Virus record (IMG/VR): IMGVR_UViG_3300025725_000026
Location: 1 to 61,010 of that record
Origin: a virus
Taxonomy: Duplodnaviria > Caudoviricetes
Length of the DNA: 61,010 bases
Strand: one strand, 5' to 3'
This document shows positions 1 to 61,010 of this stretch, one piece after another; position 1 is the first letter of the stretch; each line of letters starts with the position of its first letter. The translations under genes and the position numbers were made by a program. The notes beneath the pieces were generated by a model. The model was not told the DNA's origin, searched no databases, and saw only the letters and a program-made list of their open reading frames with translations.

Positions 1-99
1 ATGATCCTTCCGTCATTGTAGGAGCGATAGCTGCGTGACTTACCTAATTCTTGCCCTCGCTACATGGCGAATTTCAGCACTGCTTACAAAAGAAGCAGG
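1..99. repeat. Terminal overlap (copy 1) indicating a circular contig
   Basis: 1-99 is identical to 60912-61010 and ORFs continue across the join. Confidence 0.95.
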
Positions 100-340
100 G
101 CCGTTTCATATCTTTGAAAAACTGCGGGAGCGGTCTGGGATCACGCACGACGCCGACGGGCAGGTTCAGATGATCCCCTCTAAATTCTTCGCTGAATTGC
201 TTTCCTGCGTCTGGTGCGCATCGATATGGGTAGCTACTGGTTGGGTTGTCCTGTATGTGCTTGCGCCAGATGTTGCAACTATACTTGCGCTTCCTTTTGC
301 TTTGTCCACGGTTGCCATTTTGGTTGACCGCTTTTCTTGA
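35..340 (+). CDS. DUF1360-like small membrane protein
   Basis: LALATWRIS...GPFHIF...ELLSCVWCASIW pattern with hydrophobic helices; GTG start overlaps the TGA of the upstream GT gene. Confidence 0.7.
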   Translation: MTYLILALATWRISALLTKEAGPFHIFEKLRERSGITHDADGQVQMIPSKFFAELLSCVWCASIWVATGWVVLYVLAPDVATILALPFALSTVAILVDRFS

Positions 341-2195
341 CAATTCCCTTCTGATTCAATACTGTATCGATCACCCAGTAAACATCAATTTTCGATAGAT
401 TCTGGTGGCACGGCACATAGAGATGGGTGTGGGCAACGTGTGACGCCACCGGAAAATGACCTTCCCCGAGGTATCTGAAACTCTTGTACTGCTGTTCTTC
501 CATGGGAATGCAGGAGAAGAATTTGCGGCACTCGATAGAGGCTTCCAAAATATTCCGCATTGCCACATCTCTGGCTTCTTCAGATGCGAACTCGATCGGA
601 TATCCATGGGGAACCACTTCTTCGCCAGGACGTTCATCAAACCCGCCCAAGGCTGCCTTCATGAGAAGGAAATTCTCTCGCCGTTTTGAAACGTACTCAT
701 CGATGTGCTTCATCAAAGCAATGCCCAACACAGCTTGAAGGCTGCACATGCGCGCATTGAACCCGAAGTTGGGGAAGTGGAATTTATTCATGGGGTCGCT
801 TGATACGGACCCATGGGCTCTTATTGATCGGCACAGATTGGCTAGTTCTGGATCGTCGGTGACGATCGCTCCGCCCTCGCCAGTTGAAATTGTATGAGAC
901 GGAAAGAATGAAAAAGTGCCAAGCGTTCCAAGCGTGCCCGCGCGTTGGCCGTAGAATGAAGTTCCAAAAGACTCGCAATTGTGCACTAACACGTTGTTTG
1001 CAAAAAACTCATGGGTCGATTCTACGGTTAGATTGTATGTATCTACCCTTGCTTTTACAATCCCTGCAACAAAATTTAGACTTATTTGGATAAAATGCTT
1101 GGTATTCTTTTTTGCAATAATGACAAACCTTAGTAATCGATTTTCTTTTTTTCCAACTTTTCTTTCCGCCCTCAACTCTAATGTTTTTGAATGCAGGATT
1201 TCTGTGCCATTCTGCTGCTCCAACTCTTGCCAACTCAAGGTTTTTGAGCAATTTTTCAATCTTTCCGGGATCATTAATGTGTCTTGCAGCGTGCTCGGTA
1301 GAGTTGAGTAACTCAAGATTGGATACGTCATTATTAAGGGGATTCTTGTCTTTATGGTGGACATGAAATCCATTAGGTATTTCCCCAAAATTGTCAATCC
1401 ATATCTGAACATGAAGGGCGCGCGGAAAACCTTTTGGATCGTCTTTTGAGTGCGTGTGAAAATATACCCTTTTAGTTCGAAGAAGGGATTTTGGATATCT
1501 GATATATGTCTTTCCTCGATACACAATCGTTTCTCGTTCCATACATATATTATATCAGATACGTTTAGAACGTCAAGCCTTTTTGACCCCAGTTTTGTTA
1601 TAAACGGATGGTCAGGAGTTGCGGTTATTCCTAATTTTCTAATTACTTTTTTAGTACCTGTTTTCCAAGATCGAGTAACTCTTTCATATCCATTTCTTGT
1701 TAATACCAAATCTCCTTCTTTGATATCTTCTATGCCCTTGTCTCCTCTTATTGTTTTTATTTGCGTACCTTTTGCAAAACAGGCATCTTCTATATCCGTC
1801 CTATTGATCATTAGCCGACCCATTAGGTCTGTTCCAAAAATTATCCAATCTTCTGGAACATTCCTCAAATCCATCGTCCAGTCTTCCTTGATATCCGCGA
1901 ACTCGATGGGCAACCCGTTATATCGGACCGAGTTTGGCTGGGCAATGAAGGTCAGGGCGGGAACCACAACCGGTTTTATCCTGCCAGTAGCCTTCAATGC
2001 AGCCACGGCCACAGCATCCGCCATCGTGCCGTTAGAAACGGCGATGCAATGGTTGGCACCCACGTATTTAGCGACCGCATTCTCAAACTCGGCGATGTAT
2101 TCGCTTTGTCCGATCTTGCCAGCTTGTAGCGCATCGAACATCATCGGATATGTTTCTTCGGGAACGTTGACCGCAGCCAGAGATACTTTATACAT
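279..2195 (-). CDS. DegT/DnrJ/EryC1/StrS-family PLP enzyme (ColD/E1-like, His at the Schiff-base position), intein-containing
   Basis: EFENAVA, AVSNGT, VPALTFIA, IEDA|CES and FSFFPSHTISTGEGG motifs; ATG 2195 directly follows the upstream stop. Confidence 0.88.
   Translation of the reverse strand: MYKVSLAAVNVPEETYPMMFDALQAGKIGQSEYIAEFENAVAKYVGANHCIAVSNGTMADAVAVAALKATGRIKPVVVPALTFIAQPNSVRYNGLPIEFADIKEDWTMDLRNVPEDWIIFGTDLMGRLMINRTDIEDACFAKGTQIKTIRGDKGIEDIKEGDLVLTRNGYERVTRSWKTGTKKVIRKLGITATPDHPFITKLGSKRLDVLNVSDIIYVWNEKRLCIEERHISDIQNPFFELKGYIFTRTQKTIQKVFRAPFMFRYGLTILGKYLMDFMSTIKTRIPLIMTYPILSYSTLPSTLQDTLMIPERLKNCSKTLSWQELEQQNGTEILHSKTLELRAERKVGKKENRLLRFVIIAKKNTKHFIQISLNFVAGIVKARVDTYNLTVESTHEFFANNVLVHNCESFGTSFYGQRAGTLGTLGTFSFFPSHTISTGEGGAIVTDDPELANLCRSIRAHGSVSSDPMNKFHFPNFGFNARMCSLQAVLGIALMKHIDEYVSKRRENFLLMKAALGGFDERPGEEVVPHGYPIEFASEEARDVAMRNILEASIECRKFFSCIPMEEQQYKSFRYLGEGHFPVASHVAHTHLYVPCHQNLSKIDVYWVIDTVLNQKGIVKKSGQPKWQPWTKQKEAQV
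1009..1542 (-). CDS. HNH homing endonuclease nested out of frame inside the intein
   Basis: LHVQIW..NFGEIPNGFHVHHKDKNPLNNDVSNLELL..TEH HNH motif and C-terminal CxxC..FCCRDC zinc finger; own ATG and TGA. Confidence 0.88.
   Translation of the reverse strand: MERETIVYRGKTYIRYPKSLLRTKRVYFHTHSKDDPKGFPRALHVQIWIDNFGEIPNGFHVHHKDKNPLNNDVSNLELLNSTEHAARHINDPGKIEKLLKNLELARVGAAEWHRNPAFKNIRVEGGKKSWKKRKSITKVCHYCKKEYQAFYPNKSKFCCRDCKSKGRYIQSNRRIDP
1549..1576 (-). promoter_or_regulatory. Sigma70-type promoter inside the intein, upstream of the nested HNH
   Basis: Minus strand TTGACG-16 nt-TATAAT with TGn extension, then 6 nt to ATG 1542. Confidence 0.75.
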
Positions 2196-2196
2196 G

Positions 2197-2919
2197 TCAA
2201 AACCTACTTCCTGCCGTTGAGGCGTATTCGTCGGTCCGCCAGCACCCCATATGCCAGATCGGCTCCGTCCATTCCGCGCAATCCTGACCAAAACGCATAG
2301 GAACTGCAATGGTCGGACCCTCGTGTTCGTAATAACGATCGTTGCCCCACAACTCTGCTTGACCAGGTACCTTGGGATCGCAGGGCCTTATATCCCCGTA
2401 GGCATCCCAGAACCTACGGTGGTACATGTGAAATCCGATCGTACACATATAATGGCGAGCGCTTCTTTGCTTATCAAGTCTCCACCAGTGTAGGCCCTGG
2501 TTCAACACCAGATCTGCTGACACTTCTGAATACTTATCGCCGTTCCCCCAGAAAGCCAGACGGCCCATCCTTACCGACCCGATTTCGTCGTGTTCAAGCA
2601 GTAATCGAGCATCCGGGGTGACATCAATAACTCTCTGTGGCATGAAATCATCAAGCACGGTCAGCCATAGATCGCCACCATATCGGGCGCATGAATTCAC
2701 CATGGAAGAAAGGTTGTTGGTCACTTCAACGGTGGTCGGGAATTCCTTGGTGAGTCTAAGGTAATAATCGATATCTTCTTGTGGACTGCCCCCATCGGCA
2801 ATATGAAATCTCTTAGGACCCGCATAGCCAATCTTGCCGATCAGGGCTTGAATGGTCATGGTGGCATACCAAGGGCGTTTGTAGGTACAAATACCGATCG
2901 TGAGAGGCGGGTATTCCAT
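2197..2919 (-). CDS. GT2-family glycosyltransferase
   Basis: LTIGICTYKR, HIADGGS, VLDDF, WHMG; paralogous to 53962..54699. Confidence 0.75.
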   Translation of the reverse strand: MEYPPLTIGICTYKRPWYATMTIQALIGKIGYAGPKRFHIADGGSPQEDIDYYLRLTKEFPTTVEVTNNLSSMVNSCARYGGDLWLTVLDDFMPQRVIDVTPDARLLLEHDEIGSVRMGRLAFWGNGDKYSEVSADLVLNQGLHWWRLDKQRSARHYMCTIGFHMYHRRFWDAYGDIRPCDPKVPGQAELWGNDRYYEHEGPTIAVPMRFGQDCAEWTEPIWHMGCWRTDEYASTAGSRF

Positions 2920-3491
2920 TACGCCCTGACCTTCTTGTAGATAATCAGGCTCTTGAAGACCGATCTCTCGTACTCATATCTGTAGACCATATTGACTTCG
3001 ACTGCGCCCTTTATATCTTTCCATGCAGGCGAGTCTGCGCAGAATAACATCTGGCCGTTTTTTGCCATTCGTCTGGCCAGCAGGGCGATCGTGTCTGCAA
3101 TAGAGTTGCCCGGATATTCCGGATCCGCCAACTGGGAAGATACCTCGCCAAGATGAAATAGCGTGATGTAGTCAATCCTGGGGAGGAGTTGAGTTGTTAG
3201 CAAGTGTATGTCGCCAAAGTCGACGGCGTACTTAGTGTTCAGGATGGGATTTTGTATTGCAAGTTGGATATATGCGTCAACCTCTGCCGGCGAGAGCGAG
3301 ATGGCGCGCACGTAGACGTTCTTTTGTGAAGCCGCCCATCGACCAACCATGTGGTTCATTCCTGGCCCCATGTGGAAAATCACGGCAGGCGTAGGTCTTT
3401 CGCTTGTTTCCAGATACTCGATAAAATCTTGATCTGGACACGCTTCCGGGTTAAATTGCCACCCCGACGCTTCCGCAGGTATTGGTTTCAT
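2919..3491 (-). CDS. Hypothetical protein, possibly methyltransferase-like fold
   Basis: IFHMGPG motif-I-like segment and IDYITLFHL; translationally coupled within the cassette. Confidence 0.45.
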   Translation of the reverse strand: MKPIPAEASGWQFNPEACPDQDFIEYLETSERPTPAVIFHMGPGMNHMVGRWAASQKNVYVRAISLSPAEVDAYIQLAIQNPILNTKYAVDFGDIHLLTTQLLPRIDYITLFHLGEVSSQLADPEYPGNSIADTIALLARRMAKNGQMLFCADSPAWKDIKGAVEVNMVYRYEYERSVFKSLIIYKKVRA

Positions 3492-4162
3492 TGTTCGCTT
3501 GCCTTCCATAAAAATATGCCATTAATGGGCGCCCAGTATTCTTTTATCTTCTGGCGCGTAATTTCCTGGGTCGGATAAAGGTTCTGACTCTTATACATAC
3601 AGGCCGCTTCGATCCAGTTCTTGAGGCCCTCGGTTGAAACGGTTACGGGATATTTCGCCAGTCCCTCAACAGCCTGATCCAGCTTCTCTGGAACATATTC
3701 GATATAAGGAAAGTCGGTGTAGTAGGTCGTGGGAAGATGAAGAAGTTCGAGCGCCCGCCTGACGATGACATGATCGACGTGATCGCCGACAGCCAGAGGA
3801 CACATGAATTTGTCGCCCTCTTCATTGTTCAAGTAGATCATTTTTGAGATAGATTCAATTGTCCCCGTGTCTTGCGGATCAAGATGGGAGAATACGCCGC
3901 CATAGAGTTTGCTGCCATCCATTTTCTCTCGGTAGAGTGCGTCCAGATAACCGAAATGAACGGGCTTGGCGCCCAGTGATCTAACGGCCAAGAAATCTTC
4001 CTCTATTCGGGTTTCGAAATGCTCTTTGGGTACATCCTTGGCACATCCACACATGAAGGTCCAAACTTCGGACTGCACCCCCTCCATGCTGTCGTCAAAA
4101 ATCAAACCTCCGCACGAAAGAACGGCATCGTCTGGGTGGGCGGAGAGATAAATTTTCCTCAT
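3488..4162 (-). CDS. PIG-L/LmbE-family deacetylase
   Basis: SAHPDDAVLSCGG, RIEED, GDHVDH, YYTDFPY, YKSQ motifs. Confidence 0.88.
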   Translation of the reverse strand: MRKIYLSAHPDDAVLSCGGLIFDDSMEGVQSEVWTFMCGCAKDVPKEHFETRIEEDFLAVRSLGAKPVHFGYLDALYREKMDGSKLYGGVFSHLDPQDTGTIESISKMIYLNNEEGDKFMCPLAVGDHVDHVIVRRALELLHLPTTYYTDFPYIEYVPEKLDQAVEGLAKYPVTVSTEGLKNWIEAACMYKSQNLYPTQEITRQKIKEYWAPINGIFLWKASEQ

Positions 4163-4200
4163 GTAACTATTTTACCATAAGGCGGATGGTATAATCAATT
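4163..4200. promoter_or_regulatory. Back-to-back leaderless promoters
   Basis: Minus: TGGTAAAAT-6 nt-ATG 4162; plus: TGGTATAAT-5 nt-ATG 4201. Confidence 0.7.
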
Positions 4201-4485
4201 ATGGATTTTCCAATCCGTTGCCAATTCTGTGAAAATGAGGTTTGGGTAGACCTCGAAGTCTACAGGATAATCTTTGAAGGGGTTTATCATATAGAAGTCT
4301 ATCGATGTGACGTATGTGGATCGGATATAAACTTCTTTGTCTGTACTTCTTCTTTGGATGATGCAATGCACAAACTATTCCAACTGAACCCAGCCAAGCC
4401 ACAATTCCAATATTTGTTTCGCAAAACACTCAAGAAAGCGCTGGGAGTGAGGACAAAATATGGCCAGAGCCAGCATAACGACTAA
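4201..4485 (+). CDS. Zinc-ribbon hypothetical protein
   Basis: CQFC and CDVC pairs. Confidence 0.6.
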   Translation: MDFPIRCQFCENEVWVDLEVYRIIFEGVYHIEVYRCDVCGSDINFFVCTSSLDDAMHKLFQLNPAKPQFQYLFRKTLKKALGVRTKYGQSQHND

Positions 4486-5677
4486 ACTATCTCTTGATCG
4501 ATTCGCCCAGATCATCGGGCTTAATCCGATGGCATTCAATGGCCTGTCGTCCGAGTTCTTTCGCAACAATGTTTGCGGGGATATATTCTTTCAATGGGAT
4601 TGGCAACACTCCGATCGCGTAGGTCGGGAAACGATTGCTCAGGCAATTCAGGCTGCCGAAATGGAAATGGAGGCCGAGGCCGGCTTCTATTTGATGCCAA
4701 CTTGGACCACCGAAGAACGTATTGATTATCCCAAGCCCGGGATGCCCGGTGTGTTTGGTCTGGATGGTTTGAACACACGTGGCTTGGGAAAGAGCGTCGA
4801 GGCGAAGCATGCGTTCATGCTCTCGGGGGGCATAAGGGAAAAGACTCTATTGGAGATGGCGTCAGCGATTGTGAGATCCGACGCAGATGGCGACGGCTAT
4901 ACCGAACTATGCACAGTCACATCTGCGGTCACATTCACGGATATCAACGAAGTCAGAATATATTTCACCGGTTATGATGGTGCCGATAACTACGAGATTC
5001 GACCCGCAAAGGTTGCAATCTCGGGCGGATTTGCAACCATCACCTTCAAGGCATGGCAAGTGCCGGCAGTCATTCAACTCGAACGCCTGGATGCTGCTCC
5101 ATTGGATGGCGACGTTGCGGCCAGTTACGAGACCACCGTCGATGTCTATCGCGTGCGCAACGATCCATCCACCCAACTGCAGTTCATGTGGGAAAACGGA
5201 GGCGCCGATTGCTGCGGAACCTGCGTAGCTTGCCAACTTTCAACTCAGGCCGGCTGTTTCCACTCACGCGACCCTCGCTTGGGAATAATTGTTCCAACGT
5301 CGGCGTCATGGAATATCACCAATCAAGAATTTGACGGTTCGACATGGAGCGCATGTAGAGATCCGGAACAAGTGCGCCTATGGTACTACTCGGGCTGGAA
5401 AGACGACACCGTGGCCCGTCCCTACGTCGAGATGTCGGCCTACTGGGAGTTCGCTGTCGCTGTGTTTGCGGTATCCAAGTTCGAGCGTGCAGTCTGCGGA
5501 TGTTCAAACGTGAATCAGCTGGTTGAAAAATGGAGACGCGACGCCGCATTTGAGTCAATGTCAGAGGGGGGATTTAAGGTCACTGCAGAGTTAATGAGCA
5601 ACAAGTTGGGGACGAGTCTCGGAGCTCTTTATGCCTACAAGCAAATACATCGAAATGGTATCCGCGTAATAAAGTAG
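4460..5677 (+). CDS. Putative head-tail connector/neck protein
   Basis: Position before tail genes; IAQAIQAAE..EAGFY and VRLWYYSGW resemble adaptor motifs. Confidence 0.5.
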   Translation: MARASITTKLSLDRFAQIIGLNPMAFNGLSSEFFRNNVCGDIFFQWDWQHSDRVGRETIAQAIQAAEMEMEAEAGFYLMPTWTTEERIDYPKPGMPGVFGLDGLNTRGLGKSVEAKHAFMLSGGIREKTLLEMASAIVRSDADGDGYTELCTVTSAVTFTDINEVRIYFTGYDGADNYEIRPAKVAISGGFATITFKAWQVPAVIQLERLDAAPLDGDVAASYETTVDVYRVRNDPSTQLQFMWENGGADCCGTCVACQLSTQAGCFHSRDPRLGIIVPTSASWNITNQEFDGSTWSACRDPEQVRLWYYSGWKDDTVARPYVEMSAYWEFAVAVFAVSKFERAVCGCSNVNQLVEKWRRDAAFESMSEGGFKVTAELMSNKLGTSLGALYAYKQIHRNGIRVIK

Positions 5678-5745
5678 GGATATAATAAAGCTACCGAGTG
5701 CATTCACGCTCGGTAGCCAGTTCGGGTCAATAGGAGGCCCAAACC

Positions 5746-6219
5746 ATGAATAGTATAGCACTAAACAAAAGGGCGTTGTTAAGATTTTGGGTTCGAGTTG
5801 ACAAAAGAGGTGAAGGCGATTGCTGGTTATGGATCGGATGTAAACAGACCCGTGGATACGGATCATTTGCAATTAGGGGTAAAGGAATAAGTGCCCATAG
5901 ATTTTCTTGGAAAATACACTTTGGAGATATTCCAGACGGAATGGTGGTTTGCCATAAGTGCGATAATCCACCCTGTGTAAATCCAAATCATTTATTCCTT
6001 GGAACGCAAGCAGAAAATCAACACGATAAGAGATTGAAAGGAAGATCTGCGCGTGGAGAAGGAAACAATAAGGCCAAGCTAACTGAGAGCAATGTGAAGG
6101 AAATAAGAAAGTTAATTGATCTTGGGTTATCCTCACGAAACATTGCCAAAGGTTTTGGGGTTCGCCATGCAGCAATATTGGATATAAAGAGCGGAAAGAA
6201 TTGGTCTTGGCTCAAATAG
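5746..6219 (+). CDS. Free-standing HNH homing endonuclease
   Basis: RFWVRVDK..CWLWIG..GYG..AHRFSW..VCHKCDNPPCVNPNHL; C-terminal HTH-like AKLTES region. Confidence 0.92.
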   Translation: MNSIALNKRALLRFWVRVDKRGEGDCWLWIGCKQTRGYGSFAIRGKGISAHRFSWKIHFGDIPDGMVVCHKCDNPPCVNPNHLFLGTQAENQHDKRLKGRSARGEGNNKAKLTESNVKEIRKLIDLGLSSRNIAKGFGVRHAAILDIKSGKNWSWLK

Positions 6220-6234
6220 AGTATAATTACAGAG

Positions 6235-6528
6235 ATGAATCAAATCGAGCATACCGACGAGCGTGGTCGTAGGTACAAAGCGTTTTCAAACGGCGAGAAC
6301 CAGGTAATTATTATCGGGCCACCCGAAGGACTCGTAGACGAACTTGGTCTCCCCGAGCCATTCGCGACTAATTTGCATAACGTCCTGTATGCTCGCGGAA
6401 TATTAAACTACCAAGCCGCTGTCAAGGCACAAAGAGAAATGACTGGTGCTTTGCAAGAGGCTCTCCAAATAGATTCGCAAAAACTGATGGAAATGTTCTT
6501 TAGATTTAATCAGGAGGTAAGGCCATGA
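6235..6528 (+). CDS. Hypothetical protein (tail region)
   Basis: ORF 7 nt after TATAAT, coupled to the next gene. Confidence 0.65.
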   Translation: MNQIEHTDERGRRYKAFSNGENQVIIIGPPEGLVDELGLPEPFATNLHNVLYARGILNYQAAVKAQREMTGALQEALQIDSQKLMEMFFRFNQEVRP

Positions 6529-8030
6529 CCGATGCACAGGTATTTTCTGGCGTAAATTACCGCGTATGGTTCGTAGAGGGTGGCGTCCATCCAACGCGTT
6601 CCCCGCAAATGCTTTCACTCGGGAAATTCTCGACCGATCCTTCCCAGAAGATCGGCGAGGCAAAGAAAATCACCGCGCCTGATCCCAACAACTTCAACCG
6701 CGATATTCAGGTTGGAACTGTCCCGGGTAGCATAGACCGCGCTACTTTAGCGGTAGCGGCCCGCACAACGGCTCAAAAGTCAATCCTATTGGGTTGGAAG
6801 AACCGAGGATGTCGTGTTGATCTCTATGCGCTTGCCGGCAAGTGCGGCAACCCCCAGGACTTCTCCGAGGGCGGAGAGAAGTGGGTTTACTTCCCCGATG
6901 GTCGTATCTCAGGCCATGCGTTCGAAGGCTTTGGTGCCTTTGGTCTCGATGAAGCCAAAGAGACAAACGAATCGGTTGACATGAGCGCCGAGGAATATTA
7001 CGAATACCTGTATATGTCGCAGGAACGCCAGGGTGCCAACGTCACGACACGCCAGATCTACACGATCGACGTTTACACTGGCAATGACTGTGAAGATTGC
7101 CCGGATCCCTGCGATCGTGTCTTTGCGACCATGGCCGGCGCATCTGCAACTCCTGGCACACAGCCGCTCCTGCTTTACTCCGCAGATGGCGGAAATACGT
7201 GGAACACACAGTCGATCACCACACTCTATTCGAACGAAGAGATTGCGGATGGCACCACGATCGGCGACGATCTTGTTTACATCTCCAACACCTCCTGTGG
7301 CATCCATTGGACCGAACTCGAGTTTATCTTTGCCGGCACAAACACTTGGGCCGAAGCTACTCAAGGCTTTGTCGCTACCAAGTGCCCGAATGCGATCTGG
7401 ACTGTCGACCCTCGTCACACATGGATCGTCGGCGATGGTGGGTACATCTACTTCGCCCAGAATCACAAGAACGGCGTAGTTGTTCAGGACGCCGGCGTTG
7501 CTACGACTGCCAAGTTGCTGTCTGTGCATGCCTACGATACCAAACGCATTCTCGCTGTTGGTCAGAACAACGCTGTCGTTCTTTCAACCGATGGTGGCGA
7601 AACATGGAGCACCCCGGTTGGCCCTGCGATTGGTCTGGTACTTGGCGCCTGCTGGATGTGGAGTCCCACCGTATGGTTCGTTGGCGAAGGCGCTGGCGGA
7701 ACTGGCAAGCTCTGGTTGACCACAGATTCTGGAAAGACTTGGGTTCAGGTCTCTCTGCCCAACACTTATGTCCAGATCGACAAAATCAAGTTTATTTCAG
7801 AAGCCGAAGGTTACATCTCGGCGCGCGATGCCGGAAAATCCTACATATTGCGCACCATCACCGCTGGCAACGAATGGGTTGTACTCCCAAGCGGCAAATC
7901 AGCTTCACCTATCAACAACACATCCCTGACCGATATTACTGTTTGCAGTAAGTATGCAAACACAGTCTGGGCGGCAGGCTTGGCAGCCGGAGGTTCAGCC
8001 GGAATAATCGTCAAGATGACGAACGGATAA
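6525..8030 (+). CDS. Putative major tail protein with C-terminal BNR/Asp-box beta-propeller
   Basis: Position before chaperone and tape measure; Asp-boxes SADGGNTW, STDGGETW, TTDSGKTW; GGAGG RBS. Confidence 0.6.
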   Translation: MTDAQVFSGVNYRVWFVEGGVHPTRSPQMLSLGKFSTDPSQKIGEAKKITAPDPNNFNRDIQVGTVPGSIDRATLAVAARTTAQKSILLGWKNRGCRVDLYALAGKCGNPQDFSEGGEKWVYFPDGRISGHAFEGFGAFGLDEAKETNESVDMSAEEYYEYLYMSQERQGANVTTRQIYTIDVYTGNDCEDCPDPCDRVFATMAGASATPGTQPLLLYSADGGNTWNTQSITTLYSNEEIADGTTIGDDLVYISNTSCGIHWTELEFIFAGTNTWAEATQGFVATKCPNAIWTVDPRHTWIVGDGGYIYFAQNHKNGVVVQDAGVATTAKLLSVHAYDTKRILAVGQNNAVVLSTDGGETWSTPVGPAIGLVLGACWMWSPTVWFVGEGAGGTGKLWLTTDSGKTWVQVSLPNTYVQIDKIKFISEAEGYISARDAGKSYILRTITAGNEWVVLPSGKSASPINNTSLTDITVCSKYANTVWAAGLAAGGSAGIIVKMTNG

Positions 8031-8052
8031 TAGTGAAAGGAAGCGAGGAAGC

Positions 8053-8592
8053 ATGTCGAACGCGGATATTAAATCTGTAAAAGCTGTTGAAAATGCTCAG
8101 AAACCCGAGGACAACACCATTACTTTGAGTACGGGTGTTGTCCTTCGGGGTAAGCAGGTTCCTCCATTGATCCTATTGAAGATTATGGCGTCTTACCCAC
8201 GCCCCAAAATTCCCACCTACATGAGTCAAGAGATGGGGAGGGAGATGGAAAATCCAGAGGATCCGGATTACATCGATCGCGTGAAATCATGGAAGGTTGA
8301 GCTCTCCAATTCAACCCTGAATGCCCTGATTATCCTGGGAACCGAGTTGGTGAAGGCGCCCAAGGGAATGTCGGGACCAGAAAAGAACGACTGGTTGGAT
8401 GAATACAAACTTCTCGGAGTGCCGGTCTTCGATAAAAACTCGATGTGGCGCTACCTGACCTGGGTCACACTGAAAGCTGCGCCCGATACCAATGACCTCA
8501 ATTTGATCAAGGAGGTGGTGGGCGGACTTTCCGGAATCCCGGAATCAAAAGTCGATGCCGCCGATGAATTTCCTGAAGGTCACGAAGTATAA
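8053..8592 (+). CDS. Putative tail assembly chaperone (G-like)
   Basis: Synteny between tail tube and tape measure. Confidence 0.6.
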   Translation: MSNADIKSVKAVENAQKPEDNTITLSTGVVLRGKQVPPLILLKIMASYPRPKIPTYMSQEMGREMENPEDPDYIDRVKSWKVELSNSTLNALIILGTELVKAPKGMSGPEKNDWLDEYKLLGVPVFDKNSMWRYLTWVTLKAAPDTNDLNLIKEVVGGLSGIPESKVDAADEFPEGHEV

Positions 8593-8851
8593 TGGCGAGA
8601 TCGATGTTTCAGTCACCAAAATAGAATTGGCACATGGCGTCAGCGCAGGAATTCTAGTCAGTACGCCCATCTCTGGCATCGTGTCTCTTTACGAAGAACA
8701 CACGGCGCGACTGGAACACGGGATTGGCCTAAAAACATGGTCAGAAATGGAAGTTGACGAGAAGGCCATGATCATCGCTTTGAGGCGAATTAACAACGCC
8801 GTAAAGAATTTGCAAGAAGAAGCGGCTATCGCTAAAACTCAAAAGGATTAG
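8555..8851 (+). CDS. Putative chaperone extension (T-like), +1 frame
   Basis: Overlaps the 3' end of the chaperone; no clear RBS. Confidence 0.5.
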   Translation: MPPMNFLKVTKYNGEIDVSVTKIELAHGVSAGILVSTPISGIVSLYEEHTARLEHGIGLKTWSEMEVDEKAMIIALRRINNAVKNLQEEAAIAKTQKD

Positions 8852-8855
8852 ATTA

Positions 8856-9374
8856 ATGGATCCTACCATCGAAGAACGCAAGCTGTTGAAGCGCGAGTAC
8901 GATAGGATTCGTTATATTAAAAACATAGAAGAGATAACCATAAGGCATAAAAAGTATAGAGATGAGGACGAACATAAAGTAAAAATGGCTGAATATGGCA
9001 AAGAGTGGGCAATCCTACATCCCGATGCTATAAAATTGAAACTAAAAAGATATTATGAGAGACACCCAGATAAAATAATGGAGAAAAATAAAAAGCGTTC
9101 TGCAAGTGGCAGGTTAAGAGAATGTCAAAGAAATAGTCACCTGAAGATTTTTTACGGGCTGTCCCTTGATAAGTACAACGAAATGTATGAAGCGCAAGAA
9201 GGAAAGTGCTTGATCTGTGGAGAGCATAAGGATAAATTAATGGTAGACCATGATCACAAAACAAATAAAGTTCGCGGTTTGCTTTGTACGCATTGCAATA
9301 CCGGAATTGGTTTTCTAAAAGACAACGTTAATAACCTAAAAAAGGCAATTGATTATTTAGAGAAAAGAGGATAA
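8856..9374 (+). CDS. Endonuclease VII-family homing endonuclease
   Basis: YGLSL..Y..MYEAQEGKCLICG..VDHDHKTNKVRGLLCTHCNTGIG. Confidence 0.92.
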   Translation: MDPTIEERKLLKREYDRIRYIKNIEEITIRHKKYRDEDEHKVKMAEYGKEWAILHPDAIKLKLKRYYERHPDKIMEKNKKRSASGRLRECQRNSHLKIFYGLSLDKYNEMYEAQEGKCLICGEHKDKLMVDHDHKTNKVRGLLCTHCNTGIGFLKDNVNNLKKAIDYLEKRG

Positions 9375-9376
9375 TT

Positions 9377-11464
9377 ATAGACCTTGTTGGAGTTGAAGCG
9401 GTAGTCGAAGGACTCTCGTCCTTCCTCGGCGATATTGGTCAGATCAATAGCGCGGTTGGTGGCATTAAGTCCAACTTTCTCAAATCCGACCTCGCCGGTG
9501 TAATAGATTCTGTTACCAATGCTTTCTCAAGTTTTGGTCGTGAAATACTGAATGTAGCAGAAACCGCCTTGGGGGTCATGTTGCGGGATGCTCTTGAATG
9601 GGCAATAAGAACTCTCGGAGATCTGGCCAAGGCCGCATTTGATGCGGGCGCAGAATTTCAGACGATCACTTTGCGCTTGCAAGGATTTAATATGCAGGTA
9701 CTTGTGGATGCCGGCGTTGCCTACACGGATGCCATGACGCAGGCTGTCGCTATCACAAAAGAACAAATGAGTTGGGTTATGGCGCTGGCTGCTACAACCC
9801 CGTATGATGCCACCGATATTGCATTTGTATTTAGCATGTCCGAGGCTTTCGGTTTTACGGCCGCAGAATCTAAGGTCTTGACCCAGAGCACACTCGACTT
9901 TGTAGCCGCCATGGGATTGACAGGTGTCGAGGCAAAGCGCGTGATTATCAACCTGGGGCAGATGGCCCAACGCGGCAAGATTACTACACGCGAAATGAAC
10001 GACCTTGCACGCGGTTCGTTGTTGCCACTCGCAGACGTGTTGGATCGTGTCTCATCAAAAATGGGTATAACGACAGCGGAATTAACCAAGTTGATCATGA
10101 TGCCTGGCGAGGGTGTCGATTACAAACTATTCATGGACGCCTTCAATGAAATGACATCGCAAGAAGTCCGCTTCCAAGATGCCGGCGTGCGCATGGCCCA
10201 TACATTCTCGGGTGCCTGGGAGAACGTAACTCAGACAGTCAGGGACGTGATCGGGGCCTTCATCATTCTCCCCGGTATGCTTGATCCGATTGGACAAAAA
10301 CTTGGCGACCTCATGGACGTAATTGGGTCGGATGCGAACTGGGGAAAGATGACCAGCGCTGCTCAATTCTTTGGTAGTGTTATGGGTGGCATAGTCACCG
10401 ATCTTCTTGATAAATTCTTCCCGAGCGCGCAAGGTATTGTCGACGGAATTTCCAGTGGACTTACTGGGCTTGGCATTTGGATGGCCAACCACAAAGAAGA
10501 TATCGTCGGTTTCTTTACGGATATAGGAAATACCATCAAGGAAGACATAATCCCCTGGATTACTGATAAATTAATTCCAGCCCTGACCAACATCTGGAAC
10601 TGGGTGATCAAAAGCGGACCCGATATTTTTGCATTTTTCAAAAGCATTTACGATATCATCGCGGATAATATTGTTCCGTGGGTGCAGAACAAACTCGTGC
10701 CGGCGTTCAACGAGATCAAAAATTGGGTTGAAAAGAACGGAGACAAAATCAAGGAATTTTTCAGCACCCTCGGCGACATTCTTTCCAAGGTTCTTGGCAA
10801 TCTACTTGGAGGAGAGGGCGGTAAGAGCGGCGGCGAAAGTGGAATCACGGCCATTCTAGACCACCTAGTACCCGTCATGCAATGGATCATAGATAACAAA
10901 GGCTCCATCGCCAGTTTCATTCAGGGGTGGATAACATTCTGGTTCTACATAGAGCTCTTGAAAATTTCCCTTTCAACGGTTTTTGGTATTTTGGGAGGAA
11001 TTTTCGCTTCCCCCGGCAGTAGTTCGGTATTGAGTCTTTGGATTTCTGGGTTCTTGTTCTTGGTTGTGTATGCTGCAGATACACTGGGTGTAGTATGGGA
11101 TTGGCTCCAGAAAATATCCGCCCTTGATATGAATTCGTGGCTTAACGCCTGGAAAGATGTGGCAACAAATCTTTTTAACAACATAGCAAAAGATGCTTGG
11201 AGTCTGTATAATGCTCTATTGGCACTCATCGGACTCGGTGGCGGGGGAGGTGGCGGTGGTGGCGGGGGAGGTGGCGGTGGTAAGGGCGGAACAGATTCCG
11301 GCTCGAATGCTATACAAGATAACGGAATCTCAAAGGGTTTGGCGTCTACAACGAATTCCAACACCAGCACAGTTACTATGAATTTGACCATAAACTCAGG
11401 TGCAAACAGCGAGAATCTGGCCGCAGACTTCAAGATGCTGAAATCTCTTGCGTCTATGATATAG
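9377..11464 (+). CDS. Tape measure protein (probable ATA start)
   Basis: LAATTPY, INLGQMAQRGK and Trp/Phe-periodic repeats; frame open 64 codons upstream of the called start, with AGAGG 6 nt before ATA 9377. Confidence 0.85.
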   Translation: MDLVGVEAVVEGLSSFLGDIGQINSAVGGIKSNFLKSDLAGVIDSVTNAFSSFGREILNVAETALGVMLRDALEWAIRTLGDLAKAAFDAGAEFQTITLRLQGFNMQVLVDAGVAYTDAMTQAVAITKEQMSWVMALAATTPYDATDIAFVFSMSEAFGFTAAESKVLTQSTLDFVAAMGLTGVEAKRVIINLGQMAQRGKITTREMNDLARGSLLPLADVLDRVSSKMGITTAELTKLIMMPGEGVDYKLFMDAFNEMTSQEVRFQDAGVRMAHTFSGAWENVTQTVRDVIGAFIILPGMLDPIGQKLGDLMDVIGSDANWGKMTSAAQFFGSVMGGIVTDLLDKFFPSAQGIVDGISSGLTGLGIWMANHKEDIVGFFTDIGNTIKEDIIPWITDKLIPALTNIWNWVIKSGPDIFAFFKSIYDIIADNIVPWVQNKLVPAFNEIKNWVEKNGDKIKEFFSTLGDILSKVLGNLLGGEGGKSGGESGITAILDHLVPVMQWIIDNKGSIASFIQGWITFWFYIELLKISLSTVFGILGGIFASPGSSSVLSLWISGFLFLVVYAADTLGVVWDWLQKISALDMNSWLNAWKDVATNLFNNIAKDAWSLYNALLALIGLGGGGGGGGGGGGGGGKGGTDSGSNAIQDNGISKGLASTTNSNTSTVTMNLTINSGANSENLAADFKMLKSLASMI

Positions 11465-11471
11465 GAGAGAC

Positions 11472-13976
11472 ATGGCTGCAAATTTGAAATTGTTAGTTCC
11501 AGAAGCTACGACCAATTATGTCAAAAACCCATCCATACGCTATGACACAACGGGTTGGAATGCGGTGGGTTCGGTCATAACACGTGTGCTCACCTTCGCA
11601 CTATTTGGCATTGCATCCCTGCAGATATCAACAAGCGGGTTGGCAATGGGCGAAGGCGCCTATTATCGAGTTAGTGATTTGGTAGGGATCTCCGAACCCA
11701 TTGCAGCCAGTATTTACGTCTGCGGTACTGGATCTGTCCATCTGCGCCTGATTGAGGGATTGGGGAAACAATGGGTATCACCTGCTGTCGCTCTCCGATC
11801 CGATCGCTGGACGCGTTTGGAAGTTTCTGGTTATTCAACCGGTTCAGATGACATGCGTTTATATGTCGAAACCGATGGCCCCGCCAAGGCGAGAGTTTTC
11901 TACGTGACGGCAGCCCAGATGGAGCGCAAGGCTTATTCAACTTCTTACTGTGACGGCGACCAACCTGGTTGCCGGTGGAACATCATGGATAGCGCCTCCA
12001 ACGCATCGCGCGACCCGTCTACTCGCCAGGGAGGAAGGTGGATTGATTTGGCTGGACCATGTAGAGAGGACGACAATATCTACGTCACAGTCATGGGTGG
12101 CATGGGCATGGCACCTTTGCAGAACAATATTCAATCCTGGGCGTTGTCGCCAGGTTCGTATTACCAGAACACCAAGATATTGGATCGCGTGATCACGTTC
12201 TCTTTCAATGTAAAGAGCCCAGGTTTGAGGATTGGCAACAGACCCAATATCAGCAAACTTCACGAACTTCGCCAGCAGTTGATCGACATCTTCAAACCCG
12301 ATGTAACTGGCGGCAACGAGCCATTTATAATGTCTTACCAGGAGGGCGCGCGCGAGATGTTTATACCCGTGCGGTACGAAGCCGGGTTGGAGGGTAGTTG
12401 GGATGTTCGCAATTCATGGGTAAATTCATTCCCAATACGGCTTTTGGCTATTGATCCAATGTTCTACGAAAACAACACCGTAGCGCAACAGTTAAATTTT
12501 AAGGACGAAAGTTTTGTTTCTTATATTTCCGCCAGAGTTGATGGCAAGTGGAATAATATGGCCGGAGGACTTAATGGCTTCCAAACAGCTATTGAACTGG
12601 GGAAGCGCGGAGAAATTATTGTTACAGGCGACTTTACCAAAGACTATCTGAATACTGTCAATTTGAATAGAATCACATATTGGGATGGTTTCAAGTGGAG
12701 TAGCACGTTTTTGGGAGCAGACGGACAAGTGCGAGACGCTGCAGTTGCTCCGAACGGAGATCTTTATGTAACAGGGGCATTCACACATATTGGAGTTGCG
12801 GCGATAAATCATGTGGCCCGATGGGATGGATCAATGTGGATTCCTTTGGGTTTGGGAGGTCTGGAGGGCATAAACGGAACCGGATATTCAATTGCCATCG
12901 ATCCAACTGGGAGGGTTTACGTGGGAGGCATTTTCACAACCGTCGCAGGTGGTGCATCCCTTCCCGCAAAGGGCATCGCTATGTTTGATGGCGCTTGGCA
13001 CGCAATTGGAGCAGGTGCGGGCGTAGACGGAGACGGAGGGGGTATAAACGGGCAAGGTGTTTTTTCAATAGATATCAGCAAAGATGGTAACTCAGTCTAT
13101 TTTGGCGGACAGTTTACAAAGAATAATGGGTCCGCGACAAATGACCTTGGATTTGTTGCGGAATATGACCCTTCAACTAATTTGATAACCGCACTAGGGG
13201 CCGGATTTGATAACTGGGTTTATGACATAGAACTTTCCCCCGCCGGCGTTTTGTATGCAGGTGGATTATTGCATACATCCGGAACAACGATACTGAATTG
13301 CATTGGGAAATGGAACGGTACTCAGTGGACTCCTCTAGGAGCCGGAGTTTCTTCCTTGGCGGGGACGTTTGTTCAAACCCTTGACATCAATTCAAAAGAA
13401 CAGGTAATTATCGCTGGAAATTTCTCCGTGGCTGGCGGAGTTCCGTCAGGGGGGGTGGCGCTATGGAACGGGTCTAGCTGGAATGCCCTAGATATAGCCT
13501 ACAACTATGGCGGAACCGTTCCCAGAGGATTGGATGTGAGGTTTAATGGAGACGATATATATGTTGGTTGGTATACGGCCGCTCCTCCCACAAACGATAC
13601 TCTATATTCTGCAATCAATACCGTCGTTAACCACGGGACCGCAGAAGTAAAACCAGTTATTTATATCTATGGACCCGGACATCTGCGGTGGATTGAGAAT
13701 CAAACTAATAATAAACGTATCTATCTCGATATGACCATACTGGACAACGAAGAGGTTTTCTTCGATTTCGGAAAGGGAAAGGTTTGGAGTTCGGTGCGTG
13801 GCGATTTGACCTACGCCATTCTTCCTGGTTCGGATTTTGCAGACTTCTCGTTGGTTCCTGGCGAAAATAAACTGGCAGTCTTTATGACTGATGACGTTAA
13901 TTCCGCCATGTATATCTATTACCATCCCCTTCACTGGTCGGCAGATTCAACTGTGAATGCAGGAGCGTTGCCTTGA
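11472..13976 (+). CDS. Distal tail-like protein with carbohydrate-binding and beta-propeller insertions
   Basis: Follows tape measure; TNYVKNPS N-terminus, repeated LYVGGxFT..ARWDG blades, C-terminal FSLVPGEN. Confidence 0.7.
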   Translation: MAANLKLLVPEATTNYVKNPSIRYDTTGWNAVGSVITRVLTFALFGIASLQISTSGLAMGEGAYYRVSDLVGISEPIAASIYVCGTGSVHLRLIEGLGKQWVSPAVALRSDRWTRLEVSGYSTGSDDMRLYVETDGPAKARVFYVTAAQMERKAYSTSYCDGDQPGCRWNIMDSASNASRDPSTRQGGRWIDLAGPCREDDNIYVTVMGGMGMAPLQNNIQSWALSPGSYYQNTKILDRVITFSFNVKSPGLRIGNRPNISKLHELRQQLIDIFKPDVTGGNEPFIMSYQEGAREMFIPVRYEAGLEGSWDVRNSWVNSFPIRLLAIDPMFYENNTVAQQLNFKDESFVSYISARVDGKWNNMAGGLNGFQTAIELGKRGEIIVTGDFTKDYLNTVNLNRITYWDGFKWSSTFLGADGQVRDAAVAPNGDLYVTGAFTHIGVAAINHVARWDGSMWIPLGLGGLEGINGTGYSIAIDPTGRVYVGGIFTTVAGGASLPAKGIAMFDGAWHAIGAGAGVDGDGGGINGQGVFSIDISKDGNSVYFGGQFTKNNGSATNDLGFVAEYDPSTNLITALGAGFDNWVYDIELSPAGVLYAGGLLHTSGTTILNCIGKWNGTQWTPLGAGVSSLAGTFVQTLDINSKEQVIIAGNFSVAGGVPSGGVALWNGSSWNALDIAYNYGGTVPRGLDVRFNGDDIYVGWYTAAPPTNDTLYSAINTVVNHGTAEVKPVIYIYGPGHLRWIENQTNNKRIYLDMTILDNEEVFFDFGKGKVWSSVRGDLTYAILPGSDFADFSLVPGENKLAVFMTDDVNSAMYIYYHPLHWSADSTVNAGALP

Positions 13977-15085
13977 GCGCTTCCTACGAATTCTGGCTCT
14001 GCGACGATAGCGGCAGGAGAATAACTCTCCTGCCGAATATTTCGTTCGCCAGTTTCTCGAGAACCACTCGAGGATTAGGCACCATCATGCTAGGACTTCC
14101 GCTTGATTCGTACTTATCCTACGTCCCGATTATCTTCCAACCAGATATGCGCATCGATTGTTGGCGTAGTCCGGAATACGGATATCCAAAAAGGCGAGAG
14201 GGTTCGTTCTTTCTCCGCAAGTACAATGTTTACGATCGCGCCGACGATGGCGTAAGGATGATCGACTTTTACGGCCGCTCGCCCCTCGATATTCTCCGGC
14301 GCTGGTGCGTGATCGGTGCAGTTGCATCCAGATATACAAAGACCGACTGCATAGACAACATAATGAAGGCCGTCGTAACCGACAGTTTCATAACGGACGC
14401 CGAAGTAGTTCCACTCGGAGAATTTAGCGTTGACGGGAATCTGAGTCTCGGTCCTTCAATCACCCAGTCTTTCCAAGGAAAAAATATCAGGGATATTTTG
14501 GACGATCTAAAAGCGACCTCGTTCAACATGAATGCAACGCTGGCCACCAATCGCAGGATATTCTTCGATGTTGTCGAAGGCCCCGGACTGACCAATGGAT
14601 TTGGGTACATCTTCCGAACCTATGCGGACCTGCGCGGCATAGACAGGACGAAGGGGATTGTGTTTTCTGCAGAGAACGGGAACCTGAAAAGAACCAGCTA
14701 CTACGAGGACTATCTAGACGAGATCACCATCGCCCAAGTCGGTGCGATAACCGTCAATGGCGTGGACACAAATCTTTCCAGATGGAATAACATCTTGCGG
14801 TACCAGGGATCGTCGTCATCGGTGGCGGGAGCAGATACGGCTAAAGCAAATGAGTTACTTTACACACTTGGCAAGAAGTTCTCGCTGACCGCCAGTTTCT
14901 TGAGCACACCAGGATCGCCTTCCCAGCCACGCTCGCTCTACGGAGTGGATTGGGATCTCGGCGATCTCTTGCCCGTTCAGTTCGCAGGGAAGAATATGAC
15001 AGCCGAGGTGGAGATCGTCTGGATATCCATCGACGAAAACGGCAAGGAAAACATAGTCGGATCCAACCAGGTAGGTTTACAATGA
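13973..15085 (+). CDS. Minor tail/baseplate hub protein (ReqiPepy6 Gp37-like)
   Basis: VFSAENGNL and YGVDWDLGDL motifs; synteny. Confidence 0.7.
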   Translation: MSASYEFWLCDDSGRRITLLPNISFASFSRTTRGLGTIMLGLPLDSYLSYVPIIFQPDMRIDCWRSPEYGYPKRREGSFFLRKYNVYDRADDGVRMIDFYGRSPLDILRRWCVIGAVASRYTKTDCIDNIMKAVVTDSFITDAEVVPLGEFSVDGNLSLGPSITQSFQGKNIRDILDDLKATSFNMNATLATNRRIFFDVVEGPGLTNGFGYIFRTYADLRGIDRTKGIVFSAENGNLKRTSYYEDYLDEITIAQVGAITVNGVDTNLSRWNNILRYQGSSSSVAGADTAKANELLYTLGKKFSLTASFLSTPGSPSQPRSLYGVDWDLGDLLPVQFAGKNMTAEVEIVWISIDENGKENIVGSNQVGLQ

Positions 15086-15714
15086 TGCAAGATGATTTTT
15101 TGAGAGACGGGGCTTTTACCGAAATCGCGAGGCGTTTGAATGCTCTCGAGAAGTTTATGCGCGATACCAATTCATCAGACGTTCTAACGTGGCTGGCTAC
15201 TCTAAATTTGTATTTCTCTGGTGGCAACGTCGGCATCGGCACGAATCCAACTATCGGGAAACTGCATGTTGCTCTAATTGCCGACACTACAGTTGCGTAT
15301 TTTGATAACATAAAAAACAACGGGGGGTCCTCTGATGTTGTCAAGATATACGATGAACGTGGGTATGCAGGAGTAAATTCAGGCAACTCTTTAGCAGTGC
15401 GGGCATGGAACACGGGAGATGACACAGGAAATTTGCTTTATCTGGCATGGTTTGATGGAGCCGATCATCCGGTACTGGTAGCGAAAATGTCCGGCAACGT
15501 CGGCATCGGGACGACGACCGTTCCTTCAAAGCTCACGGTCGCAGGTTTGATAAACATGAAGAACTATACTGTGGCTACCTTGCCCGCAGGTACACAAGGA
15601 GATATTTGTTATGTGACCGACGCTCTTGCCCCAGCATTTCTCGCAATTATTGTGGGTGGTGGGACAGTGAAATCACCCGTATTCCATAACGGCACGAATT
15701 GGGTAGGGTTCTAA
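15082..15714 (+). CDS. Tail fibre-like protein
   Basis: Two GNVGIGT repeats, YTVATLP..G and FHNGTNW; ATGA coupling. Confidence 0.65.
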   Translation: MMQDDFLRDGAFTEIARRLNALEKFMRDTNSSDVLTWLATLNLYFSGGNVGIGTNPTIGKLHVALIADTTVAYFDNIKNNGGSSDVVKIYDERGYAGVNSGNSLAVRAWNTGDDTGNLLYLAWFDGADHPVLVAKMSGNVGIGTTTVPSKLTVAGLINMKNYTVATLPAGTQGDICYVTDALAPAFLAIIVGGGTVKSPVFHNGTNWVGF

Positions 15715-15781
15715 AAATAATACATTAAAGTTTGTTTGATATAATTACATTGTTCAGATACTAAGAACACAGGAGCGCAGT

Positions 15782-16192
15782 ATGGATGAAATATTGGAGC
15801 CAAGTGCAATGGTACTGCTTGTAAAGATCGCATCGCGGTTAGACATGATAGAAAAAACCACGTCGAGTTTAGATCGTTCAGTCAACGGTAATGGTAAACC
15901 CGGTTTGGTTGATGACCATCGTCATCTTCAACACTTGGTGGAGAGTCATCTGGAGCAAGCAAGGCAGGACACGGAGGCAAGGTCACTACTGGCTACTGAG
16001 ACAAAGGCCGCGAAAGACCTGCTGGCGTCAGAAACTAAAACTGCATTGACCGAATTAGCTACTGCAGCCGCAGAAAAGAAAGAAAAAATGTCGGCTCGAA
16101 CTTGGGCGGTGGTGATGGCGGCGATAGTTGCGGCACTTGGCATAATAGGTGGACAAGTCGCCATCTACCTGCAACTGCTGAGAACGCCGTAA
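15782..16192 (+). CDS. Coiled-coil protein with C-terminal TM helix (lysis region)
   Basis: NGNGKPGL motif, C-terminal hydrophobic helix, AGGAG RBS. Confidence 0.55.
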   Translation: MDEILEPSAMVLLVKIASRLDMIEKTTSSLDRSVNGNGKPGLVDDHRHLQHLVESHLEQARQDTEARSLLATETKAAKDLLASETKTALTELATAAAEKKEKMSARTWAVVMAAIVAALGIIGGQVAIYLQLLRTP

Positions 16193-16265
16193 TCATTCAA
16201 TAATGGTATAATATTTTTGCTTCGTTAGAGCGTGTCTATATCCATCCATTCAAAGGAGAAAACTT

Positions 16266-16418
16266 ATGTTAGGTAAAAGCTGGGCGATCATACTACTGGC
16301 ATTCCTGTTAATCATCTGGGGTGCCGCAATTCTGTTGGACCTGTCTTTCAGGGGTATTGGTATCGTAGAGGGTGTCCTGGCAATCCTGTCTGGCATCTTC
16401 TTTCTGATTGGGAAGTAA
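16266..16418 (+). CDS. 50-aa two-TM membrane protein (not in ORF track)
   Basis: AAGGAG RBS; MLGKSWAIILLAFLLIIWGAAILLDLSFRGIGIVEGVLAILSGIFFLIGK. Confidence 0.7.
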   Translation: MLGKSWAIILLAFLLIIWGAAILLDLSFRGIGIVEGVLAILSGIFFLIGK

Positions 16419-16484
16419 AGGAGATAGATATGACTAGAGGGGTGCTCCCGGTACTGCCCCAGATAAACGCTCCGGGAGGGCGGA

Positions 16485-16958
16485 ATGAAAACTAAAGAAG
16501 AAAGAAACGCCAATAGCAGAAAATGGAACAAAGAACACCCTGAAAGAGTAAAGGCTAATAGTGAAAAATATATAGCCGCTCACCCCGAAGAAGTAAAGGC
16601 CCGCACCAAAAAATGGGGTGCAGAACATCGTGACCAAAGGAACGCGGCGGCGAGAATAAATAGACGTCTTCGCCGCAAAGAGATAAAAGAGGCTCGACTA
16701 GCAATACGACGAATGGCGCTTGAACATTATGGCGGTAAGTGTGAGTGTTGCGGAGAAACCAGGTATGAATTTTTAGCCTTTGACCACATCAATGGCGGAG
16801 GCTATAAGCACAGAAAAGAGATTAAAAATAGATCGATGGCAGCGTGGTTAAAAATGAATAATTACCCCGAAGGATATCAAATTCTCTGTCACAACTGTAA
16901 TCAATCCAAGGGCCTTTACGGATACTGTCCACACCAAAAGGAGATTGTTAATGCTTAG
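16485..16958 (+). CDS. Free-standing HNH endonuclease
   Basis: HYGGKCECCGE..FLAFDHINGGG..YQILCHNCN. Confidence 0.88.
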   Translation: MKTKEERNANSRKWNKEHPERVKANSEKYIAAHPEEVKARTKKWGAEHRDQRNAAARINRRLRRKEIKEARLAIRRMALEHYGGKCECCGETRYEFLAFDHINGGGYKHRKEIKNRSMAAWLKMNNYPEGYQILCHNCNQSKGLYGYCPHQKEIVNA

Positions 16959-17259
16959 TCAATTGTTTCACTCAAGGAAATTCCTCATCATGTTGGTAGA
17001 TGTAGTAATCTCGTCTATCACATACTTCATCGGGCAGTACGTTTCCCCAGAAGTAGGCAAAAACATCATTTGGCTAATCGGGAGCTGGCAACCCGTAATC
17101 TATGCGGTTATTCAGGGCATAGCCCATGAAGACGCTGCGGTTACTGCGGCTATGGCAACCGAGAATGCCGCTGCGATTACTGTTGGCGCGCCTTCTAGCG
17201 TTCCCCCAGTAACCGATGTACCGGTTGCAAAACAAGAAATACCCCAGGCTGGGGGATAG
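16951..17259 (+). CDS. Holin-like protein
   Basis: LFHSRKFL N-terminus, two hydrophobic segments, GIAHED; AAGGAG RBS. Confidence 0.55.
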   Translation: MLSQLFHSRKFLIMLVDVVISSITYFIGQYVSPEVGKNIIWLIGSWQPVIYAVIQGIAHEDAAVTAAMATENAAAITVGAPSSVPPVTDVPVAKQEIPQAGG

Positions 17260-17289
17260 ATAAGAGAAACCCTGATGGGTTTTGAATGA

Positions 17290-17320
17290 AAAAGAGCCGG
17301 TCTAAACGATCGGCTCTTTT
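17290..17320. terminator. Bidirectional intrinsic terminator
   Basis: AAAAGAGCCGGTC-taaac-GATCGGCTCTTTT between convergent operons. Confidence 0.75.
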
Positions 17321-17613
17321 ATTTCTTCCCGGTTCTCGAACATCTTTCTCAGTGCTTTGTCGGAGTAGTCGATCAGGCCCTTGATCCTGCGGTGCGATCG
17401 CCTCTCGCCAATTGGACGTTTACAAAACGGGCAAGTCTTAGGAAGTCCAAGCGCATGTCTTTTGTCTTCCCGCTTCGGGAACACACCTTCCTGAATGCGC
17501 TGGATATCGCCATGGGTGACTGGCTTTCCATAATGTTTTGCGATTTTGCGCAAACTCATTTTAGCCGTTTTCATGCGCCCCACGTCCGTAAGTACATCTT
17601 TCTCACTTTTCAT
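17302..17613 (-). CDS. Hypothetical DNA-binding protein
   Basis: SLRKIAKHY HTH-like segment and CPFC. Confidence 0.5.
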   Translation of the reverse strand: MKSEKDVLTDVGRMKTAKMSLRKIAKHYGKPVTHGDIQRIQEGVFPKREDKRHALGLPKTCPFCKRPIGERRSHRRIKGLIDYSDKALRKMFENREEIKEPIV

Positions 17614-17776
17614 ACTGTACGCCTTTTGTACACGCTCCTGATGGCGATTCTGGGACACTGGCTACAATTTGTCCATCGCCTGTCACCTTGATTTCTTGGT
17701 CCCACAGTGGTTTCTCTGGATCGCAGATAATTTCGATTTGAACGCCGTCTTCGAATAAGATTGTTTTCAGTAGCAT
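17603..17776 (-). CDS. 57-aa hypothetical protein (not in ORF track)
   Basis: MLLKTILFEDGVQIEII.. fills the gap after primase. Confidence 0.5.
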   Translation of the reverse strand: MLLKTILFEDGVQIEIICDPEKPLWDQEIKVTGDGQIVASVPESPSGACTKGVQYEK

Positions 17777-17783
17777 TTATGCC

Positions 17784-18752
17784 TCACATCTTTCTGGCTT
17801 GGTTCAACAATGATGTCATCCAGGTTTTGCCAAGTCCGTTGTCGAGGATGGTATCGTCCAATTTTCTAGTCATGCGGATAATGCGAGTACGACTGGTTCC
17901 GATCTCTTTCGCCAATTCCATTGGGTTGGCGTCTGGATCTAGGCAGAGATAAACAGGGTCGCAGTCTTTCAATTTTTCAAGAAGTCTGGGCGATGGGTTC
18001 TTGCCTGGCAACCCAACCACTTGAAGACTTGGGTCATCGGCGGTGATCCATGCGACAGCGGCCTTCTTCTCGCCCTCGCAAACGAGTGTCTTGTTGGCAA
18101 CCGGTTTCCCAGGATCTGCTATAAATATGGGCGCTGGCAATCCGGCTTTATATGGTCGATATTTATCTCCGGTCTTTGGGGGGTTGACTAATCGCATGCG
18201 GACATTGATGCAATCCCAGCCAACGTCGAAGATCGGGATGGTCATTGCCGGCGTGTGGTGTTCTCCGCAGGTATAGTCTGGAATGAAGCCCAGTTTCCAG
18301 AAATTCTGAAAAAAATCAGGGATGCCGGCGTGCTCCCACCAGCGATGCGAGAAATCTGTCTGATCGGCATTGAACTTCTCCCAGCACCGCGATGTCTGCA
18401 GTTCGAACAAAACAGCCTCGGCGCGCTCGATATCTTTTTGTAGGTCTTCCTGAACGTGCTTGGCATACGCAACTTTACGTTCGAGTTCTGCGGCGGGATC
18501 TACTTGTTGGCCTTTCAGTACATCCGATAGCGATTGTTTATTGGCATAACTAATCGCGTCAAAGACATCTCCGTGAGCGTCGCACCCAAAGCATTTGTAC
18601 CCATCCTTATAAACGTGAAAAGATGGCGTCGAGTCTTCATGAAAGGGGCACTTCCATACCCAACTCTTAGATGTCCTACCCGCTGGTTTCCCCATCCATT
18701 TTTCAACTTCGTCTCTACAGTCGTAATTTTCCCTCGCGGCCTTGATGTCCAT
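17784..18752 (-). CDS. DNA primase (CHC2 zinc finger + TOPRIM)
   Basis: CPFHEDSTPSF..CFGC, VCEGEKKA, LCLDPD. Confidence 0.88.
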   Translation of the reverse strand: MDIKAARENYDCRDEVEKWMGKPAGRTSKSWVWKCPFHEDSTPSFHVYKDGYKCFGCDAHGDVFDAISYANKQSLSDVLKGQQVDPAAELERKVAYAKHVQEDLQKDIERAEAVLFELQTSRCWEKFNADQTDFSHRWWEHAGIPDFFQNFWKLGFIPDYTCGEHHTPAMTIPIFDVGWDCINVRMRLVNPPKTGDKYRPYKAGLPAPIFIADPGKPVANKTLVCEGEKKAAVAWITADDPSLQVVGLPGKNPSPRLLEKLKDCDPVYLCLDPDANPMELAKEIGTSRTRIIRMTRKLDDTILDNGLGKTWMTSLLNQARKM

Positions 18753-18767
18753 CCTCGACCCTCCAAA

Positions 18768-19820
18768 TCAATACCTCGCTCGTTCGCTTTCTGCATCTCT
18801 TTGGGCCTGCGTCTTTTGGAACGCGTCCATGTATTCCTGTTTCGAGTAATCAATCTTGAGATCCCAGATGCGACCAGCCGGCAATCCGCCACGCTGTTTA
18901 TTCACTTTCAAGAAACAACCATTATCGGTGACTGTATAGCCGGACCCATAACCGGGAAGATTGAGCGATGTGCCTACGATGGATGTCGTTTTGGGCATCC
19001 AAAGGGACATGAGCCTGTCAAACCTGGTGGCGATCGTGGATGTCTCCAGCCCATCGTATACGCCCGGGATCATCAAGGGCGGGTTATTGCCCTGCAAATC
19101 CTGCTTTGCCTGGATGCCTACGATGATCGGTGCCTTCAAGTGCGTGGTCATGCTGCGGAGTCTGAACACATCCTGGGCAACCTGCAGGCGTCTCTGGTTC
19201 TCTCGTGAAGCTGATTTCACCTCGGGGTCAATTGGAAGGGCTTGTAGATAATCTACGACAACTGCGGCGATCTTGAATTTATCACCTGTAATTTTACCAT
19301 CCGCCAATTCTTTGATGCAACGGTAGATGTTGGAAAGGTAGAGTTCCGGTGCTTCTTCGGGCCTGTTTGCGCTGTCCGCGATGCGCCATACCTGGATGGT
19401 GTCGATCTCGGTCATCGCCCATTCCATGCGCGACCAGTCTGTGAATTTTCCTCTTGCGAGATCGGCGGGACGGACATTGAGCAATCGTGAATATTCCTCG
19501 AACGCCATGGCTTCAATGCTTTCCTCTACGGAAACCTTGACGATGATCTCGTCGCGTTCCTGCGCTTTCATCTGTGCAGCCATGCAGCGTATCCACCAGT
19601 TCATGAAGAATGACTTGCCGTTGGATGTCTGGCCCTGCACCGCACATATCTCCCAGGGCAGAAGCGGGGCGAAATATTCCTTGATGTCGGTGCCCGGGAT
19701 GTCGAGCTCGATGCCGAATTTGGAAAACTTCTCGGCTTCCTTACTGGTCTCCCATCCGGTCATCGCCATGTCGTGCGGACCATAGACAGACGAGCCGTAG
19801 TCGGTCATCTTTTTAGCCAT
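18768..19820 (-). CDS. DnaB-like replicative helicase
   Basis: Walker A GQTSNGKS, VSVEE, VVVDYLQ, KQRGG. Confidence 0.85.
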   Translation of the reverse strand: MAKKMTDYGSSVYGPHDMAMTGWETSKEAEKFSKFGIELDIPGTDIKEYFAPLLPWEICAVQGQTSNGKSFFMNWWIRCMAAQMKAQERDEIIVKVSVEESIEAMAFEEYSRLLNVRPADLARGKFTDWSRMEWAMTEIDTIQVWRIADSANRPEEAPELYLSNIYRCIKELADGKITGDKFKIAAVVVDYLQALPIDPEVKSASRENQRRLQVAQDVFRLRSMTTHLKAPIIVGIQAKQDLQGNNPPLMIPGVYDGLETSTIATRFDRLMSLWMPKTTSIVGTSLNLPGYGSGYTVTDNGCFLKVNKQRGGLPAGRIWDLKIDYSKQEYMDAFQKTQAQRDAESERARY

Positions 19821-20670
19821 AAAAACCTTCGCCGGGCTTGCGTGGCTGGGTGGGAGTGACGGGCTTCGGAAACACCTGTGGCCAGAGATCAATGACGAGC
19901 TCGGGGTACATACGCGCTTTCGCCGGTGACAATTGGGTGAAGGGCTGTTTGCACCAATTGGCAAAGGCGATTATTTCCTCAGGAGTCTTGGTTTGTAAGA
20001 ATTTCAACAATCGCTCCCATTTTTGACCCGTCCACCCCAATGGGTTGTATCCCATGGCTTGTTCAAATGTTCCTACAATCAAAGCGGTATGTTTTTCTAT
20101 TTCAAGTGTATTTGTTATATCTTCCGGCTTTGCCCCCGCTGCTATCATCCAGTCCATTGAACTGCCTTCGGGAAGTTTAATTTTTGGTTTGGAGGGTTTA
20201 TTTGATTCTGACTCTGATGTTGGTGTTGATTCTATGAGAGAAGAGGGTTTACCAGTGAAACCATCAAGAACCTGGGCATCAACCTGGGTATCAACCTGAG
20301 ACTCATCCTGAATTTCATCGTATTTCGAAGGTGATATGGCTGTATCACCCTGCTTTACGTTCATTTTCTTCCCGCTATAGTTGCGAGGATCGACCCAGTT
20401 ATGAATAGTTATTTCCAGTCCATGTTGAACTTGCTTGCAGACTATATACCCACCATCGCTTAGACGATCTCTCCATCCCCGAACAGTTGCGGTACTCAGG
20501 CTCATATCAATGGCAATCTCTTTGTCTCGCCAATCGTATACAATGCCCGTCTCCCAATCTGCCGCGTCGATGATGTGTAGGAATAGCCATATCGCCTCGC
20601 CTAATGCTTGTCGGTGTTTTGGGTCTTCACTTAGTCCGCGTTTTACGCTTATCCAGTTTTTTTTGCTCAT
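19813..20670 (-). CDS. Replication initiator protein (wHTH)
   Basis: WISVKRGL..AIWLFLHII..A N-terminus; upstream of helicase. Confidence 0.7.
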   Translation of the reverse strand: MSKKNWISVKRGLSEDPKHRQALGEAIWLFLHIIDAADWETGIVYDWRDKEIAIDMSLSTATVRGWRDRLSDGGYIVCKQVQHGLEITIHNWVDPRNYSGKKMNVKQGDTAISPSKYDEIQDESQVDTQVDAQVLDGFTGKPSSLIESTPTSESESNKPSKPKIKLPEGSSMDWMIAAGAKPEDITNTLEIEKHTALIVGTFEQAMGYNPLGWTGQKWERLLKFLQTKTPEEIIAFANWCKQPFTQLSPAKARMYPELVIDLWPQVFPKPVTPTQPRKPGEGFYG

Positions 20671-21245
20671 GGCGTTACCTCCGTTGTTATTGCCATTAAT
20701 TCCGCCACGTCATCCTCGTTAAGAGCAAACCATTCGCCAACGTCGCGCTTGTTTTTGTATTTCTCATGGAGTGCCAATTCGGCCGTTGAATAGTCATCGG
20801 CCTCAAATGAATGTATCAACTCAATTTTCATTGGAATTCTTATGCCCAGATCAGTCACCCTGGCGGTGAGATTTTTTGCCTTTCCAATTTTGTATAACCC
20901 GTTATCCGCCCTCAGCAAATAGACGTGTCCATGCGCAGAGCGTTTTGGTTTTGGGTTCGCTCTTTCTATGCGCCGCTGTTCCTCTCTCTCTTCTTCGGCG
21001 ATTGCCTGTATTTCTTCTTCTTTGTGCGTGTAAGCCCTTAATTGCATTTCCGCATTCATCTTAAGATATGCAACAAATTTATTAATTAAGTTGTTTTCGA
21101 CCAAATAATATAAGTCGTCAAGCTTTATATCTAATCCGAGATCGTCTGCATCAAATCCGCCTTTGTACCCCCACCTACCATCATTCTGTCTTTCGTTATG
21201 AAGCACCGACGTACTCTCGCCGTCCATCTTGATTTTTATTTTCAT
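20667..21245 (-). CDS. GIY-YIG superfamily (T5orf172/MUG113) protein
   Basis: GHVYLL..GLYKIGKA..ELALH..GEWFAL; GGAGG RBS before ATG 21245. Confidence 0.85.
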   Translation of the reverse strand: MKIKIKMDGESTSVLHNERQNDGRWGYKGGFDADDLGLDIKLDDLYYLVENNLINKFVAYLKMNAEMQLRAYTHKEEEIQAIAEEEREEQRRIERANPKPKRSAHGHVYLLRADNGLYKIGKAKNLTARVTDLGIRIPMKIELIHSFEADDYSTAELALHEKYKNKRDVGEWFALNEDDVAELMAITTEVTP

Positions 21246-21260
21246 TCTTGCCTCCTGATA

Positions 21261-21340
21261 ACAAAATCCCTTTTGAGGGCCTGCGGCCTGCGGTGGGCAA
21301 GGTGGGGTGCCCGGACCACAGACCCTCAAAAGGGATCTGT
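21261..21340 (-). ncRNA. Long structured 5' leader hairpin
   Basis: 14-bp perfect inverted repeat 21266-21279/21323-21336, extended by G-U pairs on the minus strand. Confidence 0.55.
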
Positions 21341-21501
21341 TCCACCAAATTTTTTCCGCATTTCCAATCTTACCACTATTTCATGGAATCAAATAGGCTA
21401 GAAGATATCCAATTAAAACCGCTGATCCCACGAATATCGCAATGAAGATCACCAGCATCAAGCAGGTCCAGAATTTATACTTGCGTTCGCCGAAGTTCAT
21501 G

Positions 21502-23217
21502 TCATGCCTCCGGGATATCCAAGTGGGCGCCGAAATCCTCGGCCTCTTTGACTGACAACTCTTTGCCGATCTTGCCGGCTTTCTCTGCAGCACCCAATGC
21601 CTTGGCTGCCTCGGCGGTTGTGATGCCAGCCCGTTTTGAAACGGTTTTCACCACAGTTTCACCGAGTGTCTTGTACTTAGCCGCGCCTTCGACCGCCTTC
21701 GCTGCGGGATCGGGCTGTGCCTCGGGCTGCGGTGTCTGCTCGGGTTCTGGCGGTATGTCCTGTGCAGTCGCGTCAACGTACTCGGGCTGCGGGCCTTCGT
21801 CGCCACTCTCGAATGTCTCGGCGTCCGGGTTCACGTCTCCCTGGATGGAGCCGGCTGGCAGCAGTAGCGAGTTGATGGACGAACCGGTAAGAGCGTTCTT
21901 GCCCATGCGGGCGAATGCTGATTGGACCCAGCGAGGATCGGCTTTGATATTGATGAACCACTTCTTCACGCGTGACGCTGATCCGTCCTCATGGTTCCAT
22001 GCGACTTCCTGCTCGGCGCGGTAGATCAGCAAGGGGATGCCACCCGCGTTTCCACCGTTCACAGAGTCGGCGATCACCTGGATGCCCGCCAGTTGCTTCT
22101 TGATATTCTGGCAGTCGTAGAAGCTCGTGGTTTTGAGAATGACTTGGACGAGATGGCCGGCGTTCACCAGATCCTCGAGGACCAACCGCAGCCGTCCGTG
22201 CGTTTTCATCTGCAGCGTGTACTTCTTGCCCTTGCGCTCGTAGGATATGGTGTCCTTCGGAGTAAACTTACGGAAAGGCTTCCCGTTTTGGATAGTAAAT
22301 TCACCCGTATTCGGATCTCTGAGCGAGATATAATGATCATCGTCAGCCGAGGCTACGCGTCTTCCAGAGTTGTAGCACTCATTCCCGTAATCCCAGGCAT
22401 CCCAAACACTTGGCGCAGGAATAACGACGCGCAGGTTTTCAACTTCATATCCATCAGGGATGGCGAATTTGTCGCCATACTTTTTATACTCCTGAGTGTG
22501 CTTGGCGTGCCAAGATGCACGTACATCATCGGTTCCGGGCAGGAAATGGATCCTGAATTTATTCTTGAGATCATCTCCCTGGATCTCAATCTTTCTGCCA
22601 TCTTTCTCCATAATTTTCTTGGGGCTGCCTTTATGTATGATGGCTACGTCGGGGAAACTTACTGCCTGTCTGGGTGTAGTCATATCGTTGCTCCCTTTGA
22701 TTAACTTATCGATATCTATATTCGGATTATTGAACCACGGTAGTCCGGATCTTATGGACCTTACGGCGAGATATTTATATTCGTCTGACACCCGGGCTCT
22801 GAATTTTATCGTCGCTCTGGACACGAAGCCGGGTGTGGTGCATCCCACTGTCTTGCACTTGACCAGATAGAGATCATTCTGAACTGGCTGGGCGGAGCAG
22901 TCGCACCAACAATCGCTGCAAACGTGCTGGACCCTAAGATGTTCGGACTGCTCCCAGGTCATGACGTTATGACCTTCTTGGGCCGGGCGTTCTTTGAATC
23001 TCTTGATCTCTTCCCGCGCCCATTGTAGCCGTTCGTCGGCATCGATCTTCATATCGTCCGGACCGGGGAAGCGCTGGTCGATCTTCTTGATGTACTCGGG
23101 CTTGCCGATCAGGTCGATGAGATCGTTGCAGGCGTTATCTGCGAGTTCCTTGGCGCTCATGAATTCGACCTGTTCGTGCCGAATGTAGTCCCAGGGCGCT
23201 CGGTGTGTTCGCGACAC
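21502..23217 (-). CDS. Recombination directionality factor (Gp3)-like protein with N-terminal Cys-rich extension
   Basis: FPDVAIIHKG..FRIHF..GRLRLVL..LKTTSFY..GIPLLIYR resembles the family; internal RBS+ATG at 22683. Confidence 0.55.
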   Translation of the reverse strand: MSRTHRAPWDYIRHEQVEFMSAKELADNACNDLIDLIGKPEYIKKIDQRFPGPDDMKIDADERLQWAREEIKRFKERPAQEGHNVMTWEQSEHLRVQHVCSDCWCDCSAQPVQNDLYLVKCKTVGCTTPGFVSRATIKFRARVSDEYKYLAVRSIRSGLPWFNNPNIDIDKLIKGSNDMTTPRQAVSFPDVAIIHKGSPKKIMEKDGRKIEIQGDDLKNKFRIHFLPGTDDVRASWHAKHTQEYKKYGDKFAIPDGYEVENLRVVIPAPSVWDAWDYGNECYNSGRRVASADDDHYISLRDPNTGEFTIQNGKPFRKFTPKDTISYERKGKKYTLQMKTHGRLRLVLEDLVNAGHLVQVILKTTSFYDCQNIKKQLAGIQVIADSVNGGNAGGIPLLIYRAEQEVAWNHEDGSASRVKKWFINIKADPRWVQSAFARMGKNALTGSSINSLLLPAGSIQGDVNPDAETFESGDEGPQPEYVDATAQDIPPEPEQTPQPEAQPDPAAKAVEGAAKYKTLGETVVKTVSKRAGITTAEAAKALGAAEKAGKIGKELSVKEAEDFGAHLDIPEA

Positions 23218-23220
23218 ATC

Positions 23221-23430
23221 TTACTCTTTCGCCATGGGCGCATCTTCGCGAACCGCAGCAATCCAGGATCGCTTGAAGCCGAGTTTTTTGGCAACTTTAT
23301 CGCTTATTTTTCGATTGCCGGCAAGAATGTCGGAAAGATATGCTTGGCTGATATCCAGTTTCTTAGCGACTGCCTTCCTGGTGCCAAGTTCGATAATCAT
23401 TGCATGTAATTTTCCTAAAGGTTCGTCCAT
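23221..23430 (-). CDS. Cro/XRE-like HTH regulator
   Basis: RKAVAKKLDISQAYLSDILAGNR. Confidence 0.85.
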   Translation of the reverse strand: MDEPLGKLHAMIIELGTRKAVAKKLDISQAYLSDILAGNRKISDKVAKKLGFKRSWIAAVREDAPMAKE

Positions 23431-23448
23431 ATTTAGCTCCTCGGGTTC

Positions 23449-23505
23449 ATTATAAGCTATTCAGCATATCTAGTCAAGATTGAATATATGGTGTATAATT
23501 TATTT
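23449..23505. promoter_or_regulatory. Divergent promoter pair
   Basis: Minus TTGACT-17-TATAAT; plus TATAAT-6 nt-ATG 23506. Confidence 0.7.
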
Positions 23506-23844
23506 ATGTCAACAGATAAGGCGCAAATGTTTGAACACTATTTCGAAATGTTGGCGCCAGAGGCTCCCCCATTTATTCGTGAATATGTCTTCGCTCCTCC
23601 ACGCAAATGGCGTTTTGATTTCGCGTGGCCGGAAGGATTTTTGGTCGCGGTTGAGGTGAATGGCAATGCCTGGCAAACGGTTGGCGGAGGCCGGCACTCG
23701 CAAGATTCTGATTATGAAAAACTGAATCGGGCTGCATCCTTGGGATGGAGGTTATTTACCTTCTCGCCAGGCATGCTCACCCGGGATCCTTATAACTGCA
23801 TAAAGATCGTCGTGGAAGCTCTCTCTCGGTTGCCCGAGGCGTAA
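23506..23844 (+). CDS. PD-(D/E)XK Vsr/DUF559-like nuclease
   Basis: REYVFAPPRKWRFDFAWP..VAVEVNG..EKLNRAASLGW. Confidence 0.8.
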   Translation: MSTDKAQMFEHYFEMLAPEAPPFIREYVFAPPRKWRFDFAWPEGFLVAVEVNGNAWQTVGGGRHSQDSDYEKLNRAASLGWRLFTFSPGMLTRDPYNCIKIVVEALSRLPEA

Positions 23845-23845
23845 G

Positions 23846-24571
23846 ATGGTAGATATTATGAGCGATTCTAAAAAATGCACAAAATGCAAGAAACTTCTTC
23901 CGCTTTCTAATTTTCACTTTGATAAAAGTAGGCCGGATGGACATTGTTATATCTGCGTTTATTGTAGGTGTCCGGGACACGCAGAAAACGAAAAGAAACG
24001 CGAGGCGAAACTTGCCCCAACCCGATTTTGTACCATGTGTGGAATTGAGAAATTAAGAGAGGAGTTTGGAAATGACAAAAGGGTTATCGGCGGCAGAAAG
24101 GTAAGGTGCAGGGCATGTTATGCAAAATTAATGTTGGCTGAAAGAAAAGCGCATCCAGAGAAAGCCCGAGAGTTAAGTCGAAAATTTAATAGGCTCCACC
24201 GAGATATTAGATGCAATTACAATCATAGATATCACAGCGAACACAAAGAAGAAGAAAGTGAGCGCTCTAGGAAGTACCGTCACGAAAACCTTGAGTCGGT
24301 TTATGAGAGAAACAGAAATCGGCGCGCTAGGGAGTTGTCTGCTCCTGGTGATGGAGTAACCCGCCACCAATGGGCGCATATAGTAAGCCTTTTTGGGAGT
24401 AAGTGTTTGTATCCGGGCTGTGGAAGCACAAAAGTTTCAATGGATCATATAGTTCCTCTTATTTTGGGCGGGGCGCATGATACTTATAATATCCAACCAC
24501 TATGCAGGAGTCATAATTCTGGTAAGCACACAAAGATAGTTGATTATCGTTTTGTGGTAGATTGGACATGA
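23846..24571 (+). CDS. Free-standing HNH endonuclease
   Basis: Repeated CxxC fingers; CLYPGC..MDHIVPL..GG...NIQPLCRSHNSGK. Confidence 0.88.
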   Translation: MVDIMSDSKKCTKCKKLLPLSNFHFDKSRPDGHCYICVYCRCPGHAENEKKREAKLAPTRFCTMCGIEKLREEFGNDKRVIGGRKVRCRACYAKLMLAERKAHPEKARELSRKFNRLHRDIRCNYNHRYHSEHKEEESERSRKYRHENLESVYERNRNRRARELSAPGDGVTRHQWAHIVSLFGSKCLYPGCGSTKVSMDHIVPLILGGAHDTYNIQPLCRSHNSGKHTKIVDYRFVVDWT

Positions 24572-24870
24572 CAACCGATTGGGCGGCGTTACGTGAACAA
24601 ATAACTAGAGATCGGGGAACATTCTGCGAGATTTGTGGATGCGCAAAGTTTACCGAACTTCACCATAGTTTAATACATCGTATGAAGAATTTTCCAGAAC
24701 TAGACAGTATTTATAACCTCCAGGCAGTCTGCAGTGATTGCCACCCATATGCAAATGGGTATAAGATTCGCTGTAGATTTTGGAAATCACAGGTAAAACT
24801 ATACGGTCACGATCGGATGGTGGAATGGCTGGACGGATTGAATCTGAAAGTTCCGCTAAGGTTCGAGTGA
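24568..24870 (+). CDS. Small HNH/NinG-like nuclease
   Basis: CEICG..ELHH..YNLQAVCSDCH. Confidence 0.65.
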   Translation: MTTDWAALREQITRDRGTFCEICGCAKFTELHHSLIHRMKNFPELDSIYNLQAVCSDCHPYANGYKIRCRFWKSQVKLYGHDRMVEWLDGLNLKVPLRFE

Positions 24871-24892
24871 CGCTTACTCAATTACCCAAGGA

Positions 24893-26197
24893 GTGAACAT
24901 GAAAGAAACGGATTATGAGAGATGCTTGAACAAGCACGTGTCGTGGGAAGAACTTGCCCGAATACTGGGGTACAAAAATGCGAATGTTCTCAGGTGTCAG
25001 TACAGGTACGAGAAGGCCCATAGAGGGGAATCAAAAAAATCAGATACTTCGGGCGAATCGGCGAGTTACGAAGAAAGCGATGAATATATAAACCTCGTCC
25101 TGTCTTCCAAAAGGATGAGAAGCAAAGAAGACGTGATCAAAGAGTTCAAAATAAACACCGACGAATGGGAGGTTTCGAGCTTCGAGGTTAGAACCAGCGA
25201 GGGGTACAGGAAAGACCGGAAGGTTGACTGGCACGTAACTGACGGAAAGGTTATTAGCGGGGATGTGGAAGACACTGGCATGATGCTCGTGGTTCCCATG
25301 TATCACATTCGAGTCAAGCTGATCCGCAAGACGGAAGAGATTAAGGTCAGGTCATTCCTTTTGGATATGATCGCGGACGCCAAGAAATATGCCCCCAAGT
25401 ACCCAAAGATCAATTACGCCAAGAAGTCCGGCGACATGCTTTATGAGATCGACATGCCTGACGCCCATATAGGTCGGTTGACCTGGGACGAAGAAAGTGG
25501 GGAGAATTATGATATCAAGATCGCTGAGGAAACTATAACAAAAGTCCTCAGCGACTTACTTTCTTATTCCAAGTTGTTTCCGATCAAGAAGATTCTGCTG
25601 CCTCTGGGTAACGATTGGTACAATGTCAACAGCAAGAGCAACACAACCGTCAATGGGACGCCCCAGCAGGAAGACACGCGTTGGTCCAAGACGTACCGGA
25701 AGGGTTGGCAATTGGCTGTAAAGATCGTCGAGATGTGTTCGGTGGTCGCGCCCGTGGATGTATTGATCGTCAAGGGCAACCATGACGAAGAGAGAACTTT
25801 CTATCTTGGTGAAACTCTTTCTGCTTGGTTTCACAAGAACCCCAACGTCGACATCGATAACCGGGCTGTATCAAGGAAGTATTATCTGTACGGCAAGAAT
25901 CTAATTGGCTTTACGCATGGCGGAGAGTTCAAGATCGACAAGTTGCCGTCCATTATGCCGTTCGAAGTTCCTGATCTTTGGGCGAAATCCAAGTTTAGGG
26001 AGTTCCACCTCGGGCACGTGCACCACAAGTTTGAGGTGAACGAGGAGAATGGCGTTGTTGTGCGTTTCCTGCGGGCTCTGGTGCCCCTTGATGCGTGGAC
26101 ATTCGATAAGGGCTTTGTCGGTGCCCAGCGGGCTGCCGAGTCGTTTGTATGGGACCACCAACTCGGACTGCGTGCGCAGTTCACCGCGACACCTTAA
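24893..26197 (+). CDS. Calcineurin-like metallophosphoesterase with N-terminal HTH
   Basis: DAHIG, GND, GNHD, THG and GHVH motifs. Confidence 0.85.
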   Translation: MNMKETDYERCLNKHVSWEELARILGYKNANVLRCQYRYEKAHRGESKKSDTSGESASYEESDEYINLVLSSKRMRSKEDVIKEFKINTDEWEVSSFEVRTSEGYRKDRKVDWHVTDGKVISGDVEDTGMMLVVPMYHIRVKLIRKTEEIKVRSFLLDMIADAKKYAPKYPKINYAKKSGDMLYEIDMPDAHIGRLTWDEESGENYDIKIAEETITKVLSDLLSYSKLFPIKKILLPLGNDWYNVNSKSNTTVNGTPQQEDTRWSKTYRKGWQLAVKIVEMCSVVAPVDVLIVKGNHDEERTFYLGETLSAWFHKNPNVDIDNRAVSRKYYLYGKNLIGFTHGGEFKIDKLPSIMPFEVPDLWAKSKFREFHLGHVHHKFEVNEENGVVVRFLRALVPLDAWTFDKGFVGAQRAAESFVWDHQLGLRAQFTATP

Positions 26198-26290
26198 ATA
26201 AATCATATGAACTAGAAAATAGTTCGCCGTTATGAAACGTCACCAAAAGAAGTGATTATCGTGATACGAAATAAACTCAAGGAGGAAGCA

Positions 26291-26596
26291 ATGACTGAAT
26301 TCGAGGAGATCAAAGCGGAGTTCGAAAAGGACGCCGCCGACTTTCATCCGTATTTCCCCGGAGATCTCGGGGCTGCGCTCGGCATCCTTGACAATCTGTG
26401 CATGGGCAAGGTGCGCCGCCATAAATTTCAACTCAAACTGACGGGCTGCGCCAGTGTGAATGAGATGACTGAGGGCCAGAAGTGGGCTCTCGTCAAGCTC
26501 GTCATGCCAAAGAAGATCGAGGGGAAGTGGGTATCCGAGATCCAGGATATCGTGTTGAATAAAGTTGTGGTCGTCTTTGCGGAGAGTTTTGCATGA
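26291..26596 (+). CDS. Hypothetical protein
   Basis: GGAGG RBS; coupled to the next ORF. Confidence 0.6.
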   Translation: MTEFEEIKAEFEKDAADFHPYFPGDLGAALGILDNLCMGKVRRHKFQLKLTGCASVNEMTEGQKWALVKLVMPKKIEGKWVSEIQDIVLNKVVVVFAESFA

Positions 26597-26796
26597 TCCA
26601 AGATGTCGTCATCGCCGCTTTATTCCTAGTCATAGGACTACTGGCCGGCTATTTGTACAGCCATCGTGTTTACGGCCGCATGGTTGACGCCGGAAAATTG
26701 CTATTCAAAACAGAGGATGGCTGGGATGGGGTCGATGGAGCAATGTGGGGCGCAAAGGTTTACTTAGCGAATTGGAATGGCCGGGATGAAGTTTAG
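26593..26796 (+). CDS. Small membrane-anchored protein
   Basis: N-terminal hydrophobic helix; ATGA coupling. Confidence 0.55.
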   Translation: MIQDVVIAALFLVIGLLAGYLYSHRVYGRMVDAGKLLFKTEDGWDGVDGAMWGAKVYLANWNGRDEV

Positions 26797-27265
26797 GGAA
26801 AAGCACATCATCACGGTGATGATGAATTATGCGCTGAACGATAGGCATCACGAATTGATTGCACCAAACAACACGCTTGTATTCACCTGGGAAGCCGACC
26901 TGCTTTCTGTTACCCGGGCGGGCCTGATCCATGAGTACGAGGTAAAACTAAATAAGTCTGATTTTAAGGCGGACGCCAAAAAAGTTAGAAAGCATCAGGA
27001 CCTCGAATTTGGGTGGGGACCAGCCTATTTCTGGTACGTCACTTTTGAGTTCGACATAGAGCCTCCAAAACATGCGGGCTGGATTCTTGTCAGTCGCGTA
27101 GGTGAAAACAAAGATATTTGGAATGTCACTGTAAAAGTTGAGGCGCCGCGCATATCTACCGGGCATATTACCGATGTTCAACGCAGCAAAATAGCCAGGA
27201 GCTTGTCTTATATCGTTCGGTATGGATACAGTCAAGATTTGAAAAGGGAGATAAGAAATGGATGA
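26777..27265 (+). CDS. MmcB-like PD-(D/E)XK nuclease
   Basis: WEADLL....EYEVKLNKSDFKAD. Confidence 0.7.
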   Translation: MAGMKFREKHIITVMMNYALNDRHHELIAPNNTLVFTWEADLLSVTRAGLIHEYEVKLNKSDFKADAKKVRKHQDLEFGWGPAYFWYVTFEFDIEPPKHAGWILVSRVGENKDIWNVTVKVEAPRISTGHITDVQRSKIARSLSYIVRYGYSQDLKREIRNG

Positions 27266-27860
27266 GGAAACCGAATTCAAGGAAGGTGACGAGCTTGCAA
27301 TTGCCGGCGATAAAGCCGCGCTTATGTACGGCTGGTGGGCTGACCGGTGGATATGCGCGGAGGCTCAGCGCTCCGGGGAGCATCCTAACGAGCGTGGGGA
27401 CCCTTCCTCCCGTGCTGCTTTCAGTTACGCAATAAGCACGCTTGAAAAAAGACACCGCAAAAGTCTCTCGCGTTCCCAGGTGGCTGACAGGATCAGGGTG
27501 GGCCGGGCTTTCCCAAAGCAGAAGTACGATGATATCTGCGAGGAATTGGACTATACCTACACGTTTTCGCAATTGCGGGCTGCGTTCGTCAGGGATGATG
27601 AGAAAAGAACCATGGAGCTACTGGCCTGGGCGCGTGATCATGACGCCGACCCGATATCGATCAATGCCATGAAGATGGGGGGCGACGTAGAGAGTGACGA
27701 CGCGAAGGCGTGGCGCCATTTGGTCGAATGGGCTTACAAGTACAGGGAACGCTGTTGCGCGAAGACATGGAATAATGACAAGAAGGAAAAAGACCGGTTG
27801 GCGCGTGAGATCGTCGACTATGATCAGAAGTGCCGGCTGGAACCCAAAACAGGATTATAA
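27258..27860 (+). CDS. Hypothetical protein
   Basis: ORF with GGGAG RBS in operon. Confidence 0.6.
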   Translation: MDEETEFKEGDELAIAGDKAALMYGWWADRWICAEAQRSGEHPNERGDPSSRAAFSYAISTLEKRHRKSLSRSQVADRIRVGRAFPKQKYDDICEELDYTYTFSQLRAAFVRDDEKRTMELLAWARDHDADPISINAMKMGGDVESDDAKAWRHLVEWAYKYRERCCAKTWNNDKKEKDRLAREIVDYDQKCRLEPKTGL

Positions 27861-27866
27861 TAAATT

Positions 27867-28121
27867 ATGGCAAAAGTAAAAATTCCTCGTTCCGTTGTGT
27901 TGCCGGTCCCGCCTGACCCCGCTCCTGTCGTACACGAGTACGGGCTGCCCGATGTGCTCTCGTCTTTCGGCCGGGATCGTGTGTCTCTGAAAACTCTGAT
28001 GAAAGGGCTGGGCATCCGTGATTCTGTGGTGGCTTACAACTTTCTGCATTCCATGGACCGCATCCCAGCATCGATGACCCAGGAACAATTCGAGAATATC
28101 TACCAGGAATTAATGGCATGA
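27867..28121 (+). CDS. Hypothetical protein
   Basis: TATAAT-5 nt-ATG. Confidence 0.55.
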   Translation: MAKVKIPRSVVLPVPPDPAPVVHEYGLPDVLSSFGRDRVSLKTLMKGLGIRDSVVAYNFLHSMDRIPASMTQEQFENIYQELMA

Positions 28122-28423
28122 CGGTGCGTTATACTACCTTAATGACGATTGTCGTCGAGCGTGCAACTCGTATCAAGATGGTGGCAATTGCTTATCACAT
28201 GGGGCAGAAAGGGCTTTACTCCCGTCCCACCAAGGTTTTTATAAACAAGGGGATTGAGGATTATATGGCCGGGCTGACACCCAAAGAGAGGGTTGCCTTC
28301 GACGAAATCATGACCAACGTGCAATTACTGGCTGACCAGGGGGAGGTTGGGGGGATCCAATCACTAGAAGACTACACAAAGCGGATGGCGAAGACAAGGA
28401 AAATAAAAAATCCCCGGATGTGA
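28118..28423 (+). CDS. Hypothetical protein
   Basis: ATGA coupling. Confidence 0.55.
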   Translation: MTVRYTTLMTIVVERATRIKMVAIAYHMGQKGLYSRPTKVFINKGIEDYMAGLTPKERVAFDEIMTNVQLLADQGEVGGIQSLEDYTKRMAKTRKIKNPRM

Positions 28424-28435
28424 CTCCGGGGTTTT
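28407..28435. terminator. Bidirectional intrinsic terminator
   Basis: A-tract, CCCCGGA-tgtgac-TCCGGGG, T-tract between convergent genes. Confidence 0.7.
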
Positions 28436-28437
28436 GA

Positions 28438-29406
28438 TTATATTGCGTCTCCTCTTTTTATATATGGGATTTGCATAAGCTTTGCGCCGGCCTTGGCGGT
28501 GCGATCGCCGCGTTTATCATAAATCATCGTCGTCTGTAAATTGCTGTGCCCCATGAGCTTTGATGTAGTGATCACGTCTACACCCATGTCTAATAATTTG
28601 GAGCAAAACGTTCTGCGCAGGCTGTGGGGGCTGAAACTATTTACTCCTGCCTGGGCAATTCTCTTCCGGAGCACGTTGTACACGGTTTGGGGTGTGAGTC
28701 GCTCTCCATACCGTACTCGGTGGAATTTATTGACAGCCAGGAATAGCGGGCCGGGCTCCATGGTTCGAATAAGTAGCCAATCGTGAAGGGCCTCACCGAT
28801 GCCATCAGCCGCATAAACAAGGCGCTCTTTGTTCCTCTTTCCGCAAACAAGTAGCGTTTCGTCGTTTAGGTTCAGGTCGGCAATATCCAGATCAACGAGC
28901 TCGGCGCGTCTTAACCCACATCCCAAAAGGACGGCGAAGAGTGCGGCGTCCCGGGCGCCTGATGGTGTGATATCGGTTGCGCATACCTTGAAGATGGCTT
29001 CCACTTCGGCGTCCTCGATGTATCGGCCGGCGGGGAGGGACGTGCCGCTGACTTTGCCCAGGTCTACTGCTTTGGCGTATTCCTCCGCAGAGATCTGCCC
29101 CAGGCGCCACGCCGATTTGAGTGTGCCTCGTAAAGCACATAGCATTTTGCGTGCCGTGGAGGGCGCATACTTCTCCATGATATGCGTTCGAATAGCTGCG
29201 GTGTGCGCATAGCGCAGGGCGCCCCATTCGATTTGGAACATGTCGCCACCCAGCCAGCCGGCGATCACTCCCAGGACTTGCTTCTGGGTGCGCCGTCCAG
29301 ACTTGGCGGGTAGACTGGCCAGGTAGACGATGGCCGGGTTAGTATCTGGCGAGCGTGGCGTGTTGATGATTACTGACGGTGTATCGATGATCGTGATTTC
29401 ATTCAT
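28438..29406 (-). CDS. Tyrosine recombinase/integrase
   Basis: RDAAL..GLRRAEL, GKRNKER, HSLRRTF, MGHSNLQTTMIY. Confidence 0.93.
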   Translation of the reverse strand: MNEITIIDTPSVIINTPRSPDTNPAIVYLASLPAKSGRRTQKQVLGVIAGWLGGDMFQIEWGALRYAHTAAIRTHIMEKYAPSTARKMLCALRGTLKSAWRLGQISAEEYAKAVDLGKVSGTSLPAGRYIEDAEVEAIFKVCATDITPSGARDAALFAVLLGCGLRRAELVDLDIADLNLNDETLLVCGKRNKERLVYAADGIGEALHDWLLIRTMEPGPLFLAVNKFHRVRYGERLTPQTVYNVLRKRIAQAGVNSFSPHSLRRTFCSKLLDMGVDVITTSKLMGHSNLQTTMIYDKRGDRTAKAGAKLMQIPYIKRGDAI

Positions 29407-29708
29407 GGCCGATTCTCCGGTAAAAAGTCGTTGAGGTCGCCAACCTTGCGGCGTAGGGCGACAAGTTCCAGCTTCTTGGATTCGATCTGGATATCCAGCA
29501 GGACCAGCCTATTGGCTTTGATGCCTTCCTCGAGTTCGCCAATCTTACGGTCCTGTTCCATTTTTGTCAGTTTGGCGGTGTCGAGGTCGATCTTACGGGA
29601 CGCTGCCAGGCGGTAGGAGAACACGCCCAGGATTTTACGGGCAGCCACGATATTCTGATGGAATAATTGGAATACGGTTTTTTTCTTGCGTCGTATAGTG
29701 ACCTTCAT
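29403..29708 (-). CDS. Hypothetical coiled-coil protein
   Basis: GGAGG RBS; coupled to integrase. Confidence 0.55.
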   Translation of the reverse strand: MKVTIRRKKKTVFQLFHQNIVAARKILGVFSYRLAASRKIDLDTAKLTKMEQDRKIGELEEGIKANRLVLLDIQIESKKLELVALRRKVGDLNDFLPENRP

Positions 29709-29795
29709 TTTTTGCCTCCGTTCTCTATGTCCTTGCCTATCAAGAGATTGACGGCGAGCAGGACGGCGAGCAGGAATAACAGATTGACGACTTCA

Positions 29796-30113
29796 TTAGT
29801 GGGCATTGGAGACTCCTTTCAGTTCGACGTATGCGCTGGGGTACTGGCGCATGGAGGGCAGATCGTGCAACCAGGAGCCATCTACAGACTCGAGTGTCTT
29901 ATAGGTCTGCCCGGGTCCTACCACCATCACGGTCCAGTGACCATATTGAGACGATGAAAAGTCAAGGTTGACAAACAGGACGACGTGGGTGGCGTCCGGG
30001 AAACGTTTTTCGAAATGGCGCAGGATCTTGGTGGCTGCTTGGTCCGGGCGCGGCATTTTGACATGCGCCTCGATGGCTTCGGTCAGTGTGTTGTACTTCG
30101 GTATAGTAGTCAT
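29796..30113 (-). CDS. Hypothetical early protein
   Basis: Coupled ORF with RBS. Confidence 0.6.
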   Translation of the reverse strand: MTTIPKYNTLTEAIEAHVKMPRPDQAATKILRHFEKRFPDATHVVLFVNLDFSSSQYGHWTVMVVGPGQTYKTLESVDGSWLHDLPSMRQYPSAYVELKGVSNAH

Positions 30114-30394
30114 TCTTCCTCGGCTTTCAGGATAGCGGCGTTGGCGTGGTCGTAGTGAGAGTGGAGATACCAGAGCGCCACGCCTTGATTCTCTTCGAGC
30201 AGGGCGAGGAGTTCTTTTAGAGATTCCAGCAGATCAGGAGCGGCGGCATATACTGAGTTTATAAATTCCGGCTCGCCATCCAATCTAATAACCGCGCTGG
30301 ATAAATCTCCCTCACTGCAACCATCAATGTGTTTAGTACATAAGTATTCTGCGCCCCCGTCAGTTGTGTGTGAATACAATCTTTGTGCATTCAT
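30110..30394 (-). CDS. Hypothetical early protein
   Basis: AGGAG RBS; AAAPDLLESLK motif common in phage early proteins. Confidence 0.65.
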   Translation of the reverse strand: MNAQRLYSHTTDGGAEYLCTKHIDGCSEGDLSSAVIRLDGEPEFINSVYAAAPDLLESLKELLALLEENQGVALWYLHSHYDHANAAILKAEEE

Positions 30395-30449
30395 TTGATT
30401 ATTCTCCTGCCGGCTACAATGCCGCCGGCGGGCGTTTTATAACGGCGAG

Positions 30450-30872
30450 TTAATGGGTGGATTCGGTTGCAATTACGGAGATGTCCATAATTTTAGAATT
30501 GTAATCAAGGCGTGCGGGGTCCCAATCGGTTGAGACAGTTACGCCTTTTTTGTTCATCATGCGCTGCACGCGCTGGATGTCAAGCTCGGATAGGCGCTGG
30601 TTATAGAGCGGATGCGCCCATTCAATGACTGCGCATAGGTCGTGATTATTCCAGTCTTCAAGGGCCGAATAAGCCAGATGCAGGATATTTGTGGCGCTGT
30701 CATTTACACTTGCGATCGCTAACCCTATTGCCTGGAACGCTGGAACGCCTTGGGCAAATTCGGGCTTGTAATGCTTGCGCCCTTCTTCTTCCAATGCTTT
30801 AAGGGCTTGTTCGATTCGGGCTTTGGAAATAATATACTCTGTGTAATGAGTCATTCCCTCATTCGTGGTCAT
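30450..30872 (-). CDS. Hypothetical early protein
   Basis: GAGGT RBS; ATGA coupling. Confidence 0.6.
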   Translation of the reverse strand: MTTNEGMTHYTEYIISKARIEQALKALEEEGRKHYKPEFAQGVPAFQAIGLAIASVNDSATNILHLAYSALEDWNNHDLCAVIEWAHPLYNQRLSELDIQRVQRMMNKKGVTVSTDWDPARLDYNSKIMDISVIATESTH

Positions 30873-31216
30873 TGAGTCACCTCGGGGGCTGGTGCCTGAT
30901 TGAGTTTGTCGGCTTCAATGCGTGCGTGCCGGCGTGCCTGGTACAGTGATTCGAACTGCTGAAATTCACAATTGAGCTCGTTGCACGATCCATCTTCGGC
31001 CATGATGCGCACGGTATACAGGCGGGGGGATGAATAATCAAACTTTTCCGATGTTATGAATACAATCCCGCTCCACGTTTGGATGATTCCTGGTGCGATT
31101 CGGCTATCAAAGAAGCGCATTGACGCCGGGCTAAAGAAGTCCTGACCGCGCTCCGCGTTATACTCTTTCATCGATCTAATGTTTCTTACCTGGGATAAAC
31201 TTTCTAAGTTATACAT
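30869..31216 (-). CDS. Conserved-looking phage early protein
   Basis: FFSPASMRFFDSRI..FITSEK..RLYTVR; GAGGAG RBS. Confidence 0.6.
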   Translation of the reverse strand: MYNLESLSQVRNIRSMKEYNAERGQDFFSPASMRFFDSRIAPGIIQTWSGIVFITSEKFDYSSPRLYTVRIMAEDGSCNELNCEFQQFESLYQARRHARIEADKLNQAPAPEVTQ

Positions 31217-31297
31217 TTTGATTCTCCTCGCTGGGTGGGTTGGGTGATTGTCCAGCATTGAGGCGGGTTATTTTCCAATAGCCCGCCCGGATGCGGG

Positions 31298-31558
31298 TTA
31301 ATCGCGTTCGAGTTGTAGATGATTGACCGCGAGGGACTCGCGAAGGGTTGTGATCCTGGGGGCAATGGCCGCCCATGAAATAGCGGTAAGGGTGATATAA
31401 ACCCGCACGGCGCCGCATTCGTGCTTAATGGGGATGTGGCGCATTGTGCCGCCGGCCTCTTTTACCAGTTTGCGGACATCCGGTAATTTTGCGGTATTTA
31501 CATACCAGATATAGAATTTTTCGATCTCGCTGCCATATAGGTTTAATTGCGTGCTCAT
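31298..31558 (-). CDS. Hypothetical early protein
   Basis: GAGGAG RBS downstream of a TTGACA promoter. Confidence 0.6.
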   Translation of the reverse strand: MSTQLNLYGSEIEKFYIWYVNTAKLPDVRKLVKEAGGTMRHIPIKHECGAVRVYITLTAISWAAIAPRITTLRESLAVNHLQLERD

Positions 31559-31619
31559 TATTGACTCCTCTTTGATCTTGTGCCCGGGTGAAGGGCTGGT
31601 GTACGAGAATATTATCAGG

Positions 31620-31862
31620 TTATGAGAATATTGTCAAGGGCTGGGGGATCCTAGGGGTCAAGGTGCCCGGGCGGTGGGCTGCGGGCTGGGCGTTTATAAA
31701 CGGGCTGCGGACTGTGGTGCTGGCCGGTGCGGGGGTGCCTTGGCATTCGGGCTGAGGGCCGAAGAAGAACTCGGCGACAAGCGCGTCTATCGCTGCAAGG
31801 TTAGAGATAATTGTCGATATACTGGATTCGGGTGGGGGTGGGGTGGGGCGATATGATTTCAT
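31620..31862 (-). CDS. Pro-rich hypothetical protein
   Basis: AAGGA RBS before MKSYRPT. Confidence 0.4.
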   Translation of the reverse strand: MKSYRPTPPPPESSISTIISNLAAIDALVAEFFFGPQPECQGTPAPASTTVRSPFINAQPAAHRPGTLTPRIPQPLTIFS

Positions 31863-31913
31863 GGTGTTATCCTTTCGGGTGGGTGGTGTAGCCAATTGGC
31901 TGATAATTGCAGA

Positions 31914-31949
31914 GCATTCGCCCGTATAGACGATCATACGGGCGAATGC
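31914..31949. repeat. Perfect 14-bp hairpin
   Basis: GCATTCGCCCGTAT-agacgatc-ATACGGGCGAATGC. Confidence 0.75.
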
Positions 31950-31954
31950 CAGGA

Positions 31955-32131
31955 TTACAGGTCACATCCAGTGAAGAATCCGGGCATCCCGCGCCATTCG
32001 ACGCCAATACATAGGGTGGGGGTAAAATCTACTACCACGCCGGCGTTAAGGGCGCTATAGAAATGGACGCGCGAATGGAGATAGGCAAAAAGTAGAGATA
32101 TTAGCACTAGGGCGATTATTATTCGTTTCAT
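31955..32131 (-). CDS. 58-aa membrane/secreted peptide (not in ORF track)
   Basis: GGGGAG RBS; MKRIIIALVLISLLFAYL.. Confidence 0.6.
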   Translation of the reverse strand: MKRIIIALVLISLLFAYLHSRVHFYSALNAGVVVDFTPTLCIGVEWRGMPGFFTGCDL

Positions 32132-32149
32132 GGTATTTTCTCCCCGTGA

Positions 32150-32314
32150 TTAGAAGAACAGATAGAGCCCAGAGCGGAGAATTTCCAACTTTACAAGGAT
32201 CCTGAATTCTGGCGTTATATACCAGAATATCGCAAGGAAAGCGGCTAATACAAGGAAAGCTATAATCCAGGATACTCTGTGCTCGCGGGCGATGGATTCG
32301 GTTAATTCGTTCAT
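32150..32314 (-). CDS. 54-aa membrane peptide (not in ORF track)
   Basis: GGAGGT RBS; ..VSWIIAFLVLAAFLAIFWYI.. Confidence 0.6.
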   Translation of the reverse strand: MNELTESIAREHRVSWIIAFLVLAAFLAIFWYITPEFRILVKLEILRSGLYLFF

Positions 32315-32448
32315 TTTAATACCTCCACCAGGTTATAGACGAATAGGATACATTGAGAGACGAAACATACTGCCAGGATAATTATCGTGCTGTTATCCTT
32401 GCAAGCTTGCCAATACTTTTTTAGCTGATTCCATGTTTGGGTTGTCAT
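32311..32448 (-). CDS. 45-aa membrane peptide (not in ORF track)
   Basis: GAGGAG RBS after TTGTAT-16-TATACT; ..TIIILAVCFVSQCILFVY.. Confidence 0.6.
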   Translation of the reverse strand: MTTQTWNQLKKYWQACKDNSTIIILAVCFVSQCILFVYNLVEVLK

Positions 32449-32875
32449 TGTATATCTCCTCACCAATAGTATACTACCTTATGAGAATAATACAATAGGC
32501 AATACCTTACAGTTTATCGCGTGTTGGCCCGGATGCTTGCGAATGATCATAGCTGGGGAAGCAGCATGCCAGGATTTTAGCGCGTGTATACCCGGATGCT
32601 TAGAGTATGCAAGGGCATACACCAGCTTGTGTGATTTCAAAATTATTCCACGAAAAAGTTTTTTTATTTGCATACATAGAGTTATTATCGTATACATAAT
32701 GGTATACATTGTATTAATGTATATACATTACTCTATAGACGTTATGAGTATATACATTCTCATAATTTATAGATGATCCATCCCCCAGCATGAAAACAAA
32801 ACTTAATGCAAAACCAGCCCAGGCGCATGCACTCCCTCTCTTGCACGATTCCTCCAAATTGCCATCCTCCCCATA

Positions 32876-32904
32876 TTGACATTATAAAAATTTAGTGCTA
32901 TGAT
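32876..32904 (+). promoter_or_regulatory. Sigma70-type promoter upstream of the RNA cluster
   Basis: TTGACA-17-TATGAT with TGn extension. Confidence 0.8.
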
Positions 32905-32913
32905 ATTGACCAA

Positions 32914-33024
32914 GAACGGTGCAGTAGCTCAAGAAGGCAGAGCACCTCGGAGAACTCCCGGAACCTGGTTTCGCAGGAGTAGACTAAGAGGAATAGTTGG
33001 GAGTTCGAATCTCCCCCACCGTTC
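32914..33024 (+). ncRNA. tRNA-like RNA with expanded anticodon arm
   Basis: D-arm TAGCTC-AAGAAGGCA-GAGC, T-arm GGGAG-TTCGAAT-CTCCC, closing GAACGGTG/CACCGTTC; no 7-nt anticodon loop. Confidence 0.7.
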
Positions 33025-33025
33025 G

Positions 33026-33139
33026 GATGGGCGGGCGGCAGATATGCCGGACGAGGCGTAAGACACCTAGTAGCGTGGTGGATAGCCGGCAGACGAATAC
33101 GCCTCCGAATGTGGACACGCTTACTACATCCCGCCCATC
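33026..33139 (+). ncRNA. Candidate multi-stem structured RNA
   Basis: 10-bp closing stem plus three internal stems and loop-loop complementarity. Confidence 0.5.
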
Positions 33140-33161
33140 ATCAAGATAGAGGAGAAATGGG

Positions 33162-33452
33162 ATGAAACAATTCTTGAAGGACAACTTGGGGACAATCGTA
33201 GCGCTTCTCGCGGCTATCGCAATTGCACTGATCCTCCTGGGCGTCATGATTGACATGAGCCACATGCCTATAGATCATAGCGTGCACGAGTACGTCTTGC
33301 TACTCACGACTGGCGAGCATCTGACTGTCCAGTTCGAGCGGTGCGAGACGAAGATATTCTGGTCCAGTATGTACGCTGTGTGTGGGGCAAACACGCTGGA
33401 TGGCGTGGATGAAACTTGGCGTGCTGCGATTGTGGCTATTGAGGAGAAATGA
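33162..33452 (+). CDS. Membrane-anchored hypothetical protein
   Basis: GAGGAG RBS; N-terminal TM helix. Confidence 0.6.
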   Translation: MKQFLKDNLGTIVALLAAIAIALILLGVMIDMSHMPIDHSVHEYVLLLTTGEHLTVQFERCETKIFWSSMYAVCGANTLDGVDETWRAAIVAIEEK

Positions 33453-33453
33453 G

Positions 33454-34128
33454 ATGGATAAGCCTGTGATCAAGAGTGGCGTGAATGGATATTTCGTACC
33501 AAGCTATCCGATCTGCCAGGGGTGCGAGAACCTGACTGTTGGGGCCGGCTGGTACTGCGCATTTAAGCCAGGCACCCGGGAGTGTGAATATCCAGAGAAG
33601 ATGCCGCCGAAGCCTGTCGAAAAGGAATCGGGGAGCGACACGAAAGCACTTGAATATTTTATAAAAAACGCCTACAGCGACCAGCGAACTTGTCAAGTAA
33701 ATCGTTATCAAGAGAAGTCCGCTGCCGAACTTGCGGAACTGACTGACCATATTCTGCAAATTGACAGCGAGTTGTTGTACGAAAGCAACCAGAACGTAAA
33801 ACTCCGCGCCATGCTGGAAGGCTATCAGGCAACTAGTGATTTGTTGAAAATTCGGGAGGAGCAGGTTGGGGAATTGCTAGAAGAAAAAGGCAAACTCCGC
33901 GCCGAATTGGATGTTGCTTGTCACATTGACGCAAAAGATAAAGTCGGCTTCGACTGGGCGGTATTGACCAAAATTGAAGACCAGAGAATTGCACTGGACG
34001 AGGCGAGGAACTTACTAGAATGTTCCCTCCCGCACGTTGAGGCTATGGTTGGAATTGCATCAGCCGCTAGGGGATTGCCGGAAGAAATAGCCGCCTATCT
34101 CGCCGCACACAAGGAGGTGGAAAAATGA
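33454..34128 (+). CDS. Hypothetical protein (Cys cluster + coiled coil)
   Basis: GAGGAG RBS before MDKPV. Confidence 0.6.
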   Translation: MDKPVIKSGVNGYFVPSYPICQGCENLTVGAGWYCAFKPGTRECEYPEKMPPKPVEKESGSDTKALEYFIKNAYSDQRTCQVNRYQEKSAAELAELTDHILQIDSELLYESNQNVKLRAMLEGYQATSDLLKIREEQVGELLEEKGKLRAELDVACHIDAKDKVGFDWAVLTKIEDQRIALDEARNLLECSLPHVEAMVGIASAARGLPEEIAAYLAAHKEVEK

Positions 34129-34352
34129 GCGAAACTTTTGTGAAGGATTACATTGTTACTTTTGATTATGGGGACTATCAAAGCATCTATTTGTTCCCCC
34201 AAATGACGCGGAGACAGATTATTAAATACATAGTTGTCCACGATTTGCTGGGAGAGGCGTGTCGCTCAGTTTCCACCGAGGAAACAGCCGAGAAAAGTAA
34301 AGAGGGCGTAATGTTTTTAGCCGCCCTGCGAACCACAGGAGAGCAGCCATGA
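34125..34352 (+). CDS. Hypothetical protein
   Basis: GGAGGT RBS; ATGA coupling. Confidence 0.6.
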   Translation: MSETFVKDYIVTFDYGDYQSIYLFPQMTRRQIIKYIVVHDLLGEACRSVSTEETAEKSKEGVMFLAALRTTGEQP

Positions 34353-34840
34353 TTTTGAAGCCGGACTTTGATATTGAAGATTTTATACAGTCCTTACCTT
34401 GGAAAACCGCTACGGACTACGAAAAAACATTAGTAGCCGGAAATCTTCGCAATCTATATTCCAAGATGGTAGAAGTAAATGAGCACGAAGGGTCAATGGG
34501 GTTTTATCAAGGACTTCTGACCGTTGCCGACCAAATGAAGGCGATACCAGCCGGAGCAGAGTATTATGCGAACCGCTACGACACCGACGACACTCACGTC
34601 ATTCATATCTGGTCAAACAAAGGTAATTCGTTTGATATTCAAGTGCCGAGAGAACACGCCCTACATGATGCCAGAAAACATCCTGAACATGATGCGGAGC
34701 GGGTGCGCATACTGCGGGAGGCGCTGGACATGGCAAAGAGCGGACTGACTTGGTGGTTTGATAGAAATCCACTCCAAGTTGAAGAATGCGACCATGACGC
34801 CATGAAAGAAATTGACGCCGCACTGGAGCAGACGAAATGA
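34349..34840 (+). CDS. Hypothetical protein
   Basis: AGGAG RBS; ATGA coupling. Confidence 0.6.
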   Translation: MILKPDFDIEDFIQSLPWKTATDYEKTLVAGNLRNLYSKMVEVNEHEGSMGFYQGLLTVADQMKAIPAGAEYYANRYDTDDTHVIHIWSNKGNSFDIQVPREHALHDARKHPEHDAERVRILREALDMAKSGLTWWFDRNPLQVEECDHDAMKEIDAALEQTK

Positions 34841-34910
34841 ACGAGACCGAGATCAAACAACTGCTCGACACGCTCTCTGAATTCGAGGCGTCTGTGGCGC
34901 TGAAAAAGAT

Positions 34911-36389
34911 ATGATAAACATCATCCAGTCCGATGCTGTGAAATTCGCGAACGAGTACGATGGTCCACTGTTCCACTCCCTGCTCTCCGACCCGCCCTAT
35001 CATCTGACTTCTATTGTCAAGCGATTCGGAAAGGAAGGATCGGCGCCTGCCCAGTTCGGTAAGGATGGCGCATTTTCACGTGCCTCCAAGGGGTTTATGG
35101 GCAAGGTCTGGGATGGCGGCGATGTCGCCTTTCAGCCAGAAACCTGGGCGGCGTTTATGAAAGTTTTGCATCCCGGTGCGTTCGGCATGGCTTTCGCGTC
35201 TGCGCGTGGCTGGCACCGACTTGCGGTTGCGATCGAGGACGCTGGGTTCGTTATCCATCCGACAATCTTTGGATGGTTGTATGGACAAGGATTCCCAAAA
35301 GCGACAAGGATTGATACACAGATCGATAGAGCGGCCGGGGTTGAACAGAAGAAGATTCCAAACCCTTTGGCGGCCAAGCAAACTGGTCAAACTGGAACGG
35401 TGGCTCTTCTGGACCGGAGTGATAATTCCGAACTATCTCTTCCCTCCACAGATCTCGCCAAAGCTTGGGCCAGCCACCGCTATGGTCTGCAGGCACTCAA
35501 ACCCGCCCTCGAACCCATCATCGTGTTCCAGAAGCCCTACGAGGGCAAGCCGATTGATTGCATGGTGGCTACGGGCGCTGGAGCGTTGAATATCGATGGT
35601 GGCAGGATTCCCGCCGATAAACCATATACAATCAATACTTGGGACGATGGTGCGCATCCATTTGGGGACGGTGCTGGTAATTCATTTACTGGGCGAGAAG
35701 TAGATGGTCGCTGGCCGGCAAACTTCATCCTCGGAGACGCGGGCGCTGCAAATGCGCTCGATGTGCAGAGTGGAAACCGGAAAAGTGGTCACATGGGTCC
35801 GGAGCACAAGCGCGGAGAAACAGCCGGAGAATATCAGTCTCCCCACGGAATCTATGGCAAATTCAACAACGAGGGCATTCCACTCAACGAAACTATTGGC
35901 GATGAAGGTGGCGCCTCTCGCTTCTTTTACCGCGTACAGGAACAGATCGACGAGTCAGATCCCGTCTACTACTGCTCGAAGGCGTCGAAAAAAGAACGCG
36001 ACGAAGGATTGGAGAATTTGCCAGTTCAGTTGTTTGGCCAGTCGGGCGGCGCCCAGAGTGCTCTCGCCCGGGGCGAGAGCACATACCAAGAAGGCGAAAA
36101 CACCTCAACTGGCATGAATACGATAAAAAAACGCCACAATCCGCATCCTACCTTGAAGCCCATCGCACTCGCCAAGTATCTCGCCACCCTACTTCTTCCG
36201 CCCGCCATGTACGCACCTCGCAGACTCTTTGTACCCTTCGCCGGCGTAGCCAGCGAGTGCATTGGCGCAAGTCAGGCGCTCTGGGAAGATGTGGTCGGTA
36301 TAGAAATGGAAGCCCAGTATTGCGAGATTGCGCGCGCGCGCTCGGAATACTGGGAAAAGAAGGGCGTTCAACTGGAGATGTTCAAATGA
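34911..36389 (+). CDS. N6/N4 DNA methyltransferase (beta class)
   Basis: SDPPY, GFMGKVWD, WLYGQGFPK, ALKPALEPI, HPTLKP, variant motif I VPFAGVAS. Confidence 0.9.
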   Translation: MINIIQSDAVKFANEYDGPLFHSLLSDPPYHLTSIVKRFGKEGSAPAQFGKDGAFSRASKGFMGKVWDGGDVAFQPETWAAFMKVLHPGAFGMAFASARGWHRLAVAIEDAGFVIHPTIFGWLYGQGFPKATRIDTQIDRAAGVEQKKIPNPLAAKQTGQTGTVALLDRSDNSELSLPSTDLAKAWASHRYGLQALKPALEPIIVFQKPYEGKPIDCMVATGAGALNIDGGRIPADKPYTINTWDDGAHPFGDGAGNSFTGREVDGRWPANFILGDAGAANALDVQSGNRKSGHMGPEHKRGETAGEYQSPHGIYGKFNNEGIPLNETIGDEGGASRFFYRVQEQIDESDPVYYCSKASKKERDEGLENLPVQLFGQSGGAQSALARGESTYQEGENTSTGMNTIKKRHNPHPTLKPIALAKYLATLLLPPAMYAPRRLFVPFAGVASECIGASQALWEDVVGIEMEAQYCEIARARSEYWEKKGVQLEMFK

Positions 36390-36688
36390 TCAAAGATACC
36401 AAGTTCTTCTACACTTACAAATGGATCAAGCAGGCCGCACTCCTCGAGAATATGCCGGATATTAACATAAAAGAAGAGATTGGCATCGGTCACATCTCTG
36501 TAGGCGGCTCGTTGCTGTGCGGACAGAACCCGGATGCCATCGAGAAAGACTCGGTCGCCGACGGTCATTTCACCGTAGCCAATTGGCATAAAGGCGTTGC
36601 GCTTTGTCCGGAATGCCAACAGAGATGGAAGACCTACCCGGGCAGCCCGTGGAAACTATGGGAAGATCGGGAGGCAAAGAGAGTATGA
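36386..36688 (+). CDS. Hypothetical zinc-binding protein
   Basis: H..LLCG..CPEC; ATGA coupling. Confidence 0.55.
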   Translation: MIKDTKFFYTYKWIKQAALLENMPDINIKEEIGIGHISVGGSLLCGQNPDAIEKDSVADGHFTVANWHKGVALCPECQQRWKTYPGSPWKLWEDREAKRV

Positions 36689-37260
36689 ATGGATTTATTC
36701 CAGAACAACCCAAAAGCGCGCAGGAAGTCCCGTATTTCGAGGATGTCTCATCATCGGACGGTTGGCAGGGCCAGACCACTGGGAAGTCAATTGAGGCCCT
36801 GAAATCAGAAATAACGATCGCTATCTCCCGGCTGGGAGGTACGGTTGTTGGTTTCCAGAGAGGTACGTTTTATCTGGACGGCAAGAACCGAGAGGGCTTC
36901 CGTATTCACTGTACGCTTGAAGGCAAGGACGGGAAACTCACACCAGCTAGGATTGAGATAGCCGCCCTGCCCATTAAGGAAAAAAGACCACGCAGGCGAG
37001 GAGATTACAGTAAAGATAATCGCCTCGAACAGTCCTTGAAAATGGCTTTATTTATGTTCCGCAATGCCATTCAGGGCCAGTGGTTCATGTCGCAGTTATC
37101 GCCCGGATACGCCCCATTGATGCCCTTCATTCTTATCAATAAAGACAAAACTATTTCCCAACTCTGGGCGGAGGACCCGGTTATGAACCGCCTTCTTCCG
37201 TCCGGAGCGGAGGGCGAACAGTTTGTTGTCGACGGCGAGATAAGAGAGGCAAAAGAATGA
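36685..37260 (+). CDS. Hypothetical protein
   Basis: GGAGG RBS; ATGA coupling. Confidence 0.6.
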   Translation: MNGFIPEQPKSAQEVPYFEDVSSSDGWQGQTTGKSIEALKSEITIAISRLGGTVVGFQRGTFYLDGKNREGFRIHCTLEGKDGKLTPARIEIAALPIKEKRPRRRGDYSKDNRLEQSLKMALFMFRNAIQGQWFMSQLSPGYAPLMPFILINKDKTISQLWAEDPVMNRLLPSGAEGEQFVVDGEIREAKE

Positions 37261-37310
37261 AACTCGTCTATATCGATCTTCCGTACACAAAGGATTGTAG
37301 TATGGTATAA
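37257..37310 (+). pseudogene. Vestigial 5' end (MKLVYIDLPYT..) of the gene now starting at 37763
   Basis: KLVYI matches MNKKLVYIASAYS; ATGA-coupled to the upstream gene. Confidence 0.65.
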
Positions 37311-37317
37311 TCTTATA

Positions 37318-37770
37318 ATGGAAATAGCGAAACGATGTACCCAATGTTTAATATCAAAATCCCTTATCGATTATTATAAAGACGCCAGATCTTTAGATGG
37401 GAGGGCGGCTGAATGCAAAAAATGCCACAATATAAAAACTTCCAAGTGGAGAAAAAACAATCCGTTGAAGTCAAATAAAATCTCAAGAGACGCATACCGC
37501 AAAAAACCCTTAAGTAAGAGAAGAGAGATTTGGCTAAAAAGAGAGCACGGAATAACCCTAGAACATTACGAGAAATTATATAAAGAACAGGACGGAAAAT
37601 GCGCCATCTGCAAGAAGGTTCAGGACAAGTCTATGAATGTAGATCACAATCATATAACAGGGAAAATTAGAGGCTTATTGTGCAACAAATGCAATAGGGG
37701 AATAGGCTATTTGGACGATAGTTACGTTCTTGTCGAAAACGCTGCATTATATCTGAGGAAAAATGAATAA
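37318..37770 (+). CDS. Endonuclease VII-family homing endonuclease
   Basis: HGITLEHY..EQDGKCAIC..VDHNHITGKIRGLLCNKCNRGIG; leaderless start. Confidence 0.92.
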   Translation: MEIAKRCTQCLISKSLIDYYKDARSLDGRAAECKKCHNIKTSKWRKNNPLKSNKISRDAYRKKPLSKRREIWLKREHGITLEHYEKLYKEQDGKCAICKKVQDKSMNVDHNHITGKIRGLLCNKCNRGIGYLDDSYVLVENAALYLRKNE

Positions 37771-38089
37771 AAAATTGGTATACATAGCTTCCGCCTATTC
37801 TCTCGGGGATGTGGCCCAAAACGTCCGCCGGCAATTCGAAGTAGCCGAGGAATTGATCAAACTCGACTACCTTCCCTATCCCCCGCTGTTTAGCCACTTC
37901 TGGCACCTCGTGTTCCCGCATCCGCACGTGTATTGGATGGTCATTGATCTTGAAATGGTCCGGCGTTGCGACATACTTCTGCGCCTACCCGGAGTATCAA
38001 GCGGCGCTGATCAAGAGGTAGAATTTGCGACATCGCTGGGCATCCCGGTGGTATACTCAATCGAAGAACTCACAAGGAGGCGATTATGA
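37763..38089 (+). CDS. DUF4406/DUF1937-like (nucleoside deoxyribosyltransferase-like fold) protein
   Basis: VYIASAYS, RCDILLRLPGVSSGADQEV..A..LGIPV. Confidence 0.75.
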   Translation: MNKKLVYIASAYSLGDVAQNVRRQFEVAEELIKLDYLPYPPLFSHFWHLVFPHPHVYWMVIDLEMVRRCDILLRLPGVSSGADQEVEFATSLGIPVVYSIEELTRRRL

Positions 38090-39024
38090 CAATTTTAGGA
38101 ACAGACGTATCCCATTACGAGGGAGACATCGATCTGGCCAAAATGAAGTTAGCTGGTGCCAGCTTTGTGATCTTCAAGGTTTCTGAAACCTGGGGTCCAG
38201 ACTCGACAAAATGGACTGACGGCAACTTTTTGAAATACTGGGCTCTTGCCAAGGAGGCTGGTCTGTTCAGGGGTGCATATATGTTCCTCAATCCAGATGT
38301 TGCCAAGACCAGCGCCATTGACCAAGCGCGGTACTTCTGCAACCTTATCAAGAATGACCCGCCCGAACTTCCTCCAATTGTGGACTATGAGTACGAAGCT
38401 CCCGGAGTACCTTCCGATTTAATCGTCCACCTGCAGGACGCCATCTCGGAGATCAACGATATCACCAACCCCAGCAAGGATCCAAAGCGAATTCCGATGA
38501 TTTATACGGGTCCCGATTTCTGGACTACGCACGGTAGCGCCGATCCTTATTGGAAGCAATTCCCGTTATGGGAAGCCCATTGGACCGCCAACGCCACCCC
38601 AATTCCTATGGATCCATGGGGAAATGGTTGGCTTTTGTGGCAATGGACGGCCAAGGGAAATGGTCCAGAATTTGGCGTCGAAGCACTTGATATAGACCTG
38701 AACAGATTCAATGGTACCTTGGACGACTGGAACAAGTTTGTCAGCGTTGCCGCCCAGCCTCCCGCGCCCCATCCCACTACTTGCCCCACCTGTGGTCAGT
38801 ATTGGCCCCCAGACAATATCAACAATTACCGAGTGAAGTCGGGTAACAACCTGAATGTTCATCTCCCGGACAGATATGGTCCAACCGTGGGTCTGCTCAT
38901 GGCCGGGAAAGAAGTGTGTGTCAAGAATTACGCCGCCACCCCGTGGTACGTATTTTTTGAACCGACACCGACCTTCGCCAAGGGTGGCTGGGTTTATAAA
39001 TCCTACCTCGAGAAGATAGTGTGA
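38086..39024 (+). CDS. GH25 endolysin with C-terminal SH3-like domain
   Basis: GTDVSHY, PPIVDYE, PMIYTG, WLLWQWT, IDLNRFNG; GWVYKSYL tail. Confidence 0.9.
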   Translation: MTILGTDVSHYEGDIDLAKMKLAGASFVIFKVSETWGPDSTKWTDGNFLKYWALAKEAGLFRGAYMFLNPDVAKTSAIDQARYFCNLIKNDPPELPPIVDYEYEAPGVPSDLIVHLQDAISEINDITNPSKDPKRIPMIYTGPDFWTTHGSADPYWKQFPLWEAHWTANATPIPMDPWGNGWLLWQWTAKGNGPEFGVEALDIDLNRFNGTLDDWNKFVSVAAQPPAPHPTTCPTCGQYWPPDNINNYRVKSGNNLNVHLPDRYGPTVGLLMAGKEVCVKNYAATPWYVFFEPTPTFAKGGWVYKSYLEKIV

Positions 39025-39064
39025 TACAATAGAAATCTCCTTCGGATTGGGTGATCCGTGTACG

Positions 39065-39095
39065 GAAAGTCCCCGACCTCCTCTCGGGGATTTTC
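39065..39095 (+). terminator. Intrinsic terminator
   Basis: TCCCCGA-cctcctc-TCGGGGA followed by TTTT. Confidence 0.65.
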
Positions 39096-39144
39096 ATTTA
39101 AGCCAATGCCTTGTTTACATTATGAACTAATGGTAAAATAAGTC

Positions 39145-39690
39145 ATGCTTCCTCACATAAAAAACTACGTCAATCATGAAACTTGGGACATCCAGCAGAT
39201 CAACGCCAACGCCATCTTCGAGGCTGCAAATATCCTGTCCAAAGTAAAGAAATTAGCCGGGCGTGTGTTTATTGCCGGCAACGGGGGAAGTTCTGCGACT
39301 GCCTCCCATTTCGCCAATGATCTACGGAAGATATGCCATATAGACGCTACCGCGCTATCAGACAGCATACCCACTCTCTTGGCCTACGGTAATGACAACG
39401 GCTGGGAGCAAATGTTCGCCGACTCGATGGATACACCAGGCGCGTACGATGTCCTGATCGCCATATCGTGCAGCGGAGCATCTAGGAACGTGATCGTGGC
39501 TGCCCAGAAAGTCATAAGCGTCTGTGGTCATGTCATCGTATTGACCGGTCAAATCACGCCAAAAAACAAGTTGGCCATATTGGGTTGCCCGACGATCGAG
39601 GTCAAGTCTAAGGACATCAAGATCCAGGAAGACCTGCATTTGATGGTCTGCCATGCGATCGTGGAGGCTCTATCACATGCCACCAATTGA
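39145..39690 (+). CDS. gmhA: Phosphoheptose isomerase (SIS domain)
   Basis: FIAGNGGSSATASHFANDL, AYGNDNGW..F, AISCSGASRNV, QEDLHL..CH. Confidence 0.88.
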   Translation: MLPHIKNYVNHETWDIQQINANAIFEAANILSKVKKLAGRVFIAGNGGSSATASHFANDLRKICHIDATALSDSIPTLLAYGNDNGWEQMFADSMDTPGAYDVLIAISCSGASRNVIVAAQKVISVCGHVIVLTGQITPKNKLAILGCPTIEVKSKDIKIQEDLHLMVCHAIVEALSHATN

Positions 39691-39895
39691 TTTCGAGTAT
39701 GGGATAGGCGAAAAGGTGGAAATAATAGATTTGAAAATAGAGGGATATGTCTGTTCTCTCTGGTGTTCTGATCGCGGTCCACAATACGAAGTCGCGTACT
39801 GGGTGGACGCCGAGCGAAAAAAGGAATATCTGTTCCCGGCTGAAATTCGATCATTGGATAAGAAACACAAAAAGATTGGATTCGAGCATGCCTAA
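39677..39895 (+). CDS. Small hypothetical protein
   Basis: GGAGG RBS; FEYGIGEKV pattern. Confidence 0.55.
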   Translation: MPPIDFEYGIGEKVEIIDLKIEGYVCSLWCSDRGPQYEVAYWVDAERKKEYLFPAEIRSLDKKHKKIGFEHA

Positions 39896-40769
39896 TTACA
39901 TGCTGTGTGATGGTTGGCGGTCTCGCTGTCAGAATGAGGAATGCGACCACAAATACCAGCGCACGGATGGCATAACTATCTGCCCGGACTGCGGACTTCC
40001 TCGCGAGAGATGCGGCGCAAAAGCTGTGCCAGGCTATCGATATTGCTGCCACCACGGCGGCCCAAATCCTAAGAACAATTTCTACGGTCTCGGAGGTGCG
40101 GTCTTGAAATCAGGAAAAACTTCCCAGTTTGATTTGACGCGACTTGCGTCTACTTATATCCAGATGAAAACCGACGGCCGGTTGCTCACCAACCGCATGT
40201 CCATCGAAATGATCCGTACCAGGATCGTCGAACTCGCCGGCCGCATTGATACGAATCAGGCTCCGGATCGCTTGGCGAACTTATCCAAGTTATGGCGAGA
40301 CTACACGGCCGCCAAGGGAACGATGGACGAAATGCCCCTCAAGTTGGCGCTGGACGATGAGTTCGAACGTGCCTACCACGACTACGCGGCATGGAAACAA
40401 ATGTTCGACGCCGTGGATCTCGACCGTAAACTCGTGGAGAGCGAAGTCAAGATCATCAAGGACATGAACGCCGTCCTGACTGCTGAAGATGCCTACGAAC
40501 TGACTGCTCAGTTACTGGCAGCTATCATCAATACGACAAATTCGATAGAAAATGTCCCTGATAAGGTAAAGTTAGACTTTTTGAAGAGGATTCAATATGA
40601 GTTTACCCGAATTGTTGGCGAGAGGGTTAAGCAAGGGACTCCAAGAGGCGGCGCAGAAGATAACGATGCCGAAGCCGGTGAACTGGATCGAACACGAATT
40701 CTTGATCCCGGAGACCCGGAACAATCCCCATTTGAGGGGGAGGATGATCCTGGAGCCATACCAGCGTGA
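39888..40769 (+). CDS. Putative terminase small subunit
   Basis: Upstream of TerL; Cys fingers with CCHHGG and helical C-terminus. Confidence 0.65.
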   Translation: MPNYMLCDGWRSRCQNEECDHKYQRTDGITICPDCGLPRERCGAKAVPGYRYCCHHGGPNPKNNFYGLGGAVLKSGKTSQFDLTRLASTYIQMKTDGRLLTNRMSIEMIRTRIVELAGRIDTNQAPDRLANLSKLWRDYTAAKGTMDEMPLKLALDDEFERAYHDYAAWKQMFDAVDLDRKLVESEVKIIKDMNAVLTAEDAYELTAQLLAAIINTTNSIENVPDKVKLDFLKRIQYEFTRIVGERVKQGTPRGGAEDNDAEAGELDRTRILDPGDPEQSPFEGEDDPGAIPA

Positions 40770-43188
40770 TGTGCTGAACGAAGCCCTGACGCCAGACGAA
40801 AATGGTAGGTACAAGTATTCGATCATCGTCTGGTCGGATATAAAAAAGTCGGCCAAGTGCGTCCATCCAGACACTCTTTTTGCAATGTCCGATGGAGCGC
40901 AAAAAAGCGCCAAAGATATCATGGCAAGGGACGTCGTTATTTCTTTCGACGACTCTGGAATTGTGTCGCACAATAAAGTAGTGGCCGTTCAGGGGCAAGT
41001 CCCAGAGGCTATGTACCATATAACTACGTCGAGGGGACGAGAGTTGGTGGTTACCGGGGAGCATCCCGTAAAAGTTAATGGGAACGATATTCCTCCCAGC
41101 CAAACTCGTTTTTTCAAGAGAAGCATTAGGAAGCCCATCTGGATAAAAGCCAAGGATCTTGTTGTTGGGGATAGAGTAGTAATCGCTCTTGATTGGCGTC
41201 CGTTTGGAGATAGTGACAGAGACGAAATGTATCTTCTTGGGGCATATATCGGAGATGGGGGGCAAGGAACAATAACGACCGCCGACGAAGAAATAAGGCA
41301 GGCATTTGAAGCCAGATTCAAGTTGATGCCAAAGGGTAATTATGGATATAGGATAAATGGCGCCTCTGATTGGTTGAGAGAACATGGACTTCTTTTGGGC
41401 GGTAGTGGGAACTGGAAAAACCACCTTAATTCTTATACCAAAAGAGTTCCGCATCGTGTCTATACTTCTGGTTGGCAAGGAGTTGCTTATTTTTTGTCTG
41501 GATATTTCGATACAGATGGTTTTGTTTCCCAAACGAAGAGAAAACAACCATGTGTTGGGTGGGGAAGTGTAAGCAAAGATTTATTGAGAGATTGCCAAAC
41601 GCTACTGGCTTCCCTCGGAATTAATGCAACCCTATTTCGGCACGACAGCAAACTCAATGGGAAGAGATTTGAGGCGTATAAACTTTGCGTGTATGGTCGA
41701 GAGCAGTTTGAATTGCTTTCTGAATTGTTGGTCCCCAAGGTAAAACATAAGAGAGATAAGATATTGGAGTGGAAGACAATATTGAACAAAAGACTCCCAA
41801 AAAAATCCAACGGAATTAGTATATATTCATCGGACAAAATTGTTTCGATTGAAAACACAGAACCCATCAGTTCAATTGCCATTGAGGTTGAAAAAACGCA
41901 CACTCATATTACCAACGGAATCGTCACCCACAATAGCACCATCGCTGCCGCCGTTAATCTGTACCGTGCGTCCTTTACGGAATTCGGGGAATTTTATGTG
42001 GTCGCCAACGACTTGAAACAAGCGGACTCCCGGGTGAACCACTACCTGCGGCGCGCTATCGAGCTCAACCCAAAGCTCAGGGAAAGATATAAGATGCAGG
42101 GATACCGCATCACCACGCCTAGCGGTGCCTACATCGAGGCTATTCCTATTGACCCGTCGGGCGAAGCCGGCACCAATGCGGACCAGGTGACGTTCTCAGA
42201 ACTTTGGGGAGCCAACGAGGACGCCAAGCAGAAAATGTGGAGTGAAATGACGATCCCTCCTCAGAAACACGGCCATGCCTTCCGTTGGATCGAGAGCTAT
42301 GCTGGCTTTACCGAGGAATCCGACTTACTCTACTCGCTCTATGAACTCGGGGTGAAACAGGGTGAGCAACTCTGGCCTGACCGTTTATATAACGTCACAG
42401 AGGGCCAACCCACTCCGCTCGAAGTCTATGTCAATCGGGCTGCCGGCATGCTTTGCCTATGGAATACGCAACCTCGTTGTCCGTGGCACACACGCAGTTA
42501 TTATTCTGGTGAAGAGAAGATCATGCCTCCCAACCAGTTCGCCCGCATTCATCGCAATCAGTGGGTGAGCTCAACCGAAACATTTTTGCCAATGGAGTGG
42601 ATTTACGCGTGCGCGCGCAAGCAGGAAGAATGGCCGGCGATTGATTTGGCCCATCAAGCTATGGTTCTTTCGGCCGATGCGGCGACAAGCAACGATAACT
42701 TTGGATTGTGGTTGGGATGCCGACATCCAACGCTTCCGGGCGAGATCTTGACCATTTATGCCCAGAAATGGGTTCCAGGCGCTAATGGCAAGATCGATTT
42801 CCAAGGAACGGAAGAACACCCTGGTCCAGAGTTGATGATAAGAAGATTGATAAAAACTCATAACATCGTCCAGTTGTGCTTTGATCCTTACCAGTTATTT
42901 GACATGATGAACCGGTTGAGGAAGGAAGGATTGCAGGTCTGGTTCAAGGAATTTAACCAAGGCACTGACCGATTGTTGGCAGACAGTCAATTGCGCGATT
43001 TGATTCGAGACCGTCGTTTTTGGCATAGAGGTGAGCCCGACTTGATTGAGCATTTCCAGAACGCAAACGCGAAGTTGGACGAGCAGGATTCTAAGGTCCG
43101 TATCGTCAAGCGCGTAGATCGGTTGAAGATCGATCTGGCGGTGGCCGCCAGCATGGGGAGCCATACTCTGCTGAAACTTAACTTATAG
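40597..43188 (+). CDS. terL: Terminase large subunit, intein-containing
   Basis: LEPYQ, Walker A KKSAK|ST, VANDLKQA, FDPYQ, KIDLAVA. Confidence 0.92.
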   Translation: MSLPELLARGLSKGLQEAAQKITMPKPVNWIEHEFLIPETRNNPHLRGRMILEPYQRDVLNEALTPDENGRYKYSIIVWSDIKKSAKCVHPDTLFAMSDGAQKSAKDIMARDVVISFDDSGIVSHNKVVAVQGQVPEAMYHITTSRGRELVVTGEHPVKVNGNDIPPSQTRFFKRSIRKPIWIKAKDLVVGDRVVIALDWRPFGDSDRDEMYLLGAYIGDGGQGTITTADEEIRQAFEARFKLMPKGNYGYRINGASDWLREHGLLLGGSGNWKNHLNSYTKRVPHRVYTSGWQGVAYFLSGYFDTDGFVSQTKRKQPCVGWGSVSKDLLRDCQTLLASLGINATLFRHDSKLNGKRFEAYKLCVYGREQFELLSELLVPKVKHKRDKILEWKTILNKRLPKKSNGISIYSSDKIVSIENTEPISSIAIEVEKTHTHITNGIVTHNSTIAAAVNLYRASFTEFGEFYVVANDLKQADSRVNHYLRRAIELNPKLRERYKMQGYRITTPSGAYIEAIPIDPSGEAGTNADQVTFSELWGANEDAKQKMWSEMTIPPQKHGHAFRWIESYAGFTEESDLLYSLYELGVKQGEQLWPDRLYNVTEGQPTPLEVYVNRAAGMLCLWNTQPRCPWHTRSYYSGEEKIMPPNQFARIHRNQWVSSTETFLPMEWIYACARKQEEWPAIDLAHQAMVLSADAATSNDNFGLWLGCRHPTLPGEILTIYAQKWVPGANGKIDFQGTEEHPGPELMIRRLIKTHNIVQLCFDPYQLFDMMNRLRKEGLQVWFKEFNQGTDRLLADSQLRDLIRDRRFWHRGEPDLIEHFQNANAKLDEQDSKVRIVKRVDRLKIDLAVAASMGSHTLLKLNL
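40858..41934 (+). mobile_element. Intein (359 aa) with in-frame LAGLIDADG endonuclease in the TerL P-loop
   Basis: Cys1 CVHPDT, TGEHP, YLLGAYIGDG and FLSGYFDTDG, IVTHN followed by Ser+1. Confidence 0.93.
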
Positions 43189-43231
43189 ATGTTATAATTA
43201 CAGAAAAGCAATTGTTTCCAAGGAGGATACT

Positions 43232-43591
43232 ATGGCCCCAGGTTCCCTAGATGTAGCCGTTTATGTCAAGAAAATATACGATAACTTCTTCGGTCGTTCC
43301 ATATTAGCCGGCGCGAATGCCACCCTTGCGGCCTCCGGCCAGATTACGGTTACTACTGCCGGAACTGCCGTGAAAGGACCTAACGTGGATAATGCGGGCG
43401 GATTTTTGATCAAAGCCCTCAACGGGAACTCGGGCAAGGTTTACGTCGGTAATGTAAACGGCGACATCGATTCCGGAAACAGTTTTGAGCTCGCACAAGG
43501 CGACCCAACCCTTGGGATAGTGCAAAACCTAAACGAACTTTGGTTCGATGCCGCAATCAGTGGGGATAAATTCTGCTGGATTAAAATTTAG
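43232..43591 (+). CDS. Hypothetical structural protein
   Basis: AGGAGG RBS; IKALNGNSGKVYVG beta-rich pattern. Confidence 0.6.
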   Translation: MAPGSLDVAVYVKKIYDNFFGRSILAGANATLAASGQITVTTAGTAVKGPNVDNAGGFLIKALNGNSGKVYVGNVNGDIDSGNSFELAQGDPTLGIVQNLNELWFDAAISGDKFCWIKI

Positions 43592-43631
43592 GGGTTGTTA
43601 TGAATACAATAAAACATTTATTGAGGCGACT

Positions 43632-45209
43632 ATGAATACTGCGACTTTATTGGCGGTGCTGTTTGGGGGTATCTATCGTCAGCCTATCCCAATGTTTACA
43701 TCTTCGTATTCTTATTTGAAAGACACGTTTTCAGATGCCGATGATACGCTGTTAACTGACCACATAATGAACACTGGGGCCGGATGGACGGGACAAACAA
43801 TCCCTAAAATCTCCGGTAATAAAGCCACCGCAGTTACCAGTATGAATCACCTCTGTACGGTAACAGACGCAGGAATGGCAGACTGTGTTTTAACCGTTGG
43901 TATAAATGGGTCGCTGTATAACAGCACAACTAATTACAATTTTCCGTCACTGGTGTTGAGATATACAGATGACGCCAATTTCTATATGGTTGAAATTAAT
44001 GCCAATGTCTTAATGCTTTACAGGCGCCAGACGACCACATTTACTAGTGTGGCGACTTATGCTGGAACCTATACAGACGGAGTGACTTATCCAATAAAAG
44101 TGGTTTTGAATGGACAGACCATAGATATTTATACTGATGGAATCCTTAGGATTCATTATACAACCGCAGCTCTAAATTTGACGGCAACTAAATTCGGTAT
44201 CACCGGACTAAGGGGAGGTACGCCGGTACACGAGGCAACGTGGGACAACTTTATTGTAACGCCATTAACGTCTTTGCCTGTAATAAATCAAAGAGATTTT
44301 ACAAAACTTGTATATTATGGTGGGAACCCAACAATCCCGTATGGCGCTGGTGCATATAACGCAAACGCAAGCGATACGGTTTATGCCACCCTGGCTCAAA
44401 AAATAGGCTCTACTTATTATATGGTGACACAGGGCGATGCTACTGGGTTTCAGTTCCATTATTTTGCATTATATACGTCCACCGATTTAGTCAACTGGAC
44501 ACCGTATGCCGGAAATCCGGTACTTACTGCTGGTGCTGGTGGGGGATTAGATGCAGGGTATCTTGCACACCCATCTATTATAAAAATCGGCGCTACTTGG
44601 TATATGTATTATAGTGCCGCTCCTTCAGCTGGACAGTATAGAATTTGGCTTGCGACCTCTCCAGATTTAGTGACGTGGACAAGATATCAAGTTGATTCTA
44701 TTTATACCGGCCCCACTGCCTTGGGGGGGGCTTACAGCCCCTGTGTCATAAAAATAGGTGCAACATATTTTATGTACTACTGGAACAATGGCGCTTCTTA
44801 CCTGAACTGCATGGAATATGCTACCTCTGCGGACGGATTAACGTGGACATATCAAGGAACTGCTCTCGGGAGAAATCCAGAAGATTGGGATTACGGCTAT
44901 GTCAGGATTGGTTTTGACCCTTGGGTCATACAAAACAAAAACGGCGTTTACGAAATGGTTTATTCCATCTATGTAACTGATACACCAATCACTCAAATAT
45001 TTGGATATGCCACATCCCCCGATGGGGTGTATTGGGAAAAACGGCCGGGATTAATCTTGTCACCGAGTGGTATCGCTGGAAGATTTGACGAATCTTATGT
45101 CGGCGACCTGGTACTGCTTGAGGTGGCCGGTAGATTATATCTATACTACGCCGGAGTTGGGCCGGACAATAGGCCACAAGGCGGCGTGGCTTGGTTAAAC
45201 ACGGTGTAA
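43632..45209 (+). CDS. Lectin-like + five-bladed beta-propeller glycoside-hydrolase-like virion protein
   Basis: Repeats TSTDLVNWT, ATSPDLVTWT, ATSADGLTWT, ATSPDGVYWE and WYMYYS; ConA-like N-terminal half. Confidence 0.65.
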   Translation: MNTATLLAVLFGGIYRQPIPMFTSSYSYLKDTFSDADDTLLTDHIMNTGAGWTGQTIPKISGNKATAVTSMNHLCTVTDAGMADCVLTVGINGSLYNSTTNYNFPSLVLRYTDDANFYMVEINANVLMLYRRQTTTFTSVATYAGTYTDGVTYPIKVVLNGQTIDIYTDGILRIHYTTAALNLTATKFGITGLRGGTPVHEATWDNFIVTPLTSLPVINQRDFTKLVYYGGNPTIPYGAGAYNANASDTVYATLAQKIGSTYYMVTQGDATGFQFHYFALYTSTDLVNWTPYAGNPVLTAGAGGGLDAGYLAHPSIIKIGATWYMYYSAAPSAGQYRIWLATSPDLVTWTRYQVDSIYTGPTALGGAYSPCVIKIGATYFMYYWNNGASYLNCMEYATSADGLTWTYQGTALGRNPEDWDYGYVRIGFDPWVIQNKNGVYEMVYSIYVTDTPITQIFGYATSPDGVYWEKRPGLILSPSGIAGRFDESYVGDLVLLEVAGRLYLYYAGVGPDNRPQGGVAWLNTV

Positions 45210-45247
45210 ATAAATGGAACATTTCATCAGAAAGGGAAAAGGAAGCG

Positions 45248-45730
45248 ATGAAATACAAACCGAAGAGAAGCGATGTAAAGACGAGAGAGTTGCCCCCCAA
45301 GGTGGAAGCGACCAAGAAGGGTGTACTGGTCCAATGCCCATTCTGCAACCCAACACACGTGATCTTGCCGGGAGTACAGAGCCAATGCGGGACGACCTTG
45401 CGGGTCACGGCGGTTCAAAACATATTGACCGCGCACGCGACTAGGCACAATGATATCCATTGCCTGAAGTGTGGGCAGACTGGCAAGGAAATGGTGAAGT
45501 ACAGGGCCGGCTTTGTGTGTGTGGAAGAATGCTCTCCCGGTACAAAGCTACTCACCGAGATCCCGCCGCTGTCGAAGATTGCCAAGCTGGTATTCAATCT
45601 CCCGGTTGGTGTCCGCGCTGCGATTGAGAAGCGGACCGGTGTCGTGAAGCAGCTTCAGGAAATTGATGTGGAAGGCAAGCCTACCGGCGTTATCGTCGGC
45701 CACTTTTTTTGGAAAGGCACGAAAGGTTAA
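45248..45730 (+). CDS. Cys-rich hypothetical protein
   Basis: CPFC, CLKC and CVEEC; AAGGA RBS. Confidence 0.6.
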   Translation: MKYKPKRSDVKTRELPPKVEATKKGVLVQCPFCNPTHVILPGVQSQCGTTLRVTAVQNILTAHATRHNDIHCLKCGQTGKEMVKYRAGFVCVEECSPGTKLLTEIPPLSKIAKLVFNLPVGVRAAIEKRTGVVKQLQEIDVEGKPTGVIVGHFFWKGTKG

Positions 45731-45732
45731 AC

Positions 45733-47211
45733 ATGCCTCCTGGTAGAACACCTGCTCTAACACCCGAAAGCCAATTCCCCGGCGATGCTCTTGCCCGGAG
45801 CGTTCAAGTCGCGCCCGATGTAAGTGCGATGACCGGCGGAAATATGATCTACACCTGGATCATATCCTCGGTGGCAGATTCTATTACGCCATGGGGACGA
45901 TCGCCAGCAGTCAGGGATCGCCAACTTCGTGACTTCTGGCCGACAGAATCGTACCTCGCTGGAGCCCTGGCCGATATCACGTTTAGAAACGCCGCCTATG
46001 AGTGGGAGATCAGGGGTGGCTCGGATAAAGTCGAAACACTGCTTACTGATATGCTGAAGGCTGCCATCTCGGGCGACATGTTCGGGTGGACAGGATTCGT
46101 ACAGAAGTTCTCCCTTGATCTCTACACCCAGGACAACGGAGCATTTATCGAACTCATCAGAGACCCGGGTATTGATGCGAATAGCAGGTTCACCAACGAA
46201 CTCGCGCCAGTATTGGGCATCGCCCATCTGGATTCGAATCAATGTCAGCGGACCGGCAATCCCGAATATCCGGTCATCTATACCGATAGGAACAGTGGCG
46301 TTCATAAACTGGCGTGGTATCAGGTTATCCCATTCTCTGAATTCCCATCTCCTATCGAGAAGATGAACTCGGTCGGGTACTGTGGAGTTACGCGCGTGCT
46401 CAGGCTCGCCCAGATCATGCGCAGCATCCTGATGTTCAAAGACGAGAAGATAAGTGGCCGGCACTTCAAGGCCATCCACGTCGTTTCTGGCGTATCTCGC
46501 ATGGACTTGGAAGACGCAAAGAAGCGCACCAAGGAAGAGGCGGATAATGCTGGGCAGCAACGCTATATCGATCCAGTCATCCTCGCGAGTCTTGACCCAG
46601 AGAAACCGGTCTCTACGGCCACGATCGACTTGGCTGGGCTACCCGAGGGTTTCGACTTTGACCAAGACATGAAGTGGTACATCACAGGCTTGGCATCCTG
46701 CTTAGGTACAGATTACCAGGAATTCGCCCCACTCCCCGGTGGCGGCATAGGATCCAGTAATCAGTCCCAGACCTTGAACCGGAAGTCATCGGGCAAGGGA
46801 GCGGCGATGTTCATGAAGATCGCCGAGGCTTTCAAAAATTACGGCGTACTCCCCCGTGGCTACGAGATGATCTTCGAAGATCGGGACGAACAACGCTCAA
46901 TGGACCAGCAACTTATCCGCAAGGCTTTCCAGGAAGAAATGGCATTGGCAATTCGAAACTTCTTTCTTTCTCCTCTGGCGGCCAGAAACATTGGGATTCA
47001 GCGTGGAATATACACCGCGAAGGAACTGACAGGTATTCCCGAAGATTATGGTCTGGATCAGTTGAATCCAACCAAGCAACCGATCGGCGGTACGGGTGGT
47101 ACCAATCCTGATAACCAGACCCGCACCGGTGGTGGACCGCCTGAACCTAATGCCGGCGCAGGATTGAGAAAAGAAAGTTTCCTAAAAAAGATATTTAATG
47201 GGCGTGGATAA
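45733..47211 (+). CDS. Portal protein
   Basis: Synteny and size; DLYTQDNGAFIELIR, GIAHLDS. Confidence 0.8.
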   Translation: MPPGRTPALTPESQFPGDALARSVQVAPDVSAMTGGNMIYTWIISSVADSITPWGRSPAVRDRQLRDFWPTESYLAGALADITFRNAAYEWEIRGGSDKVETLLTDMLKAAISGDMFGWTGFVQKFSLDLYTQDNGAFIELIRDPGIDANSRFTNELAPVLGIAHLDSNQCQRTGNPEYPVIYTDRNSGVHKLAWYQVIPFSEFPSPIEKMNSVGYCGVTRVLRLAQIMRSILMFKDEKISGRHFKAIHVVSGVSRMDLEDAKKRTKEEADNAGQQRYIDPVILASLDPEKPVSTATIDLAGLPEGFDFDQDMKWYITGLASCLGTDYQEFAPLPGGGIGSSNQSQTLNRKSSGKGAAMFMKIAEAFKNYGVLPRGYEMIFEDRDEQRSMDQQLIRKAFQEEMALAIRNFFLSPLAARNIGIQRGIYTAKELTGIPEDYGLDQLNPTKQPIGGTGGTNPDNQTRTGGGPPEPNAGAGLRKESFLKKIFNGRG

Positions 47212-47708
47212 TGCCCATTAGGATATCGATCAAAATCACTGTTCCAGATGAAATACTCAACGCGAGGGATGTTAGGAACGCAATTATTCGCGCGCAACAA
47301 AGGGACACAGGCCCCGGGATCAGGCATTTATTTGAGCAAACCGTAACTGGCTGGAATAATCCCCCAGATTTCGAGATGCACCAAGAGATCACCAACGACC
47401 GAATTGCCATGCAGGTTTATCCCATTGGCATCAATGCTGAACAATATAAATTGGTGAATATGGGATCGCCGGCGCACATGGTACCGCGCCAGCCGGGATT
47501 TCTACGCTTTCAGACCGGATACCGATCGTCCACGCGTCCGCGTATCATAGGTTCCCGTGCCTTCGCTCGCTACGGACCCTATGCAACGGCACTTCAGGTA
47601 CATCATCCAGGCTTCGAAGCGCGTGCGTTCGACGAAGTGATCGGCGAGCAGTACGATCCGATCTTCCAGCAAGAAATGCAGGACGCTATTTCTTCCGTTC
47701 ACCCTTGA
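47211..47708 (+). CDS. Head morphogenesis/HK97 gp10-like protein
   Basis: GSPAH..P..FLRF..VHHPGFEARAF. Confidence 0.6.
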   Translation: MPIRISIKITVPDEILNARDVRNAIIRAQQRDTGPGIRHLFEQTVTGWNNPPDFEMHQEITNDRIAMQVYPIGINAEQYKLVNMGSPAHMVPRQPGFLRFQTGYRSSTRPRIIGSRAFARYGPYATALQVHHPGFEARAFDEVIGEQYDPIFQQEMQDAISSVHP

Positions 47709-47758
47709 CAAAATGAGAAGACCTTATCTTTCATGTTACAATTATATGGAGGACTCTT

Positions 47759-49459
47759 ATGAATGCTGACCAGAAGAAACAACACCGCAAGGAACTGAAG
47801 GCCAGGGTGGCCCAGAGAAAAATCGAAAAAGCCCAGGAACTCTCCGATCTTGAAGATGAAGAGGAACTGGACGTTTTAGAAACGGCGGAAGAGTCTCCGG
47901 TTGAAAAGGATATGGGCATGATGCCCATGGATTCATATCAAGTCGAACCAGGTCCGACTTCTTTTGCTGAACTCGATGAAATGAAGGCTTCCGAAGAACA
48001 AGCTGATGCCGTTATGGAAGTCACTTGGCAGACCCGGGATTTGGTTGGCAACATCCTTCACAGTCCAGATCTCGATCCTACCGAGAAAGCCGATGCCATG
48101 AAACTGGTGGCGGATGAATTTGCGGCCCGGGTAACGACCGAGATCAAGAATGAGCAGAAAGACCTCGACCTGCTTGAGCTCGAAGCCATAATTGCCCACG
48201 ACCGACGCTCCATGTCGGCATTCGAATATGTGGAAGATGTCGCCAAACGTGTTTTAGGTTCTGGCGGAATAGATAACCTCAGCGACAAGGCTCATGTGCG
48301 TAATGCGCTTGCACGTGCTGCCCAGATGATGAAGCGTGGAGGATCTGCTGCATCCGATGCTCGATCTGCGCTTCCCAAGATCCATGCTGCCGCCAAGAAA
48401 ATGGGGATCGGTTCGAGCACGGCTAAAGAACGGAATGCCATCCTTGTCCAGAAAGACGCCAAGAACGACTGGCGCTGGGTGGGATGGGTTTCCAACAACT
48501 TCGTCGATTGGGATGGTGACATCATCTCGGAAGACGCTCACAAGGAATATGTGGAGTGGTGGGAGAAGAACAAAGATCTTTCGCCTGTGTCTGTATCTTG
48601 GCACACTCCGGGGACTGCCCGCGAGGCACCCGTGGATTTCATGATGTATGAGAATGGCTTCCTGATAGCCAGTGGTATACTTAATGAGCAGGAAGCAGCG
48701 GGATTACTGAAGGCGCAAAGCAAACAAGACCTCGGGATGTCGCACGGCTCGTTCGTTTTTGGCAGAGATGCCAAGGATCCGCGCGTCATTACGAAGTACC
48801 GCATGTACGAAGTTTCTGATTTGCCGCTTGCAAATGCGGCCAATCCTTTCACTGATTTTGAAACTCTGGTTAAGGAGGTCGGTATGGATAACAAGTTAGA
48901 ATATTTGACATCGATCATGGGCAGCGAAGAGAAGGCGAAAGCCTTTATCGAAAAGACTGGCATGAAGAAAGAGGCTCTTCATGCTGCCGGTGTGGAAAGC
49001 AAAGAGAAGGTCATCGATTCTAATGATCCCAAGCCTGCTCCCAAACCAGAACCGGAACCCCTTCCTGTTCCTGAACCCACTCCTGTTCCCACAGTCGTCA
49101 CCACCATTATCAACGCCCCCACGGCTGAAGAGCTTGTGGCGCAGGTGATGAAGGAAATGGACGTTCCTGGGCTGGAAGCCTTTGTGAAATCCGCTCAGGC
49201 TGCCATGGATAAAGTGCCCGTTCTTGAGGAACTCGTCAAGTCCCTGCAGGGCACCCAGGAAGAGAAGTTGGCAGAGGTTCTGACCCCGCCAGCCGCTCGC
49301 TTCTCATGGTCGCAAAAGAACCGGGCTTCGCAGTCCACAGAGACCGTTCTGAAGGACGACAAGAAAGACGGCGATCTCAAAAAGAGTTTACCGGGCGTTC
49401 CCGAGGAATATTGGCTGTCCAATATTACCCAGACCGCGCCTGTCATTGAATCCAAGTAG
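47759..49459 (+). CDS. Prohead protease/scaffold protein
   Basis: SNNFVDWDGDIIS, SWH, GMSHG, YEVSDLP..AANPFT; precedes capsid. Confidence 0.75.
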   Translation: MNADQKKQHRKELKARVAQRKIEKAQELSDLEDEEELDVLETAEESPVEKDMGMMPMDSYQVEPGPTSFAELDEMKASEEQADAVMEVTWQTRDLVGNILHSPDLDPTEKADAMKLVADEFAARVTTEIKNEQKDLDLLELEAIIAHDRRSMSAFEYVEDVAKRVLGSGGIDNLSDKAHVRNALARAAQMMKRGGSAASDARSALPKIHAAAKKMGIGSSTAKERNAILVQKDAKNDWRWVGWVSNNFVDWDGDIISEDAHKEYVEWWEKNKDLSPVSVSWHTPGTAREAPVDFMMYENGFLIASGILNEQEAAGLLKAQSKQDLGMSHGSFVFGRDAKDPRVITKYRMYEVSDLPLANAANPFTDFETLVKEVGMDNKLEYLTSIMGSEEKAKAFIEKTGMKKEALHAAGVESKEKVIDSNDPKPAPKPEPEPLPVPEPTPVPTVVTTIINAPTAEELVAQVMKEMDVPGLEAFVKSAQAAMDKVPVLEELVKSLQGTQEEKLAEVLTPPAARFSWSQKNRASQSTETVLKDDKKDGDLKKSLPGVPEEYWLSNITQTAPVIESK

Positions 49460-49469
49460 GAGGTGAAGT

Positions 49470-51005
49470 ATGTTACCTAAATTGAAAGAAGTCGATGCGA
49501 CTCAGGATCCCGAGAAATTGATGAAGGCTTTTGCCGAAGTCATCGGGAAGTACATGCAGCCTGAGAATATTCGAAAGGCCCAGACCGTGGGCGCACCAGT
49601 CGGACCGTACATCTATGGTCCTGGTGGACTCTTCGGTGTGAAGGGTCTCGAGCGCGATATCATATCGACCCATACCCAGATTACCGGGTCCTTGGGCGAG
49701 ATGATCCCGATCGCGTCCTCCAACGATCTCAATCCGCTGTTCCCCTACATCACTGGCTTCCTGCGCAGTGATCAACAGGAAAAGAACGGCGTCTGTGATG
49801 ATCCCGTGGCTGCCGCGAACTTCAAAACCTGCATCCAGACCACCGTGTTTGGACGCAAAGAGTTCAAGACCCGCCAGGCTGAGATCAACCATATCGGACA
49901 GCGCCAGAACCGTGGCGAATTTCACGATCTAAACGTCGTGAATGGTCCATTGGTTGAGCAGATGGGTGGGCTCATGCAAGGCTTCTTCGGTCTGCAGAAC
50001 CAATCCGCCATCTTTGCCGGGCGCGAAATGGTCATGCGCCTGGTGGAAGTCGGCGTGGCTTATCAGCGCTGGTTCTGCCCGCAGGTCTATACGGGCAACC
50101 CGGCCAACAACTCGGCTGGTGGTGGCTACAAAGAATTCCCCGGCCTCGACTTGCTGATCGGTACAACCAAGATCGACGCCCTGACCGGTGCTGCATGCCC
50201 AAGCCTGCGCTCGGACATCAAGGACTTCAATGGCCTTGTTGACCGGACGACCGATCCTGACATCGTGCGTGTACTCACGACCATGATGCGGATCCTGAGG
50301 GCCAAGGCGAACAGCCAAGGTTTAGGTCCCGTGGATCTCCGATTGGTCATGCGCGACGAGCTCTTCTATGCTCTGACCGAGATCTGGCCATGCCGCTACT
50401 TGACTTACCGCTGTGCTTCCGTTACCCCGGCTACTGGTTTGTCGGGTTCAGAGGGTTCGTTCAGTACGGAAGCCATGTTCCGCATGAAGACCGAGATGCG
50501 CACAGGTTCATTCCTGTACATCGATGGCGTCCAGGTGCCGGTTATCATCGATAACTGCATCGCTGAGGACAACTCGACCTCCAACGGCAACATTGCGGCC
50601 GGCAGCTTCGGCTCCGACATCTACATCGTGCCGTTCAGCGCTCGCGGTGGAACCATTCGAACGCTCTACTGGGAACACTACGACTACCGGAATGACGTAC
50701 TGCCCGCAGTTGGCGACGCACATGCCGGCACGTTCTTCTGGTCCGACGGTGGCGTGTTCTTGTGGGGGCTGAAGGCTCCGGATAATTGGTGTATAGAGCT
50801 CATCTCCAAGGTTGAGCCACGGCTAATCCTGCGTACTCCGCAGTTGGCTGGTAGACTCACCAACATCTTTTATGCTCCATTGCAGCATCTCGATGACCCG
50901 CTTCCTAGCCAGAACTACTTTGTAAACGGGGGAGTACCTTCCGGCCGACCCGCTCCTTCTCCGTATTCAGAATGGAATCTGAGTGGACCTGGATTCAATT
51001 CGTGA
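49470..51005 (+). CDS. Major capsid protein
   Basis: AGGAGGT RBS, strong codon bias, synteny, followed by terminator. Confidence 0.8.
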   Translation: MLPKLKEVDATQDPEKLMKAFAEVIGKYMQPENIRKAQTVGAPVGPYIYGPGGLFGVKGLERDIISTHTQITGSLGEMIPIASSNDLNPLFPYITGFLRSDQQEKNGVCDDPVAAANFKTCIQTTVFGRKEFKTRQAEINHIGQRQNRGEFHDLNVVNGPLVEQMGGLMQGFFGLQNQSAIFAGREMVMRLVEVGVAYQRWFCPQVYTGNPANNSAGGGYKEFPGLDLLIGTTKIDALTGAACPSLRSDIKDFNGLVDRTTDPDIVRVLTTMMRILRAKANSQGLGPVDLRLVMRDELFYALTEIWPCRYLTYRCASVTPATGLSGSEGSFSTEAMFRMKTEMRTGSFLYIDGVQVPVIIDNCIAEDNSTSNGNIAAGSFGSDIYIVPFSARGGTIRTLYWEHYDYRNDVLPAVGDAHAGTFFWSDGGVFLWGLKAPDNWCIELISKVEPRLILRTPQLAGRLTNIFYAPLQHLDDPLPSQNYFVNGGVPSGRPAPSPYSEWNLSGPGFNS

Positions 51006-51024
51006 CGTTCCTCTCAATAGACTG

Positions 51025-51051
51025 GGAGGGGAGAAATCCCCTCCCTTTTTT
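51025..51051 (+). terminator. Intrinsic terminator
   Basis: GGGAGGGGA-gaaa-TCCCCTCCC followed by a T-tract. Confidence 0.85.
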
Positions 51052-51190
51052 ATATTGTCTTTTTCTTCCTTTGAGTGTATAATGTGACCCATGAGGTATT
51101 TGGTTTGATCGACCAGAAAAGAAGGCCGCTTCCCCTCCCCTCGTGGGCCACATTATGCCCTTCAAGGAAGCAATAAGGACAGAGCGAAGC

Positions 51191-51661
51191 ATGGTACAAA
51201 TCTCATTGAATGGATCAAATGAAGTAGCAATCATTGATGATTGCGATTTTGCGATTATCTCCCCATATAGATGGAATGTAAACTTTGGAAGATATGCTGG
51301 GGCTTGGATAAACGGAAAACAAGTTCTATTGCACAGATTCGTTATGGGGGCAAAAGAAGGAGACGAGGTAGATCATATTCACAACGAGAATACATTTGAT
51401 TGTAGACACGAAAACTTGCGTCTTTGTACTCATAGCCAGAACATAGCAAATGATGGACCAAAGTCAAATAACAAGTTGGGCGTGAAGGGTGTCGACTTGG
51501 TAAAAACGACGGGGAGATTTAGGGCAACTATCCGAAAGGATTACAAGAAAATTCATATCGGTATATTCGGTACCCTGAAGGAAGCGGCCGAAGCCTACAA
51601 TCTGGCCTCGCTTAAGTATTTCGGCGAATTCGGTTATCAGAATGATCTGGAGGCGTTATGA
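51191..51661 (+). CDS. HNH-AP2 homing endonuclease
   Basis: AIIDDCDF, LHRFVM..VDHI..ENLRLCT..QN, GVKGV..FRATI..HIGIF..EAAEAYN. Confidence 0.88.
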   Translation: MVQISLNGSNEVAIIDDCDFAIISPYRWNVNFGRYAGAWINGKQVLLHRFVMGAKEGDEVDHIHNENTFDCRHENLRLCTHSQNIANDGPKSNNKLGVKGVDLVKTTGRFRATIRKDYKKIHIGIFGTLKEAAEAYNLASLKYFGEFGYQNDLEAL

Positions 51662-52617
51662 TACCAACTGGTGAAGTTTTATTGACTGGCGGAAGTGGCA
51701 CGCTGGGCAGGGCAATCATCAATCGGGCCATCAAAGAAAAGTGGAATTGCAGAATTACGATTTACTCTGGGGATGTTCTAAAGCACCACAAGATAAAACA
51801 AGATTACCCCGAGGTTCAGTCGATCGTAGGGGACGTAAGAGATTACGCAACCCTAATGAATGCAATGGTGGGAAAAGACTACGTTCTTCACTTGGCAGCC
51901 AAAAAACATATCCCAGAGAGCGAATTCAACTGTGCAGACACGTTTGAGGTCAACGTAACTGGTTCCATGAATGTCTGCCAAGCTGCCATGCAACTGGACA
52001 CCCCGCATGTTTTGGGGATCTCCACAGATAAGGCAGCGCACCCAGCGAATTGTTATGGCGCAACCAAAATGCTCATGGAAAAGATATTCGCTGAATATTC
52101 GCGCCTGGGTCTCAAAACCCAATACCACTTAGTCCGGTATGGAAACGTCCTAGAGAGCAATGGATCTGTGATAGAAACTTGGCGAAAGTGTGTTGCAAAC
52201 AATCAGCCGATCAAGATAACCAGTCCTGCTATGACGAGGTTCTGGCTATCACCCAGCCAAGCTGTTCAGTACGCTCTCGATGCCCTTGAACTTCCCTCGG
52301 GCCACATCTTCATCCCGCTCCTGCCGGCTCTGTCCATTGGAAAGTTGGCTGAGTACACCCTCTGGGAAAACGAGGAAGAGTGGAAAAAGCACCCGGCTGT
52401 AATCATCCCTCTCCGCCCAGGCGAAAAGGTTCACGAATCTCTACTGACCTTCGAAGAGATTTGGTACTGCGAGCGATGTTATGGCAAACTGGGAGAAGCC
52501 AGGGATTTGCGCCCTACCACTACCAAGCAAAACGACGCCCCTTATCTCCCGTTGATCAGCGACACCGCCCCCGAACTCACCAAGCAAGAACTGCTCGACC
52601 TACTCGCCAATGGATAA
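51658..52617 (+). CDS. NDP-sugar 4,6-dehydratase (PseB/FlaA1/CapD-like)
   Basis: TGGSGTLG, GDVRD, HLAAKKHIP, ISTDKA, YGATK, RYGNV, MTRFW, LRPGEKVHE. Confidence 0.88.
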   Translation: MIPTGEVLLTGGSGTLGRAIINRAIKEKWNCRITIYSGDVLKHHKIKQDYPEVQSIVGDVRDYATLMNAMVGKDYVLHLAAKKHIPESEFNCADTFEVNVTGSMNVCQAAMQLDTPHVLGISTDKAAHPANCYGATKMLMEKIFAEYSRLGLKTQYHLVRYGNVLESNGSVIETWRKCVANNQPIKITSPAMTRFWLSPSQAVQYALDALELPSGHIFIPLLPALSIGKLAEYTLWENEEEWKKHPAVIIPLRPGEKVHESLLTFEEIWYCERCYGKLGEARDLRPTTTKQNDAPYLPLISDTAPELTKQELLDLLANG

Positions 52618-53965
52618 CAACGGATCGGTACAACTGCTCGTAGGCGATTGCTTGGAAACGTTGAAAACTTTGCCCGATTGTTCTGTTCAATGCTGTGTTA
52701 CTTCGCCTCCTTTTTATGGCCTCCGGGACTATGGAACTGCAAAATGGGAAGGCGGGGATCCGGAGTGTGATCACAATCCCCAAGCCCCAGATGGTGGTGA
52801 TAGGACCGATCGTACACTTCCACTAGGTCGGGGTGGTGTTTATAAAAACACATGCAAGATGTGTGGAGCAGTCCGCAAGGACAGCCAGATTGGTTTGGAA
52901 GAAACGCCGGAAGCCTATGTCGCCAAACTGGTCGCCGTGTTCCAAGAAGTAAAGCGAGTGCTGAAAGACGATGGCACATTTTGGCTGAATTTGGGAGATT
53001 CCTACAACGGGAGTGGTGGTGCTGGCGGGGACTATGCTCCCGGAGGATTGAAGGAGGGACAACCCAAATATCCCGGTAGGCATATATCGGCACTCAAGCC
53101 CAAAGACCTTATCGGCATTCCTTGGATGGTCGCCTTTGCCCTGCGCGCCGATGGCTGGTGGTTACGCTCTGACATCATCTGGGCGAAGCCTAATCCAATG
53201 CCGGAATCCGTTACAGACAGATGTACCAAGTCGCATGAGTATATCTTCCTGCTTACCAAGTCGGCGCGGTATTACTACGATGCGGAGGCGATAGCGGAAC
53301 CCGCCAATTACGATGGGCGCAAGGACGAACAATTCAAGGGCGCAATCAAATCTTACGATGGCGTTATGCCGAATGGGCAACCGCAATCATTCGCCCAGAA
53401 CGGCCACGCTCGTTGGAATAAGAACTCCGAAGGCGTCCGTATTCGCAACAAGCGCGATGTCTGGACTGTCACCACTAAGCCATACCGAGAAGCGCATTTC
53501 GCCACGTTTCCCCCCGACCTGATAGAACCCTGCATACTTGCTGGCACGTCCGAGAAGGGCGAATGCCCGAAGTGCGGGAAGGCATGGAAGAGAGTGGTAG
53601 AGAAGGCAGGAGAACCGCCTATTGATGTATTCACGAATACAAATAAGCCACAAGATGGGAAGGTATCTGTAAACAAAACTGGCATGGGAATGGGGCAGAA
53701 ATATCAGGATTGGAAAGACGAACACCCCTCACGAACCACCGGTTGGCAGCCTCAATGTGACTGCGTTGACGATATCGACATCCACAATCCCGAAGGACCG
53801 TTAGTTCCTGTCCCCCAAACTGTTCTTGACCCCTTCAGCGGCTCCGGAACCACCGGCGCAGTCTCAATCAAGCACGGCAGAAATTATGTCGGCTGCGAAC
53901 TCAATCCGAGTTACATCGATATGACCAATCGCCGGCTGGCGAAAGTCCAACCGCTATTGCTATGA
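52610..53965 (+). CDS. N4/N6 DNA methyltransferase (beta class)
   Basis: TSPPF, WLNLGDSY, IIWAKPNPMPES, HFATFP, LDPFSGSGTT. Confidence 0.92.
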   Translation: MDNNGSVQLLVGDCLETLKTLPDCSVQCCVTSPPFYGLRDYGTAKWEGGDPECDHNPQAPDGGDRTDRTLPLGRGGVYKNTCKMCGAVRKDSQIGLEETPEAYVAKLVAVFQEVKRVLKDDGTFWLNLGDSYNGSGGAGGDYAPGGLKEGQPKYPGRHISALKPKDLIGIPWMVAFALRADGWWLRSDIIWAKPNPMPESVTDRCTKSHEYIFLLTKSARYYYDAEAIAEPANYDGRKDEQFKGAIKSYDGVMPNGQPQSFAQNGHARWNKNSEGVRIRNKRDVWTVTTKPYREAHFATFPPDLIEPCILAGTSEKGECPKCGKAWKRVVEKAGEPPIDVFTNTNKPQDGKVSVNKTGMGMGQKYQDWKDEHPSRTTGWQPQCDCVDDIDIHNPEGPLVPVPQTVLDPFSGSGTTGAVSIKHGRNYVGCELNPSYIDMTNRRLAKVQPLLL

Positions 53966-54699
53966 CTGAACCCTGGGAACTCATGCTGGACTGCAAAAGT
54001 CAGGGCGGCAACGCTTCCTATCCTGCTCCCAAGCTCTGCATAGCCCTGCTGACCTACATGCGCACCGAAATGGCTGTCAGGACCGTGCAGGGCATCGTCG
54101 ATCACCTCGACTATCCAAAGGAACTCGTATCATTCTACGTGGCCGATGATGGATCCCCGAAAGAACACATGGATGTCATCTTCCGCACGATCACGGACGG
54201 CGGGTACCAGATCGCCGGCTATCACAACGAGCGCTCTATGCCCAACAGTCCCTTCTGTGGGATCGGGTGGAACAAGGCGCTCAGGTTTTGCCACTCAGTC
54301 TCCGACTACATCATGCTCCTCGAGGACGACTGGGTGCTGAAACAGGATATGGATATCAGACCCTTCATGTGGACACTCCAAGATCGCCAAGATGTGGGTA
54401 TAATACGATGCAGTGGGCTGACCACTGATAACATCCTGCAGGTCGTTGTGGATCGTGGCACTCACTACTTTCAATACCTGCGCTCGCGGCCCTTCTGTTA
54501 CTCGGGCAACCCGCATATCAGACACCTGCGCTTCACCGAGTATTATGGACTATTTGCCATCGACGTTTCGCCTGGAGATATCGAAGTGTATTATGACGCG
54601 AAGTTCCACAGGATGAAGGATGGCCCCAACATCTGGCGGCCGTGCGACCAGCCGGCGTGGGGCATATTCAATCATATTGGAAATGCGAGGACTTGGTAA
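53962..54699 (+). CDS. GT2-family glycosyltransferase
   Basis: IALLTYMR, VADDGS, LLEDDW, FNHIG. Confidence 0.82.
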   Translation: MTEPWELMLDCKSQGGNASYPAPKLCIALLTYMRTEMAVRTVQGIVDHLDYPKELVSFYVADDGSPKEHMDVIFRTITDGGYQIAGYHNERSMPNSPFCGIGWNKALRFCHSVSDYIMLLEDDWVLKQDMDIRPFMWTLQDRQDVGIIRCSGLTTDNILQVVVDRGTHYFQYLRSRPFCYSGNPHIRHLRFTEYYGLFAIDVSPGDIEVYYDAKFHRMKDGPNIWRPCDQPAWGIFNHIGNARTW

Positions 54700-54923
54700 T
54701 GCCTGAAAAGCAGAGTTCACAAACACGCAAGGGCGGGAAGAATATGTCGACATCCGCCCACAAGAAAGAGCGCTACGCGTTCTATAAGTCCAACTCCTAT
54801 GCCAAGAACAAACTCAAGAGGATCCTGCGCAGTTGCGGCGTAAACTTTGCCAAGGCTTGGGCAAGAACCCACATGGGCGAAACGGCATTGCAGAGATTGA
54901 TGAAAGGACGGGAAGATGTCTGA
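54699..54923 (+). CDS. Small basic hypothetical protein
   Basis: TAATG coupling; Lys/Arg-rich. Confidence 0.5.
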   Translation: MPEKQSSQTRKGGKNMSTSAHKKERYAFYKSNSYAKNKLKRILRSCGVNFAKAWARTHMGETALQRLMKGREDV

Positions 54924-55497
54924 AACTTATGACGGCAGGTCGTCCGAGGTCTGGATGGATGGTTTGGAGGAAATGGACAAAAACAACATTCGCCATCTTT
55001 TGGTTCTTTTTGCTTATTTAGGAATACCAGAATCCTTTTTGGACGTTGGTTGTGGTACCGGCGTAATGGTGAGATTGGCTCAAAAACTAGGAGTTCGGTC
55101 TTATGGACTGGACCAATTGGTTGAACCGGATTGGGGCGAGGGCTTCGTTCACATGAACTTGGTTGATTATTGGCAGGCCCCCGAACCAGTAGACATTGTG
55201 TGGTGCGTGGAAGTAGCAGAGCATATTCATGAGTCTGCGCACGCAACGCTATGCGACACCATAGTAAAAAATCTAAAAAAAGGTTCTGGGCACTATGTCA
55301 TATTTTCGGCAGCACGCCCAGGTCAAGTCGGCGCTGGACACGTCGCGTGCCGGCCCGCATCGTACTGGCATAACGAAATGATTCTTCGTGGAATCGGATA
55401 TAACCGTGAGGCCACGATGAACCTAGCCCTCTTGTTCAGCAACTGTAATTCCAGCTTAGATTATCTATGGGATAATTTAATTTGCTTCTCCACGTAA
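54916..55497 (+). CDS. Class I SAM-dependent methyltransferase
   Basis: FLDVGCGTG, CVEVAEHI, FSAARPGQ.GAGHV. Confidence 0.88.
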   Translation: MSETYDGRSSEVWMDGLEEMDKNNIRHLLVLFAYLGIPESFLDVGCGTGVMVRLAQKLGVRSYGLDQLVEPDWGEGFVHMNLVDYWQAPEPVDIVWCVEVAEHIHESAHATLCDTIVKNLKKGSGHYVIFSAARPGQVGAGHVACRPASYWHNEMILRGIGYNREATMNLALLFSNCNSSLDYLWDNLICFST

Positions 55498-55498
55498 T

Positions 55499-56452
55499 AT
55501 GATAATCACCCGGACTCCTTTAAGAATTTCCCTCTGCGGCGGAGGTACTGACCTCCCCCAATTTTACGAGCGCCACGGCGGTGCTTGTGTAAGTTTTGCG
55601 ATATCCAAATATGTATATGTAACGGTTAATCAGAAATTTGACACACAGATCCGGCTTTCCTACTCGAAGACTGAGAACGTGCGCAAGGCGTCGCAGTTGA
55701 AGCACGACATCGCACGTGCATGCCTGCAAGGGATGGCCGGACTCGAGATCACATCGGTCTCCGATATACCGGGCGAGGGTACGGGCCTGGGTTCGTCCAG
55801 TTCGTTCGCTGTCGGCCTGCTCAATGCACTCCACCATATTCCCGGAACCGGCAACTTGGCCGAGATGGCTTACCTAGCCGAACTGGGTTGTGGGCACGGC
55901 GCTGGAAAACAGGACTTTTATGCCGCAGCCTACGGTGGCCTGCACTTATTCCAATTCCACAAAGACGGCAGTGTTTGCGCCGAACCGCTCATAACAAACG
56001 GGGACATATTGGAGTTACAGGATTATTTCCTGCTCTTCTGGACCGGCAAGACTCGCAGGGCGTCGAAGATACTCCACCAGCAGGCTATAAACATCTCCCA
56101 GGACGGCACCGCTGAATTTGCGGCGTTGGACATGCGTGATTTAGCTCTTGATCTCGCCCGCGAGTTGCGTGATGGCAACATAGAGGCAGTGGGGCCATTC
56201 CTGAATGAGAATTGGGCATTGAAGAAGAAGCTGGCTCCCGGGATCTCCGATGTATGGATAGACGATGTTTACGAGAAAGCCATGGAGGCAGGTGCGACTG
56301 GCGGCAAAATTTGTGGCGCCGGAGGAGGCGGTTTTTTGCTTTTGTTCGCCGAGCCCAAATACCATGCCGCAATTGAACTAACCGTTGGAATGCGCCGTAT
56401 ATTCTTTGAGATCGAAGAGGAAGGATCAAAGGTTATCTATGGTTGCCGTTAA
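55499..56452 (+). CDS. hddA: GHMP kinase, D-glycero-D-manno-heptose-7-phosphate kinase-like
   Basis: RTPLRISLCGGGTD, GTGLGSSSS, GKQD..AAAYGG, GGKICGAGGGGFL. Confidence 0.85.
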   Translation: MIITRTPLRISLCGGGTDLPQFYERHGGACVSFAISKYVYVTVNQKFDTQIRLSYSKTENVRKASQLKHDIARACLQGMAGLEITSVSDIPGEGTGLGSSSSFAVGLLNALHHIPGTGNLAEMAYLAELGCGHGAGKQDFYAAAYGGLHLFQFHKDGSVCAEPLITNGDILELQDYFLLFWTGKTRRASKILHQQAINISQDGTAEFAALDMRDLALDLARELRDGNIEAVGPFLNENWALKKKLAPGISDVWIDDVYEKAMEAGATGGKICGAGGGGFLLLFAEPKYHAAIELTVGMRRIFFEIEEEGSKVIYGCR

Positions 56453-56816
56453 GCCCAAATTACTTTTCCTGGACGACAGAAGCAAGCGCATACACGCTGC
56501 CATCGAACTCTACTCCCCTATGTTCGCTGTCACGATCGTAACAAACGTAACCGAGTGCCTGCGCCTGATGGCGAATGAGGAGTGGCACGCCTGGTCTCTC
56601 GATCACGACCTGTCGGGTCAGGAGTTCATGGATCCCGACAGCAAGTACAGCGGGATGGAGATCGTGCGCTATCTCGAAAAGACAGCATGGCCCAAAGAGA
56701 AACGCAAGCCAAATATCCTCATCCACTCCTCCAACGTCTTCGCGGCCACTCTCATGGAAAAACGGTTGAAAGCCATGGGCTTCAGTGTCTGCCGGCAGAG
56801 GTTTCAATATGCTTAA
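56439..56816 (+). CDS. Stand-alone receiver-like (cyclic-phosphate-processing REC) protein
   Basis: LFLDDR, SLDHDL, SGMEIV, IHSSN motifs. Confidence 0.72.
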   Translation: MVAVKPKLLFLDDRSKRIHAAIELYSPMFAVTIVTNVTECLRLMANEEWHAWSLDHDLSGQEFMDPDSKYSGMEIVRYLEKTAWPKEKRKPNILIHSSNVFAATLMEKRLKAMGFSVCRQRFQYA

Positions 56817-57216
56817 AAGGGGCATCGTTGCTGGCTCGTTCGATATCATCCACCCGGGCTACATACGCATGTTCAAGGACGCCAAGAAGGTCTGCGACTA
56901 TCTGATCGTCGCATTGCAGGATGACCCGTCCATTGAGCGCCCGAAGACTAAGTTTCATCCCATCTTCACGCGCGAGGAACGCCTTGAGATCCTGATGTCC
57001 ATCCTTTATGTGGACGAGGTTCGGTACTACGAGACCGAGAATGATCTGGTCTTGCTTCTCCTCGACATCAAGCCAGACATCCGCATTATCGGCGACGATT
57101 ATGCGGATGAACACATCACGGCTAAAGGAATGATACCTCTCTACTACCACCACAGAGAAACTGGATGGTCTGTAACCAAGGTTCGTAAAATGATTAACGA
57201 AAGGAAGATGCCATGA
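56809..57216 (+). CDS. Cytidylyltransferase-family nucleotidyltransferase (TagD/RfaE-like)
   Basis: GSFDIIHPGY, LIVALQDD, EERLE..YVDEV, IGDDY, WSVT. Confidence 0.85.
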   Translation: MLKRGIVAGSFDIIHPGYIRMFKDAKKVCDYLIVALQDDPSIERPKTKFHPIFTREERLEILMSILYVDEVRYYETENDLVLLLLDIKPDIRIIGDDYADEHITAKGMIPLYYHHRETGWSVTKVRKMINERKMP

Positions 57217-58133
57217 AGGTACTTGTGACGGGCGCTGCCGGATTTGTCGGAAGCCACGTAGTCGATCTGCTCTTGAAGGAGGGCCACGAGGTCTTATGCC
57301 TGGATGATCTCTCGTCTGGTCGGCGTGATAATTTACCCGCCAAGGTCAATTTCTGCGAGATAAACGTCGGCAATTGGTACGATCTGGTGGCTGAGTTTGT
57401 GGATTTCGAACCAGATACAGTCATTCACCTGGCTGCCCAGCCGTCCATCTGTGACTCGATCGACAACCCGATCCGGGACGGCTACGTGAACGTCATGGGA
57501 ACTTTGAACGTCTTGCGGGCGTCTCAAAAGATTGGCGTGAAGCGATTGGTATTTTCCTCCACATCGGCAGTCTATTGGAACCACCCGTCCGACCTTCCCC
57601 TCACCGAAGAATGGCCACGTATCCCAGAAAATCCATACGGCATTTCTAAGCTGGCAGCCGAGTCTTATGTGCGCAATTTGATGCCGGGCGATGCCAGCGT
57701 GGTATTGCGTTTCGGCAATGTCTACGGACCGCGCCAGATTCCTTTGGGTCAGAACCAGGTCATCCCACGTATGATCCGCCACTTCGAGAAGGGCGACGAG
57801 TTCTTCATTCACGGTGACGGAGAACAACTAAGAGATTTCATTTACGTTGACGATGTTGCCCAGGCGTGCGTAGCCGGCATTAATTATATGGATAACAACG
57901 GTGGTGTTTTCAATATCGCCACCGGTTTTGGTCGCTCGGTGAACGTCATCGGAGTCCATCTGAACAATATTTATGAAACCGATTATCAATGGCCGCACGA
58001 CGAGAAAGACGATCCTCGCAAGAAAGTTGTACTGAGTATTACTGCTGCCGCAGAATTTCTGCAATGGATGCCAATAGTTGGAATGAAGGAAGGTCTCGAA
58101 AAGACAGTCGAATGGTGGAAGGCACAGAAATGA
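57213..58133 (+). CDS. NAD-dependent epimerase/dehydratase (GalE-like)
   Basis: TGAAGFVG, HLAAQ, YGISK, RFGNVYGPRQ, RDFIYVDD. Confidence 0.9.
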   Translation: MKVLVTGAAGFVGSHVVDLLLKEGHEVLCLDDLSSGRRDNLPAKVNFCEINVGNWYDLVAEFVDFEPDTVIHLAAQPSICDSIDNPIRDGYVNVMGTLNVLRASQKIGVKRLVFSSTSAVYWNHPSDLPLTEEWPRIPENPYGISKLAAESYVRNLMPGDASVVLRFGNVYGPRQIPLGQNQVIPRMIRHFEKGDEFFIHGDGEQLRDFIYVDDVAQACVAGINYMDNNGGVFNIATGFGRSVNVIGVHLNNIYETDYQWPHDEKDDPRKKVVLSITAAAEFLQWMPIVGMKEGLEKTVEWWKAQK

Positions 58134-60949
58134 CCATCAAGGTGTTCATCTCCCCAAATTACAAAAACTCCCCAGACCACGCAGATAATGGTGGAATCAG
58201 GAGAGTTGTAGAGGCTGAAAACAAACATCTCGCCAAATTCGGCGTGGAGTCTGTCGCCAGGATTGAGGACGCAGATATCATCCAGAACCACGGTGGCATG
58301 CAGACTTGGATGAAGGGTATACCGATAGTCAACACCAGCCACGGCATGATGTGGTCCCGTCAGCCTTGGGGCGAAGGAATGCAGGAAGTAAATGGTGAGC
58401 TCGTCAAGGCAATGTCGATGGCTGTCGCGCACACAGCGCCCTCTGAATGGGTGGCAAATGCCATAAGACGCGGCGGACTGTTCTACCCAGAAGTGATCTA
58501 CCACGGGGTGGATGCGGAAGATTTCACTCCTTTGAAAGAGAACGCCGGCTATGTGCTCTGGGCGAAAGCGCGTGCGGACTACGTGAGTGATCCAAACGAC
58601 ATGCAGAAAGTGGCAGAACTCCTTCCCAACGTCCAATTTCTTACCACCATCGGACGCGAGACAAAGAATGTAAAAGTAATCGGAACGATGTCTTACGAGA
58701 AGATGAAGTCCGTCATCGCCAACGCCGGCGCCTACTTGGGAACCGCCCGGGAGACTTTCGGGATCCAAACCCTCGAAGCTATGGCAAGTGGGGTGCCTGT
58801 CTGTGGCTGGGGTTGGGGAGGGTCTTCAGAAATTATTACACAAGGCGAAACCGGTTATCTCGCCATGCCAGGTAATTATGCAGAACTCGCTTGGGCGATC
58901 CAGAAAACATTGGACGAACGCCAGCGCCTCTCTATCAATGCTGCCGACGATGCTCGCTTCCGTTGGAAGTGGGAACCGAGGATAAAACAGTATGCCGATC
59001 TCTTCCAGGATGTCTACGATGAGTTCTATGTAGTGACTCGCCCAAAAGTGAGCGTTTTGATAACGGCGTACAATCTCGACAAGTACCTGCCGGCCTGTCT
59101 TGATTCAGTGGTCGGCCAGTCATTAACAGATTTCGAGTGTTTGGTAATAGACGATGCGCAATCATCGACTACCAAGGCAATTGTGAAAACCTATACGAAG
59201 TATGACAAGCGCTTCAAATATATTGCGACACCAGAGAACTTGGGGTTGCCGGGCGCAAGGAACTTCGGCTTCTCGAAATCACACGGCAGGTACATTCGCC
59301 ACCTAGACGCCGACGACTGGCTGGCTCAGAACGCTCTGGCGTTAGAGGCGGAGGGGTTGGATAATGACCCACTCATCCACATCGCTTACGGTCATCTCTG
59401 CATGGTCGAAGAGAATGGGACTGTGCAGCAGGTGCAGGGTTCTCCAAAGCGCGCCGATTGGCCGCCACTCAATTACTCCTGGATCGAGCAGATGGCACAT
59501 CTCAACCAGATCCCATCTTGTGTCATGATGCGCCGGGAAGTCTTGCAACGTTCTGGTGGCTACAGGGTCAGAAACACGCGCCAAGAGGACGCCGAATTCT
59601 GGTGCCGAGTTACATCGCTTGGTTTCAGGGCGAAGAAAGTCACAGAAGCCATCACCTACTATCATCGCCAGCGTACTGGTAGCAAGGGGCAGGTCGAGTG
59701 GGACACGCTTGGTAAAGAACCCGATTGGACCGCTTGGTTCCCATGGAGTCTAGGTGCTGTGGATTACAGGAAGGGCGTAGAGGCGCTACGCAAATTCTCT
59801 GGCATGCACCCCAACGCAGCGATCGTTCCATTCGGAGCTCAAGGTACGTCTCCTGAAGGCAAGTTCTGGTACGTCCACGACTTTGCCTATCCCGTGGTCA
59901 GCGTGATCATCACGTGCGGACCCGGGCACGATGCGTGGCTTATCGATGCCCTTGATTCTGTGCAAGCCCAGACCTACCCGGACTGGGAATGCCTTGTGGT
60001 GAACGATACTGGCAAGGACTGGCCGAAGTACATACCGGGCGCTCCATGGGCTAAGGTTATCAACATGGAGGGCAATCAGGGCACCGCTGCCGCCAGGAAT
60101 GTCGGTTTCTCGCACGCCCGCGGGGTGTGCATCGTCTGGATGGATGCCGATGATTACTGGCTGCCATGGTTCCTCGAGCGCACGGTTGCATACGCCGAGA
60201 AGAATAAGAATTGCATCATCTACTCAGACTTGATCCAGGACGACGGGAAGGTAAAGAAAGTTTATACCTACAAAGATCCTACTTACGAGGAAGTTCCTTT
60301 CCACATGAGTTACCCGGGATCTTCTATCCTTGTCCCGCGAGAAGTAGCTTTTGCGGTGAAAGACCTGCAGGGCGGTTTCGATATTGAAATACCCGGCATG
60401 GAAGACTGGGATTACCAGATTGCCGTGCATTCACTCGGTTACTGTGCTTACAATATCCCCGAACCTCTCTTTGTTTACCGTTTACAAACGTCGACAAAAA
60501 GAGAGAAGGACTATGCTAGAATTGATGATATCAAGGCTTATCTTGATAAAAAATGGGCAAAGTACAGGAAAGAAGGTGTAAAAATGGGCTGTGGTTGTGG
60601 TGGACCTAAAAAACCAACGGGGAAACCGGTTAGCCAGATGTCGTCATCGGGCAATTTCTCTGCGGTCGCCCCTATCCCGGATGGCGCCGATCCCACCCAG
60701 ATGGTCCTACTGGAATACATGGGTCCGATCGCCGAGACATTCTCTCTGCGCTCCCGCGTAGATCCTGGCGTCAACTATCGATTTGGTAACAACGGTGTTC
60801 ACAAGGAAAAGACCGTGTTCCTGCAGGATGCCTACGAGTTCATTGGTCTTCTGGACGGCGAAAGCAAGCCCATGTATCGCATCAAGGGTGTAGCCGGCGC
60901 CGGCTCCCCCCATGATCCTTCCGTCATTGTAGGAGCGATAGCTGCGTGA
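58130..60949 (+). CDS. Multidomain glycosyltransferase GT4 + GT2 + GT2 with C-terminal extension
   Basis: ETFGIQTLEAMASGVPV (GT4); VSVLITAYN..LDADD and VSVIIT..MDADD (two GT2). Confidence 0.9.
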   Translation: MTIKVFISPNYKNSPDHADNGGIRRVVEAENKHLAKFGVESVARIEDADIIQNHGGMQTWMKGIPIVNTSHGMMWSRQPWGEGMQEVNGELVKAMSMAVAHTAPSEWVANAIRRGGLFYPEVIYHGVDAEDFTPLKENAGYVLWAKARADYVSDPNDMQKVAELLPNVQFLTTIGRETKNVKVIGTMSYEKMKSVIANAGAYLGTARETFGIQTLEAMASGVPVCGWGWGGSSEIITQGETGYLAMPGNYAELAWAIQKTLDERQRLSINAADDARFRWKWEPRIKQYADLFQDVYDEFYVVTRPKVSVLITAYNLDKYLPACLDSVVGQSLTDFECLVIDDAQSSTTKAIVKTYTKYDKRFKYIATPENLGLPGARNFGFSKSHGRYIRHLDADDWLAQNALALEAEGLDNDPLIHIAYGHLCMVEENGTVQQVQGSPKRADWPPLNYSWIEQMAHLNQIPSCVMMRREVLQRSGGYRVRNTRQEDAEFWCRVTSLGFRAKKVTEAITYYHRQRTGSKGQVEWDTLGKEPDWTAWFPWSLGAVDYRKGVEALRKFSGMHPNAAIVPFGAQGTSPEGKFWYVHDFAYPVVSVIITCGPGHDAWLIDALDSVQAQTYPDWECLVVNDTGKDWPKYIPGAPWAKVINMEGNQGTAAARNVGFSHARGVCIVWMDADDYWLPWFLERTVAYAEKNKNCIIYSDLIQDDGKVKKVYTYKDPTYEEVPFHMSYPGSSILVPREVAFAVKDLQGGFDIEIPGMEDWDYQIAVHSLGYCAYNIPEPLFVYRLQTSTKREKDYARIDDIKAYLDKKWAKYRKEGVKMGCGCGGPKKPTGKPVSQMSSSGNFSAVAPIPDGADPTQMVLLEYMGPIAETFSLRSRVDPGVNYRFGNNGVHKEKTVFLQDAYEFIGLLDGESKPMYRIKGVAGAGSPHDPSVIVGAIAA

Positions 60950-61010
60950 CTTACCTAATTCTTGCCCTCGCTACATGGCGAATTTCAGCACTGCTTACAA
61001 AAGAAGCAGG
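60912..61010. repeat. Terminal overlap (copy 2)
   Basis: Identical to 1-99. Confidence 0.95.

What the first reader, a model, noticed from the sequence alone, without database searches (positions are those of the whole stretch)
978..1781. Intein carrying a self-expressed HNH endonuclease gene in a different reading frame
Seen: the intein frame is open for all 268 codons with intact splicing blocks, but its middle ~165 aa has no recognisable endonuclease motif. The same nucleotides read in the +2/-1 frame (1542-1009) give a 177-aa HNH plus zinc-finger protein with its own ATG and TGA. Established: inteins normally carry the endonuclease in frame, as this genome's TerL intein does. Inference: an HNH gene is overprinted on a mini-intein, which splices out the junk translation while the HNH supplies mobility. 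Two stop-free frames over 534 nt of AT-rich DNA suggest selection. I do not know whether this architecture has been described.
Basis: partly seen in the sequence, partly recalled or inferred. Interest (0 to 1): 0.92.

Follow-up and report, generated by a model that had tools for sequence, protein, structure and literature searches.

The report
Intein with out-of-frame HNH gene
A self-splicing protein insert (intein) in a phage sugar-modifying gene carries its mobility nuclease as a separate gene in a shifted reading frame of the same DNA; the layout is real and under selection, but this kind of intein was first described in 2025.

Summary
Window 978-1781 (minus strand) is a class-1 intein in a DegT-family gene. 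It is open for 268 codons. A 177-aa HNH_3 endonuclease ORF (1542-1009) lies in its +2 frame.

It is not an assembly error. Contigs of three metagenome runs are identical. In a survey of 126 non-duplicate relatives of this HNH, 105 sit inside an intein in the same +2 frame with no stop in the intein frame. None is in frame. All 13 free-standing homologs have stops in that frame.

Permuting synonymous codons keeps the window's intein frame open in 3 of 5000 trials. In close relatives, substitutions pile up at HNH third codon positions. So the HNH protein is under purifying selection, and the intein-frame linker is only kept open.

AlphaFold agrees: HNH pLDDT is 90, and linker residues 98-242 are below 50. 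A near-consensus promoter ends 6 nt before the ATG.

The kind is already published (Gosselin et al. 2025; Phillips et al. 2026), for other nucleases. This scan has also found HNH versions on other DNA. New here are the I-HmuI-like HNH family and the rare non-terminase host gene. Verdict: new member of a known kind, moderate interest.

The parts
1782..2195 (-). N-extein of a DegT/DnrJ/EryC1-family PLP sugar enzyme, ending ...DIEDA
   Evidence: Pfam DegT_DnrJ_EryC1 E 2.6e-59 in two stretches. It aligns to perosamine synthetase 3bn1. Intein-free alleles L156 and L157 read IEDACE(A/S)FG without interruption.
978..1781 (-). Class-1 intein, 268 codons: Cys1, block B TPDH, blocks F/G ...THEFFANNVLVHN, followed by +1 Cys
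   Evidence: The AF2 model of the ends matches mini-inteins (gp41-1 6qaz E 7e-7; Mtu RecA; Ssp DnaB; prob 1.00).
282..977 (-). C-extein (CESFG...). The Schiff-base Lys position is His (codon 894-896)
1009..1542 (-). Nested HNH_3 (I-HmuI-like) endonuclease ORF in the +2 frame: 177 aa, ATG 1542-1540, TGA 1011-1009, with a C-terminal CxxC...CxxC zinc ribbon
   Evidence: All 11 invariant columns of a 21-sequence alignment are present (Y27 H44 G53 H62 H63 D65 N71 N75 H84 H88 W112). AF2 pLDDT 90.1. Top PDB fold match is I-HmuI 1u3e, E 0.016, prob 0.95.
1549..1576 (-). Promoter-like site TTGACG-16-(TG)TATAAT. The -10 ends 6 nt before the HNH ATG, and there is no Shine-Dalgarno, which suggests a leaderless start
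   Evidence: It is the best site in 1-4500 (11 of 12 plus TG). It is one of 4 sites at 11 of 12 or better in the whole 61-kb genome on both strands. A shuffled intein holds such a site in 1.8% of 5000 trials. Colinear copies occur in L010 (9/12) and L011 (10/12), and a 12/12 site in phiCDHM19.
1056..1490 (-). Intein-frame linker (intein residues 98-242), kept open but without a confident fold
   Evidence: AF2 pLDDT below 50 for residues 98-242. Pfam finds no domain there. In relatives, the second codon position of this frame (= HNH third position) changes fastest.
1491..1542 (-). Stretch of true dual coding: the last strands of the N-terminal splicing domain (intein residues 80-97) overlap the HNH N-terminal hairpin (MERETIVYRGKTY...)
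   Evidence: Both models are confident here. M1, I6, Y8 and G10 are nearly invariant in HNH homologs.
1009..1055 (-). Second dual-coded stretch: intein block F strand (residues 243-258) overlaps the HNH C-terminal helix and stop

Best explanation
This is a two-gene mobile element written in one stretch of DNA. A class-1 intein interrupts a phage DegT-family sugar enzyme at the conserved PLP-site motif IEDA|CESFG. The intein's two splicing halves are joined by about 145 residues that are only an open, unstructured spacer. The same nucleotides, read in the +2 frame, encode a complete I-HmuI-like HNH endonuclease with a zinc ribbon.

Shown here: both frames are open against chance. The layout, always in the +2 frame, is shared by most relatives of this HNH. 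Purifying selection acts on the HNH frame, while the spacer frame is only kept free of stops. Intein-free alleles of the host gene exist.

Inferred: (1) The precursor is translated through the spacer, and the intein splices itself out, restoring the enzyme. (2) The HNH is made separately, most likely from the near-consensus promoter inside the intein, as a leaderless mRNA starting at its ATG. This would uncouple nuclease expression from the host operon. (3) The HNH nicks or cuts intein-free alleles near GAAGATGCC|TGCGAG, and repair copies the intein plus the HNH gene. (4) The element came from the much larger pool of terminase (TerL) inteins with the same nested HNH, and jumped into DegT at a look-alike site.
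For: Anatomy.

Chance: the intein frame stays open in 3 of 5000 synonymous permutations.

Controls: over the whole HNH ORF, the intein frame has 0 stops in 12 of 12 embedded loci first examined, against 1-14 stops in 7 of 7 free-standing homologs. The third frame has 11-36 stops in the embedded ones.

Survey: of 126 non-duplicate HNH ORFs, 87 have both intein ends at offset +2 in one open frame. Another 18 have one end detected at offset +2 and 0 stops. Four are fractured or decayed, 3 have no intein hit but 0 stops, 13 are free-standing with stops, and 1 is other (CL2). None is in frame.

Intein hallmarks in the 86 contiguous relatives: Cys1 in 84, terminal Asn in 86, and +1 Cys in 81 or Ser in 4.

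Selection: in 5 independent pairs at 90-98% aa identity, substitutions at HNH codon positions 1/2/3 number 30/27/126. The synonymous:non-synonymous ratio is 127:56 in the HNH frame and 26:157 in the intein frame. Over all 14 pairs the position counts are 260/219/514. For the window against L010, nucleotide identity by HNH position is .63/.67/.44, and aa identity is 53% (HNH frame) against 31% (intein frame).

Folds: HNH pLDDT 90.1. In the intein frame the ends score 70-87 and residues 98-242 score below 50. The ends match mini-inteins. The top HNH match is I-HmuI.

Start signals. The Met start is nearly invariant in 21 homologs.

Mobility: intein-free alleles L156 (68% identity) and L157 (59%) are uninterrupted at the site. 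L010 has a related intein plus HNH at the same DegT profile position 146. Of 74 N-exteins scanned, 34, 28 and 2 match Terminase_3, Terminase_6N and GpA_ATPase. The target sites are alike: GAAGATGCC|TGCGAG here against GATGATGCG|TGTGAT in phiCDHM19, 11 of 15 positions.
Against: No experiment or read-level RNA evidence shows splicing, an HNH transcript, or HNH protein for this phage. The only RNA-library contig (X4) covers 818-1034, and it may be DNA carry-over.

The selection test comes from relatives. The window's nearest relative is only 53% identical, so this copy could be freshly inactive.

Promoter-like sites are not universal. Of 11 embedded loci inspected, only 4 have a site at 10 of 12 or better within 70 nt upstream. 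Some have a Shine-Dalgarno instead. The promoter overlaps conserved intein codons, so its conservation is confounded.

The window's HNH has one zinc ribbon where many relatives have two.

The Foldseek match to I-HmuI is weak (E 0.016, TM 0.29).

The two AF2 alignments differ in depth (21 against 6 rows), which alone lowers confidence for the intein frame.

The survey is biased. Its search patterns and its intein HMMs were built from window-like sequences, and the metagenome scan kept 80 of 177 relatives.

The HNH tree is poorly supported, so the direction TerL to DegT is not established.
Confidence: 0.8

Rival explanations
1. Sequencing or assembly artefact: a canonical in-frame HNH intein was thrown out of frame by two compensating indel errors.
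For: The two frame changes would have to fall exactly at the borders of the HNH domain, which is where an in-frame version would be joined.
Against: Contigs from three runs are identical with no gaps. The same +2 offset occurs in 105 of 126 relatives from unrelated assemblies, and none is in frame. The intein frame would be open by chance in only 3 of 5000 permutations. A stop lies 3 codons before a conserved ATG.
Confidence: 0.01
2. The layout is real, but in this phage the HNH is a silent relic. The intein persists only because it must splice, and the element no longer moves.
For: There is no expression evidence. The nearest relative is only 53% identical. The HNH is shorter than many relatives, with one zinc ribbon. 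The host gene is an accessory gene. Homing-cycle theory predicts decay after fixation (recalled).
Against: All 11 invariant HNH residues, the ATG and the stop are intact. An 11/12 promoter sits at the right distance. A 177-codon ORF in 37% GC DNA, with 22 stops in the third frame, is unlikely to survive without selection. Intein-free alleles exist in the two closest viral relatives, so targets are available.
Confidence: 0.1
3. The HNH is translated from the host operon mRNA by internal initiation, or by re-initiation or coupling, rather than from its own promoter.
For: Several relatives have a Shine-Dalgarno plus ATG or GTG and no good promoter: L007 has GGAGGG-6-ATG, and L001 has AAGGTG-7-GTG. 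Phillips et al. 2026 (section 11 read) also report Shine-Dalgarno motifs before their +2 ORF.
Against: The window has no Shine-Dalgarno before the ATG. It does have a TTGACG-16-TGnTATAAT site ending 6 nt upstream. L010 and L011 keep the same geometry.
Confidence: 0.2
4. The HNH works for the phage (for example as a terminase-associated nuclease) rather than as a selfish homing enzyme.
For: Most hosts are TerL. Seven of 7 free-standing phage homologs lie next to terL or terS. HNH proteins that assist terminases are known (recalled, Kala et al. 2014; not read here).
Against: Here and in L010 the host is a sugar enzyme, not TerL. The window's own TerL has a different, LAGLIDADG intein. The family is HNH_3/I-HmuI-like, typical of homing enzymes. 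Distribution is patchy across three TerL families and DegT, always at a conserved active-site motif.
Confidence: 0.05
5. Programmed ribosomal frameshifting fuses the HNH to the splicing domains, giving a canonical bifunctional intein in some precursors.
For: None directly. It is only that the HNH occupies the position of a normal endonuclease domain.
Against: Two shifts would be needed, into the HNH frame and back before block F, which overlaps the HNH 3' end. The start Met is nearly invariant, and a stop lies just upstream. I ran no dedicated search for slippery sites.
Confidence: 0.02

Closest known systems
Non-canonical actinobacteriophage inteins with the homing endonuclease in a separate reading frame or strand (Gosselin, Arsenault, Gogarten, bioRxiv 10.1101/2025.01.02.630785; abstract, sections 8 and 15, and passages read)
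   Same: The splicing frame is open but structureless between the splicing blocks. A complete endonuclease ORF lies there 'in frame 3 relative to the intein', which is the +2 offset. Many are in TerL. The proposed origin is invasion of an intein by a free-standing endonuclease gene.
   Different: Their same-strand case is an endonuclease VII-like nuclease (match to 1E7D). They list HNH only as in-frame. They call the layouts rare. They mention no promoter or start signals (0 occurrences of 'promoter' and 'start codon'). Here the nuclease is HNH_3/I-HmuI-like, the host is a DegT sugar enzyme in a peat-metagenome phage, and the layout is the majority state of the family (105 of 126).
Cyanobacterial dnaX intein with an out-of-frame (+2 ORF) LAGLIDADG endonuclease (Phillips, DeSimone, Gogarten, bioRxiv 10.64898/2026.09.14.751524; abstract and sections 11 and 17 read)
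   Same: The offset is +2. The in-frame middle has low confidence and the +2 ORF has a confident fold. Purifying selection acts on the +2 ORF only. No in-frame relatives are known.
   Different: The nuclease is LAGLIDADG, the host is a cellular gene, and Shine-Dalgarno motifs rather than a promoter or leaderless start are reported.
ShiLan-type insertions: an out-of-frame 'hidden' HNH inside phage DNA methylase genes (Arsenault et al., Genes 2025, PMC11855218; abstract and sections 18 and 19 read)
   Same: An HNH ORF lies out of frame inside a host gene whose own frame stays open. Leaderless initiation is proposed.
   Different: Those insertions have no splicing domains and are thought to stay in the protein. 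Here intact intein blocks flank the HNH.
Fractured genes: split inteins with a free-standing endonuclease gene between the halves (Dassa et al. 2009, PMC2677866; passages read)
   Same: A separately expressed endonuclease gene sits between the N and C splicing halves. The best structural match of the splicing domain is gp41-1, one of their inteins. Relatives of this element in Vibrio phages 1.245.O and 1.238.B are fractured in just this way.
   Different: In the window the intein is contiguous: one ORF with no stop. Their nucleases were GIY-YIG or Vsr-like.
I-HmuI, the intron-encoded HNH nicking homing endonuclease of phage SPO1 (PDB 1u3e)
   Same: It is the top structural match over 166 of 177 residues. 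The domain order is the same: an N-terminal beta hairpin region, the HNH core, long helices, and a C-terminal DNA-binding module.
   Different: The match is weak (E 0.016, 16% identity). The C-terminal module here is a zinc ribbon (YacG/FCS-like partial matches). The carrier is an intein, not an intron.

Membership tests
Intein (class 1, Hint fold) | Nucleophile (Cys/Ser) at position 1 and a TxxH block B | tested here: met
   C1, T55 and H58 are present, and they are invariant in the 6-row alignment A2.
Intein (class 1, Hint fold) | C-terminal His-Asn followed by Cys/Ser/Thr at +1 | tested here: met
   ...VLVHN|CESFG. In the 86 contiguous relatives, terminal Asn occurs in 86, and +1 Cys in 81 or Ser in 4.
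Intein (class 1, Hint fold) | Hint/splicing-domain fold and profile match | tested here: met
   Intein_splicing scores 38.8 against a 35.8 cut-off, and Hint_2 scores 31.2 against 28.4. The AF2 ends match gp41-1, Mtu RecA and Ssp DnaB mini-inteins at prob 1.00.
Intein (class 1, Hint fold) | In-frame insertion at a conserved host site, with intein-free alleles contiguous across it | tested here: met
   The exteins align to 3bn1 across EDAAEAVG. L156 and L157 read IEDACE(A/S)FG uninterrupted.
Intein (class 1, Hint fold) | Protein splicing activity | not testable with these tools
   This needs expression of the precursor.
HNH_3 / I-HmuI-like homing endonuclease | HNH_3 profile match above the curated cut-off | tested here: met
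   51.7 bits against 24.8, E 6.7e-14. PHROG 15471 matches at 5.5e-25.
HNH_3 / I-HmuI-like homing endonuclease | Conserved His-Me finger residues | tested here: met
   H62, H63, D65, N71, N75, H84 and H88 are invariant in 21 sequences and present in the window. Which residue does what is recalled, not tested.
HNH_3 / I-HmuI-like homing endonuclease | Overall fold like I-HmuI | tested here: inconclusive
   The top hit is 1u3e, but at E 0.016, prob 0.95, TM 0.29.
HNH_3 / I-HmuI-like homing endonuclease | Site-specific nicking or cleavage of the empty allele, and homing | not testable with these tools
   Only indirect evidence exists: the patchy distribution and the empty alleles.
Intein with the homing endonuclease in a separate reading frame (2025-2026 preprints) | The splicing frame is open through the nuclease region but encodes no recognisable domain | tested here: met
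Intein with the homing endonuclease in a separate reading frame (2025-2026 preprints) | A complete nuclease ORF in another frame between blocks B and F, under purifying selection | tested here: met
   Selection was shown in relatives, not in the window's own clade.
Intein with the homing endonuclease in a separate reading frame (2025-2026 preprints) | Same nuclease family as the described members (endonuclease VII-like, LAGLIDADG, Vsr-like) | tested here: not met
   Pfam gives HNH_3 only, with no Endonuclease_7 hit at E up to 1. A tblastn with the TJE1 homolog listed no SEA-PHAGES actinophage among the 60 rows shown of 190 records.
Fractured gene / naturally split intein (Dassa 2009) | The host gene and intein are broken into two ORFs around the nuclease gene | tested here: not met
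   The window has one ORF of 638 codons. The feature is met in relatives L006 and L009, and probably in L024.

The most novel reading that the evidence does not exclude
The nested, out-of-frame layout may not be a short-lived intermediate. It may be the long-lived, possibly ancestral state of a whole I-HmuI-like HNH lineage. On this reading the element is a stable two-gene mobile unit. The intein is the harmless carrier. The HNH is a separately transcribed driver, here from an internal promoter as a leaderless mRNA. The terL-adjacent free-standing HNH genes and the fractured TerL genes of Vibrio and Lactobacillus phages would be its derivatives. The unit would have jumped from the TerL nuclease motif (xHDDx|CDx) into a PLP sugar enzyme, because that enzyme's IEDA|CE site mimics the target at the DNA level.
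Probability: 0.35. Interest if true: 0.6.

Novelty: new member of a known kind. Interest (0 to 1): 0.42.

Why it matters
It adds a fourth nuclease type (HNH_3, I-HmuI-like) to the inteins whose homing endonuclease is a separate overlapping gene. It is also the first host gene I saw outside replication and packaging functions.

In this HNH family the layout is the rule, not a rarity: 105 of 126 relatives have it, always in the +2 frame.

This bears on an old question, how inteins acquired endonucleases ("splicing first, then invasion by a free-standing gene"). Contiguous nested, fractured and free-standing states of one family can now be compared side by side.

Practically, such genes are mis-annotated. 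The HNH may be called alone, or the host gene may be called "HNH/hint protein". The approximately 145-residue tolerated spacer also shows how much unrelated sequence a natural intein may carry (splicing is inferred, not shown).

Tried and rejected
**DNA-level search.** A search of the intein against 50,697 phage records gave one 75-nt hit only. Relatives had to be found at the protein level.

So the genomic context of the 23 database homologs P0003-P0025 is unknown. They are used only for alignment A1.

**RNA evidence.** The one RNA-library contig (X4, 217 nt, 818-1034) crosses the intein/C-extein junction unspliced. It cannot show a start, a strand or even transcription. The lack of RNA cover elsewhere means nothing.

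**Run X5.** I make no claim from it.

**Foldseek on the HNH model.** No PDB match reached E 0.001 or better. I did not run the VIA-align libraries.

**HNH tree.** This was a FastTree of 126 rows; 30 of 121 inner branches were starred. Free-standing members are scattered: 11 changes, of which at least 3 are forced by starred branches. No starred clade holds the window. So the tree cannot say whether embedded or free-standing is ancestral, nor prove a TerL-to-DegT jump.

**Promoter conservation.** It is partial. Of 11 loci inspected, sites at 10 of 12 or better within 70 nt upstream occur in the window, L011, L001 and L003. L013, L008 and L006 have no site at 9 of 12 or better.

**Rows dropped.** In the survey, 22 of the 155 sequences screened (154 fetched loci plus the window; L019, the window's own copy, set aside) had HNH hits weaker than E 1e-10 or shorter than 90 profile positions. 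They were dropped, as were 7 exact duplicates. In the Pfam host count, 12 of 86 contiguous loci were left out: the records from the fetch of an annotated region, and N-exteins under 150 aa.

**Category D.** One of the 3 loci with 0 stops but no intein hit (L104) turned out to be a TerL intein by Pfam. So my intein HMMs under-detect.

**Literature searches.** 'intein + HNH + different reading frame' gave 0 papers. 'intein + alternative reading frame + endonuclease' gave 1 irrelevant paper. 'intein + nested + HNH + terminase large subunit' gave 3 papers, and PMC5418858 was checked by passages and is irrelevant. I found no paper describing this HNH_3 family out of frame in inteins. Subscription journals and the preprints' supplements were not searchable.

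**Programmed frameshifting.** I rejected it by reasoning only. I did no slippery-site search.

**Not used.** Complex prediction, the search of protein representatives and the ESM Atlas.
Full report
**What is there.** The window is a complete 61,010-bp virus record with terminal repeats. Its DNA is held by peat-metagenome runs. On the minus strand, 2195-282 is one 638-codon ORF. Pfam reads it as a DegT/DnrJ/EryC1 PLP sugar enzyme (E 2.6e-59, in two stretches), interrupted by an intein (Intein_splicing and Hint_2, both above their cut-offs).

The intein is 1781-978, 268 codons with no stop. It has Cys1, block B TPDH, the end ...THEFFANNVLVHN, and Cys at +1. Its exteins align to perosamine synthetase 3bn1 across the PLP-site motif EDAAEAVG. 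Two related viral contigs (68% and 59% identical in the C-extein) carry the same gene, reading IEDACE(A/S)FG without any insert. So the boundaries are exact, and empty alleles exist.

Inside the intein, 1542-1009 in the +2 frame is a 177-codon ORF with ATG and TGA. It matches HNH_3 (E 6.7e-14) and a PHROG HNH family (5.5e-25). A TAA lies three codons before the ATG.

**Is it more than chance or error?** The third frame of the same stretch has 22 stops. Permuting synonymous HNH codons leaves the intein frame open in 3 of 5000 trials. Resampling from the ORF's own usage leaves it open in 16 of 5000.

Contigs of three runs reproduce 700-2100 without a difference or a gap. Two may be the source. 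One, from another sample and study, covers the stretch in three pieces. These are contigs, not reads.

**Relatives.** A tblastn of both frames against phage records hit the same places in the terminase large-subunit (TerL) genes of Acinetobacter phage Highwayman, Clostridium phages phiCDHM19 and phiCD119, Tetrasphaera phage TJE1, a Rhodobacteraceae phage and an unverified gut contig. In each, the HNH match lies +2 from the intein match.

I then collected 9 IMG/VR loci, 80 metagenome loci (the best 80 of 177 relatives) and 50 genome loci. I classified them with HMMs of the HNH and of the two intein ends.

Of 133 loci with a good HNH hit, 126 are non-duplicate:
- 87 have both intein ends at offset +2 in one open frame, with 0 stops.
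- 18 have one end detected at offset +2, with 0 stops. Many of these lie at contig ends.
- 4 are fractured or decayed.
- 3 show no intein hit but 0 stops. One of them, L104, is a TerL intein by Pfam.
- 13 are free-standing, with stops in that frame.
- 1 is Lactobacillus phage CL2 (see below).

None has the HNH in frame.

In the first set, the control was clean. The intein frame had 0 stops in 12 of 12 embedded loci, and 1-14 stops in 7 of 7 free-standing homologs.

The 86 contiguous relatives have Cys1 in 84, terminal Asn in 86, and +1 Cys in 81 or Ser in 4. Of 74 N-exteins scanned, 34, 28 and 2 match Terminase_3, Terminase_6N and GpA_ATPase. The insertion is near the TerL C-terminus, at an xHDDx|C(D/I)x type motif.

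Only the window and L010 sit in DegT genes, and both sit at Pfam profile position 146.

This survey is biased towards window-like sequences, because its patterns and HMMs were built from them.

**Which frame is selected?** In 14 independent pairs of embedded relatives, substitutions at HNH codon positions 1/2/3 number 260/219/514. In the five pairs at 90-98% aa identity they number 30/27/126. There the synonymous:non-synonymous ratio is 127:56 in the HNH frame, but 26:157 in the intein frame.

The HNH third position is the second position of the intein frame. So the spacer's amino acids are free to change, provided no stop appears.

For the window against its nearest relative L010, the same order holds: nucleotide identity .63/.67/.44, and aa identity 53% against 31%. 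No close relative of the window itself was found. For this copy, selection is therefore inferred from the family, from the intact invariant residues, and from the open frames.

**Folds.** With a 21-row alignment, the HNH protein folds at mean pLDDT 90.1. Its best PDB match is the nicking homing endonuclease I-HmuI (1u3e; E 0.016, prob 0.95, 166 columns). The C-terminal part gives partial matches to small zinc fingers.

With a 6-row alignment, the intein frame gives pLDDT 70-87 for residues 1-97 and 243-268, and below 50 for residues 98-242. The confident ends match mini-inteins (gp41-1, Mtu RecA, Ssp DnaB; prob 1.00). The different alignment depths are a caveat.

About 17 codons at the 5' end and 15 at the 3' end of the HNH ORF overlap confidently folded intein strands. 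These are stretches of real dual coding.

**Expression signals.** The best sigma-70-like site in 1-4500 is TTGACG-16-(TG)TATAAT, at 1576-1549 on the minus strand. It ends 6 nt before the HNH ATG, and there is no Shine-Dalgarno.

Only 4 sites reach 11 of 12 in the whole genome on both strands. A shuffled intein holds one in 1.8% of 5000 trials.

L010 and L011 keep the same geometry, at 9/12 and 10/12. phiCDHM19 has a perfect 12/12 site followed by AAGGAG and GTG. Other relatives have only a Shine-Dalgarno, or nothing clear.

The site overlaps conserved intein codons, so conservation alone cannot prove function. My reading is a leaderless transcript from an internal promoter. It is inferred, about 60% likely given that the gene is expressed. 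Internal initiation on the operon mRNA is the alternative.

**How it most likely works.** The shown and inferred steps are set out in Best explanation. The precursor is translated through the spacer, and the intein splices. The HNH is made separately and nicks or cuts empty alleles. Repair then copies the whole unit.

The DegT site (GAAGATGCC|TGCGAG) matches TerL sites of relatives at 11 of 15 positions. This would explain an ectopic jump. The tree places the window near TerL-borne HNHs (L011, L033) and L010, but without strong support.

**Comparison with what is known.** The kind is published.
- Gosselin, Arsenault and Gogarten (bioRxiv 10.1101/2025.01.02.630785; sections 8 and 15 and passages read) describe actinophage inteins with an endonuclease VII-like nuclease 'in frame 3', and antisense LAGLIDADG and Vsr-like nucleases. 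They call them rare, and list HNH only as in-frame.
- Phillips, DeSimone and Gogarten (bioRxiv 10.64898/2026.09.14.751524; sections 11 and 17 read) show a +2-frame LAGLIDADG in the cyanobacterial dnaX intein, using the same kinds of evidence as here.
- Arsenault et al. (PMC11855218; sections 18 and 19 read) describe out-of-frame HNH insertions without splicing domains.
- Dassa et al. 2009 (PMC2677866; passages read) describe the fractured version, and the invasion model.

This scan has also met out-of-frame HNH genes in TerL and polymerase inteins on other DNA. My survey agrees with those notes.

New here are three things. First, this nuclease family in this layout does not appear in the papers I could search. 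Second, the host is a sugar-enzyme gene. Third, within the family the nested state is the norm. Hence: new member of a known kind, moderate interest.

Noticed in passing
window 894-896 (-), host residue 434: The DegT-family host has His where the Schiff-base Lys sits in aminotransferases (FSFFPSH here, FSFFGNK in 3bn1). ColD/E1-type 3-dehydratases are among the PDB matches. The intein-free relatives L156 and L157 share the His.
   Followed up: partly
L006 (Vibrio phage 1.245.O) 2100-3491; L009 (1.238.B): TerL is fractured. The N-part plus N-intein runs into a stop at 2639. A 244-aa HNH ORF lies in the +2 frame. A separate ORF in the TerL frame encodes the C-intein (...VVVHN|C) plus the C-extein. 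It looks like a natural split intein derived from the nested layout. The intein frame has 14 stops over the HNH ORF.
   Followed up: partly
L024 (Lactobacillus phage CL2) 1108-2170: The annotated TerL ends with an N-intein and a stop. The next gene is the 'HNH endonuclease'. An unannotated stretch in another frame encodes ...FIVHN|CMDATRYF..., a C-intein plus the TerL C-extein. This is either a fractured TerL or a frameshift in the record.
   Followed up: partly
L005 (Clostridium phage phiCD119) 715-2592: Compared with phiCDHM19, where TerL is one 799-codon ORF, the 2005 record has TerL annotated as truncated, and both the intein frame and the HNH frame are broken. This may be sequencing errors or real decay.
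   Followed up: no
L002, L020-L023, L025 (BP10, PAE1, FBPa53, EauM-23, SN1, Poludnitsa): Free-standing homologs of this HNH lie directly beside terL (between terL and portal) or before terS. This is the neighbourhood of the intein insertion site.
   Followed up: partly
window 5746-6216, 8856-9371, 23846-24568, 37318-37767, 51143-51658, 40597-43185: The genome is rich in homing-type genes. It has free-standing HNH_3, two Endonuclease_7, an HNH, and an HNH_3+AP2 gene, plus a canonical in-frame LAGLIDADG intein in TerL.
   Followed up: partly
window 32876 (+), 23512 and 23477 (-): These are the only other promoter-like sites at 11 of 12 in the genome.
   Followed up: no
L033 1458-1600; two members of alignment A3: Some TerL genes with the nested-HNH intein carry a second intein upstream (Intein_splicing and LAGLIDADG_3 hits in the N-extein).
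   Followed up: no
L107 (Corynebacterium sp. chromosome), L127 (Nostoc MAG), L119/L132 (archaeal MAG contigs): The same nested layout occurs on contigs assigned to cellular genomes. These are presumably prophages or viral contigs binned with them.
   Followed up: no
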